The notes beneath the pieces are model-generated. The model was not told where the DNA came from. It was given only the letters and a program-made list of their open reading frames with translations, and did no database searches. DNA of 64,000 bases, taken from assembly GCA_965112155.1 (NCBI GenBank), contig OZ218101.1; one strand, given 5' to 3'. A program made the translations under genes and the position numbers. Positions 1 to 64,000 of this stretch are shown here, in pieces; position 1 is the stretch's first letter; the number at the start of each line of letters is the position of its first letter. The DNA comes from Podarcis liolepis. Its lineage: Eukaryota.

Positions 1-282
1 TGGGCCGGAGTGTGTGCACACATGCACACGCAAATGCTATTTCCGGCGCAGAGGAGGCGTGCACAGCTTCCCATTGGCTGCAGGAGCTTCCTGCAGCCAA
101 TGGGAAGCCAGCCAGCATCGCAGAAGGCAGTCCCCGCTCTGCTCCGTGCCGGTTTAGTGCGGCGCACAGGAGCCGACCGAGCAGGTGGCAGGGGTCCCCG
201 AGCGGGCGGTGGGGGTCCATGGGCCAGTTAAACAACCCCATGGGGCGCTTGTGGCCCATGGGCCTTAGGTTGCCGACCCCTG
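1..282. mobile_element. hAT-type MITE (window-truncated) ending …GGTTGCCGACCCCTG, followed by a SINE/CR1 tail fragment (283-315)
   Basis: CAGGGGTCGGCAACC-type terminus; internal 20-bp inverted repeat at 66-108. Confidence 0.65.
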
Positions 283-477
283 GTCTAGTCCAACCCCCTG
301 CAATGCAGGAATCTTGACTAAAGAAGCCATGGCCATTCAACCTCTGCTTAAAACCTGACCTAATGTTAGTCACATAATTCTCACCATATGTACTTTCATT
401 TTCCTCTGACTTGACTGCTTACAATCCCTTTTCCTTTCTTTCTCTGTGTATACCTGCAACACAGGATGACACTTTAT

Positions 478-555
478 ATATTTGTTGAAGTGGTCTGTAG
501 TCCATGAAAACTTCTGCTATAATAAATCGGTAGTCTCCACGGTGCCACAAAACCC
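478..555 (+). mobile_element. Degenerate copy of the hammerhead-type Penelope-like terminus
   Basis: TGTTGAAG-TGG.CTGTAGTCCA-TGAAAACTT…AATAAA…GGTGCCACAA; core mutated. Confidence 0.55.
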
Positions 556-1399
556 TTTCAGCCATCGAGACATCATTATCACTATTTTGCAGATATGAAC
601 CTGAAATCGAAAGTGTGTTTTTACTTACTACTGCATATAAACGGTCATAAGCTTCTTGTAGTCATTATTTGATGAAAGAAAATGTTAAGTCCATGTGAGT
701 TCATTTAGGCTGCATCCCATTCCCAATTAATGTTTAAATTCAGTTGCGCTAACTAGAATTAATTTATTTGAACTCAGTTGATGGGAATCCAATTGGACAA
801 TATGACTAGGTAAACAAAGGGTTTCATCGTCAATTTGTAGGCATCCTTCCAAGGCTCTGAATGTAAATGTGAAGGGCAAATATTTGTTGAATATTTGAAA
901 ACAGACTTGAGGAACCCCAGTATTGCTTAATATTGTAAATAGATTATTCAGGTACTGCAAACAGGTAATTGGCAACAGGTTGTTTTTGCTTTTTTTATAA
1001 AAAAAAATCCCCAGAAAGCAAAATCTGGATAAAATAGAGACAGGCATTTTGATACCAACTATGCCAAGTGGGGAAAAAAATATTGCAAGCGGAAACACCA
1101 ATCTCGCAATAAACACTCATCTGCAAGCAGCCAGAAAGGGGAAAAGTTGAGAACTGCCTTTGGGGGAAAACTTTGAATGAGTGATCTGATGGGAGATGAA
1201 CCAGGTAAGACCGCAGTTGTTGACATTTAAACCAAGAGGAAGTCAACAGTGCCAACAACTGCATAACACTGAAGGTGGATGAGGACAGACAGAGGAGAGG
1301 CCTTTTTTCAGCAGCTTATGGAAAAAGGGGCAGCCCATTTCAAGTGCCACACACAATACCACGCACAAATACGTTGCTGCTGCTAAGTGGCATTTCCCG

Positions 1400-2350
1400 T
1401 GAAATGGTGACTACCCCGGGGTGGGGCGTGAGAAGCAAGGGGGGAGGCTCCTCTCTCCCTAGCAACAGCCCCACCCTAGCAACAGCCAGCCCGCCCGCTC
1501 CGGACGGAGTTGCGGCTGCCCTTCCCCTGGCGTCACGTGAACGCCAGGCCCCGCCCCCGTGGCGCAGCCTCCGCCATGTTGTTTTTTTCTCCTCCGAAGC
1601 AGCCCCTCCCCCACCACCCCTGGCACCTTTGCGAACGGCGGCTGCGGGTGACTCGGAGAGCCTCGTCCTCGCCCCTCGCCGCCTTCGTGGTAGGTAGGTG
1701 GGCGCGAGCGAGCGCCGGACCCCTTTCCTCGGGGCGGCGGGCGGTAAGGAGGAGGAGGAGGAGGAAGGCGGTCTCCGTTGGCTTTCGGGGGGACACGGGG
1801 GGCTTTACGGGACCGGGCAAGCTGGGCTAGCAGCCGGTTCGTGTCTTGCTTGCTGGGGAGGGATGCTGTAGGGCTGCCCTGGTTCTGCTTAGTGGCTTTT
1901 GGGTGGCTGGGGTTCCCCTTGTCGCAAAAAAGGGAGCCAGCGACTCCCCTCTCCTCCCCCCCCCAAAAGAGTGGTTGTTTTGCAGGGTAAGTAAGCCGAG
2001 TTTAAATCGCTTCCTCAGGCTACCCAGCCGTGCAATGGGTATATATATGTTTCATTGATTTTAAGCCCGTGGTAGGACTGCGGTACTAGAGAGGGGGGCG
2101 TTGTTGTTTTGTGGGGTGGTGTCAGGGTCCGCACCTTTCGCCATGGGCGCGTTTCCTGCGCAGTGACGAGAGAGGCTTTTCCCTATAGAGGTGCTTCGTG
2201 AAACTTCCTCGGAGCAGGAGGAGGGGGCCTGGGGTCTCAGGCGGCTGATGCCGCCCGCCTGTTTTCCTGCCTGACTTGCAAAAGGTGGCGTGATTAAAGG
2301 TCCCGTGATGGAGAGGCAGGCGGCGGCGGTTCGCTTGAGAAATAGCTGCT
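1400..2350 (+). promoter_or_regulatory. RAB9A: CpG island / RAB9A promoter and probable non-coding exon 1 (donor GTAGGT at 1690 or 1694)
   Basis: Very GC/CpG-rich. GC box 1549-1558, E-box GTCACGTGA 1532-1540, YY1-like CCGCCATGTT 1571-1580, two CCTAGCAAC RFX-like half sites at about 1458-1483. Confidence 0.8.
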
Positions 2351-3057
2351 CTTCTATACTTATCGGCTGGCACATGACCAGTTTCTCCCTAGGGCAGTTT
2401 CTCAGAACTGATTAAAGTCACTGGACTGCTCAAAGGACAGCTCCGCTTCTTATGTATGTCCCCTTTGTCTGCCTTCATTTTTCTGGCGCTTTTCATGTGG
2501 AAAATCCCCGTACCTTCCCATTTGAGGATGATGTATGATACCATTTACTAGGCTGCTCTTCTGGTTTTTTGTGAACAAACTCTTCCTACCTGTGCATGAA
2601 AACAAAGAGCTTTTGCTTTATGCTTATCCAGTGCCAAATGAGATGAAGTACTGGGTCTATCTAGCTGTGTGGCAAATAACTGCTGTGGGTTGGTTTAAAA
2701 CTGTTAAGAATTTTTTGGTTGTTTCTGTCATATGGAAGAACAGGAAAATGTAGTATGTTTGTCCTTAGCAAGGATAAGAGTTTCGAAACATTTTTTCCCA
2801 GAACATTGCGTAAAAGTAATTCTTGATTGTGTTGGAAAGCCACTTGAATGAAGGTGAAACTTTGTGGTATGTAAAGGACTACCCTGAGTGCTGCTTAACT
2901 TCAAAATTCTTCAAGACACAATGGTCTGACTTAAGTTTCTCTGGCCCTGTTTTCTGAGCCTGTAACTGAACAGCTCTGGTTTCCTTGTGTCCAAGTCATA
3001 GTTGTCCTAGGGTGAAGAAGCTTTGTAGATAAACTTCATTATGCCATAACTTCCAGT

Positions 3058-3169
3058 TACAGATAGTTTTCAGTGTATCTGAAGAAGTGTGCATGCACAC
3101 GAAAGCTCATACCAAGAACTAACTTAGTTGGTCTTTAAGGTGCTACTGGAAGGATTTTTTTTATTTTGA
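3058..3169 (+). mobile_element. 112-bp Penelope-like/retrozyme-type short insertion with a 14-bp TSD
   Basis: Flanked by identical CCATAACTTCCAGT at 3044-3057 and 3170-3183. Contains a hammerhead core and the …GTCTTTAAGGTGCTAC tail typical of reptile Penelope-like termini. Confidence 0.8.
3075..3112 (+). ncRNA. Minimal type I hammerhead ribozyme motif
   Basis: GTAT-CTGAAGA-A-GTGTGC AT GCACAC-GAAA-GC-TC-ATAC: stem I GTAT/ATAC, CUGANGA core, perfect stem II, GAAA, palindromic AGCT stem III, CUC cleavage triplet. Confidence 0.7.
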
Positions 3170-6100
3170 CCATAACTTCCAGTGAAGGATATTCTACTGT
3201 TTTCCTAGGCCACTTAGTACATTGCCTCACTGTACCTACAGTTTAAAAGTACTTCCTTATACTTAAGCTAACCTTGCCTGTCTGCAACTTAAATCTAAAA
3301 TTGGAGGGGAAATATTTTATGTCAACTTCTAAAAAAATCTCTGAAAAGATCAAGCTGCGGGGGTGGGGGAAGATCCCACTTTTAAATTGCACAAATCACT
3401 AATGCAGGGGGGAGGTGGGGTGTCAGGAGTCCGCCAAACCTATTGCTAAAGTTGTGTCATACAACCAGGAGTGGGGAAATTGCAGGTGCTTGTTTTCTTG
3501 AACACATGACACTTAGTTCCTGCTGCTTAAAGAATGTTTATGTGTGTCTGCAGTATTCATTTGTGGATAGAATTAGTAGGTATTTGTTTAGTACATTTTT
3601 ATTGCACCTTCATTTCATCATGGAACTTATGGTGCCTTACCATGGAGTTTCTAGGCACTGACCAAACCCAGACCTGCCTAGTTTCAGCAGGGTTGCCATA
3701 TCTTTCCCCAGCTGTACACATTTTTAAATTTTATCTTACGTATTTAGAAATTACCTCACAACCAGAAGCTATTGAAGTGGTGTGCAATAAGATAAAGTGA
3801 GTTAAAATACAAAAGATAGACTCCAAAAAGACTAAACCTAATTATACAACTGTACAATTAATATTCCATAAAATGACTGAGTCATTTGTGGGGAAAACTT
3901 AAACTAAAACATCTTCATCCCCCCCCCCCTAAATATCAAGATGTTAGGTCACTTTCAAATTTCAGCTGCTTACTGATTCCACTGGGCTGGAGCTGCAACA
4001 CCACAATGTGAGTAGGTCTGTGCCAGCCATTGTAATTTCACCAATACTTTTATTGGAAGCTCTGACTCGTGTAATTCAGTCACGAGGAGGGAAAAGGTAT
4101 CTAGAAGTAGGCACAAAAGCTATTATAGATAAAATAGATTTGAAAAAATGCTTAAGCCTTTGGGGAAGCTTTGAGGAACAGGTTCTGATGTGTAAAGGGC
4201 TGCATCAAGTTTTGCTTAATTTCACCAGAAGGACAAAAACCTTCTGGTTTTAGATTTTTATGGTCCTATTTTCCAAGTCAGTGATTAAATAGCTTTAAAT
4301 TCCTGTAATGTGTGCTGTTTGCTCTCCACGTCTAGTGTGTATTTATAGCTGGCCATGGATTTTGTGATATGGTACAGCTAGTATATTGGGCCTTAACTTT
4401 CTAGTCCCTCTAACTAGTGCTTCTTGAATAACTAGTGCTTCTTCAGTTTTTAAGTTCCTCTCGAATAGCTTGATCCAGACAAGAGGGAGATGGTGATGGT
4501 GAATGGGGCCTTGTGATCTGATGAGGTAAAGTTACATGCTGCTGATAGGATTTTCTTATCTATGAGATACCAGGCTTGCACCATGGGAGTCTGTAAATCC
4601 AGCTTGCTTCTTGAGGCATGACTGGACGGTTTCAATTAGTGCTATCAGATTTGCCTATCAAGAAAAACACATAAGGTATAAAACTGTACATGTATGACTT
4701 AAATTCCTCTTTAACTTCAGTGGGAACTTAGAAACCCAACAGACATCACTGTTTTAAATATTCCTATACACTCATGCGTGTTTCTAGCTTTATTTGGTAT
4801 TAAATCAGACATTCATAAATAATTGGACCAAAACCCCAGATCTCACTTTAAAAAGAGTTCAGCACACCTGATAGCTGGTATTCTGAATTTCAAAGTAATC
4901 CTAACCCCTAGCTTTCAGTAGTCAAACATACTTGTTTACATACTTTACAGAACATCTGAAGTACTTTGACTGCCTTTAAAGTAAATCTCATTTAACAAAT
5001 AATTTGGTGCTACAGAATATATTGTTATAAGCCGAAATTACAAAGCACCCTTGAAGTGATTTGTAAGTAGTTAGATTTTTTTTTTACCTGGGGAAAAATA
5101 ATATAGTGGGTTAAAATAATATAGTGGGTTAAATTCCCCCAACACTGAATTACTTTTCACACACCCCTCACCCCTGCAAAGTGCCTTTCTACTACATCTG
5201 GTTACTTGAACAAAGTTTGATAAGAGAAGCAATAAGGCTATAGACCTGAAACATGAACAGTCATACAGCCTAATCCTGTCAATGATTACTCAAGAAGTAC
5301 TACAATTTTAATTAAACTGAGGCTGCAGTGCTGTGATTTGGTACAGCTTTCTTTTGGGTAGACATTTATAGATTTGTGTTTTTATTTCCAGGTATATAAT
5401 CACTTACATTAAAAAGGCATAAGAACTAGACTATAAAGAATAAAATACTTGGAATAACATGAAAACCATTAGTTTCTTCAGTAAGGTAGAGTGCAATATT
5501 AAAAAAACTTCTACCCTTAAAGGTAAAAACATGAGGGTGGTTTACAAAACATTAAATGGCTAAATATATATGAAATGCAGGTAGTTCAAATTATGGCATT
5601 AAAGTAACATTACAAATCAAAATATGATATGATCTGGACTTTGGAGGGGACAGTCTAATATATGTAAATCTGTTGATGCTTATGCTAAAATTCACATATT
5701 TGCAGTGTGGCATGTGCTTTAAGTGAAATTGTAGAGCGGGAGTGGGGTTCCTATAGTCTTCCAGTTGTATCAGTCCCCCAAACCATGGTCAGTGGTAGCA
5801 ATGATGGGATCTGTAGTTGAGCAACTTCTGGAGGGCCAAAGTTTCCCCACCTGTTGTAGAGACTTGCTCGAACCTTTTTGGTTTATACTAAGAAGACACT
5901 GCTTCAGTTTGTGGTTCTGTCCTGCATGTCCAGTCTTCTAACATATCTGCCTTGCCCCGCACAAAAGCTCAGTATCTGTGACTGGACTCCCAAAGTATTC
6001 AGTTTTGCCTGTATAGTTGGCATTACTTATATTCCCAAAGTCAATTCTTAAAATAACTGCGCCCACATTTATTTTTTTTATAGAAAATGCACCTTTACAT

Positions 6101-6764
6101 TTTTCTGTTCTGTTCTGCTCTGCTTCCCCCAAACCTCAACTTACTAGCATACAGTGAAAGCATACCTTGGTTTTCTGCTTCCTCTTTTCCATCTAGTTAT
6201 TCTAAAAGCAGCACGTGAACGTTTCACTTCCTCAAAAAAAAAGGGAGGGGGGTTAAGATTACCATGATTACACAATAACTTATTATTTGCCAAGTAATCA
6301 AAAGGGGGGGGGTATTCTGTGATCGAGCTACTGCCACTTCCTAATCCCTGCTGGCTTGCTCTGGGAGTTTGGCTTTTCTTGTTCTTCTCCAATTTTGACT
6401 TTTTAAAAAAGTTTTCCTCCTAAAAACACAAATGGGAGGGGATATATAGGGCATCTTGGTGGAATGAAGGCTTTTTGGATCCCTGCAGATCCAGGGGCTT
6501 TTGTGATCTGCCCACTTTCACGCTTACCTACCAGAATATAAATCTGATGTTATACCTGCACCTGCTGAGCTTTCTGTGGGTGTACTGGGGGATTCTCCTC
6601 AGATGTAAGTGTTTTCCTGTCTGCAGGCCTCTCCACTGGTAAGAGTGGCACACTACATCTAAAGGCACTTTTGCTGGTGTACGGCCTTAGTAGTAGTTGA
6701 GGTTTTTTAAAGTGCATGGCATTACTGTGTCTAAAAGTGAATACAATGTCTCTCTTTTTTACAG

Positions 6765-6806
6765 GTGTTGGATTACAATGACTGAACAGTAAGGGTAGCT
6801 TATTTG
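6765..6806 (+). other. RAB9A: Candidate RAB9A 5'UTR exon
   Basis: Strong acceptor tctcttttttacag and donor gtaagt; no transcript evidence available. Confidence 0.45.
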
Positions 6807-7203
6807 GTAAGTGTTTCATATGCTTGTAATATTAGATGTCTTCCGCATTTCTAAAATTTCAAGTAGAGGAAAGATCGAGGGGAGGAGGGTGTACCAGGAA
6901 ATATGGCAGAGGTGGTTGCTTGGCAGAATACTGGTAAATCCCAGAAATTTCCCTTTAAACAGATGTTAGGAACTGTTCATATTACCACTGTTTTCTGAGA
7001 TGCTTCATGAGGATGAGGTCAGTTCAAAAGCAGGATGGAGTTAGTTTAACAGTGGTCACGGTGGTTGTAAGATGTCTGAGTGAATGGAGAAGAGAGCAAG
7101 CCTGATCTTATACTGGCAGCCTGGCTGTTAGCATGCAGTCAGTTTGTATAGCATGATAATTTCTCATTCACAGAATGATTTTAGTATAATGAAAAATCAA
7201 TCT

Positions 7204-7449
7204 ACTCCTGCCAACCTAGCAGTTCGAAAGCACGTCAAAGTGCAAGTAGATAAATAGGTACCGCTCCAGTGGGAAGGTAAACGGTGTTTCCGTGCGCTGC
7301 TCTGGTTCGCCAGAAGCGGCTGAGTCATGCTGGCCACATGACCCGGAAGCTGTACGCCGGCTCCCTCGGCCAGTAAAGCGAGATGGGCGCTGCAACCCCA
7401 GAGTCGGCCACAACTGGACATAACGGTCAGGGGTCCCTTTACCTTTACC
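7204..7449 (+). mobile_element. Sauria SINE, 5'-truncated
   Basis: CCTGCCAACCTAGCAGTTCGAAAGCACG…AGATAAATAGGTACCGCT…GGCCACATGACCCGGAAG, ending in an (ACCTTT)n tail. Confidence 0.9.
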
Positions 7450-7791
7450 ATTTGTGACTAAACTTTAGAAAGCAACTAAAGTGCCCTTGATTTAATCACT
7501 ACCATTTACAGCAGGCCTTTAACATATAATAGAACAGCTTTATCTGTCTACGTTGTTGCTTACAGTTATATTGCATTTTAATCTATCAGTTATTTTTGAA
7601 CTGATTTTAATGGATGAATTTATGAATATTGCTAGCCTTGCCTCTTTTGTGAGGAAGGGCCAGTTTTAATAAATAAGTAAATCCCATATCAAATAGATAT
7701 TTGTGTAACAAGTTGGAATTTCTTTGTATGAACTAGATCTGTTCTATTTTGCAGAACTGGATATAAGAAAATATCTGTTCTTGAAGCAACA

Positions 7792-8397
7792 ATGTCAGCA
7801 AAATCAACGCTCCTTAAAGTAATCCTTCTTGGTGATGGAGGAGTGGGCAAGAGTTCGATTATGAACAGATACGTCACTAACAAGTTTGACACAGAGCTGT
7901 TCCACACAATAGGTGTCGAGTTTTTAAATAAAGACCTGGAAGTGGATGGGCACTTTGTCACAATGCAGATATGGGACACGGCTGGTCAAGAACGTTTTAG
8001 GAGCTTGCGGACTCCTTTCTATAGAGGTTCTGACTGCTGCCTTCTCACTTTCAGCGTAGATGACTCTCAGAGCTTCCAGAATCTGGGCAATTGGAAGAAA
8101 GAATTCATTTACTATGCAGATGTCAAAGAGCCTGAAACGTTTCCTTTTGTGATACTGGGAAACAAAGTTGATATTAGCGAGAGGCAAGTGTCTACAGAAG
8201 AAGTCCAGAACTGGTGCAGGAACAACGGCAACCATCCTTACTTTGAAACCAGTGCAAAAGATGCCATTAATGTTGCTGCAGCCTTTGAGGAAGCTGTTCG
8301 AAGAGTTCTTGCCACTGATGATAGGTCAGATCACTTGATTCAAACTGATACAGTAAACCTTCACCGGAAGCCCAAGCCTAGCTCATCATGCTGTTGA
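7792..8397 (+). CDS. RAB9A: Ras-related protein Rab-9A (single coding exon, 201 aa)
   Basis: Motifs GDGGVGKS (P-loop), WDTAGQE, GNKVD, ETSAK and a C-terminal CC prenylation site. Near-identical to vertebrate RAB9A (…HRKPKPSSSCC). Acceptor ttttgcag ends at 7754. Synteny with TRAPPC2/OFD1. Confidence 0.98.
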   Translation: MSAKSTLLKVILLGDGGVGKSSIMNRYVTNKFDTELFHTIGVEFLNKDLEVDGHFVTMQIWDTAGQERFRSLRTPFYRGSDCCLLTFSVDDSQSFQNLGNWKKEFIYYADVKEPETFPFVILGNKVDISERQVSTEEVQNWCRNNGNHPYFETSAKDAINVAAAFEEAVRRVLATDDRSDHLIQTDTVNLHRKPKPSSSCC

Positions 8398-11300
8398 CTA
8401 TTTTGTTTTATTTTCCAGCCATATATAGTTCTAACTTAACTTGAAGTAATAATAGATCAAATATGATTCAGTGGGTGCCACTCTAATATATTAAAACTGT
8501 AACATTCTACTGCTTTATGTGTCGGCAGAGGAAAGCTTCTTTTCAATAAGTAGCCTGTTGCTATGTTAGTGGAGTCTGACATCTGGGAAGGTACCAGCTG
8601 AAGAGTTGATTTAATTTAAATGTGTCATTTGAAAATTAATAAATTATATACTAAAACTTGAAAGTTCTAGAAGCACTACTTGGGAGGACTTGTTCTGAAA
8701 TTCAGATGCAGAATAGATTTTTTTATATGTACATATATATTTTTATGAGATCACCAGCCCATGTTTTGCTTCACTAAAACCCTTTTTTCATAAAGCAGTA
8801 ATGGTAGGTGATAGGGTCTTGTTCTAGTTCTCATCTTTAAAGTGATTTTTCTTTAAAAAAAAATCAAAGCTAATATAAGTATTTTAAGGGCTTTTGCTAT
8901 TTGCCTAGTGTCACTGAATTGCCTGTAGATTTTATGTTAGGAAATAAACCTGCATACATGGAGCCTGCCTGGTTGTGTCTTCCTGCCCCTTTCATCCATA
9001 ATTGATTTCTATAAGGTTGGAGAACATATCAAGAGTTTTCAAAAGAAGGGGCTTAATGTAGCTCCTCATTGATACTAAAATTTCCCTTTGGCATGGTTTT
9101 AATCTTAATTATGTATTGTCAATCTTAAATAGTTGTTTATCCTGGCCCCAGTGGGCAGTTACTTGGATTGCAGGATTTAAGGTTTTGAGTGAGAAAGCAT
9201 TCAATAATTTTTTGTTTTTAAAAGTTAGAGCTGCAATCCTGTGCACACTTATCTTGAGAGTAATCTGTATTGGAAGCAGCGTGACGAACTCTTGAGTAAA
9301 CACAGGATTCTGCTGCAAGTTGCTTCAGTATGAGAGATGGTTGAAAGGTTCACAGCCTCTGCCTTTCTCACTGAGCAGTTTTCCATGGCATTATCTTAAG
9401 CAGCTGAAGTATGTTTGAATACCACAATGTTTGATACCAGCGAAGCCGAACCTGTGCTCTCCAGAGGTTGTTGGACTACAACTCCCATCAGCCCTGCCCA
9501 CACTGGCTGGGGCTGATGGGAGTTGAACTCAAACATCTGGAGAGCCAGATTCCCCACTCCAGGCACTCCCTTTTGTTAGATTGCTTTTTGGATGGATAAC
9601 ATCCATTCTCAGGCAGTTGTTGCAGCACAGTGCGAGAAAGGGCAGCTTGGACTTAGGATGAGAACTTTTCACTCATTCCTTATGCCTTAGGCAAATCTTC
9701 TCATAAGCATTAAAAGAGCAGTTTCCTTCAACTGCTTGCTCGTGACTTCATACAAATTATTTGATCTTGATCTATGGGGCTTTCTGTACTTTGATCAACT
9801 GAAAATAGAGCTGTGGCTGGAGATTCGGGCCATGCTTAATGGGCAGCATAGAAAACGGCATATGATCTGAACTACTCTCACACACATGCTAGACAAGTAT
9901 GTGGCTGGATGGTTGAGTAGATAAGTTATTTTGCTATACCACTTGTGTGTGGAAGCGCTATACTTTTTGCCGGGGTACTCACTATGCAAGATGCCTTATT
10001 GCCATTAGCTTTGTGAAGTTATTAAAAATGAATGCTGTTTAACGTGATAAACATCTCAGAGGGCCAATATGCTAATGTTATCAGTGAAAACAGAAACACA
10101 GCATAACTTGTGGGAGGGTGACACTTCCTCAGAAGGTTTCCTATCACCCACCCATCTGCCTAACATCAGTGCAGGAAGGATCCTACAGACCTTTGAGCTT
10201 CAGGTCAACAAGGAGCTCATGTACTTATTCCAGTGAATATATTGTCAAAGTACAGGTTTGTGGACACTAGGCAGAATTCAGCAGAGGGGGTGAAAACTAG
10301 AGTGCTGGTATATGGCTGGGTGGAAAAGGAAACCATCTCTTTATCAGTAAATATGACCTACAGGGCTTCATTACTGTTCAGACTTATTTTAGTGTTTAAA
10401 CTCGAGAGCATAAGTAATAACAGAAATATGTGTGTGTGCGCGTGCACACACACACACACACTTTTGAAAAAAACATCGCTAATGTTCCTCAAATAAGATG
10501 TTTCCCAGAAAATAGTGACCCTACAAGTATGTGTTAACCTGGAGTGGTATTCAGTTAAGTTTTACTCAACACAGACCTATTGAAATCAATGGACCTAGCT
10601 TATGTTCATTAATTTCAGTGGGTCCACTCGAGTAAAATTTTGTTGAATACCACCCCCTGTCTTGTGCCCATTTATAATGGGCTGTACCCAGTGCTGCCAT
10701 TTTGCTTGCACAACAGACTCTTGCTTGTAAAACAGCAACTTTCTCCTCTCCTGAAGCCCCTCATGCATTCTCCAAAATTGATCCAGCAGATTAGTGGGTA
10801 GAGGAAGCAGAAGTTCTGTTGCATGAGCAGAACACTGCCTGCACAGTTTTGGGTGCCAGCCATAGTGTGTGTTCTTGAACAACACAATGTCACAGAATCC
10901 TTGGGCCAAATGGTTTTGTGACTTGTGTTGCTGTAATTCAGAGAGCTCTGAAGTATTATGACTTGTGCTAGTTATCCAAGGCTTTTTCTACATATACTAA
11001 AGAAAAGAGACCTACATGGTTAAAGATGCAGCATACTCTGTTTGTACTGCTGAATACTTCCTCCTGGTAAGTTACAACATACCCAGGGCAGCAGTTAATA
11101 TCCAAATAGTTTAATGAACTGAAAGACTTAATGACCCATTCAGAGAGCATCAATGCATATGATATTATAAATTTACATTTTATTTGGAATGTTAATTCAG
11201 AATCTCTGCAAATGAATCAAACATCACATATGTTATCCTATCACTTCAGTATCTTTATTGTGAAATGTAACCACTCAGTAGGAATGTAGCACAATGAAAC

Positions 11301-12266
11301 TTCAATAGGCTTAAGCAAATTCTTAAGTAAAACATATAAATGAGTTATTTAATGTAAGACTTTAGTGAGAGCCAGACTACCTAGAGATGTTTTTGGCTTT
11401 CTTCCTTACTCTTTTCCAGGCTAAGGCTATATGGTCTTTCATATACAGTACACATCACTGTTGTCAAAGTTAGAGGATTAAGAATACAGGCTATTCAATC
11501 TACCTAGAATAGGACTGGATAGTGCTTAACTTGATTGGATTGTTCCCAATATAATAAGCGTATTATAGAAAACAAAGTAGTGGGATTTAGTTCTGACCTT
11601 TTAAGTTTCAGTTAAGTTGCTTGGTGTTAATACTTGAGGAGCAGCAAGTTACTACAAATAAGTTTTAGAGGCAAAACACATCACCCTTTTTGCATCCTGT
11701 TGCTTCATTCACATGTGCACATGATAATGAAGTCACTTGTAAGCAAATAGTGTGTTTCTGCCCACCTATGTGCTCAATTATTCCAATAAAATGGTAGCAA
11801 GTTGAACTGAGGCGATTCACTTGTAACTATGTGTTTAGGGGTAAGTTGTGTTTCTGTTCTGCTATCCACACCTTTTTCATTTCAACACACCATTCTGGTA
11901 TCTGGTTAGTCTTAATACTGACATAGCCCTGAACTGAATGCTTTCGCACTGATCAAAAAATCCTGATGTCTGCCTTGCTTTAGTTATTAAAAAAAACTAG
12001 GTTCTTCATTTAACCTTTTGCCAAGCTAGCGGAGGTGCTGCTTTAAATATTTAATTTTTAAAATTAATTTTGATATATACAAATGTTTTACAGCTAGAGT
12101 GATCACCTATAATAAATACATCTGTTAGGCTCCTGAAATTGGTTTTCATATAAGGTAATAGATAACCTTAAGTGTTGTTGTTTTTTAATAATATAATTAG
12201 GCTTTATGGGTTCAGAAATGTCAGATATACAGCAGGCTATTTAGGTTCTAATACAGTTACAGTAAC

Positions 12267-12365
12267 TCAACTTAAAAGATGTTTTTTCCCAAGAAACTGG
12301 ACTTTTCTGTCAAATGCAGTTGATCGAATCTGAGAATTCTGTTCATAAAATGGATTCATCGCAAA
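12267..12365 (-). CDS. TRAPPC2: TRAPPC2 coding exon 4: [32 protein letters not shown]
   Basis: 99 nt; the four exons sum to 423 nt = 140 aa + stop. Confidence 0.97.
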
Positions 12366-12499
12366 CTGGGGAAAGAAATTAACATAGTGAGAACATATTA
12401 GTAATTAAGACATGCCAAAAAAGGTCTAGGCTGAACCACTTTGAGTGGCTCAGTTCACACATACAGCTAAGCCAAATTACAGCCACTTTGCTCCTCTGC

Positions 12500-12690
12500 C
12501 ATTCCTGCTGCTGTGAGCTAGGCCATAGTTTGGTTTAGTATGTTATCTGAATCCAGTCTTGTGATTTATCTTGCTCTAGACAAACTGCAAAGTATTGCTC
12601 TTTGCTTACAGCTCATGGTTTGTCTGGAGCAAGACAAACCATAAGCCCAGGTTTGGACATGCTATGCCAAACCATGGCTTAGCGCACAAC
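12500..12690. repeat. Imperfect long inverted repeat (probable old MITE)
   Basis: TCTTGCTCTAGACAAAC vs GTTTGTCTGGAGCAAGA; GCTAGGCCATAGTTTGG vs CCAAACCATGGCTTAGC. Confidence 0.6.
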
Positions 12691-13787
12691 AGGAGGAAAA
12701 TGGTTTTTGTTTAGTGTTGCTTGTGAATCAGGTAAATATAACTATTCAGTTGATGGGGTTTTTTTAGAAAAGGAAAATTCAATAGCGCATGAGGGTACTT
12801 CCTCTTCCAACTGAGCATCTCCAAAATCTTCACAGGATTCCCCAAACCCTGAAGCAGATTTTGGTGTACACAGGGGGCTAGTGAGAAAAGTCCCACTATG
12901 CAAGCAAAAGTCTCTACTACAGGTGGGCACAACTGTTATTTCCCACTATGATCAACCATCTCCAAATACTTTTTAGACAATAAGTTAATGTCAGGATCTA
13001 CATGACTGCTCTAGCCATATGTAGCTGTCTGATACCGCCCTAGTTTGTACTTCATATTAAACCATAGTTTAAAACAAACTATGGTGTAATGTGAACACAC
13101 AGCATGCTGCTGAAGAGTTCTCCACTTCTCCCCTGCTTCTGTGCCACCATTGTGAAAAACTACAGGTTTGCTATGATATATGAACCCAGGCCTGTTTCTT
13201 TCCAAACAAACCATGAGCACAATCTAAGCTTCTCAGCAGCATGGACTGGCATGATGTGCATTCACAAGTCATAGTTTAATGCAATGTGCAAAGTGAGCTA
13301 TTGTATTCTTTCTGTCCTTGAATGAGGAGGCAGGGCCACATTTCTTTGCTTGTTACTGAAAAGCGAAGTAAGTGCAGATCATTTGTTTCTACTGTGAAAA
13401 CCTGGCAGGAAAGAAGAGGTGTGCATACAACTCCTTCCCTCCTATGACACATGTTGCTTCCTAGCATAAGTCACTGACTCATTTCAGAAGAGGTCCAGCT
13501 TTCCTTCCTGTATTGTCAACACAACGTGTTATACCTGTGCTGTGGAATCTCCCTTTCCATCACTTTGGGGGCGGGGCAGGGGGCAGTCCTTGTAACATAA
13601 GCCTAAATATGTCATCCTTTATAATATAAATGTGCTAAACAGCAATTTACACTTCCTTCTAAATGTGGTTCTGTTCATAGACTTGACAAGTAACTGCTAA
13701 TTAACCTCCTCTAGGTAAAAATTGAATAAGATAGGGTGCCTTATCCAGACCAAGATTCCCAATATTAATACTGCATAGCTTCCTATA

Positions 13788-14028
13788 CAGTGGTACCAAG
13801 GCTTACAAACTTAATCCATTCTGGAAGTCCATTCTTAAACCAAAACCGTTCTTAAACTGAGGTGCGCTTTCCCTAATGAGGCCTCCCGCTGCCAGTGCCC
13901 TTCCACTGTTCGGATTCCATTCTTAGACTGAGGTAAAGTTTGCAAACCAGGACACTACCTCCGGTTTTGCAGAGTTCGGAAACCGTATAGTTCGTAAACA
14001 GGGCTGTTCTTAAACCAAGGTACCGCTG
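13788..14028. mobile_element. Tc1/mariner (Tigger-like) MITE
   Basis: TA TSD; TIRs CAGTGGTACC…GGTACCGCTG. Confidence 0.85.
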
Positions 14029-14203
14029 TATTAGCACAGATAAGAGTTGATCAATGAGGGAAGACATAGTGCTCTCCAGCTGTTGCTGGGTTATAACTCA
14101 CATCATCCCTGACCATTAGCTGTGGTGTCTTGCACTAATGGGAGCTGTAGTTCAACAACAGCCAGAGGGCACAATGCTAGCTACCTCTCTTATGGATACT
14201 TAC

Positions 14204-14289
14204 CTTTATATACAAGTCATAGACATCACTAAAGAAGTTTTTGATTCCATCTTCTTGCCTTACATCATGAAGCATTATAAATCTCATAT
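14204..14289 (-). CDS. TRAPPC2: TRAPPC2 coding exon 3: (H)[28 protein letters not shown]
   Basis: 86 nt; preceded by an AC acceptor and U12-like branch site; GTAAGT donor. Confidence 0.96.
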
Positions 14290-15301
<1,012 letters not shown>

Positions 15302-15552
15302 TTAAGCCAGTGTATGACTAGATGCTGAATCAGCCTGATTTGGGGGATGAAGTGGGGCTGGAGGGGAGGGAAAAGGGAGGAATCAAGCATCAATCAGATA
15401 CATAGGCACTACCCCTACATAAGGACAGTAACATTTTCAGTGGCATCAAATTTAATTAGAAACCAACTATTAACATCAAATTAATACAGACCTTGAGCTA
15501 CCGGCTTTCTGGACTTAGACATGCTCATGACTATGTAAAAATTCAGTATTTA

Positions 15553-15740
<188 letters not shown>

Positions 15741-15981
15741 CTCAAGCTGGTCTTCCTCTCCATTCTTCTTTCCTAATTAGCTACGCTTTCCTCTGGACCA
15801 CACTAGTGAGGCAAAGAGCGGAGTCTTGTTGTATGGGCAAGCCCAGAACCTCTGTTCACATTGCCCAGTCTTGCGTCCTGGGGAGGTCACTTTAGTGCTG
15901 CAAACACAGCAGTTAACTTCACCCCTGAAGGCACACTCCATTGTATCTCCAGGCAGACCGATACCAACAACAAAAAGAGAA

Positions 15982-16106
15982 GAGACTCTTGATTTCAGGG
16001 TCGTGAGTTCGAACCCCACATTGGCCTAAAAGATTCCTGCAAATCACAGGGGCTAGAATAGATGACCCTCGTGGTCCTTTCCAACTATGCAATTATATGA
16101 TTCTAT
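15982..16106 (+). mobile_element. tRNA-Lys(CTT)-derived SINE with CR1-like tail (5' part missing)
   Basis: GAGACTCTT.AT.TCAGGGTCGTG.GTTCGA.CCCCAC.TTGG matches the 3' half of tRNA-Lys; followed by a CR1-type tail …CCAACT…ATGATTCTAT. Confidence 0.8.
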
Positions 16107-16169
16107 CATCCTGGCAGACATTCAGGCCTCAGGGTGAGTGGGCATGAACCGCACAGAACCAACCTCAAT

Positions 16170-16970
16170 GGAGAACCACCGCTGTCCCCCATTAATGCCT
16201 CTACCATCGACCGTTCAGCGGGGACCAGTTTTACTATTTCCCAAGCAGACGTTTTAACAGGAGTAGGGAAAAGAGGTTTTACCTGAGGTCCAGAAAGCAG
16301 ATACAGGAAGAAGAGAAAGCAGAAGGCAGCGAGGCGCTCCTCCCCAAAACATCCGGCGCAGAGTGATGTCGTCATAGAGACCAGCCCCTTTTATTGGTTG
16401 ATTCTGATGGGCGGGTCTCTGCGGCGAGTTGTCGCGAGAGTTCTGCAATAGCGACGTGCTTGGCTGAGCGCTAGTAACCGCGGCAACGAGAGCGAGCGAG
16501 AGCCTTGAAGCGGCGGTTGGGAGCGAGTGGCCGTTGGGAGTGGGGGCGGGACTTGAGAAGCGCGTCTGCGCGAGGCCGTTGGAAAAGCCTCTCGTCGCGC
16601 CTCAGAGGCGACTTCGCGGCCGGCCGCCGCCTCCCTTTTTCTCGGTGTGTTTCCTGCCCGTGTCAGAACTTCCCCGCTCTCCTCGCCACAAAATAGACTC
16701 GGAAGGAGGAGCTGAGAAGGGCCCCGCCGCCGCGCCTCAAGAGTTGTGCCCGGCCGGCTTCCTGAAGCGCCTCTCCTTGACCAGAGAAGCGTAGCCGCTT
16801 CCTTTCGCAGCCGTCCTCGCGATACGACCAGGCGGCGGGGAGCGGAGTGCGCTTCTCGAGGCCGGCCAGAAAGCAGGCCGGGAGCGAAAGGTCTAGCAAA
16901 GAGGTGGGCTAGTAGGAAGGGTCGTTTAAAAAAAACACGCGGAAGAGAATGTGCTTTGGACTGCGCGCAA
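16170..16970. promoter_or_regulatory. Bidirectional CpG-island promoter of TRAPPC2(-)/OFD1(+), including the TRAPPC2 non-coding exon 1 (donor CAG|GTAAAA, exon ends at 16283)
   Basis: CpG-dense. CCAAT box (ATTGG 16393-16397), TCGCGAGA motif 16432-16439, RFX X-box GTAACCGCGGCAAC 16474-16487, GC boxes. Head-to-head genes. Confidence 0.85.
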
Positions 16971-19409
16971 CTCTTATTGTTATTATTGGTATTATTTATA
17001 AGGTGTCTGAAATTTTATAGGTACTACAAAAAAGGTCGGGAGACTCAACCTGTAGACTTGCTTACTTTTTTTCCTCCCTAGTTCGTTTCACAATTGAACA
17101 GACACAGTACTGGGGAATGGGTAGGAAACGGGAAAAACCCTGGCGTTGCCCACTGCTAACATGGCCTGTATTAAATTGGGTTGCACCTAGTAGTTAAATG
17201 AAATAGGCAGCTTGTATACTTGCAGCTGTGACAACAGCTCCTCCTCCAGGGCAAGAAGATGTATTTTCTTTCTCTTTCTTTCCCCACTCGCCATTTACCA
17301 GGGCACTGGATGGAGATAGCAGGGAGGCATGCTTCCTTACAAGATGAGCTGTTTGACAGAGGAGCATATTGTCTCAGGAGGTAGTGGTACATGCACATAG
17401 TCAGGATTTTTTTGGGGGGGAGGATTTATGTTAGGGGGCAGAACCAAGCTATCTGTGATGTGATTGGTCAGCTAAGTATTTGTATTTACTTAATTTAGGG
17501 GTAGCAGCTGCCTCTCCTTGGCTACGCCTATGTGGTGGTGAGTTCTTGTAGGTGTTTAAGTAGAGGTGGCTGTCACAGGTGTTGTAATCCTGCATTCCTG
17601 ATCTGGTGTTGAGCAGGTCTAGATGACATCTCAGATTCCTTTCAGTTCTGTTATTCTAGAATCTTAAAACAATTGTGTCACCACATACGTCAATTTTCTG
17701 TTGATTCTGAATGTTATGCATATTGTAATTTCTCACAGGCAGAACGATCTGAGTTGGCCCTGGGAGGCTGGTCACAACAAATTCTCAATTACACCCACAG
17801 GCTTGCCAACCAGGATGAAAAGCAGTGTTTAGAAACTGAGATATGAAAGCTAGGAGATAAATGGCACCTTAAACCTAGGTTATGGGCACAACAACAGAAT
17901 GTCTAAGCATGCTTTAAAAAAAAATACAAAGCTGAAAATGAATGACAGCTAAATGAATTACAGCTAAAATAATTCTGTTCATTTTTCACATGGTATCTAG
18001 TCCTTATCCTGCCCACCCCCCTAATATTCTTAAGAGGGTCTCCTTTCCAGTCTTTAGGGAGTAGCTGGAAGTGCGGAGGCAGAAAAAGGTCCTCCTCTCC
18101 TTCCACTCTGCAGTTTTAATCTGAAATCATAGGCGCAACACTGTGCCCAGAGCTCAGAAACTGCACGCGCTAATGAATTTTCCTGTCACAAAATGCACCT
18201 AGAACAATGGGAGTTTCGAACACTGATGAAAAGGGAGGTGTTTGGGGGTTTTTTTGGGGTTTTTTGCTGCACCAGCTCTAAGCTGCCATAGCAGAGAGGC
18301 ACAAATCAGACCCTTCTCCAGAGAGTGGATGGACTAAGATCCAGTGAATCCTACCCTACCCCTTGTAGTGCCCATTTCAGGGCCTCGTGCTGCCTACTCT
18401 CTGTGGCAACACAACTGGCAGAAGCATTGCTGTGTTTACCACAGCTGTATAATGCAAGAGTTAACTTCATTGTGACACTGGTCAACTCACCCATTGGAAT
18501 TGAGCTTATTATATCTGCTGTCCTGGCCTAATCCCCACTTCTGTTTCTTGATCATTTTAGAATGTGAAAGAATATTGGGAGGTGGGATGGAATGTTACGT
18601 ACATTTTGTGCACAGTAAAAGTGAGCATGTTTTAATGCATGGTCCTAAGTATACTTATTCAGAAGTCACTGAATTCTATGGGCCTTGTTCCTTGGTAAAC
18701 ACATATAGGACTGCATTCTAGTTCTGTATATTTTAGGGGCATTCAAAGTATGCTTTTGATGTACCGGTTTTCATTCATACAGAATATAACATTAAAGAAT
18801 CATGTGCATTAAAGAAACAAAATAATTATAGAAAGTTCATTAGACTGTTCAGACTTCAATAAGGTACCCTTCTTTAATTATGATGTGTGTTTCAATCCTA
18901 TCTTCAACCTTACTTGCTTCTGTTACCCTTTACACTGCCTCAATCCCTGGTCAATCTCCTTGCAAACCCATTTTAAAATTTCCATCCCATTGGGATCAAA
19001 CCTATTCACATAATTTTGAAACCTGCATTTTTTTAAATGGACAAGTCTCCGGTTCTTTGCCATTGCAGTTTCAATGCTTTGAATAGAACAGCTGGCAACA
19101 GAAGAACATAGGAAAGTGACTTAGGTATATAACTAATCATGTCTGTTTACTTCCTTTGTTGAATACTGTTTTTGTAAGTACCAGGATGTTTGTTGATGTA
19201 AGCTACACTTCACTAATTCATAGCCCTGCATTTGCAACTCAAATAAACATGCTGTTTTGATGCATTCTGCTAAGAATCACTTAAGATTTTGAAATTCGGG
19301 GTTTTGATATGCGATTATTAAAAGGCTGGCAACATTTCTGTTACCATGGCTTGTGTTTTGGGTTGTCTGCAAAAATAGCAATATTGTTTTCTCATGTTTT
19401 CAGATCCTA

Positions 19410-19505
19410 ATGTCTTCAGATGAATTTCCAGCTCTGTCACAAGATGAACTCCGGAGAAGACTATATCAGACATTTAAGAACCGAGGTGTTTTGGATTCAC
19501 TTAAG
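19410..19505 (+). CDS. OFD1: OFD1 first recognisable coding exon: MSSDEFPALSQDELRRRLYQTFKNRGVLDSLK
   Basis: Matches the OFD1 N-terminus (LSQDELR..LYQTFK.RG.LD.LK); acceptor at 19403; start codon inferred. Confidence 0.88.
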
Positions 19506-19905
19506 GTATTTGATATAATTAAGCAAGATTAAAATAAGGGTTTTAATTTATTAAGCAGTATTTATACCCTGCCTACTCACTGAAATTCTCAAGGCAGCTT
19601 TCAATATATTTAAAGCACAATAAAGTAGACATTGATACAGTAGTCACAACTGTAGGGCAAAGGTGTATGTATATAAGCCATGAAATTATGAGATATATTG
19701 AAAGAAATATTGCTGCCAGATTTTCTCTTGATGTATTGCTTGACTGTTCAATGCGGAAAGCATTATACACACCAGTGTAACACAAGGTTTCAGTACACTT
19801 AACATATCAAAGTCTTAAACTTTTTTCAATTTATTTAATGTTTTTTTCCCCACTTTTTCTTCTAGAAATCCCAGATAACAATAATATATTTTTTCTTTGT
19901 GCCAG

Positions 19906-20106
19906 ACACAGCTTCGAAACCAACTCATACATGATCTAATGAATCCCATTTTAAGTGGAAAAATTCAGCCACAAGCTGTTTCTAGTGAATGCAGTTCATT
20001 GTTAATTGGTGCTTCTAACAGTCTGGTGGCAGATCACCTGCGCAGATGTGGCTATGAATATTCACTGTCTGTCTTCTATCCAGAAAGTGGATTAGAAAAG
20101 GATAAG
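19906..20106 (+). CDS. OFD1: OFD1 exon (LisH region, [12 protein letters not shown]…[18 protein letters not shown])
   Basis: 201 nt, AG/GT, in frame, LisH-like motif. Confidence 0.95.
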
Positions 20107-20397
20107 GTAAGTACCTTGTTTTGAAGGATGTGTTAAATTATGCCCAGTATGTAAATGAAGTCCTGCTTATCCAGTGCAGTTATTACATTGTCTATCAACC
20201 TATCTAGACCATCTTTAGTCCAAAAATGCATTTGTCATTTTTTACTAAGTAAGTAAGTAAGTAAGTGTGGCCCAGTAGCAGATCCCAGCTATCTTACTGA
20301 ACACCAGGACACACATACACACCGCGGTGGCTATGCACACATTGACCCCCTAGAATCCTCAAACAATTTATAACACCACCACCCCAGAAGCATAATA

Positions 20398-20425
20398 GTG
20401 TGTGTGTGTGTGTGTGTGTGTGTGT
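20398..20425. repeat. (GT)n microsatellite
   Basis: Direct reading. Confidence 0.95.
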
Positions 20426-20604
20426 ACATTTCATATGTAACTACAAACAGTCCAAAAGTGGGTGTGTGAAAGCCTGTTGACTTGCCAGCAGCAGGAGACA
20501 GAAGGATCTGTTTCTGCTAGGGTCAGGCCTTTAATTAGTCTTGGAAATCTCAGGAGGAAGACATTATGGGTATGTACAGCAGGATCAGGTTCATCTGTGT
20601 AGGG

Positions 20605-20740
20605 CAGGCACCCCCAAACTCGCCCCTCCAGATGTTTTGGGACTACAATTCCCATCACTCCTGACCACAGGTCCTATTAACGATGGATGATGGGAGCTGT
20701 AGTCCCAAAACTTCCGGAGGGCCGAGTTTGGGAATGCCTG
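20605..20740. mobile_element. Short hAT-type MITE (GGACTACAA.TCCCATCA family; decayed relatives near 5740-5853, 9450-9560, 14065-14185, 37320-37430, 41810-41915, 56780-56900, 62130-62215)
   Basis: Near-perfect 8-bp TSD (G/A)TGTAGGG; TIRs CAGGCA..CCCAAACTC; palindromic interior. Confidence 0.8.
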
Positions 20741-21259
20741 ATGTAGGGTCTTCTTTCCGATGCCTACTGAAGGTCAAATGGTCCCACAAAACATCTAAAG
20801 TACAGAGAAGAAACCACTTCAGAATGAACGCTGCTGATTGCAAAGTTAATTACAGTTGGATCAGCCAGCTTAGAAGCAGTCTGAGATATGTTATGGTAAA
20901 TTCTAGGAAAGACTTTGTGCATGCATGACTGAGTGACTGTTTCTGAGCCTCTGAAGGTGAGACATTGTGTATGTGTGAACTACTGTGTGTTTGTGTATGC
21001 AAGAGTGAATGATTGTAAGACTCAATGAGAATCATTGTGAAACTGTGTTAACTTCTGAGTGCCTATGTGTTTGACTGCAAAAGTGTGTATGATGGCATGC
21101 AATAATTGGCCTTGATACAAACAGTGAAGGTATATGTGGCATCCCAATCATTATCTCATTTTGATTTTGTTGGCTTAGTTGTTTAACTTTTTGTTTTGAT
21201 AATATGGATTGTGAAATGTATAATTGAGAGTTATCCGGTTTCTTTATCTCCTTATAAAG

Positions 21260-21328
21260 GCGCTCACCATGCAAGATTTACTACAACTCATAAGGATCAA
21301 TCCAAAGACTGATCTTTACAAAGCACTG
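21260..21328 (+). CDS. OFD1: OFD1 exon ALTMQDLLQLIRINPKTDLYKAL
   Basis: 69 nt, AG/GT, OFD1 homology. Confidence 0.92.
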
Positions 21329-21497
21329 GTAAAATAATCTTATTTCTTGCAATCTTATTTTTTGTTAAGCATTGGGTAGATAAGAATGCAGTCAAAATCC
21401 TCCACCTGTGCTGTGGAAGAGGGTTAGGATAAGGTGGTAGAGACCCTTTGCTGCACTGCTGTGAAGGTCCTACTGCACTCTGTGGAGTGGGAAACTA

Positions 21498-21831
21498 CAG
21501 TGGTGCCTTGCAAGACGAAAAGAATCCATTCTGTGAATCTCTTCGTCTAGCGGTTTTTTCGTCTTGCGAAGCAAGCCCATTGACGGATTAGCGCTTTTAG
21601 CGGCTTTTAGCGGCTTTTAGCTGCTTATCTGCTGATCGGATCAGCTGATAAGCAGCTTAGTGGCTTAGAAAAGGGGGGGAGGGAAAAAAAAAGCAGGAAC
21701 TCGCAAGACATTGTCGTCTTGCGAAGCAAGCCCATAGGAAATTCGTTTTGCGAAGCACCTCCAAAACGGAAAACTCTTTCGTCTAGCAAGTTTTCCGTCT
21801 TGCGAGGCATTCGTCTTGCGGGGCACCACTG
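21498..21831. mobile_element. Tc1/mariner MITE
   Basis: TA TSD; TIRs CAGTGGTGCC.TGCAAGACGAA / TTCGTCTTGCG.GGCACCACTG; CpGs retained (probably young). Confidence 0.88.
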
Positions 21832-22093
21832 TATTAGTGGTTGTTCTATTATTGGCAGAAGCTTGCAGAAAAGCCCCAAAGGGAGTATTGTGGGATGCCG
21901 CCTGAGCCTCAGACCGCTCTGGTGCACATGCCTGGAATTCACACAGCAAAAAAGGGGGACGGATATGCCCCATAGCTTTTGCCCTGGCCATTGGGAGTGG
22001 CAGGGCTTGGGGCGTGGCAGCTACTTTGCAGCTCTTCAGCTGGAGCTTGGCACTGCAGTATAAATTGACTAAATTATTTTTTTGTTTTTCCAG

Positions 22094-22124
22094 ATTTCAA
22101 CTTCAGAAAAAGATAATACAAAAG
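22094..22124 (+). CDS. OFD1: OFD1 31-nt exon ISTSEKDNTK
   Basis: Strong polypyrimidine acceptor; phase fits neighbours. Confidence 0.88.
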
Positions 22125-22559
22125 GTACAGCTATAATGTACATATATTCTAAGTAAGTTCAGATTGTAGGCCACAGTCCAAAGATATTGTGTGTGTTTAA
22201 AATTATGCACACGTGTTTAAACAATTTAATTAATTGTTTAAATAACAGTTAACTCAAAACTGGGTTTCACTCAAAACCTCTACGGTAGTTTATTTTTTTT
22301 AATGTTAATAATAAAAGTACAGCAGTTAAAAACAGATGGAAACATTTGACATTAGAATAAGTGTCCAGTGGTTTCTTTGACATTTTCGCATAAGCAGATC
22401 CTGCTGCTGAAGAGGCAAGCTGCCGTTTGGAAGAGAGGAGTTTGAACAGCAACTTTGGATAGCATACATAAATATTTAGACAGAAAAACAAAATAATGCA
22501 CATTTTGTGGCTACCTGAAGCCTGTGTGCAGCAATATCAAAATATAATACAAATACAAG

Positions 22560-23785
22560 AAAAAGTAGTATCAGTAGCCATTACAAACCTTGCTAAACAA
22601 AAAAGTTTTCAGCATGTGCTGGAGTTGCCTCATTGTTGGCACATGCCTTATTTCTAGGGATGACAATTTGGGAGAGTGGACACATCCAGGGAAGGCCCTC
22701 TTCCTGGGTAATCCAAGTGGATGTCTTCTGGCTGTGGCTTATCCATGAGGGCCTCTGTAGGTGATGTTAGGGAATGAGCAGATTTGCATAGGTAAAGATG
22801 TTCACTTTGATAACCTGGTCCCAAATTGTTTAGGGCCTTATACGTTAATACCCAAAACTTGGTGCAGTAGCAAATTAGTAGCCAGGGCAGTTCCTTTAAA
22901 AATGGTGTTAGATGTCTGCACCCACACATACCAATTAGTAACCTAACTGCTTCATTGTGCACAGCTTCTAGACCAATATTATGGCAGCCCCATGTAGAGC
23001 ACATTGCATTAATAGAGTATTGAGGTTGCTGGTGCCTGGGTCACTGCAGCAAGACTGTCTCTAGGAATGGCTGCAGCTGGCATATCTACTGAAGCTGGTA
23101 GAAGACACTCATTTCCCCTGGAGCCACATGAGCCTCCAGTGTTAATGATGGATTCAGAAGCACCCCATTGTATGAACCAGCTCCTGCAGAGCAAGTGCAG
23201 CCTTATCCAGACCAGGCAAATTCCTGGACCTGGGGACCACCTACTCACAAAGCCTCCATCTTGCTGGGTTTCTGTTTATTAGCCCTCATCTAGTCCATCA
23301 CTACTCTCAGTCACTGATTCTGAATCTGCACAGCTTCTGATTCAGATGTTATAGAGAAATAAGAAGCACTCCCTTAATGACCATTCCCAACAGCTTTATA
23401 TAGATGTTGAATAGTAGTGTGGACAAGATGGTTCCTTTCATAACTGCTAACAAACTGTTACCTAATGCTATGTGTGGAACCAGCCCCACAAATAGTGGTA
23501 ACACTGCAGAAGAGTGTCCCCTGCTCCCAGCTCGCAAGGCTGAACCAGCAGGAAAGCATTGTTGATAGTATCAAAAGCAGCTGAGTGGTAGAGTAAGAGG
23601 GTTACACTCCCCTATCTCTCTCCTGATAAAGAGCATCCAGGGTGATCAAGACCAATGGAGTCTCATAACCAGGCCTGAACCCAGACTAAAATGGGTCTAG
23701 ATAATCTGCTTTCTCCGGGAGTACCTGGAACTGGGCAGCCAGCACACTCTCAAACAGCTTCCCCATAATATGGGTGTTGGCAACC
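22560..23785 (-). mobile_element. L2-type LINE 3' fragment
   Basis: Degenerate ORF2 motifs HLTPFLKELPWL…VLTYKALNNLGPGY and GTILSTLLFNIYIKLLG. Confidence 0.78.
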
Positions 23786-24066
23786 ATATGTACATGTTAT
23801 ATGTTAAAAATGTTTTACTTGTATTGAAATGTTTCAGAGATTTTTAGTTGTTTTTTTAAAAAAAATACTTTTATGTATTATTTGCTACCATAAGCTCTTT
23901 TTGAAGAAATTTTAAAAATAAGAGGGACAGCCTTTTTTCTTTATAATTGTTCTACTTCCATTCATTGGTACTCTTTTACTGTTGCAAAATAATATTTATT
24001 CCTTCTTGAGTTTGAAACTTGTCATTTGTTGGAGAAGAGATGTGTGATTAATGGTGTATCTCTAAG

Positions 24067-24171
24067 GCTTTCTTGTACAGATATTAACTGAACTGATAGA
24101 CCATAGCCTGCATAAGCAGATCTGCAACACAGAAACTCAGACCAGTCCCACACCTGGTAAAGAATCTCTTG
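24067..24171 (+). CDS. OFD1: OFD1 exon GFLVQILTELIDH…ETQTSPTPGKESL
   Basis: 105 nt, phase 1-1, ETQT motif. Confidence 0.9.
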
Positions 24172-25697
24172 GTAAGTGGAGTTACTGCCATTGCTTTATC
24201 CTCAGACTTTCTTAGCTATCTGTATATTCAGCCTTAAGAAAGAGAATACTGTAGCATCTGTTCTGTAGCCTTGTTTTCATACTGCTTCTGACATAACTCT
24301 TTACTAACTGGAGTATATGTGCAACTTTTTACCTTTAAAAAGCATAGTAATCCTTCAAAAAAGTTGGGAAAGCTTTTAGCTAAGAAGGAGTTGCACATAT
24401 TTATATGTTGCAGTTTCTAAATGTGGATCAAAACATAATCATGGGTTCACATTTCAACACAATATGGTTGTGAGTTTTGTGCTTTGAGAGAAAACAGAAA
24501 CGTTGAAAATTGTGTCTTCCCTACAGAGTTCTCTGGAAAGATAGGTATGTGATTGCATAGGTATGTACTAGACTGGTCCAATGAATTTGCTACACCTAGC
24601 CAGCTGCACAAGTGTAGAACAAAAATAGCAGAATTATCCCCCCCAAAAAAATAATAATCTTGCAGGGTTAAAATTATACTAATGTATAGTCACATCATCC
24701 TCTTCTACTTCCTGCACCTGCTGCCCAGACATTCTCTCTATGGTTGTGGGAAATAGGTTATTTTCCATTTTAGCCATTGCAGAATATCCTTTATCATCAC
24801 TGTACTGTATACTCCAACACACTGCACAGGACAGAAAACATATTTCAGATGAACAGATCTAACACAAATGCAATACTAGCCCAAGCAGTTCATTCATAGA
24901 ATGAAAGTTAGGAATGGAATACAGATGCAGTCTGGAGTACAGTGGCATCTATTTAAGCTGGAGCATAGTTTCAGGCTGCTAGATACCTGATTTATATCTA
25001 TATTGTTTTCTCTCTTTCATTTATTCCTTGGTGCTCTTTTTAGTAGAGGTTAGTCATAGCTTTATGCTTTCAGACCCTTTCCCCCTCAGCAGAGGCAGGG
25101 GACCTATTAGGTTGGCCTTCCCTTGGAGGCTGATGGCTTGCAGGTAGCTCTTGGGGATTTTCCGACTCATATGACTGGTGCTTCTTTGGAGGCCCTGGCT
25201 AATTTGTGTAATATGTGAATGGTGCAGGCTGTTGACACAGTCAATCACCATTGAGTGCCCTCTGCCACTTTTCAGTGGTTACTTCCTGCTTGTGGAATGC
25301 CCTCTAAAGGGACTTTTGTCTGGTGCTATATTTATCTGTTAGGCACCAGGCAAAGACTTCCTTCTAACCTAAGCTTTAGGTCATTAATTTGAAGATTTTA
25401 AATATTTGTGGGCTCTTTGGGGAGGGGGCAGGATCTGTAAGGCATGTCTATTATTTCTATAGATGTGCGATTTGGGATGGGGGGAGTTATTGATGGTGTT
25501 TATTGTAACTGGTTTTAGTATTTCTTCTTATGTTTCCATGAGTAAAGCAACCAATAAATATAAATCATCATTGGCATCATAGCATAATAAAATGAAGTAG
25601 GAGAGCTGTTCCCTATAAAAATGTCAACAATGTAAATTTGTTTTGTTTAGTGTGATCACATATAATGGAACAATGCCTTTTATATATTTTTTCATAG

Positions 25698-25834
25698 CTG
25701 AGAAACTTCAACTGATTGATGAACAGTTTGCAGACATGTATCCTCAGTGCCACAAATCTGAGTCGTTTGAAGTAAAACTTGCTGAATATAGAAAAGAAGT
25801 AGAGCAGCAGCTTCAAGAGGAAATGTCTCAGAAG
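25698..25834 (+). CDS. OFD1: OFD1 exon [16 protein letters not shown]…EEMSQK
   Basis: 137 nt, AG/GT, homology. Confidence 0.94.
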
Positions 25835-26419
25835 GTGAAGGGAAATGGGAGGAGAGGCAATGATGTTTTGTCAGTCTTAATGCAAATTTTCATGTGCCTA
25901 TTTGATACTTTTGTTAGTACAACAATTTACTTATTCTCAGAGTACATAAAATACATGAAAGAAAAGCAGAGGATAAACATTTATTGAGCAAGACATGGCT
26001 GTTTACATTATGATTAGTAGGAGTAATCATAGTAATCATAGGGATTAGTTGCAGGATCAACTAAATGCTCTGTCTCAGTTGCTTGCTCACTTAACGGCCA
26101 AACTTACATTAAACAGGAGATCTGTGATTAGATCACTTTGTCTTTAAAAACTATAGGAAGCGACTTGGATCAGGACTATAATGTGGCTTAATCCTTGCAT
26201 GCATCAGTACTTGCTGCAAATGCCTGTTCACCCAACAGCTGCTTTTAGGAAAAGGAAAATTGGGAGATCTGATTAGTTGTAGAGCAGTGGATTTACCATG
26301 GTACTTTATCACATTCTTACATAGGAGGGATTTGCTAGTCACAAGAATAAGCCATCTACCTGTGATCTAATGTTTTTATGTGACAGTTGACACTTATAAT
26401 TTTATTTTGAATGTCACAG

Positions 26420-26593
26420 CTGCAACACTTCAAAGAGGTTGAAATAGCCAAAATTAAGATGGACGAGAGAGCACAATCCCAGAAAGAGATTTCAGAGCTT
26501 CGTAAAGAATTTGAAAAAGTTCACAGAGCCAAGTCAGAGGCTCTAAGCTCTCGAGAAAGAAATGCTATTGAGAGGCTTCAGAAGCAGCAAGAG
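26420..26593 (+). CDS. OFD1: OFD1 exon LQHFKEVEIAKIKMDE…LQKQQE
   Basis: 174 nt coiled-coil exon. Confidence 0.94.
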
Positions 26594-27140
26594 GTAATGT
26601 TTGAAAAAATTGAACTAAATAGAATGGAGGAGTTGGAAGGTTTTATCCTATATCAAGAGCCATACTGGGAAATATATTGGGAGTGACTATGTATTTTGCT
26701 TGTAGGTTACTTCTATGTATCTTCCATTGTGGTTTGTTCCTAATCTGCAATTTGTGCCGAAAAATGTGACCACCTGCTATTAAAATGCACTGCATAAGTA
26801 ATTGTGTGGGATGCTGTATTTGAAAAAGTGGAAATGCATCTTCCATGTCCTAATATTTGCGTCTTATTCGCTTCGCACTGTTAGCCACTTAAAAATAAAT
26901 AAATCATAGAACTCTTCCCATAACTCATAAGATACCTGTTTTACCCAGTTGTAACTACTGCTAATCCTTCTAGTAGTAACTAGTTTTATCAGCAAACTGC
27001 ATAATGAAGTGCAGGCAGTTCCAGCAACCAGTTAACAATAGAATGCTAGTTGTGAATACAGTCTTACAAATCTCATATAGAATATGCAGCTGTTGCTACA
27101 TTTGGGGCTGCATATAATACAAATATGTTTTTTCCAATAG

Positions 27141-27247
27141 ATTGATGCAAGGGAAATTTATCTGCAAAGGCAAAGCCTGCTGAAAGATATTGAAACAGTA
27201 AGATCCCGAGAGGCAGAACTGAAGCAGAGAATAGAAGCTTTTGAACT
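27141..27247 (+). CDS. OFD1: OFD1 exon [18 protein letters not shown]…EAFEL
   Basis: 107 nt, AG/GT. Confidence 0.93.
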
Positions 27248-28928
27248 GTAAGTTGTTAAACATTCATATAACTTTAGTTGGGGGAAAACCGCATATTTTT
27301 CTTGGCCTTCTAAATGCTACAGTTAGTATGAAGCTTCATTTACTCTTATTTCATTAAATGTAATGTTACACCTCTAGAAACAGTATTATCCATCTGCTTT
27401 TAGTGGCAGAATTGTTCCCTGTTAACTGAGTTTTATGGTGTTTCATTGAAAATTTGGCATTGCTTTGACAGTTTGTCTTGAAGTCAATACATTTTTTTGT
27501 TTTTTAATTAAACCATCTAGATACTGACAACAGTGTGTGTTGATGTTTTGCCATTAGTCCTGATGTATATTTAGGAGAATATCGGTTTGTGAACTGCTTA
27601 GAGGTTTTCCATCAAATAAGTATGTAACTTTAGTTAAATACATACAATAAAAAATATTTAAGCATAGTTGCTCGGGAATCCATAATTAACTGATTAGGCA
27701 GTTTAAGTTTGTCGCCTTTTAATTCCCTTTTCCTCCCCTTCAGTTTAATGATAGATGAAAATCCCTCTGATTACCCAGAAGAGGGAGCTGGTGAACCTTT
27801 GAAATAGAGGAATAAGCTTCATCCTCCCTTGTAATTCCTTTACTTTCAGCATTTGCAGTCCTAAATAATTAGTTCGTGAGCCAGTGTTGTTCAAGATTTC
27901 CTGAAATCAGTAGTATATGTTCAACAGTAGGGTTGTCAGATTTAAGGCCTAATCTTTACCACAGCCCACATTTAAATCTGTCAGGGCTTGGTAACTATGC
28001 TGTAAACTATCTGACATACCAGTGATTGCTGCAGTATGCTTTAATACAGGTCTCTGTGCTCATGCTGTGCAGAGTGTGGAACTTGTAATTTGCCAGCATT
28101 TGCAGTCAAACCGGAATGGGTAATAGTGACCCTGGATTTATGGCAGAGTAGTTTAAGCTGCCAGGATGTTTTTTGTTTTGTTTTGACATAATGAAGAAAT
28201 TTGGGGTGGGGAACAGTGCCATGTGGGAAGAAGATTAAGATAAGTTTGGGATTGACTATGGGAAGTAGCATAGGTGCTGTTAAAAGTGGCTTTGCAAAGC
28301 ACAGTGTGGGTGGAAGAGTTTGGATGGAGAGGGGTATTTGAAGAAGCTAACACCCAGCTTTACTGCTATTCTTGCTCTAAGCAACTGATTGGAAGGGTAG
28401 GTACAGAAGGGAACATTTGAATATGAAACTATTGTCCACATGATTAGCCATTGCTTTATAATATAATTATGGGAAATGTGGGGGTCTGAAGACTCATCTG
28501 AGTCACTTTAAACCTACCAAGTAAAAACATAATAACAAATCAAATAGCAAACTTAGTTCTCCATGTGTGGGTACTTAAGATGGCTGCATCCACATATGAG
28601 GGAGATGGTAGGAAGCTTGGTGAAAATTTCAAGGGTTGCAGGAGTACAAAAAAGAGAGAACTTTAAAAAAAGAACTCTAATGGGGTGGCAAAATATCCAT
28701 TTGCTTCTTATCTCAGCACCCCCACTCCCCAAGAGGCCAGAATATTAATCCAATATTATTGTTCTGGCTGGCCAGGGTCTTGGACAAGAGCACTCCTAGG
28801 CACATGTTGAAGCATTTTGTTGTGAGTTCCACTGTAATAATAAGTTCCCCATCATGTTTCTGATGCTTCTGTCACGTGATTTGTTCTGTTAGGATTGTTG
28901 TATTGTGCATTTTCTTTCATTGCTTCAG

Positions 28929-29048
28929 AGCTCAAAACCTTCAAGAATCAAAAAATAAAACTGTAGAAGATGCACTTCGTCATCGAGAGGTAACTGTGAA
29001 GAACATTGAAGAGACTTACGACCAGAAACTAAAGAATGAACTCCTAAA
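28929..29048 (+). CDS. OFD1: OFD1 exon [10 protein letters not shown]…[10 protein letters not shown]
   Basis: 120 nt, phase 2-2. Confidence 0.93.
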
Positions 29049-29358
29049 GTAATTAATTTACCTGTCTCCTTCAGTGACTGCATATGATGCACATAGAAAA
29101 GTAGTCGCATAGTAAAGACAGACATAATCTACCAATAAGTGAAACATTTATTGAGCATTTTTATATACTGGGGATGTTTCTGTCAGTGTGATGGGAAGAG
29201 ATGGAATTTGGAGCTCTTGCCCTATGGACAAGAGGAGAGTAATGGAAGCAGCAAGCCTATAGAGGTTTCTTGTTCATCCTCTTGCAATGACCTGAAACTC
29301 TACTAGGGCAGGGGTGACTAGCCCACAGGTCGTATTTGCTCCCCTATATTTTTTTGTA

Positions 29359-29772
29359 CCGTACTTTTCCGTGTGTAAGATCCCCCCATGTATTAGATGC
29401 CTCCTATTTTGGAGGACTCAAATTTAAGAAAATGGGGGAGATGGCACAAAGTTGTTGAGCTTTTTTTTGGGGGGGGGGCAGGATTACCCAGGGTTGTTGA
29501 GCTTTTTCTTATGCCAAAAATCGCTCACTGCACGTACCTCTCGTCTGTTCCCTCAACAGCAGAAGCTGCCAATCGCCTGCCCAATTGCCGCAGCATTGGC
29601 CAGTAAACGCCACCCATTGACACAGCAACCAGTAACACGCACAATAGCCACCTGACAGCCATGGCAGAAACCAGTTGAACGTACACCCTATGCACTCCCC
29701 TTGTATAAGATGACCCCCACTTTTTAGCATGATTTTTAAAGAGAAAAACCTAGTCTACACAGAAAAGTACGG
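29359..29772. mobile_element. Tc1/mariner MITE, apparently nested in an older hAT-like MITE (about 29308-29872)
   Basis: TA TSD; TIRs CCGTACTTTTC.GTGT / ACAC.GAAAAGTACGG. Confidence 0.82.
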
Positions 29773-30297
29773 TACTTTACACATTGCCCATGCCCACCTC
29801 CATACTTCAGTCCCTTGAGTGCTGACCAAAGGGCAATGTGATCCTCTGCCTTAAAAAGGCTAGCAATTGCTGTTTTAGGGATTTAGATTTTAATTAGGAG
29901 ATGCTCAAATATTCAATATTTAATCAGAAGATGCTCAGATGTTTAAACTCAGATTAAATTTTGTAGTGATGTCATGATTGAAGGAAATGCTGCTGGCTGG
30001 GGTACACAGATATACTGGCCTCTTTCCTCCTGTGCCAAATTTGAACAAAAAGAAACCCAAGAGGGCCATTTTAAGCAAGTTTCAATTGAGTTCATCTGCT
30101 TGGATTCAACTAGCTGTCAATTGTGTTTAGGACTATAATTTTATATATGGTTTCTACCTCTGATTTGTATCTGAAGATTGAACATGGTTAGTTATCCAGA
30201 ATAAAGCTACTATGACTTCAGCTATAAAGACACATGGAATTGAAGCTGACAGTGCTTCAGTAATTTGGCAACACTTTGCAATGCTTTTTATTCCTAG

Positions 30298-30371
30298 GTA
30301 TCAGCTTGAACTAAATGAAGAATACATAGCTAGAACCAAGAAAATTACTGAAGATGAGAAAAAAATTAAAG
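30298..30371 (+). CDS. OFD1: OFD1 exon YQLELNEEYIARTKKITEDEKKIK
   Basis: 74 nt, AG/GT. Confidence 0.93.
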
Positions 30372-30482
30372 GTGTTTTTTTATATCTATCTCTATTTTAA
30401 AAAACCCTACCACTCAAAAACAAATGTTTGACTTTTATTTAATGAAATATGTCTAATATAAAACTTTCCTGTTTTTGACCAG

Positions 30483-30574
30483 ATAAAGCTATGCTTTTGC
30501 ATGAAGAGACCATTTCCCTTAATTCAAAAAAGCAAGAATTTGAACATGCTATATCACATTCAAAAGAGCTTGAG
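30483..30574 (+). CDS. OFD1: OFD1 exon DKAMLLHEETISLNSKKQEFEHAISHSKELE
   Basis: 92 nt, frame continuity. Confidence 0.92.
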
Positions 30575-30704
30575 GTAGCTAAGTTAAAATGTCTGTTTTA
30601 GCAATATATTTTTACCACCTTTATAATTCTGATAAATAAATTATCTAGTTATATCCTGTAAGAGGTCTACTAACTCCCCGCCCCCATATGGTATTTATTT
30701 CCAG

Positions 30705-30894
30705 CTGGAAATAGATTCAGTCAAGGCTCAAGTTTTATTATTAAGCAAGCAAAATCAGTTGATGACAAAAAAACTGGAAGAAGTCTCAGATTATCCAACA
30801 CTAAAAGAAGAGAAAATGGAACTTCAGGTGCAGAATAAGCTACTCAAACAACAGTTGGAAGAGGCACGCAATGAAAACTTGGAACTCCGAGACA
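30705..30894 (+). CDS. OFD1: OFD1 exon [13 protein letters not shown]…[12 protein letters not shown]…
   Basis: 190 nt, AG/GT. Confidence 0.93.
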
Positions 30895-31704
30895 GTTAGT
30901 GTGAATCTAATATTCTTTGAAAAATTTTATTAGCAAGATTTGCAAAGAAAATACATTTTAGAAATGTAATAGCATGTCTGCTCTTTTCATTGTTTCTCTG
31001 TGTTAAATGTCTATTTGTTTTTCTTTTGTGTTTCTGTCATAACTAAATGGGTTTTTCAGGGTTTTCATAGTGCTTCTGGAAGTAACTCCTAAAGTCCAAA
31101 ACTACTTATCTGCACCTATCTCTTTGCAAGACTGTCACTGGCACCTATTGAATAGTGACAATGACATCAATGGGCTTTCATTAAAATTGTATTGCACAAG
31201 ATATAAAATCTGTAGTAGCTAGCCAAAGGCTAAAGCATATGTGCTTTGCTGATTATATACAAATGACTGTGATTCAAGCAAGGAGCTAAAAAGATGACTT
31301 CAGATATAGAGGGACCTCAATTGGCTTGGTTATATGCCCTTATTATAAGTGGTGTATGTCAATGTGTATATTATGCACTTGAGTGTTTTGATGTCCCAGA
31401 GGCTAAGATAGCCAAAAACACAGAACAATGACTCAAGTTTTTGAAGAAGATTCACCAATAGGACTTCATAAGGCCAAGTCCACTGTTTGCTCCTCTCCTT
31501 GGTTTGTTGTGCTGTGCTGTCCTCAGTATCCATTTTGATTTGTGCAAAACCCACATCATTGTTTTTATTATTATTGGATGGAACCTTATTAATCTTTTGT
31601 TAAGTCCTGATTAATGCTAAGAAGGATGTTCAGTGACTGCCTGCATCCAGGGCTTTCCAGGAGTTAAACCATTTGAATCATAGTATGGAACGCTAAAGAG
31701 TGTA

Positions 31705-31930
31705 CAGTGGTACCTCTGGTTACGTACTTAATTCGTTCCAGAGGTCCATTCTTAACCTGAAACTGTTCTTAACCTGAAGCACCACTTTAGCTAATGGGGC
31801 CCCCTGCTGCTGCTGCACTGCCAGAGCACAATTTCTGTTCTCATCCTGAAGCAAAGTTCTTAACCCGAGGTACTATTTCTGGGTTAGCGGAGTCTGTAAC
31901 CTGAAGCGTATGTAACCCGAGGTACCACTG
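31705..31930. mobile_element. Tc1/mariner MITE (related to 13788-14028)
   Basis: TA TSD; TIRs CAGTGGTACCTC.GGTTAC / GTAACC.GAGGTACCACTG. Confidence 0.88.
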
Positions 31931-32029
31931 TAGTTGGATGGTCTACTACAGAGTATCTGTTTATCAGATGCAGTGTTTCCTGGCAATATTAGATTTTAAC
32001 TTATTCCTCCCCCCCCCCCCTATTTATAG

Positions 32030-32160
32030 AGTTGAGTCGACCATCAGCTGAATATTTGGTCCTTGAGGCAGAGTTGAAAAGAGCAAAACATGCTAGGAAG
32101 CTTGAAGGTGAAGAATCTGACACTCATAAGCAGCTCTTGGAAAAACAGTTACAAAATGAG
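32030..32160 (+). CDS. OFD1: OFD1 exon LSRPSAEYLVLEAELKR…LEKQLQNE
   Basis: 131 nt, AG/GT. Confidence 0.92.
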
Positions 32161-32677
32161 GTAAACTACCTTTTTGTTGTTGTTTACGCTAGTTCTTCTA
32201 AAAAACACTTTTTTAACACAATATAATCAGCATAAATTCATCAGCCACATTTTCCTCACTCCAAATTATTAAAGTCTAAAACCAATGTTAAAAAATACAG
32301 TCTGATCCTGCAAAAGTAGTGCACACCCTCTACGCTTGTATTTGCTGCTGAATTGAGAACTCTTTGCATGACACTAAGTAAATTGTTAGTGTTGTAAATG
32401 CTTACTGCACTAATATTATACTTGAGGAATTAGACAACTAAATTCTCCCAAATAAAGGCCAAGTGTAGACTCTGCATTCATAGTCTTCATTTATCTAGAT
32501 GAGGAACTGATGCGCTCAAAATCAAAATATCTGTTTCTCTCTGTCTCCCTTCCACCAGTTCATTCATTTGAGACCTGGGGGGCTGATTGCTCATTTGTAA
32601 CTATATGGATTAGTTGCTTCAGTGTGTTAAGAATGCTCTTGAATTAGTAAGGCATTTTGTCTCTGAAATCTTTTTAG

Positions 32678-32789
32678 ATTGAACATTGTGTACAGCTGAA
32701 GACTCAGTTGTCGGAATGTGAAAATACTATCAGGAAGTTAAATGCCCAAATGGAAGACCTTAAGCTACAACTGAAACAGACACAGACAG
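32678..32789 (+). CDS. OFD1: OFD1 exon IEHCVQLKTQLSECE…LKLQLKQTQT
   Basis: 112 nt, AG/GT. Confidence 0.93.
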
Positions 32790-33031
32790 GTTTGAAAAAT
32801 GCTCTCCACTTTTGGGCTAACTCAATAAGATCAGGCTTTATTTAGAGCAATTTTATTTAAGCATTGGAGCAGATTGAAATAAAACACATGAAAAATGGCA
32901 TGTATTGTTTTTTTTTGTAAAAGTCTGGTATTTGATATTGTGATTTTTTAAATTTATAACATTTTTTATTATGGAGAAAGATCTTGACCCTATGTAGACA
33001 ATATCTGACAGTTCAGAAACAGAATCAGCAA

Positions 33032-33108
33032 AGATTCTTGTGGCATCTTAAAGAATAACAGTTTATTATGGGTACAATTTCATGGACCAAAGGCTCCTTA
33101 ATCAGAGC
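33032..33108 (-). mobile_element. Degenerate copy of the hammerhead-type Penelope-like terminus
   Basis: Reverse complement: CTGATTA…GTCCAT GAAA…ATAATAAACTGTTATTCTTTAAGATGCCACAAGA. Confidence 0.55.
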
Positions 33109-33712
33109 CAAGAAATGAAAAGAGTCCATGCAATTTTTAGCCAGAGACCTTCCATAACTATATTTTACTGCTCCCAACTCAGATTTTCTTATTTGCCCCC
33201 TTCATTCCTTTCTGTTACACCATTCTTTGTTTGAAATCACAATTTCTGAAATCGAGTTAAGTCCAATTTAAATGTGGCTTTCTGTGTATTTGGTTGCACC
33301 ACCCCCTGCTGTAGCTTTAAGATACCTCATACTCCTCAAATCTTGAAATGACTAGGCAAATACTATCATTATACTTCTATATTTGGTTCTAAACATTTTA
33401 TTCTTGTGTGTGTAACTGCCTTCTGCTGGTATAGGCAGCTCTTTGGATCTAACTCTCTTCTTTTGTGGCTCTGACACTTTCAGCTTAATTTGAATATTTT
33501 CTGTGCATTTCATTTGATCATACTAACTTTAAAAACCTGAAATAAACTTGAGGTTTTTTGCTATATTAAATCATGTTGGATTTGTGTGTAGAATAACTAT
33601 ATTAAAATGTAAGGTAAGTTCAGTTTTCATTTTTGCATGCTAATTATACAATGACCAAATCAAAATTTGTCTTAAATTGTTTTCTTTATCTCTATTAAAT
33701 TCTTGCCTGTAG

Positions 33713-34309
33713 CATTAGAGAATGAAGTATATCGGAATCCAAAGCCCTCTTTGGTTGATCGTTCTGTCATTGACTTGTTTGGTGACAGGACTGTACCTCC
33801 TGATATTTATATAGATGGTGCTTTCCTGAAAACACAGCCAGTGGCTGATTTTATTGGAATGGGAAATGGTACAAGCCCCAGACATCATCACCACGTGCTG
33901 AAATCTAACACTTCACAAGATTCTGATTTAGAATTTGTAGCTAATACAAAGGCTAGAATAAAAGAATTGGAGAGAGAAGCTGAATATTTAGAAGAGGCCT
34001 ACAGGAATTACCAATACAGAGCCATTCAAACCACAGCTGGCCCAACAAAAACAACATTCTCTTCACCTATGGCAAGTAACTTTAACATGGCATCTCGCCA
34101 AAGACTTTGGTTTGCACAGGATGATCTATATTCCCAAGAATTACCCTTTCACTGCCAAAAAAATAAAAGCTATAGATGGACACCAGGAAATGGGGATCAC
34201 TTGAAAGATCATCTAACCCCTCCACGGAAGAAGTCTGCTTCTAGACGTCTGTCTTCTACTCCTGTTTCCAAAGCAAAGAGAAATATTAGTAACAAGCTGT
34301 TTTCTGAAG
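33713..34309 (+). CDS. OFD1: OFD1 large exon ALENEVYRNPKPSLVDRSV…DSDLEFVANTKARIKELEREAE…RRLSSTP…
   Basis: 597 nt; conserved OFD1 motifs; lies within ORF 33703-34338. Confidence 0.96.
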
Positions 34310-34508
34310 GTAAGCAATTTGATATTCATGAATTATGAGTGAAGTTGTTGCTTTGTGTGGATATCAGGAGCTACTGATATTAAGAGTTTTCTGCCGTGAT
34401 GGTTCCTTCCCTCGGTCCATTTCTACTTGCTGCAAACATGGAAATGCTGTTTTTCATCTAACCCCCTTTTAATGCCACACTATTTATCATTGAAACTGAT
34501 AGTCTTTT

Positions 34509-34644
34509 NNNNNNNNNNNNNNNNNNNNNNNNNNNNNNNNNNNNNNNNNNNNNNNNNNNNNNNNNNNNNNNNNNNNNNNNNNNNNNNNNNNNNNNNNNNN
34601 NNNNNNNNNNNNNNNNNNNNNNNNNNNNNNNNNNNNNNNNNNNN
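34509..34644. other. Assembly gap (N run) in an OFD1 intron
   Basis: 136 N. Confidence 1.
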
Positions 34645-34960
34645 TCTTGCTCCTGCTATTTAATCAAAACATGGAGATAAACTTAAGTGAGAAGTACTGT
34701 GCAGAAAAAATTATTTTGTATTTTTTCCACAATGAACCAATTTTTTTCTAATCTGAAACCAGTGTTAGAGAGTACCAAGCCTATCTTTTAAGCACCCAAA
34801 TTCTTCCAATGTTCCTGTGTTTTTACCCCTCTTTTAAAGTATTCTGTGGTTTTCCAGGAACAATTTCCAATGCGCATCACTGGTATTAAGTGTTTTGTAG
34901 CTTACAGTAGCTGTTCAGATACTATTGCACAGTAATATGTGGTTGCCTTCTGTTCTCCAG

Positions 34961-35108
34961 ATACAGTTGCCTCATCTTTTGCTGCCCCTCATCAGAATGC
35001 AGACCAACCTCTCTCCCCCATTCAAAGAACAGGCAACCTTTCATCTCCTGAACATGCTTCTAATATATCAGTTTCTTCTTCCCCAGCCTCCTGCAAACAA
35101 AAACTAAG
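34961..35108 (+). CDS. OFD1: OFD1 exon DTVASSFAAPHQ…SCKQKL
   Basis: 148 nt, phase 1-2, Ser/Pro-rich. Confidence 0.85.
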
Positions 35109-35774
35109 GTAATGTTTATATACTGGTGAAAGATCTTCAGCTATGTCATGTCCCATATTTGTGTGTTACCTGTTGATATCCGTAATCAAACGTTCTTCCA
35201 AGAGAATGGTTTATCCTCAGGCACTTCAGTAGTTACAGTATCTTTTTGTGTACTGCATTTTTAATACATTACAGAAACATGGAGATACACCAAACATTTC
35301 CTAATCCCTTACACAAGCTGTGTGGTTTTTTTGCTGCTCAAGGCTGTGCCCTTGCATTCAAAAAGAGATGGAGATAGTAGTGGGCCCCTAACATGCAGAC
35401 TCGGGGGTAGTGGTGAGTGAGTAGAGGTTGCTTAACTATTGTGGGTCCGTATCCTGACCATGTTGTTCCACTTTGAGAGCTGTATCCTATAAGAGTTAGT
35501 GTGTTTGGTAATACTGCACCAGGAAGAAGGTAGAGAGTACTGTACAGTGGTATGCAAGTTGATAAAATGATGAGGCAACCTTGCTATTGTGAATATGAGA
35601 TCATGAGTTTAGATATTGGATAGTATGACTGAAATCTGAATTATTAGAACACTTGGACAGCATGGAAGCTGTCATCCAGACTGCAGAAAGGAACCTTGCT
35701 ATGGTTTTTCCCCTCCATACAACCTTAACTCAGTTTTCTGATGGTTGATGCTGGCATAGGGAAGACTGTGCACA

Positions 35775-35835
35775 GAATCATAGAGTTGGAAGAGACCACA
35801 AGGGCCATCGAGTCCAACCCCCTGCCAAGCAGGAA
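35775..35835 (-). mobile_element. CR1 / CR1-tail SINE 3' end
   Basis: AGAATCATAGAGTTGGAAGAGACCACAAGGGCCATCGAGTCCAACCCCCTGC. Confidence 0.7.
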
Positions 35836-36036
35836 TAAAGTGCATAAAGGCTCCTCCTGCAAGAGCAAAACAAAGAGCTTTGATAAGCTTTTCTTGTAAC
35901 TAATGTTCATGTCTTTGTATGTTATACCCATGGTGTGCTCTGCAGATGTGACACGGGACTATATTAACTTTACATTTTAGAAACTTTTCTAAACTAAATA
36001 TAATCACTTTTCTCCCGTCTCCTTCCTTTCTTTTAG

Positions 36037-36158
36037 TCTTCAGCAGCAGCAAGGTGAAACTCAGGGTGTTAGTGACTCTGCAAAATCTGAGAGGCTCCTG
36101 TATAAAGACCTTGGAAATGATGACTCTGACCTTGGAAATGATGAGTCTGCCAGTAAAT
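36037..36158 (+). CDS. OFD1: OFD1 exon LQQQQGETQ…DLGNDDSDLGNDESASK
   Basis: 122 nt, strong acceptor and GTAAGT donor, phase 2-1. Confidence 0.85.
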
Positions 36159-36639
36159 GTAAGTTTTTACTATATTTTTCAGAAAGAAGCAATGCAGATT
36201 TTTTTTTTAATCTGGGAGCCACCTTTTTTTTAAAGCCAGAAATCTCTTAAGTATGACTCTTGGTGGTTTTTTTTTTGCTTTTCATAACTTCTCAACTTGT
36301 TCTAAGGAAATGGGGGTGCCTTTTAAGCCACCCCTTTTACCAGGCAACTGTGTAATGGTCTTAACATATAAGATGCATAGAACTGAAGCCTAGCCTAATC
36401 CTTGTGTATGTATGTGTGTAAATGTTAGTGGGAATGATATTGGACATTGTATGACTTACACATTGGGCTTGGGAACCCACATTAGTAGAAAAGCAAAATA
36501 GGCAGAAGCTGAAGCTGTACAGGTTATATTGGTTATATTGGTGAGGCCTTTGGGAAACTCTGGCACTCTTCTGATAGACATTTTAGAATATTTGATGTTT
36601 GCCACAACCTGGAAATGAAAAACTAGAGATAGTTTAAAA

Positions 36640-36844
36640 CTGAGCTTTCCAAACTGTGTGTCGTAACACATTAGTGTGTTGGCTGCAGTGTGTAGTTGTG
36701 TCACGCAAATGCTCCTTGTGCTCCTTCCAGGGCTGGAAAGGGATTACTTTAACCTCCATTTGCTAGTAAAACTGAATTACTGTTTTGCAAAATGATGCAT
36801 GTCTTAAATGTGTGTCACCAACATGAAAAGTTTGGAAAGCTCTG
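36640..36844. mobile_element. hAT MITE
   Basis: 8-bp TSD GTTTAAAA on both sides; TIRs C(T/A)GAGCTTTCCAAACT. Confidence 0.88.
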
Positions 36845-38014
36845 GTTTAAAACTTAGAAGATGTGATGTAAAATAATGAGATTTAATGAAAGTGAAAAAT
36901 GTTTGAATTGGATAATTCACAGGGAAAACCAGTAAGTGCATGAAAGAGAGGGTTACAGCACTGGATATACAGTACAAACTATAATTTTGGTTGGACAGAA
37001 CTATTGAGGGAGTGCAAATTAAAGCTTTGCCAAAAAAAAAATGCAACTATAACTTATTGGCTTGTGTTGCTATCACACAGTTCCTTGTGTTGATTCTCTC
37101 AGTGTTTGTAGATGGATATGAAAGGATGGATGGGCACATGTGTACACATGTATACATTATCACTGGCAGCAGAGGCTTGGCTGAGGGGGGGCATGGTATA
37201 CAAAAAAACTGTAAGATGTGTGGCATGCTTCATGTGACAGGTACCTCAGACTAATCGTCTGGATATTGAGCCTGTAAATTAGCCAGGTTATGTTTTGATA
37301 TAATCTGTTTTGGGGATAGAGAACCTTTGGCACTTCAGATGGTGTTGGACTGTAACTCCCATAAGCCACAGCCTATGTGGCCATTGCTTATGGGTGATGA
37401 CAGTTGTGGCCCTTCAGATGTTGCTGTTCCTTATAAAAACAAGATGTATATAATAACAGTAATGAAAAACCTGATATTAAAAGATAACAGACTGCTGCTT
37501 TCTGACAGAACCTGTTACAGTGATGTTTATGTATGGTGATAGAGGAGTTGAAACAACTGGAGAGGGACATGATGCTTGCAAGCCCTACCAAACACCAATA
37601 AACTCCAGCCTGAGAAGAGGCAAAACTATAGGAAACTTGAAAGTTTTGTTTTATGGAAGTGACTCAAATGCAACCAGCCCCCCCCCCCCCATATTTTGCA
37701 TTCATGCTTGTGTCTCATTGGTGGATTTTAATCCTACAAAGTCCACATTGAGTTGAAGCTGTTTTGACTCTTTGCTTAGGAAACATATTGTAAGAACTAG
37801 TTTCCAAGCCAGACAGTCCCATGATTCTGATTAAAACAGCCCATTTGAAGTTTCTTCATTCTTAGGGTGATGGTTGGCTTGGCCAAGAAGAGCACTTAAT
37901 TAATGGCTTGCACTTATGCATTCTGAACTCAGTCATTCCCACACTGTGTCCATTTCTTTGCCCTGCTTTGATAATTGCAGAATAATGAGGGCATTGTTCC
38001 TACTTCTCCTCTAG

Positions 38015-38131
38015 ATCAAGAGGACATTCCAGAACAGCTCGAAAGCGATGTGTCACATCCATCTCACATTGTTAGTGGAAGCCATGTTCCGGCTACTGTG
38101 CCAGCAGCGGGCACTTCACAGCAGGACATAA
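38015..38131 (+). CDS. OFD1: OFD1 exon YQEDIPEQLESDVSHPS…QQDI
   Basis: 117 nt, phase 1-1, acceptor ttctcctctag, donor gtgagt. Confidence 0.85.
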   Translation: MKRTFQNSSKAMCHIHLTLLVEAMFRLLCQQRALHSRT

Positions 38132-39095
38132 GTGAGTTTTCTGCTCAAACAAGTGTGAATAGCCATCTTAGATGGCTTGTTTATCAAAGTATATGGAAAC
38201 TGAAGCTTTTGCAGCATCTTGTCTGAAATACAGTAAATGGTATTATTTTAAACTGGCTACTGTCCATAACAGAATATCTTCATAATATATTTCAGTTTAG
38301 AGCTGCTTCAGTCAACATAAGAACATAATTTTTAAGCTTTTCCATACTTGTAACAGGAAGGCACACAATTATGTTAGACATTTGAAGATAAGGCAACAAG
38401 GAACCTAGGGGAACTCGAGAGGGGTGGGGAGTGAGTTTGATAGTAACTATTCTCCCTGCAATAGTGCACCACTTTCAACAATTTGTATGGAAAATGGGGA
38501 TTCCAGAGGGCAAATGTTGAGAGAAACAGAAGCTCTGTGAAGTAACATGTTTCTTGTTTGCATATTGGGGCAGCTGAAAGGGTAATATTTGTGACAGGGA
38601 GCCCTGCAGCAGTCCTCTTCTCAAGCCTGCTATTTCTGTTAGACAGCTGAAACTGCTGTACTTGAAATTTTGTTTTGTTTTCTGACATTTCAACAAAATG
38701 TACCCTAACCATTAATATATTTCTGTACCCTACTGCACCATCATGATGGCTAGGCACAGGTAGGTTTTCTGTAGCTTAGTGATCTTGCACAGTCTTATGT
38801 AGAGAGTTTATTGGGCAGCCATAGAGTTGGAAAATCACCAATATACATTAAATGGAGGTAAAGGAAGCTGAATACAGTTTGTGCAGGACTTGACATATTC
38901 TGCTTCTCTGGATTATTAGTCTTTTCTATGCACTGTTAAGTACCTATCTGTTTGGAATAATATGCATCTTAACTGTGTTTGATTTAATGCACTTTATGCA
39001 CTTTAACTGTGTTTGATTTAATGCTTCGGAATGCAAAACTGTCTTTTCTTTGCTTAATATTGCCCTCTATGTATTATGTGGAGAAGAAATAACAG

Positions 39096-39265
39096 CCCTG
39101 GAGAAACAAAAGCATCCTGAAGAACAGGAGGAAGAAGAGGAGCAGGAGGAGCAGGAGGAGCAGGAGGAGCAAAAATGGGAAGAGAGGGAAGGAAAAAGGC
39201 AGCAAGAGAGGCAGGACACTTTGGAAAGAGAGCAAGGAGAACTGGAAAAAGCAAATGAAGAATTG
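39096..39265 (+). CDS. OFD1: OFD1 Glu/Gln-rich exon (acceptor ambiguous: 39084, 39087 or 39096)
   Basis: …EQKWEEREGKRQQERQDTLEREQGELEK…; donor gtaatg; phase 1-0. Confidence 0.82.
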
Positions 39266-39350
39266 GTAATGCATTTCAGAGTCTTGGTGATTTAAAATAG
39301 TTATTATAAACTAAAGAGTACTTTCTTTTTCTGGACTAGGACTGTAGATA

Positions 39351-39579
39351 CAGGCAGCCCCCCCCCCCATTTACATGCGTCCAGTATGTGTTTGATCTTG
39401 TAAATGCACATCACGCCGAACCCAGAAGTGACCTGGAAACGTCATAAAGACATCACTTAAAGGGCGCAATGGGGGTGGGGTGTTTGCAGGCTTTTTCAGT
39501 GGGTTTCAGTTATACGCAATTGAACCGATGCACACAGTGCCTCGGAACGTAAACCCTGTGTAAACAGGGGGGCTGCCTG
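39351..39579. mobile_element. Tigger-like MITE
   Basis: TA TSD; TIRs CAGGCAGCCCCCC / GGGGGGCTGCCTG. Confidence 0.82.
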
Positions 39580-40866
39580 TATAGACAACAGATTCTCAGA
39601 GGCAGTTTTGTGGAGTGGCCGTTGCGTGTAGTGTGCTGATAGAATTTCTGCAGAACTTGTTTTCCTTCCAGTGGAGATTGATAGATCAGAAGCTATTTGC
39701 CACCTGCCATTTTACCACCATACTGATTTGCCAGGGATATGAGTAAGCTGCTGTAAAGCTGCATTAAATTGGGTTTTCCCTGCTCTATTATATCCCCACT
39801 ATATCCCACCCACCCTGGTTGAACAGAAATCAAATTTATTATATTGGATTATTCATAGTGCCTTAGTACTGGTAAAAGGAAAGTGTTTTACAAATAAAAA
39901 TAAACAGGACAACCTTTCCTTTTGGAAGAAGGAGATGGTTTATAGAGCAGCTATTTTTGAAGCTCTTTGTGCAGAATAGGAATTTTTATAAATGATCACT
40001 TCTGAGAGTATGCTGTCTTGGGGTGCTCTGATGATAGGAGGCTGCAGCCCTGCTACTTCTAATGGCAGGCTGGAGTCCTTCCCATCCAGTGGACTTCCTC
40101 ATGAGGAACTATGTGGTCAGCATTTCTTACCATTTCAGTAATAAAACCAAGATATGGCACATTAATCTGACACCACTAAAGATGGAAAGTAAACTGCATC
40201 AGTTGTTCTTAGTATATGTTCTGGGGAAAGAGGGACCAGTACAAACATTCTCTTGGAGAACTGACTTTCTAACAATACTTTGCATTTAGCTGTTTTACTT
40301 TTTTATGCAAGTATTTCTAAACCACCATATAAAATATCAGGACTGTGTGTAACATTAAAGACATAAAACACCATTTGAGAAAGCAAAAAATAGATAATGG
40401 TTAAGGTCACTGGCAAATCAAAAATTAAGCTGCTACAGTGAGCTTTCAACATTAATAAAAGGCCTTCAAGAGTCACCTGAAAGTCAATAGCAAGGGTGCC
40501 TGCTGGAAGAATGTTCTCTATAGGATGGGATTGCAACATCAAACGCCCAACTTCTGGTTGAGGCCAGTTGCGCTTCTGTAAAATGGGGGATTTGATAATC
40601 AAATGTAGTTTAGTTCTGGTTGAAGTAAGCCACTTATTGATTACTGTGAGGATTTAACTTGTGTGTGAAGAGACATCATTATTGCAGGCAATTTGCTGCA
40701 ACTAATTTTGTGCTGTTTCTTTTATATAGTCCTTTAAGATCCTTATAAAAGTATAGGATGCTGAGTTTAGGTAGGATTATGTTACCAGTGGCCCACATTT
40801 TAGTGGAGCATTCCTTTCTTCTCTGTTAAAATGTTTTATGGTGTTCATTCTTTGGTTTCATAAAAG

Positions 40867-41031
40867 TGTATGCAAGAGTCAGTGGAAACTAAGAAAAAGC
40901 ATGAAGATGTGGCAGATTTGGAAACCATTATCTCAAAGTCTGAAGAGCATGGTGGTGATGCTATTCCTAATCCACTGGAAAAATACATGAAAATAATACA
41001 GCAGAATCGGGAGCAGGAGTTTGCAAATGAG
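40867..41031 (+). CDS. OFD1: OFD1 exon CMQESVET…NPLEKYMKIIQQNREQEFANE
   Basis: 165 nt; hallmark NPLEKYMKIIQQ. Confidence 0.9.
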
Positions 41032-42714
41032 GTGATGTTGTCCATTATTCTTGCATCTAATGTCCTGTGGTTAATAGGAGGTCTCCCATCTAGGTTCTGA
41101 TTTGAAACAGATGTGCTTAGCATCAGCAAGATGGTGGTTTAATGCACCTGAGATGTATTAGTTTTGGAACTCATGTACTCCAAGAACAACCTCAGTAGTT
41201 CCTTTGTCTTTTTCACACTGGACAAGCAAGCATGCAAGATAGCATGTACACAACCAACTAAAGAGTAGAACAAGATCTAATTAATTTAAAATGTTGAGGT
41301 CTAGCTTTTGTTGTATCAGAAACTTGGGATATAAAGTCTACCTTATGTTTCCCCCACTTGAGGTCATTTAATAGTGTATTGCCAAATTATTTCGGTTAAT
41401 AACCAACAAAAATTTCCAACGTACTAGATTGTTGTTGCAAACCTTGTGGATATTTGCAGTTGAGCTGATTCTTTTGCAGCTTGCTTTGCGGTTATCCAAA
41501 ATTAACCATCTTCAGCTGAATTAATGATTAGCTTACAAGGACGGATTCCAAGCCATCATACTTCCTTGATTATAGCTTTTTGGCTTAATGAGTCATGCTT
41601 CATGCATATACAATAAATTTCTAGTAGCCACACTTGAGTTCAGCTTGGCAAAACCTGCTGTTTATAGCTACACTTTTTTGCTGTATGATATCAAATTCAA
41701 AAAGGAACAGTAGGATGTTAGATCCTCTCTGTGCATCACAATATCTAGGACTGAATGCTGTAAGCAACTGAACGAATCGCTGGAAAGCGCTATCATTTGT
41801 TACTGTGGGGGTGGCTTACCTGTGGCCCTCCAGATGCTGTTGAACTCCCAACTCCTGGTCTGTGGTCAATAATAATAGGTATTTGTAGTACAGTAACAGT
41901 TGGAGGTTCCCCACATCTGTTCTGCCTTTGATCTCTGTTAGTCATTTTGAATTGGTAATACGCAGTGATACCACTATAATTCCATCACGCTGCAGTACAG
42001 TGATCTCTACTTGGTCTTGTAACATACAAATTCTTGCATCAAACTACTTTCTTAATCTTTTATTCACTGATCACTTTTGACAAATACAAGATCATTTGAA
42101 TTTGGCAATAATACTAGAAAAAATAGTGGGCAAATACTTAAGTGTGTACATTCTGGTTTTAAACAGTTTAAACATACAGGTTTAAGATTACCCACAGACC
42201 TAGACCACAAAATTTTGTCTGGAAAAGGTCATACTATGGTAGAAAACCAATAACAGGACACGTGAAATATGCCAAACTAAAATTTCAGATAACAAATTCT
42301 ATTACAAAGCTGTTCAGACATAAGCATGCTATTTTTGAAATAAAGACCAAAAAAACCCATTGCAATCAATAAGATTGTGTCTCTATCAGTGGCTGTTTCA
42401 ATTGGTTGAAAGCAGAGAGAAAGAAGACCAGTTGCCATTTAGCACCTTCACTCCTAGAACTGCCCCACTCCAGCAGCCATTCCACCTTGCCATGTACAAG
42501 CTAGAACATGAATGTGTGTGTTCACCTTCATTCCCTCCCTTTTGCATTGTATCTGTTAGATGATAATGCATCATGGCAGTGACCTGTCCTTTCTACTCTC
42601 TGTATAGCACTTAGGGTAATTTTAAGTACCTAATCATATTCCTGTTTTTTGAGTAGCAATGGAATGTGGAGACCACACAAAAGCAACCAGTAACAACTTT
42701 CTTTTCTCTATTAG

Positions 42715-42776
42715 GACTTCAAGAAAGAAGCTGAAGTATTTTCTGAGAAACTCTCAGGTAGTGGAAAGGAGGACAG
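42715..42776 (+). CDS. OFD1: OFD1 penultimate exon DFKKEAEVFSEKLSGSGKED
   Basis: 62 nt, AG/GT, phase 0-2. Confidence 0.85.
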
Positions 42777-43226
42777 GTATGTATCTTGCTAGTGCTTGAC
42801 ATGTATGGTTCATATTTATTTATTTTTGCTTTTTTATCAAGTGGGGCCTTTTTGCATTAAAACAAATCCTTTCCATTAAACACTTTTAATTGCATACTAA
42901 TTACACTTGTCTGGTAATCTTTACTGTATTGCAGTAGAATTAAGATTTGTTAAAGTTTTAAAGCAAATGTCAAAAGAATGGATTGCATACTAAGTTTATT
43001 TGAGCAGGTCTCTATTTATAGATTGTTTGTGATAGCAGATGTTGGGGAAGGAGATTTCACCGCATCCCTATAAGTTTCCAAATTATCCCTCCCCCTAAAA
43101 AACCCTCCTCTAGATGATTGGGGGACTTATGATTTGATGTGTATGCTGTGTGAGGGAAGGGTAGATGAGAATTGAGGAAGGAAGTGTATTAGACTGTTTC
43201 AAAATTCATTATTATCTGTGTTCCAG

Positions 43227-43278
43227 CTTTAGTGCTGCAGCCACTCTTCATGGAGAGCCTGATGATGATTTCTGGTGA
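43227..43278 (+). CDS. OFD1: OFD1 last coding exon FSAAATLHGEPDDDFW*
   Basis: Acidic …DD.W* terminus typical of OFD1. All exons sum to 3072 nt (1023 aa + stop). AATAAA at 43526 and 43613. Confidence 0.9.
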
Positions 43279-44809
43279 ATATCAATTAGCAGGGGCTACT
43301 TGACCAGAGAAGTGGACTTCTTTTCCATCAGAGGAAGCACCACAAACTAGGGTGAGATTCTGAACATTGGAATATTGCCATCTGCATAATTCAGGAAGAA
43401 CATACTAAAAGTGAAACATTGCTGTTTGTTGGCACAAAGTTGCTATCAGTGCTACTGAAACAATGTTTCAGAGAATTGCTTCCTACCTGAACAACCAATT
43501 TTACGTATTTAAAATATGCCAGTACAATAAAGATAGCTTTTTATAGAGGCAGTGAGGGAAACAATCAAATCAGGTTGATTTACCTTGTTATACAAATGAA
43601 TATTTTTTAAAAAATAAAGCGTCAGTCATAGAAAATTCTGTGTTTAAATCTATTTGAAATATTTTCTTCCAGAGTTTATATTACAGACTTTACAGATGAT
43701 TGACCAGCTGTCTATATAAGCATAGCTCAGAGCTCTAGAATGAAAACAGTGTTTAGACATTTAAGTTTTGGGGTAATGTGCTTAAGCAGCTTTTGACTTT
43801 ATTGAATAGTGACGCTACAATTTCCTGCTGCTGCACATCCTTTAGCTACTCTTTAAAAACAAACTAGGGCATCAGCAAGAGTTCAGTCAAGCACACTTTA
43901 AAAATTAAGTGCTTGTAATTGGGACTACTTCCTATTAAAAGTACATGGTATTGAAAACGATGATTTACATTATTATGATGTTTAAATTTTGGAAATGGTT
44001 GTCATAGTATGAAACTGGCCTGAAAAAATGGGGCAACTGTGTCTGAACTCACTAAAATTGAATCATATTATCAACTCATTTTAGAGGAGAGTTCCTTGGG
44101 AAAGTGATGAAAGAATTAACCCACTTTGCAAGCTTTGTAATTAGTGGGAAATGCTGGTACAGCTGAATCGATGGCGCCTGATTTGTTGAAATGCCAGAGA
44201 TTTTGGAAGTTGAACTATATCCTGGCTTCGTGTAGTTTGACCACACTGCATTAAAATAATGAAACATACTATAGATGGGAAACTTTTGCAGTGAGCTTAT
44301 GAGAGACACCAGGCATGCCTCAAGCAGTTCTCCTAAGACAAAGTTGAGCAAATAGTACTCTGATTCAAAATCAATTACTGAGAACAGGCCCTTGCAGATG
44401 AGCATCTTTCAAAACACTTTTGCATATCTGTGTTTGCTAATTTGACTGCTCTCATTTCTTAAGAGACAGAAACTAACAAATTTATGTTTATGTCAAACAG
44501 TATCAAACCTGAACTGTGAAATACACTATTGTTGTTTTTTGCCCCAAAGGTAAACTAATAGTGGCAAATCCATATACCAAATAATGCGCACACTTTTTGA
44601 AAGTCAGACCCAGTCCAGAGGCACCCTAGCACTGAAGGATATCACATCTTGATAAGATGCAGGGAAAGATCTATCTTCCTATGTCCATTGGTTGCCATAT
44701 TTTTCAATAGATGCTAAAACTTCCAATTATGTGTCACCCAAACACTAGCTTTGGGATGGCTGTCTATACTGCTACAACTGTTTCAAAACCTTAAAATAAG
44801 CATACACAA

Positions 44810-44990
44810 NNNNNNNNNNNNNNNNNNNNNNNNNNNNNNNNNNNNNNNNNNNNNNNNNNNNNNNNNNNNNNNNNNNNNNNNNNNNNNNNNNNNNNNNNNN
44901 NNNNNNNNNNNNNNNNNNNNNNNNNNNNNNNNNNNNNNNNNNNNNNNNNNNNNNNNNNNNNNNNNNNNNNNNNNNNNNNNNNNNNNNNNN
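44810..44990. other. Assembly gap (N run) in the presumed GPM6B 3'UTR
   Basis: 181 N. Confidence 1.
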
Positions 44991-46575
44991 GTAAATAGCT
45001 ACATAGAATTAGAAAAGAATTAGGCTTTAAGACACTGTCTGTTACCTTTATGCAAACACTGGACTAGTAAGAACATCACCTGCATTGCTGTAGAAATTTG
45101 TTTCCTTCCATGCAACAGGTAAAAACAAACACTAAGCTATTTTTTATCTGCTCTATATAGATTTTGCCTCTTTAAAAAGAAAGTCAGATTAGGCATGTAA
45201 CAAACTCAAAATGCAAGGTAATACCTGAAGTTTTTTCCACATTAATATTTTTTTCCTTTAAAAACTTTCTAAAGAAACATGTGCTTCCTTTATCTTTATA
45301 CACTTCTGTATGAGCTACAGGAGCATGTTAATATTCAGCAAACGTTCAAAACTAATCAAACCACACATTAACATGGATGTATGACTTGACTTTTTTACTG
45401 ATTTAAAACTCACTGATGTACTTAAAAGTTTCTCCAACATTTATATAATTTTTTATTTTTAAAAAAGCACACCAAAGATACCATCACTAGTACTCGAGCT
45501 AGCACTGAATGTTTCTGAAAATGTTAGAAGGCAGATTTTGTGGGAAACACTTTTAAAATGGCACCCAATATTTTACTGAACACCAAATTTCTTAAAAGAG
45601 AAAACAAATAAGCACTGTCTATAAACGTGCTGAGCACCAAAATTGAGACGGGCAGTTGACCTGTGCTCTGTATGGCTATGGGTTTTTATGTTCTACAAAT
45701 TGTTATCTTCTCACTTGAAACAATTATATCAGTATAATTTCAACAAGGTAACACTTTCTGCTTTGATAAAATACATGATAATGATCTCCCACTGCTATAT
45801 AAATGCTTCAGACATTTATAGAAAATAAATATTAAGGCAAAGCTGACATTTATTTTCTGAGAAGGGGATCATTATCCTGATCCAAAGGTCTGTCTACATT
45901 CCATCAAATGGTATAAAATTAAAAGAAAACAAACTCTGGGCAACAGTGCCCAGCTTACTCTGGTAAGTGCAGTAGAACAACAGTGGCTCATTACAGCATC
46001 AATGAAAAGGGAGTGGCTCAGAAAATAACACTTCTGGCATTTAGTCCACAAAATCCAGTTTTAATTTTGACAGAGACTGAATAAGATTATTTGTAACTTC
46101 CTGAAACCGTATCAAATAAGCACAACTATCAGTATTCAGAAGAAAGGGAATAACTAGTCATACTAGAATCTTAGTTACTTACATCTGTGTATTTATATAC
46201 AGCCTTTAAAATCTTTTAGTCATTGCAGGGCTGGATACCAACTGTGGTAGCCTGTTTTGAAAGGAGCGTGTTCCTTCAATAATTCTTTTATAATTGCCAA
46301 GAGATATCCATAAAGATCCTTGACTTGGTAACTTGTTTTTCTAAAGTGGCCTAGAGACAACCTCTCTCCCCTCCCTCCCCCCCCCCCAAAAAAAACCCCC
46401 TCCAATCGCAGTGCTAAAGGAATGGAGGATATCCACTGCAAATTTTCCCTATGATCATGGCCCAGGAGCATGAATGTGAAGTTTTTATACTTCTGCATTT
46501 GCTTGGACATGCATCTGTTCTGCAGAGCAGCTGCTTGATGATTTGTCAGAGCTACAAAATTCTTCTGGCAAACAT

Positions 46576-46725
46576 TTATGTGTAAGAATTGAGTTGCTCT
46601 TTGGACCGAGACTGGATATCCTGAAGCTCCTGTTCTTCTTTTGCTTTGATATCCTGGTAAGCCTGCATTTTGCTCGCATCCTTTAAGTAGGCCCAGTTAG
46701 AGGACAGTATCATGAGGAAGTGTAT
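46576..46725 (-). CDS. GPM6B: GPM6B alternative terminal exon B: IHFLMILSSNWAYLKDASKMQAYQDIKAKEEQELQDIQSRSKEQLNSYT*
   Basis: 150 nt; M6a-like tail; long AT-rich 3'UTR, minus-strand AATAAA candidate at 43798-43803. Confidence 0.96.
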   Translation of the reverse strand: MHFLMILSSNWAYLKDASKMQAYQDIKAKEEQELQDIQSRSKEQLNSYT

Positions 46726-47976
46726 CTGGAAGAGAAGGGTGAGCATGATGGCTAGTGAGCATGTCAAGAGGCAAAGCAGGCAGCTAGTAAGATTAATTTT
46801 TAAAAGTTATTCTACATTATTAAATATTAAAAAAGGCAAAGAGGCTTATTTCTAAAGATCTCTAGAATTTTGCATGCTTAATTCTACTAAGTAGGTACTG
46901 GCAAAAGTTAGTAGGAAATAGGAACAAAAGCAGTTAATGCGAAAGAACAACAGAAACGGAAAAGCTTTGAAAATACATTGCAAGTTTACATGCTGAAGCC
47001 TAGAAGAGCAACTCAAGATAAATCTGTGATCGTTTCTTCCCCCACCCTCTTGAGTAAAGGAAAATTGTAATGTGGAAATTTTATATAGTTATCCTCTTAG
47101 AAAAGTTGTGTCCCGCCATACTCACTGGGGCAAAAATAGTTTTTTTTCTAAAATGCAGCTTTCTATATAAAAGGGTTTGCTTTGCATGCTGCATGGTTAT
47201 ACTTTGGAAGCTGATCACTGACAAATAAGTTAGTAGCACATAGCCTGTGCCACAAAAGTTGATCTTTTCTATTTCTTATAGGCCAGGGGTGGGGTGGAAT
47301 GAACTTGTTTCCATGCTTTTGCTAGAGAACTGCATGGCTTTTGTTTCTTATTTTTTTGGGGGGGGAATGAAAATGTCAGCTAATGAAAAGGGTATTCTTC
47401 AATGAGCCTAATTACTTGTCTCTCAAAACATTTGACCAGTAAAAACCCAAAGGGCTGGTGTTATACAGTAAAAATGAGAGGCAAATGTGTGGTACTTTAG
47501 AAGAGCACTTTGACAACAATCTAAAAGGTAGGCACTGACAGTTATCAAGAATCAAGCATGTATCTTGTGTGTCATCTATTTGTAGAACAGATGCTTTATT
47601 ATTTTTCAGATTAGTGAACAGCAGAGACAAAATAACTTATTACAGGCCCTTAATTGATCCAGTAATTATTTCAGAGATGATTGTTAGAAAAAAATATAGC
47701 TTGATGTTAAATGAAAGCCCTCCTTCCTTTAAAGGGATGATTTACAACATCACTGAAAATAACAATCTTCTCATAGTATAGAAAATAGCCAGCTCTCACC
47801 CACATCATTATTCATATACAAGAAATAAATTTGAATTAATCTAAAATGCTTAAAGATGCTTACTGAAGCTATTTACAATTTACTGTAACAAACTTCAAAA
47901 AAGCTAGACTCCTTAGTCTAGGGTGTCAGTGGTTTTTCAAGCTACACAGTGCAGCTCTTTACTGGGCTTATGCAAT

Positions 47977-48057
47977 TTAGAATTTAGTGCAGCAATCTTC
48001 CCGACTCTTAAACTTCAAAACGGCATAGTTATATGTGGTAGCCATCATGTAGATCAG
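47977..48057 (-). CDS. GPM6B: GPM6B alternative terminal exon A: LIYMMATTYNYAVLKFKSREDCCTKF*
   Basis: Acceptor ttctcttccaccag; phase 0; PLP/DM20-like C-terminus. Too short for the ORF track. Confidence 0.92.
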   Translation of the reverse strand: MIYMMATTYNYAVLKFKSREDCCTKF

Positions 48058-48777
48058 CTGGTGGAAGAGAACAAAACACAGCGTATAAGAGACAACAAAT
48101 TCTATTGGCCTTTTCGGAAGTTCTTTGTGAAAATTTATACTGTGTCAGGCACGGATTTCAATGAGAGCTATGGCAAAAATGACTAGCTCTGCTTTACCTA
48201 AGCTATGTAAGGGCCCCTGGTTGTTTCAATGGGAAGTACATCGATAAATTATGACTTTAAATGAATTTGGCAACAGAAGATTGAAAGCAGGTTGCTGCAA
48301 CAGTTCATTGACTATAAATGGGTCTTGTTTTTAATCAGACTAACTAGCTTCAGTACATTCAGGTACCTTTCATACTCCCCAAAAGACTTAAAGGAAGGAA
48401 AGACAGGAGTATTAATTAAAACTATTTTCAAAGGTAGGAAACCTCTGAAGTGTCCTGATGCCGGGAAGTTCTACGTACTAATGGCAAAATAGCTATATCC
48501 AAAAATGCCATAAATTGGCCATGCAACAGGATGGAGGTAAACGAATAGCAAAAAACAACAAAACCAAAAGAACTATTTTAAAGCTTGCTTTGGTGCAAAG
48601 CTTTACTGGGAAATGTAAGCACTTGCCTGCTATTTGGAATATCCTGAGAAAACTACAATCAGGTGCCAACAAACACAAAAATTATTACTTAGTTTAAGTT
48701 AAACAATATTTTAAAGATTACATCTGAAAAAGGAATACGTGGTTATTTTATGAGAGAGAGAGGATGATGGTACTCAC

Positions 48778-48843
48778 CAGGGCTATGACAGTAGCACCAG
48801 CTCCAGCACACGCCACAATGAACAGGTGGTAAGACAAATAGAA
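48778..48843 (-). CDS. GPM6B: GPM6B exon FYLSYHLFIVACAGAGATVIAL
   Basis: 66 nt; TM4. Confidence 0.95.
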
Positions 48844-50060
48844 CTATAACAGTAAAGAGGAAAATCATTGTCCTAGGAGCTCCATGGCACATTAACAAAT
48901 ATAACTCTCGGGAGGCTGCCTAGTGTGGAGGAAGATCCGATTCCAGGAGCCACTGCACCAACAAATATTTTTGAGGGGACGTAGTGAGTACTCTGCAAGT
49001 CCAATGTCAAAACCTATGGCACTTCAAGCTATTCAGACAAGGAGTCTGTGCCAGTGTTGCTGCAACATAGCACTGCCAGTTGTACCTAAAGGCCAAGTTC
49101 CTTCACACATCTGTGAACACAGGTGTGACCATGATACCATGGAAGAAGCCTAGTGGGAATCAGATTCTGCATACAGGAAACTTGCACTCATCTCTCTGAT
49201 TGTGACTGGGGGAAAATGTTAGCCTCGGTAACTGGATGCTGGTCGCCTCATGTGCAGCTTATTCAGGGCAATTTTTATCCATGCCAGCCAAGAGAAAAGA
49301 ATGAACAAATCCAAAATTATTATTTTGAGTGAGACTAGGGCCACCACCATGGCAGTTCCATCAGCACCACTCTATTAACATTATTCTAGCCCACAGTCGT
49401 AACTGAGGGATGCTCCTGTGTACGCCCTGGTTTCCCACATGCATGGAATGACATGGAAGGCAGCATAATAAGGCAAACCTGCCGAACCTGCCTGGAATAG
49501 GTGCTTTTATAACTGGCAGCTGTGTGCTACTGCCTGTCACTGTAACTCAGTTGCAGTTAGACAAACTGATCAGGAGGAGAGAGATGCTGTGGACCACAAC
49601 AGTCCAGTCAGCATGATGCCTTAGCAATAAAGATAGGAGACAGCCTATTCTGAGGGCACTATTTTTGCAGTTGTTTCTTATTCAAAGGAAGCCTGGCATA
49701 TTAATTAAGCATTGATTACTTATCTATACGCTATATCCTAGTGTTTACCATATTGATGTGTTTTATGCAAAAACTGATGTGGCTTGATGGAATAATTTTT
49801 CAGCACTATGTATTCCAGCTACTGAAGGGGTGGGAGGAGAAATATTGTTATCTCTTAACTGGCTATCCATAGAACCACTTAGCCTCACAAGTAGTGCAGA
49901 CCTATATCCTCAGAATGCTGTATCATTCATTCTGTATGATTAAGAAACCTTTTTTAAAATAAATAAATGGCATGAGCATTAATGTTTTAGCAGACCAATT
50001 GTTTATATTCCAGTTGTCAAGATATGCAAGACAAGCACCGGGTGTCGTAGTCTCGTTTAC

Positions 50061-50134
50061 CTCAGGGGTGCTGCACATATCTGCTAATGCTGACCCACAT
50101 GCCTTGCCAGGCACAGCATTCCAAGGGATGATAC
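50061..50134 (-). CDS. GPM6B: GPM6B exon GIIPWNAVPGKACGSALADMCSTPE
   Basis: 74 nt; PWNA.PGK.CG motif. Confidence 0.95.
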
Positions 50135-51935
50135 CTGAAGTTAAAATATCAAAAAGCCATTGTTAAAGCTGATAGCTGATGTCATTCTCCCTTCTGAAAT
50201 CCATTCCCCTTCCCCACCTACACACAAGTTGTGTTCCTTTAACAAGCACCCACACATTGACCAGTTCAATCTGGAGTTGGCACCAGCAAGTACAAAATCA
50301 CTTAACAGTGTTCCCTTTCTACATCCAGGAGAGATTCTCCTTGCCAAGAGATGTTCTCAGATCTAGGATTCCCATATGGCGGACAAATGGTTGTTTTAGT
50401 CACGATGGACACTCTTCTTCTTTTTAATCACTGTCATATGCTGTGCTTCCTGACTGTATTGAATGGGCAAAGGGATTACTGAAAAGGGTGCTTGCATCTT
50501 TACAGGCTCTGCCTTAAGCTTCGTGGATTGAGATTGCAATTGTGGTCAATTGCAGAGGAACTATTCAGAATTATCTCTGCAAGCCACTCTCTTCCTCCAT
50601 TGCCTTATTAAAGCCTCTGTTCCTTTTCTTCATTACTGATCTTCAGGCCATTTTCTTCCTGGTGGAAGTATATCATGTGACAGCAAAGTACCTCAACATA
50701 TTGCACTATAGAAGATATTCATCAAATATATTCATCTTTGACCTTTTTGGGGGGTGGGGGGAGCTATACAGCAGTAGGTATGTGTATCAGAGTTATAAAA
50801 CAATGGAGAAGTGTGTGGAGCACTAAGCCATGTGGAGTGAGAAAAAATATGAGCCAAGGTTTGGGCAACATGCCAACTCAACAGTCATGGCACAGCTCGC
50901 AGCAGCACAAAAGCAGCAGGACTAGAGGAGAACAGCTACTTTGTCTTGGAATCTCTATAAGTACTTCTATTGGCTTGTATCCAACTAAGTTGGATGAAAG
51001 TGAGTTGTGTCCATTAACTTCAATGGGTTTACTCTGAGAAGGACTAGCAGTGGATAAAAACCCATTATTTCCCAGGCTCGCCTCTACTGTGCCCTCCCCA
51101 CACATCTCATTTCCACTGGCCTTTCTGAAAGATTTGTATCCTTTAGCCAATGCCAGAGGACGTATGTTAGGAACCTTAAAATACCTGGAATCTGGATGGA
51201 ACTTCTAGAAGTAAATTGACTCAACTTCTATTATGTGTTCAACTGCCCTGTGTTCTATTGCCCTTCCTTTTTGGAGGTGATCATGTCCCTCACTCCTAAT
51301 CCCACACAAATAATCCCAGTCCCAGGGGAGGGTTGGGGCTAAACAGTATTTGTCACCAAATAAGCACTAATGATAGGAACAACTGCATAGTGTGTGTGAT
51401 GTTAATCAGGTAAAAAAGATCTGGTCCCATAATGTGTGATTCTTGGGAGCACAAATCTAGACCCCTGTTCCTTCCTCACACTGTTCTGACAATGTATTTC
51501 CATTTCAAAACAAAAGGATAAATGAAACTGCTTTGCACAAGCACATACACAATTCACATTATTACAGAAATAGTAAGAATATGCAGATATATAGCTAAAT
51601 TCAGGAGACTAGCATGGTAGGTTTTCAAACTATTTGGTGATGGGCTCAGGCTTGCTTAAGCAGTTTATTTTGCTGATTGTTTTATTATTAAGCCTGATAG
51701 CATAATGCGGATAACAGGCACAAAATCACTTTAGATAAATGACTTGCCAAATGCAGTTAAACTGGGTGCATCTGGAAAGAGGTCAGTGTAATCTGCATTA
51801 ATTGAAAAAGTAATGACATGTTCAGAGACTCCACACTTGGTTGCTTTTTGGTTCATCTCATAAGGCTAAGACAAACCTGTTGAAGATAGGACAAGGAAAG
51901 AGGATAAAGCATTTAATCAGGATTAAAATAAGTAC

Positions 51936-52107
51936 CGTATTGCCTGATATCCACACAGATCTGGTCCGCTGAAGCTGTCATATTTGCTGGGAGTGATCTG
52001 ATGACTTCGCAAGTTGACCATATGTTATAGAACATGAAGACCGGCACAGCCGAGAAGCCAAAGACGCCAAGCCAGGCCACCCCCAGTACGTAGGTCAGGA
52101 AAACAAA
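51936..52107 (-). CDS. GPM6B: GPM6B exon FVFLTYVLGVAWLGVFGFSAVPVFMFYNIW…QICVDIRQY
   Basis: 172 nt; TM3 and extracellular loop. Confidence 0.97.
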
Positions 52108-53160
52108 CTGAGGAGACAGGCACACATTTCACACAGAAAACCCCATTCTCATTAATTGAGGAAATCAAGGGTTAATCTCATTTACAGTACACACACTCCT
52201 GAATTTTAAAATCCAAGAGCATGTCACAGTCTCCATGTCTGATGTGAAGTCTCGGATTTTCACTCCATAGAGACGTTCCCTATAGCCCGTGTTGCGATAT
52301 TAAAAGCCTGACGTCGTTTTAAGTAAGCAAAATAAAAAGCAGCCTGATTTTCCACGCAGTAGTCATTCTGGGATGCTTTCTTTGTCATTGGAGTGGCACT
52401 TCATTACTGGGAACTGTGACTTCCTTACAGTATCTGTGGGTACCTCCCAATTCCTGCTGTACGCAATTAGGATAAGAGGGCATAGCTTCTAACAACAGGG
52501 AGTGCCAGCCTGTTGTCTCGGGTGAGCCAACTGAAAAGAATGTCATGCTTCAGCCAACTAAATTGGACCAAGAGATGGGGACAACTTAATTACATTTTGG
52601 GGGGGGGGGAATCTATAAAGTTAAAAATGAAGTGCTCTCAGTTAAGGGGGGGGAGAAATCCCCACCCCCCCAAAAAGCACAACCTGGCTGCCAAAAGCCC
52701 ATCACTGGACAAAAACACACAATATATAATCTGGACATTTTTATGAATGGTGTTAATGAAAACTTTGACAGAACTGTGGCCCACTTAAAAGTTGTAATTT
52801 CTTGGAAGAATAAACTTGGTAAAAAGGAGGATTATGTCCAAATTATTTTTTCCTCATACCTCTCTCCAATAAAGTACTATTTGAGAGAGAAAAAGCAGGC
52901 AAATTCACTTGGGATAAGAAAACAAGCTAGAATTAATACCTAATTCTCTTGTGACCATTAAAGGGAAATGTATAGCCTCTGCTGTTTATGTGGATGACTA
53001 AGGTTCAACTGCTAGCATCTCTAGCTAGGGCTTTCTGAAAGCCTAGAAGGACACTGCTTTCTTATCAAAGGCCAGCGTAAAGAGCTGGTGCAAACAACAC
53101 ACTAGATAATGCTATGGACCACTGGAGTAGTGGCAATCCATATTCCTGCAATGGACTCAC

Positions 53161-53317
53161 CATTCCACTGATGCAGCGGCCACAGATGGTTGTCTTGAAT
53201 TCACCATGCAGCTCCTTCACAGCACTTGTTGTATAAAAGCCCTCCGCCAACAGGATAATTCCATACAAGAAAAAAAATGATGCAATGCCATAGATCACAT
53301 ACTGCATTAGTTTTATT
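53161..53317 (-). CDS. GPM6B: GPM6B exon [52 protein letters not shown]
   Basis: 157 nt; PLP-family AEGFYTT motif. Confidence 0.97.
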
Positions 53318-53793
53318 CTGAGAAGGAAACAAACAGGGCAATCAGACTCTTGTCACTCTGAAATAAAGTCTCATTTCATAATCATCCGAGAGCACAAGGA
53401 CAGAATGAACACCTTAGTGGTAAGTTCACAAGTGAGACCATTTACTAGCTGTGTAAAGAACCAATGTAGTTGGTCATAATTTCCATCAGGTTGCAAGATT
53501 TGGCCTTGGACCATGCTCGTGGTTGAGGCTGAAAGGAATTAGTGTCTTCACCATATGGAGAGCAGCAGGTTGAGCAAGGCTGGTCTAGATTCTGATCCAG
53601 TTGCTCTTCTTTTAATGTTGACTTGTCAACTGGAACTGGTTAAGCTGTTGTAGATTTTAACCTCATCATATTCAAGAATAAAGGGAACCAGAGCAGATGG
53701 AGAAGCTGAATTTCACACATGAACTGAACTAGTCAGTCAAATCCTCGGATGAAAACATCTAGTATTTATTGCCCTTCTATACAGCTATTACAC

Positions 53794-54105
53794 CATGGGT
53801 AGGCCCGGGGGCCAGATCTGGCCCAATCGCTGCCTAAATCAGGCCTGCGGAAGGTCCAGGAATCAGCGTGTTTTTACATGAGTAGAATGTGTGCTTTTAT
53901 TTAAAATGCATCTCTGGGTTATTTGTGGGGCCTGCCTGGTATTTTTACATGAGTAGAATGTCTGCTTTTATTTAAAATGCATCTCTGGGTTATTTGTGGG
54001 GCACAGGAATTTGTTCATTTCCCCCATCCAAAATATAGTCCGCCCCCCCACAAGGTCTGAGGGACAGTGGACCGGCCCCCTCCTGAAAAAGTTTGCTGAC
54101 CCCTG
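53794..54105. mobile_element. hAT MITE with an internal duplication of about 60-70 bp
   Basis: 8-bp TSD TATTACAC; ends …TTTGCTGACCCCTG; TTTTTACATGAGTAGAATG…GGGTTATTTGTGGGG occurs twice. Confidence 0.85.
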
Positions 54106-55751
54106 TATTACACAGCCAAAGTTGACCACCAGTAACTTCAAAAATGCTGCAGCATCTGATGCTTACACATAATTAAATAGCCTCAAGCCCTACCCTCACC
54201 AGTCACTATAGAATATTTCTTACTGCAAACATCTTCCTTTACTGTATCCCAGAAGGAACCACAGCATACTTCTGCTGGGAAGGAAGCTTTGTTCTTTCAG
54301 CAGCAAGAAAAACGTTTAAAGGAGTGCCACTCCTACTCAAATAGACAAAATGAGCTCTGCTGCAAGGATGGAGACCCAGACCGATACACCTCTATGCCAT
54401 CTAGCAACAAGAAGGGGCTTTCCCCTTTCGTCTCTTGTCAGCATGTGCACTGCATCCACACAATATAAATTCCTCATAGTAGCAGTAGGGTACATTGCCC
54501 CCATCACTCAGTATAACGCACCTTCTAGCTCTACCCATTCATTTGTGCAATTAACGTGCAGTTATTTCTCTTTTGTAACGGATCCAGCCATTCTTTTCCA
54601 TTAAAAGTAATATGTAGCCACAATTTGTGAGTAATTTGCATTGTTCCCCTTTGCTGCTAAATTTGGTTTCTGGTCATCACCGCACCCCATCACCTCACAA
54701 CCAGCCTGTAATACAGGTTTTGTTTCCTGTTCCACATACAAAATGTCAGAATACCCTTGCATCTAAGGCACTATGCAAAAGTGCATTCGTTTGCACTTCT
54801 AGAGGTATGTAAACCATATTTGTTTGTTTCAGATTCAGTTTTATGCACCACAATTAAAATAATTTTAGTTGATCCACTAGACATCCAGAAGATAAATCAT
54901 AATGCCAAAGGAATTATGCAGTGGTGCCCTATAGAAGTGAAGTGACAGCCACTAACAATTTTTTCAAAGATCTAGAACATGAAAAGGAAGACAAACTGTT
55001 CACCAAGGACAGAAGAGGCAACATGTTTTAAGCTTAAGTAATGTAGATGAGGTTAATAATTGAGGGGGAAATTTAACCATAAGAACAGTTCAGCAATGGG
55101 AGATCCTGTTGAGGAAAACTAGCATGCTTCAGACACAAACCAATATAGCCTATTTCAGTGGGAGGCAGAAGATTAGATTCATAGTCCATTACGCATCTAC
55201 TATGGAGTTATGTGGCATGTGAGAGAAATGTCATGACTGCCTCAATTGCAGTGGTTAGTGATAACATTTATTATTTTATCCTTAGATTTAGCAGTATTGC
55301 TTTCCTGTGTACCTCTCCAGTATATTTTTAGTGGTCTGTCATCTCCTGGCAACAGCTATTTTTTCTTGCCTTCAGTTGCTATGGAGCTGAATAACTATGC
55401 TCTTTGGGAGATTTATCGCTACCCTTGTTTTCCTTCTCTCTGTTGAACGAGAATATACATTTGGGGGGGAATATATGCTGAATCCCTAACAGCAGCAGAC
55501 TTCTGGTGAAAGTGTTGCAAATTCCCCAACCCACCCAACAAATTTCACAACTATATGCTGTATATAAAAACAGCCCCAATCCAAAAGATGTTTTGCTTGA
55601 GATGGACTCTCCAAATTCACTTCAAATTTTGAGTTTTGCCAGCCACTCTTACCTCCTTGCTGGCTGAATTGGCATGCGCTCCTAGCTCTGATGTTATTAA
55701 AGTTCTCACTGCAATTGCTTCACAGAGTAAGAGAAGTGGTTTTGTACTTAC

Positions 55752-55938
55752 ACTTCAGATAACAAAGCATGGTCAGTAACATTTGTGGAAAAACGCTGTT
55801 CGAGGATCGATACGGTCCCGGCGAGAGCCACATGACCGCAGCCGCAAAACAATGCTACCCCAGAGAAGCAGAGAATAGTTGCCACAAGGGAAGCATATGG
55901 AACTCCTCCCAGGCACTTAATGCAACATTCAAAGCAAC
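55752..55938 (-). CDS. GPM6B: GPM6B exon GCFECCIKCLGGVPYASLVATILCFSGVALFCGCGHVALAGTVSILEQRFSTNVTDHALLSEV
   Basis: 187 nt; proteolipid (PLP/M6) TM1; AG/GT. Confidence 0.96.
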
Positions 55939-58320
55939 CTAAGCAGAAAAGAAAAGGGGGGGGGACACAAAGACAACATTATTTAAGTACAAGAACAAGT
56001 TATGAGAACAACATCATTTGGACTTCATGTGGTAAAACTAGTAAGAACAATTAGCAAAGTTACTTGTTCAAAGCTAATGGGTTGCACTTCCTACTTTCAT
56101 CAGATGACCTTCCTCTTTATGTCTGTCGCCTCAAAGTACAAGAGTGACAGCACCCCAGATTCTATGAAAATCAAAGGCTGCAGATGAAGCAAGCTTGTGC
56201 AGGATGCTTTAGAAAAGAGTATGTGTTCTCCACCGACACATCAAATTAACACTTCTATTTTAAGCACAGACAACAAAAATAAAACTTTGAAACTGAGTGC
56301 ACTATACTGTCCTTTCAGACATCTTTGCAGGGCAATGGGAGCCAGAAGCCCTCTAGTTAAAAGTCTCATCTGAGCCACAAATTCATTTGACAGCCTTAAG
56401 TAATCCACCCACACTCGGTAGCTTTATAAAACCTCAGGCCCCATTTGACAGCACACTGGTTCACCCAACATGGATGTTAAAAAGTTTACTGGTGTGTGAT
56501 GTACTCAAAAGGTTCTATATAAACGCAGCTGAAAAGCTTGTGCTTTCTCTGAAGAACATACAGATATGTTCAAATACAGAACATCCCAAGCTTGTTAATT
56601 GACATTAAGGATGAAGAATCTGTGGGCGACAGTTCCCATCACCTCAGGCCAGAATTGTATCTGGAGGGCAGCAGATTCTCCCTAGGATAGATGAAATGCT
56701 ACACACCTGCCGTGCTTAGAAGCACTACTGGTGCCCTTCCACTTTAGTAAATGCCTAGAAGACTGATTATGGAAAAGGGGTGGCCCTTCAGGATGATCTT
56801 GTTACTACAATTTCCACCATTCCTGACCAGACTTCTGGCTGAGGCTGATGGGAGCTGGTGTTCAAAAATAACCCGGGGTATGTGTCACAGGTTAGCCACT
56901 TGATTCAAAACCCAGCATGGGAACTAATTTCGCAGCGCAACACTACTCCAATGAAGGAATATGCCTTCAAGACTTCAGATGCAACTAAATTAGAATAATT
57001 CGCTCAAAGAGGAGTTTCAGATACTGGTGAGGTAAAAAGAAAAGAGTTAGGAGAAACAGTTCATATTGGTCTTAGGTGGTTAAAAATGGCAAATTCTACA
57101 GCATCACTGATACAGCAAGCATGCAAATGTATCATGAGAATAGAAAAGAAACATCCCAAAAGCCCATTTAGTTCCTTAAATTACATATGGGACACTGTTT
57201 CACTGGAGATTCTGTGCTGCAAACCCTCTGGATTTATTTACATAGTTTGTTTGTCCTCAGTATCTGGAAATATTTCTGTGTCCTCTAGGGATAGTTTTAT
57301 ATTCATTAGTAACATCAGAACTGCTAAGTCTAGTCTGCAGTGTAGTGAATGTTCAGTTTCAGATTCCACTTTGAGCTGCTAGCTTTGCACATGCACAAGG
57401 AAATTTGGGCATGGTGGAAGTTTAAAATGATTGAAACTCCCAGGTGCTTTCTGGAAAGACACAGACTGTGCCTCAACCACCCTGCTGATCTTATGAACTG
57501 GAGTTTCTAGAACAGTTGTTAACAACAAGGGGTGGCTGAAAAAGTACACAGCCTAAGATAAAAGGAATTGGCTTTGAACTTGGAAAACTTGCGAGTCTGC
57601 TTCTCCAAATGCTCACAGTCACTCATTTGTTCAAGAGAAGAGGAAGCCATTTTGCTGATCGCCATACTAATAAACTATCTAGTTGCCCAAGACACCACTT
57701 AACCAAGTTCTTGTCCTAGAACTGCTATGCTATTCTCACTAGAGATGATGCCAGAATACATAGTCCCAAGCATTGCATTTTGAAATAGGCTGGCTTGGAA
57801 CAGTTGCTTCAAATGCAAGGTAAGCACTACCTGTTCCACTTACGTGTTTGCCTCCAGCTCCCATCAGGAATCCAGGGCAACCAAGGTGCTAGGTGCTGAC
57901 AAGAGAGAAACATTCCTCTCTGTGCCAGACCAGCAGCGCCAATGTGAATGGGTATTGGTGGGAGGGGGCAGTCTTGTGCACAAAGGTAGTGTTATGTGGC
58001 GGGGGGTTGGAGAATCAGAGTATTGGGAAAAATCTGCTTCATGTACCAAAGTCTCAGATTAAATGCAGATTGGTTTGGAATAAGCCCAGCACCATCCTGA
58101 GTCTATTTTATTTTTAAAAATTTAAAAGTTGGCTTAGCCAAGCCAATTTAAGGAGAACTGGGGAGGCAAGAGATGCACTCATAAGTACAACTCTGATGTA
58201 TATATTATTTGCTACCCACCAAAAGCAAACATTACATGATGTCTTTGTACAGGTACACAGAAATGATTATAGTTGGGCACATCCATAGAGCAATAAAGTC
58301 CATGCAGCAGTTAAAGAAAA

Positions 58321-58396
58321 AGTCTCGTAGCACCTTAAAAAGCTAACAAATGTATTGTGGCATAGGTTTTCATGGTCTGCTTCATCAGATGCTTGA
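58321..58396 (-). mobile_element. Degenerate copy of the hammerhead-type Penelope-like terminus
   Basis: Reverse complement: GCAT CTGATGA AGCAGACCAT GAAA ACCT ATGC…TTTAAGGTGCTACGAGAC; stem II disrupted. Confidence 0.6.
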
Positions 58397-58758
58397 AGTG
58401 TCATCTTAAATTGGCAAGCATATATGCACATTGGGAGAGAGATGTCAGAGGAGGAAGGAACAGTCAGGTTCCATTCCTTTCCCCTTTTTGCATGGGTCTC
58501 CTGTCCTCAGACCACTCTGTTTCAAGCGTGGTATACAAATGTATAAAAGAAAACTGTTTATTATGTAGCTTTTTCGTGTGAAAAATGTTTTTAGAAGTAA
58601 AATATTTTGGGGGCTTTAAAATAGATAAATAAGAGTGTCTGTAACAAAATAGCTATTATGGGATGGCATAACACAAAACTAGAGAGACAGTCACCCCTGA
58701 CAACCTTATGCTTACAGTGGGAAGTCAGCTTTGTCCTGGTACCCATTGTGCAGATTTT

Positions 58759-58765
58759 ACACACA

Positions 58766-58816
<51 letters not shown>
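58759..58816. repeat. (AC)n(AG)n compound microsatellite
   Basis: Direct reading. Confidence 0.95.
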
Positions 58817-58820
<4 letters not shown>

Positions 58821-59479
58821 GGAGGGAGGGAGAGTGTCTAATAGCAACAGTACCATAAAAAGTATAGAAGGCAACCCCACTACACTATCATTTCACAGAA
58901 ATAACTTGCTTTTCAGAAGGACTCAATCCTTTTTTCTTTAATGATAGCTGAGAGTTTGGGGCATCTGTCCCAAGACACCAGTTAAAGCCTTCCCAGGCAC
59001 CATGCACACCAGACTAGGGACACTTGTCCTAGCAACTCCAAGCAGCTATTACCAGTTGGAAAAAAGAAAAAAATGTACAAGGCATCTGACTCAAACTACC
59101 TCACAGAACTTCGTTGGAGTGGGTGGGTTCAAAGAAGTAGCTCAACCTGTCTGTACATTAACCCATGAAGGTGCAAGACCAGATGAGTTTGCTCAAGATA
59201 CAGACCTCCCAGATTCCTCCAGCACCCCTCGTGTCAGAGGAAAATGATGTGTATAAAGAACTGTGAAGGCTAGCTTGAAAACAAAATAGTTAACACTATT
59301 TTACACCGTATCACAGCAATGGTGATAACAAACATCCTGGCATTGACAAGCTAATTGACACATGAATTGCAATAAAACAGTTCAAGCCATACTTCAAGCC
59401 ATAACTGAATTGCCTTATAAATTGTAATTCAGCACACTAGTTTCCCACTGAAGCTGTTTTGTTTAATTAGGGCCAGTTA

Positions 59480-60360
59480 CAGAGTGTCCTGAGAGGCAGA
59501 AAAGTTCTCCCACAGGCTTTTTGCAATTGCCATTTATGATATATTTGTGTCCCTTTGTTGCTTTGCAGAGACAGGCCTGCTGGTTCCATGTAGAATGCAG
59601 AAGAGCACACTGGCAGATGTTGGCAGATGTTACATTGGACAATGAGGGGGTTAATAAACTCCTGGAGTTATGGCTGACAGTATGAGATCCTGTACTAGTG
59701 TTGTCTTGGTAGCTCAAGTTTCCCCCCCAGGGTCTGCTTCTAACAGGTCTTAGATGGAGGCGTCCACCCAAGGCTTGTGAGAAGGAATTATCATTGTCCA
59801 GATTAAGCTGTAGATTACTGAGGACACATCAGTAGACTCATCCAAAGCTTGCTGTGACATGTTTGTGAGGAATTCGGAAGTTAAAATTGCTTGCATACAC
59901 CAGGATTTGGATTCCATATTTGGAGCAGGTGATTCTGGTGAGGTGTCTGGTGATGTTGGAGGAGCTTCAGTTGGTGTAACCGGAGATCATGGGTAAGGTA
60001 GTTGAAGGTTAGTTTCCATCAGCTACCTGCGTCTTGAATCCTTGTCCTTCCTGATTTCTAAAATTGGGCAGGGAGGGGATTGTTGGTTGGGCTTCAAGAA
60101 GACGTTGGTCCCAGGTCATGGTAGTAATGCTACTCCTGAAGAAATTGTGGATAACTATGACGTGACAGGGATTAGATGGTTAGATGCACTATAGTGGTTA
60201 GATGCACTATAGCAACCTTAGAGGCGATACTCTCAATTCTATCTTTGTGGGAAATGTTAGTATAACGGCCTCAGCAGCCATAGTAGCTGGAATGGTGTTC
60301 CTGGGAGATTTTCAACAGGTTGTCATTTCCTTAGGATACTAATATTATCCTGTAGGAAAC
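59480..60360 (-). mobile_element. Decayed, internally deleted Penelope-like retroelement (RT and GIY-YIG endonuclease remnants)
   Basis: Frameshifted remnants: TIPATMAAEA/YTNISHKD (RT motif resembling DVEALYTNIPHKD), HNFFR, NHLLQ, LDNDNSFSQALGGR, GHKYIINGNCKKPVGELFCLSGHS (resembling GIY-YIG C-terminal KPVGEHFNLPGHS). Confidence 0.72.
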
Positions 60361-61289
60361 TTGGGAGTACTGGTCACACACAGTTTTGAGTACATGCATG
60401 TGTTCACTTTTCATGGCTGATGTGCATACTTTTCACAGCTAAAAGACAGAAGCCATGATGCAGTATATACCTCTGTGCACAATATCAAGACTTGCCTGAA
60501 TTTTATTTCTTGTAGAGTATATCTGTGGTGTGCTTAAACTAGTAACACATCCAATCTAGATAAATAGATGTTTGTTATGTTTTCAACTCTGCATTTCATG
60601 GCATAAAATGTTTTCTTTTGCTGAAAAATGGTTTATCTGCTGGTCTCATTCTCAAACAAACATAACCACACAATATTAATCATGTTGGCACGGAAGAAAC
60701 TAAATGGCAACAGGAGGACTAACAGGAAACATTTAAGAATGGCCATATTAGCAGAGTCAAAGAGATGAACTACTCTTCTCTTTATATAAATTCTGCTTTT
60801 TGAAAAGTGGAAAACCTTAATATCCCTTACAAAATATGGTGGAAGATGTTAAAAACAGAATTTAAAAGTATGCCGGGCATGTCCAATACTACCCTAACAC
60901 ACCAGAATAAAGTAGTTTAAATATAAATTGTACAGATACACACATCAATGCAACTCACTTTCAATGGCCATTTTGTCTAAAGCATCACTAGAACCTTTTG
61001 TGCAGTTCAGAATAAAAACAATTTTTTGTCCTCAGGCTTGTGAGCAGCAGTTGCCATGGAAGCAGGTTAATAACAGCTCAGTGATTTGCCCAGAGCTAAC
61101 GGTGAACCTGGCTGCAGATTTAACACACTCACAAAAGGAGGCCAACTAAAAAAAGAGAGAGAGAGGACTGAAAGTATTCTCTGGGGAAGGGTATAAAATG
61201 AAAGTGAATGTGTGCGCACACACATGCACACACATTTTTTTTTAATAAGGAATACAAATAGAAGAAAAAGAACAGGAACCAACTATGGT

Positions 61290-61630
61290 GCATAAAGCAC
61301 TGGGAAAAACTCATGCTTTTCGAGCACGGGCAACCCCTGCACAAAGGGGTGCTGTCAATAGTATAAAACCCATACTTGGAGGTGTAAGACTTGTCAGTGT
61401 GGCAGCCCCTGTTCTGTGGGACAGTATCCCTGTTGGAATACAACAGGCAACCATTATTTGTACTTTACAGAAACCACTGAAGACATTTTTTTGTTTCAAT
61501 AAGCTTTACCAGCTGGGTGTATTGTTTTAGAACCTATCTTTTCAGTTGTTTGTTGTTTTGACTGTTTTCAAAGCTATTTTTAGTTATGCATGTCACCTGC
61601 AGATTCATGTGGATTCAAACAATAAATAAA
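61290..61630 (+). mobile_element. L2-type LINE 3' end remnant
   Basis: SVAAPVLWDSIP…LKT motif followed by a T-rich 3' region. Confidence 0.55.
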
Positions 61631-64000
61631 AGTGATCCTGCACTATCGCCACCTACATGCTGTCTTAAAATGACTAGTGCTGTGAGTCTGGTCTCAAACA
61701 CTATACTGGCACTTAGTAGAGCAGGGTAGAAATAAATTGTCATTATTTATCATTGTGTCAACAGAATAAAATGCAGGATGGATTCCCGCATTCACCTACA
61801 AATTCACCTATAAATACCCACAGCCAAGTATTTATGGAGCATTCTTTACAAAGTGGGCAAAGCAACTCACCCATACTCGCCTTATTACCCAAAGCAACAA
61901 ATGTTGTTCAGGAGAGGGTGGCTAGCCTGTGACTCTCCAGATACAGCTGCTGCATTGTTTGCAATTTTGGTTGTCTGCTTGTGTGTGTGTTTTCTGTTTG
62001 TTTTTGTAATTGTTTGTTTTCTTATTATTATTTGTCTGGATTTAAGTATTATAATATTATGCACCACCCTGGGAACCTTTGGGTCAAAGGGCGGAATGAA
62101 AATTCCACAGATATAGAAATGCAACTCTCATAATCTCTGATGGGGTGTTGGCTTTTCTGGCTGAAGCCAATGGGAGTTGGAAGTCCAACAGCATTAGGGG
62201 GACCAAAAGTTACAGCCATTGGCTGTAAAGAGATTTGCCTTCCCAATTCTCCCAACACAGTTACACGGAGAACTATTTGGATGCTCTAAGCCACTATGGG
62301 TTGATTAGCATGTCAAGAAGAGTTTTAAATACCTCAGTCAAGATTGCTGCCCACCTCTACTGGGAAAACCTTGAGTTACGCTCTTGACATTTTCCAAATG
62401 TGTAAGAGTATTTAACAGATCACTACCACACATCAAAACAATAAATGTACTGCCACACCAGAACAATCACACAATCTATGGTTTTATTTTTTATTTTTTT
62501 TAAAGTTTGTAACATTCCTGCAGGTTAAGAAGGTCTTAAAAATTCAAGAGCAAACAAAGCTTAATCTAACCAACAAATGGTTGGCCCTGAATGAATAGAA
62601 ATACTGAGTTTTGAAGTTCTAACTGGAGAATTCTTGTTTCACAAGCACCAATATAAATCTACAGTTTGTCATATGTGAAATGGTGTGTAGATTCCGTGGA
62701 ACAGTGTATTAAACTACTGGCAGACCTTCAAACAGCTGGGAAAGGAGCTTTTCTCTAAGTTTAAATGAGAAGCTAGCCTTGGACTTGCCCCTTATGGAAC
62801 ACTATCTCTAGCCATGTATAAAATGTAATGCTTTAACTAGAAGTCTCTGTATTAAATAAAATAAATACTGTGAGCATGTGAATAAATGCTCTGCAGGAGT
62901 TTCAGACTGGATAAACTTCCAACTTTACAACATGTTGAGGCCTGGCAGGAGGTGGCCTCAGGATGACTGAACCTCTCATTCTTCCCATCCCCTGAATCCC
63001 TTGCCTTCAATATACTTGCCAACTCAGCTCTCCAATTTTGTACCCAAGGATTAAGCCCTGTTCCTTTATCATTCCCAAATAATTGGTGCAGAACGGTTTG
63101 TGGCAGTATACTCAGAAAGACACTCAGAGGCAAAGGTAAAACAAGCAGTTTGTAAGAGCCATCAAGAACCAGCTGGGCATTCATTATCAGTTTGCTTTAA
63201 GCTATTTTAAAAATTGTATTTTTAAATGGCTGCAACCTGCCCTGGGACTTTATGGCGAAGGGCAGATAAGAAACTGAATGCATAACAAATAATAAGCAAT
63301 ATTTTTCTGGTTTTGAGCTATGCTGTCAAACAACTTTGCCAGAAAGGGAGAACATGGGAAGGGCATCCTATATTATGGGCTCACATTGAGTAAGTTTCGA
63401 ACACTGATCTGGGGTACCAAGTTTGTCCAAGGTGACAAAGGATAATGGTTGGAGAAAAATTAATACAGTACTATACAGTTAAGGTCCTCATGATTAAACT
63501 AGCATGATTGATTGCAGGCTGGGGGGAGTTGGAAATCAGAAGTGATTGCACACCATATACCTAAAGAAAATTTGTCCAGAAGCACAGGTGCTGCTTACAA
63601 CAGTGGCTACAGAAGATGACTGCTTCATATTGGTGGACACATACCAATTCATTTAGATTTTCAAGCTTGTTGCAGGCCAACGTTGTTGCAATTATCAGCT
63701 GTACACCTTCAAAACCAGTCATATCCATCTTTCCATTTTGATAGCAGCAATAATGCTTGTCTGCTGTCTCAAATCATGATAATGGGATCCTTCTTACAAA
63801 CAGTAAAGCAGCAAACACTGAGCTACATGCTTTTCCTATTTAACCTTTTCAGATAAATTTAGTGTGCCATGAAGCTGGCAGCTGATGACAAAGAGGGTTC
63901 TATTATAATAAGCTGAGAGAGAGAAGGACCTAGACTGGCCTGTAAAATGGAAGAAGCTGATCTAATGTTTGACATCAACACTGATTCAAGTCTAGCTGGT

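Follow-up and report, generated by a model that had tools for sequence, protein, structure and literature searches.

The 112-bp insert upstream of a Ras-family coding exon in the window, the 64-kb stretch of Podarcis liolepis DNA analyzed here, is very probably a short piece of an abundant Neptune-type Penelope-like retrotransposon that was made by two-site priming from both cut DNA ends, carries a hammerhead ribozyme predicted to misfold, and likely has no effect on RAB9A. The insert is an ordinary, recent copy, one of ~10^4: a dead-end stub from an element of known type. It had been described in the initial annotation as a tiny non-autonomous element; instead, the unit is a by-product that an autonomous element left behind, built of two head-to-head parts, with its first 9 nt on the opposite strand. 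Feature coordinates are collected in Table 1. Positions in the parent element are given relative to core position C3 of the hammerhead (window 3079 = 0).

Table 1 Features of the insert and its surroundings (window positions).
Feature	Position	Strand	Remark
Left target-site duplication copy	3044..3057	+	Last 7 nt (3051-3057) complementary to element RNA just past tail site B (microhomology)
Inverted tail stub, 9 nt	3058..3066	-	Parent +114..+122, inside first ORF codons; putative priming product at site B
Extra T at arm junction	3067	.	Absent from parent copies L042 and L221
Competing hairpin	3067..3085	+	Upstream bases predicted to pair with catalytic core and block helix I (MFE of 3067-3125; P of helix I 0.02)
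pLTR piece, 102 nt	3068..3169	+	Parent -11..+90; ends at site A, three bases before start codon
Equivalent of main 5'-end sites (-6, -4)	3073..3075	+	Putative transcript start; parent's TATA-like box absent here
Minimal type I hammerhead	3075..3112	+	CUC triplet, predicted cut after 3108
Helix I, 4 bp	3075-3078/3109-3112	+	Read from sequence
CUGAAGA core box	3079-3085	+	
Extra (bulged) A	3086	+	
Palindromic stem-loop II	3087-3100	+	
GAA	3101-3103	+	
AGCU, palindromic loop-less helix III	3104-3107	+	
C17	3108	+	
Right target-site duplication copy	3170..3183	+	
Host coding exon, Rab/Ras-family GTPase	7792..8394	+	Same strand as hammerhead

The 14-bp direct repeat reported to bracket the 112-bp unit was present and is a true target-site duplication, as contigs from four of the eight runs compared at the site bypass the unit, running from 3043 or 3001 to 3170. 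In the X6 contig 3043 is joined to 3170, with 126 positions skipped and 14 letters fitting both sides, and in the X14 contig 3001 is joined to 3170 with 30 flank letters between. The X15 and X17 contigs are continuous across 3043/3170 and the unit is absent. These four empty-site runs represent organisms D and E, in which the duplicated sequence is single-copy, and they bear out the earlier claim of a recent insertion with an empty allele in relatives. The left filled junction was found in X2 (organism B) and X5 (organism C), with 37–38 nt of the insert covered; X4 (organism A) contains 16 nt of the right filled junction, too short to count as a bridge, and X21 (raw reads) was without cover of the unique flanks. 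Since the flanks of organisms D and E diverge from the window by ~2.5% and those of organism C by 1.4%, the insertion, though recent, predates a single species label. The filled and empty site also provides a clean clade marker.

The unit sits between a CpG-rich region (~1400–2400) and the coding exon, whose protein was identified by the analysis only as “Ras family”; the name RAB9A is that of the initial annotation and fits the protein. An acceptor-like site of the coding exon ends at 7754, and two donor-like sites are located upstream at 1744 and 1987. Of the proposed placement in sense orientation within RAB9A intron 1, the orientation and the position upstream of the coding exon held, while the intron number was not confirmed, with two donor-like sites and no splice joint among the joints listed for the runs compared. 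Two runs guessed to be RNA, of low depth and with the empty allele, also gave no splice joint among the listed rows.

The insert is arranged as duplication, inverted tail stub, pLTR piece and duplication, with the arms head-to-head. The pLTR piece differs at one position in 102 nt from parent copy L042. Read on the minus strand, 3051–3066 agrees with the parent over 16 nt spanning tail site B, made up of 9 nt of insert and 7 nt of target. The same build was observed at locus L152, with an 18-nt stub, and at L011, with the whole tail. Because the insert is devoid of the TATA-like box, the start codon and the ORF-start region, this copy is likely a dead end. Insertions of EN+ Penelope-like elements (PLEs) described previously (PMC3846280; 10.1101/2021.04.23.441226; both in part) have, as here, head-to-head arms and a tail at one end only, consisting of an inverted 5'-truncated copy and a one-sided 30–40 bp tail. 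They also share a pLTR reaching the ORF start, TATA/initiator-like motifs and duplications of ~10 bp. Unlike these insertions, the tail-bearing arm here is 9 nt, and the duplications are 12–14 bp.

The 38-nt ribozyme has 9,879 exact copies in the genome, compared to none for the reversed control, and in the insert it lies in the pLTR of a PLE. In long copies, RT and GIY-YIG coding sequence ends ~185 nt upstream of the hammerhead, and a copy extending past the tail reveals an ORF start at +93, so that the ATG lies 63 nt past the ribozyme cut site. The ORF-start motif has 114 exact copies in the genome. An intact 910-aa ORF beginning at this ATG, between hammerhead-bearing pLTRs, was found in 5 of 20 fetched regions; the intact elements have a 3,008-bp period, are tandem in L220 and L221, and are 99.5–99.9% alike. 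The predicted protein contains RVT_1 (E 9e-12) and GIY-YIG (E 2e-5) domains, DKG and YIDD motifs, and a CX4CxxC linker between RT and EN at residue 770. A CX2-5CxxC zinc-finger linker at this place is the mark of the Neptune and Nematis clades. The closest named proteins are unnamed turtle RTs with 60–70% identity. pLTRs, partial tandems, inverted copies, a one-sided tail and target-site duplications are all displayed by the parent. Judged by its sequence, the parent is an autonomous Neptune-type EN+ PLE, with the clade taken from the linker motif rather than from an RT tree. The family has been recently active, with intact tandem masters.

The mode of insertion was examined in 160 distinct insertions called from loci L001–L202, a set that mixes unbiased loci with loci picked by pattern. 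A duplication of 10–17 bp was present in 116, with a mode of 12–13 bp (37 of 12, 38 of 13 and 16 of 14 bp); the other 44 were left out of the end analysis. Resolvable 3' ends fell at two sites, referred to as A (~+79..+90; 89 ends) and B (~+118..+130; 67 ends). Among 47 insertions in which two 3' ends were resolvable, 44 paired A with B, two were A-A and one was B-B (p 1e-10 compared to random pairing). Overlap of at least 3 nt between target and element RNA was observed for 21 of the 89 ends at site A and 23 of the 67 at site B, compared to 5–6% under a two-sided null, and the mean overlap was 1.65 and 1.91 nt compared to 0.70 and 0.67 nt under the same null; 39 of the 156 ends had no overlap. 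Priming at two sites is, from these genomic end points, the likely mode. A testable statement on this poorly understood class of retroelements is that the RT start site used at one DNA end differs from that used at the other in nearly every insertion of the family.

Applied to the insert in the window, two-site priming would begin with the element protein cutting both DNA strands 14 bases apart. The top-strand end would then anneal at site B to 7 complementary bases of the RNA and be extended by 9 nt, and the bottom-strand end would prime at site A and be extended by ~100 nt to near the RNA 5' end. The last step would join the two cDNAs through a G common to both, with an additional T. A related reaction has been described in vitro for the Poseidon element PAc of Anolis carolinensis (Frangieh et al. 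2024, PMC11167929, in part), in which, as in the present family, both strands are cut and extended, two adjacent internal RT starts bound the tail, and the hammerhead is near the ORF start. The two systems differ in that the linker here is of the Neptune/Nematis CX4CxxC type and the ATG lies downstream of the cut site, while the ATG of PAc is inside the ribozyme. No homology to the cut DNA was reported for initiation in the available part of that study, whereas short homology is enriched here.

Instead of priming from both DNA ends, the first cDNA, or an antisense template, could fold back and prime itself to give the two arms. Fold-back has been put forward for PLE repeats in head-to-head arrangement whose junctions are palindromic (PMC3846280, in part), and many junctions here do lie in palindromes or helix arms, with a cDNA that can form a hairpin at the core. 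The 5'-end pile-up described below also occurs mostly in two-armed copies, in 37 of 46 compared to 6 of 41 others, of which 28 are censored. Fold-back cannot give the RAB9A-intron copy, however, because its arms (+114..+122 and -11..+90) do not overlap and neither copies the other; non-overlapping arms were also found at L152, L011, L077 and L079. Furthermore, microhomology between target and RNA is present at both ends, and the A/B pairing is left unexplained by fold-back alone. We consider fold-back to be rather improbable as the source of the two arms. In most two-armed copies of the family the arms overlap, unlike in L1 twin priming, and for these overlapping copies one RNA used twice, two RNAs and fold-back are indistinguishable.

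Spread of the 112-bp unit as an independent ribozyme element, retrozyme- or SINE-like and transcribed and re-inserted as such, is highly improbable. Short copies flanked by duplications of their own are frequent (28 of the 116 duplicated insertions are <170 bp), and non-LTR retrozymes, which are described as derivatives of PLE pLTRs (10.64898/2026.07.22.740005, in part), resemble the unit in being non-coding with a type I hammerhead and in occurring as many monomers (also PMC7229834, in part). Nevertheless, none of 42 other sampled matches covers the first bases of the unit, no sampled copy shares its ends and internal junction, and the short copies vary in length (58–156 bp) and in junction. 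In retrozymes the units are in tandem and two or more of them contain a complete hammerhead (10.64898/2026.07.22.740005, in part); the insert is not tandem and has a single hammerhead, which places it outside this definition, and it shows no indication of spreading independently. It also lacks the TATA-like box and the ORF start, and the anole element needs the first 172 nt of its ORF as template (PMC11167929, in part). Spread as an independent element is thus largely refuted already. Every defining feature tested fits PLE minimal hammerheads and EN+ PLE insertions, and the retrozyme comparison fails.

The Penelope-type minimal type I hammerhead of the initial annotation was confirmed. CUGANGA and GAAA boxes, an NUH triplet and a short helix I are all present at 3075–3112, and a strict hammerhead descriptor matched this site alone in the 64-kb window, with no match in 100 shuffles. 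Rfam hammerhead models, suggested there as a check, gave no hammerhead match at E ≤ 10 in 2600–3700, and folding of the whole 112 nt was no better than that of shuffles (z -0.44). A3086, previously noted as a departure from the core, is the unpaired base between 9 and 10.1, while G3087-C3100 corresponds to the G10.1-C11.1 pair and G3105-C3106 to a palindromic 15.2-16.2; all three are published traits of PLE hammerheads, and the extra nucleotide is a hallmark of them (PMC4209133, in part). The hammerheads from the pLTRs of PLEs (Cervera and De la Pena 2014, PMC4209133, in part) also share the core boxes, the 4-bp helix I, thousands of dispersed single copies, opposite-strand pairs, and an occurrence in reptiles and Neptune elements. 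Helix II is 5 bp with a self-complementary tetraloop here compared to 7–8 bp in the schistosome families, and the copies here are highly uniform, which the available part of that study reports only for D. virilis.

Lack of covariation among genomic copies had been offered as a refutation of the ribozyme, a test that turned out to be ill-posed. Within the young family, none of 25 changes at stem II position 2 is compensated, and such uncompensated changes are decay. Between families, in a comparison of 19 loci, helix I is GCAT/ATGC in L211 and L212 compared to GTAT/ATAC, a pair swapped on both sides in an older family, and stem II differs yet pairs in L212, L217 and L219; most old copies are decayed.

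Folding was assessed by equilibrium prediction. In isolation the hammerhead is predicted to form helix I (P 0.7), but with 8 more upstream bases, which pair with the core, its probability falls to 0.02, and in five intron contexts of 90–250 nt it is 0.00. The monomer cannot fold helix III because AGCU has no loop, in agreement with the initial annotation that efficient cleavage by such hammerheads generally needs a dimer. The palindromic stem II was considered as an aid to dimerization and rejected, as it favors a duplex that is not the active fold: a one-junction dimer is predicted at -13.0 kcal/mol, compared to 2 × -6.8 kcal/mol for two monomers and -28.0 kcal/mol for the 14-bp palindrome duplex.

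Cleavage of RAB9A pre-mRNA, which had been raised as a possible consequence of the insertion, is disfavored by these predictions; cutting is unlikely, because in the intron helix I is not expected to form, and by the same modeling a host effect of this copy is likely to be lacking. A hammerhead active enough to cut the pre-mRNA and alter its level, through trans dimers with other copies or through help from a protein, would have an intact core in sense to the gene, thousands of identical partners, and a presence under three organism labels in its favor. The anole ribozyme does cut when the protein of its element is added (PMC11167929, in part), and retrozymes are under-represented in frog introns (10.64898/2026.07.22.740005, in part). 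However, in addition to the predicted block of helix I and a dimer no better than two monomers and far from the duplex, minimal PLE hammerheads are published to cleave not at all as monomers and at low levels as dimers (PMC4209133, in part), the protein-binding ORF start is missing from this copy, and the available part of the anole study reports no RNA-seq ends at the cut site (PMC11167929). We judge such cutting to be extremely doubtful.

The 5' edge of family copies was analyzed at unbiased loci L043–L112, taken in order along contig C1. At these loci 43 of 87 motif-bearing arms end at -4..-8 and 1 of 44 arms ends at -9..-13, where ends further 3' were excluded by selection; owing to an indel in the reference copy, the 5'-end histogram is censored from -101 outward. 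Overall, 5' ends are piled up ~80-fold at the front edge of the ribozyme, often with an extra G. Genome-wide counts of exact 5' ends, which are lower bounds as each requires two non-parent bases upstream, were 26 at -20, 413 at -7, 1,655 at -6, 2,107 at -4, 68 at the cut site (+30) and 22 at +32. Starts at -4 were sampled from the first 100 listed matches, giving 67 arms in 60 regions (58 resolved). G accounted for 9 of 11 one-base fillers (p 0.0014) and was the last base of 33 of the 47 fillers, compared to 28% in the rest of the fillers, under a search pattern that bars T at -5 and G at -6 and with many fillers being core patches ending in G. Copying of the cap as an extra G is established for retrotransposon and cDNA ends. 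The pile-up likely marks a capped transcript start.

The same pile-up could come from RT stalling at a hairpin or from splicing to the AG at -7/-6, which is an unlikely but appreciable alternative. The site resembles a pyrimidine tract plus CAG, a hairpin spans the 5' edge, the fillers are often core patches as noted above, and an intron of D. virilis ends at helix I (PMC4209133, in part). Against this, no shared upstream exon was found at the 5'-end hot spot in 30 loci at -6 or in 67 arms at -4, the fillers are enriched in G, and the parent has a TATA-like box 30–33 nt upstream of the 5'-end sites; a TATA box plus initiator has been described in pLTRs (PMC3846280, in part). The first 30 loci seemed to share a start at TTTTCAG, but this was due to query bias and is absent from unbiased loci. 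Starts at the cut site, considered as proof of in vivo cleavage, were in small excess over the controls (68 compared to 22 and 26), an excess that is confounded because 15 of 30 fetched matches were joins through helix I homology or the AT palindrome. The stubs of the family make testable where the RNA starts and whether cut RNA serves, at most rarely, as a template.

Transcripts of the parent that begin at -4..-9 are predicted to form helix I with P 0.6–0.8, compared to ≤0.1 for those that begin at least 40 nt upstream; a start at -12 gives 0.76 or 0.08 depending on the 3' end. This predicted start-site-dependent folding gives a simple test of the role of PLE hammerheads. Building on a capped start, we tentatively propose a model in which we have somewhat less than even confidence: the element mRNA would be capped at the first base of the hammerhead, RT primed 95–130 nt downstream would run off at the cap and copy the extra G, and the ribozyme would act as a start-site switch, able to fold in element RNA initiated at the promoter but held inactive by upstream sequence in read-through RNA. 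If true, the switch would explain how ten thousand intact copies are tolerated, and the strict A/B priming would be a sign of an asymmetric RT dimer. For PLEs, searches of part of the literature gave no paper describing twin priming, strong-stop copies or a cap-derived G. The copy in the window reaches -11, outside the 5'-end peak, and may derive from a longer RNA or contain a templated patch at its junction.

At seven perfect palindromes, AT was shared and the hammerhead cut site formed the end of both arms, that is, of the two head-to-head pieces of one insertion. These joins could reflect either templates that had been cleaved by the ribozyme or plain palindrome joins. Among the 60 regions with arms starting at -4 (L240-L299; positions counted from hammerhead C3), the fillers between the arms commonly consisted of ribozyme-core patches, repeated in either orientation and up to ~50 nt long, which suggests, from the junction sequences, repeated re-priming at the RNA 5' end.

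Tandem full-length copies of the Penelope-like element (PLE) were located at two loci. L221 contains two successive 910-aa ORFs, both intact, and comparison with named proteins placed turtle proteins nearest to its ORF (60-70% identity), followed by crinoid and hemichordate relatives (~51%). A stub like the window insert was also observed at L021:1501-1595; it sits inside a long copy from its own family and breaks that copy's RT frame. The frame at L027:2334-2801 (-), with a decayed copy nearby, resembles the endonuclease end of a different PLE family.

The window additionally holds three decayed pLTR pieces of an older hammerhead-bearing family, matching its loci at 70-83%; the piece at 58388 still has its helix I and first core box.

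Coordinates of element copies, cut-site palindromes and older-family pieces
Feature	Location	Strand	Basis
Tandem full-length PLE copies, L220	G000:C1:101120500-101129500		
Tandem full-length PLE copies, L221	C4:88611800-88619000		
Cut-site palindrome pairs	L113/114, L117/118, L131/132, L135/136 and three further pairs		
Decayed older-family pLTR piece	window 374-558		match to L200, L211, L212
Decayed older-family pLTR piece	window 33026-33106		match to L200, L211, L212
Decayed older-family pLTR piece	window 58314-58416	-	match to L200, L211, L212

Within the host intron, the insert carried in a weak acceptor-like pyrimidine run with CAG (3067-3073, +), sense to the gene. The coding exon is preceded, at a distance of 340 nt, by a far more abundant short repeat (7205-7449).
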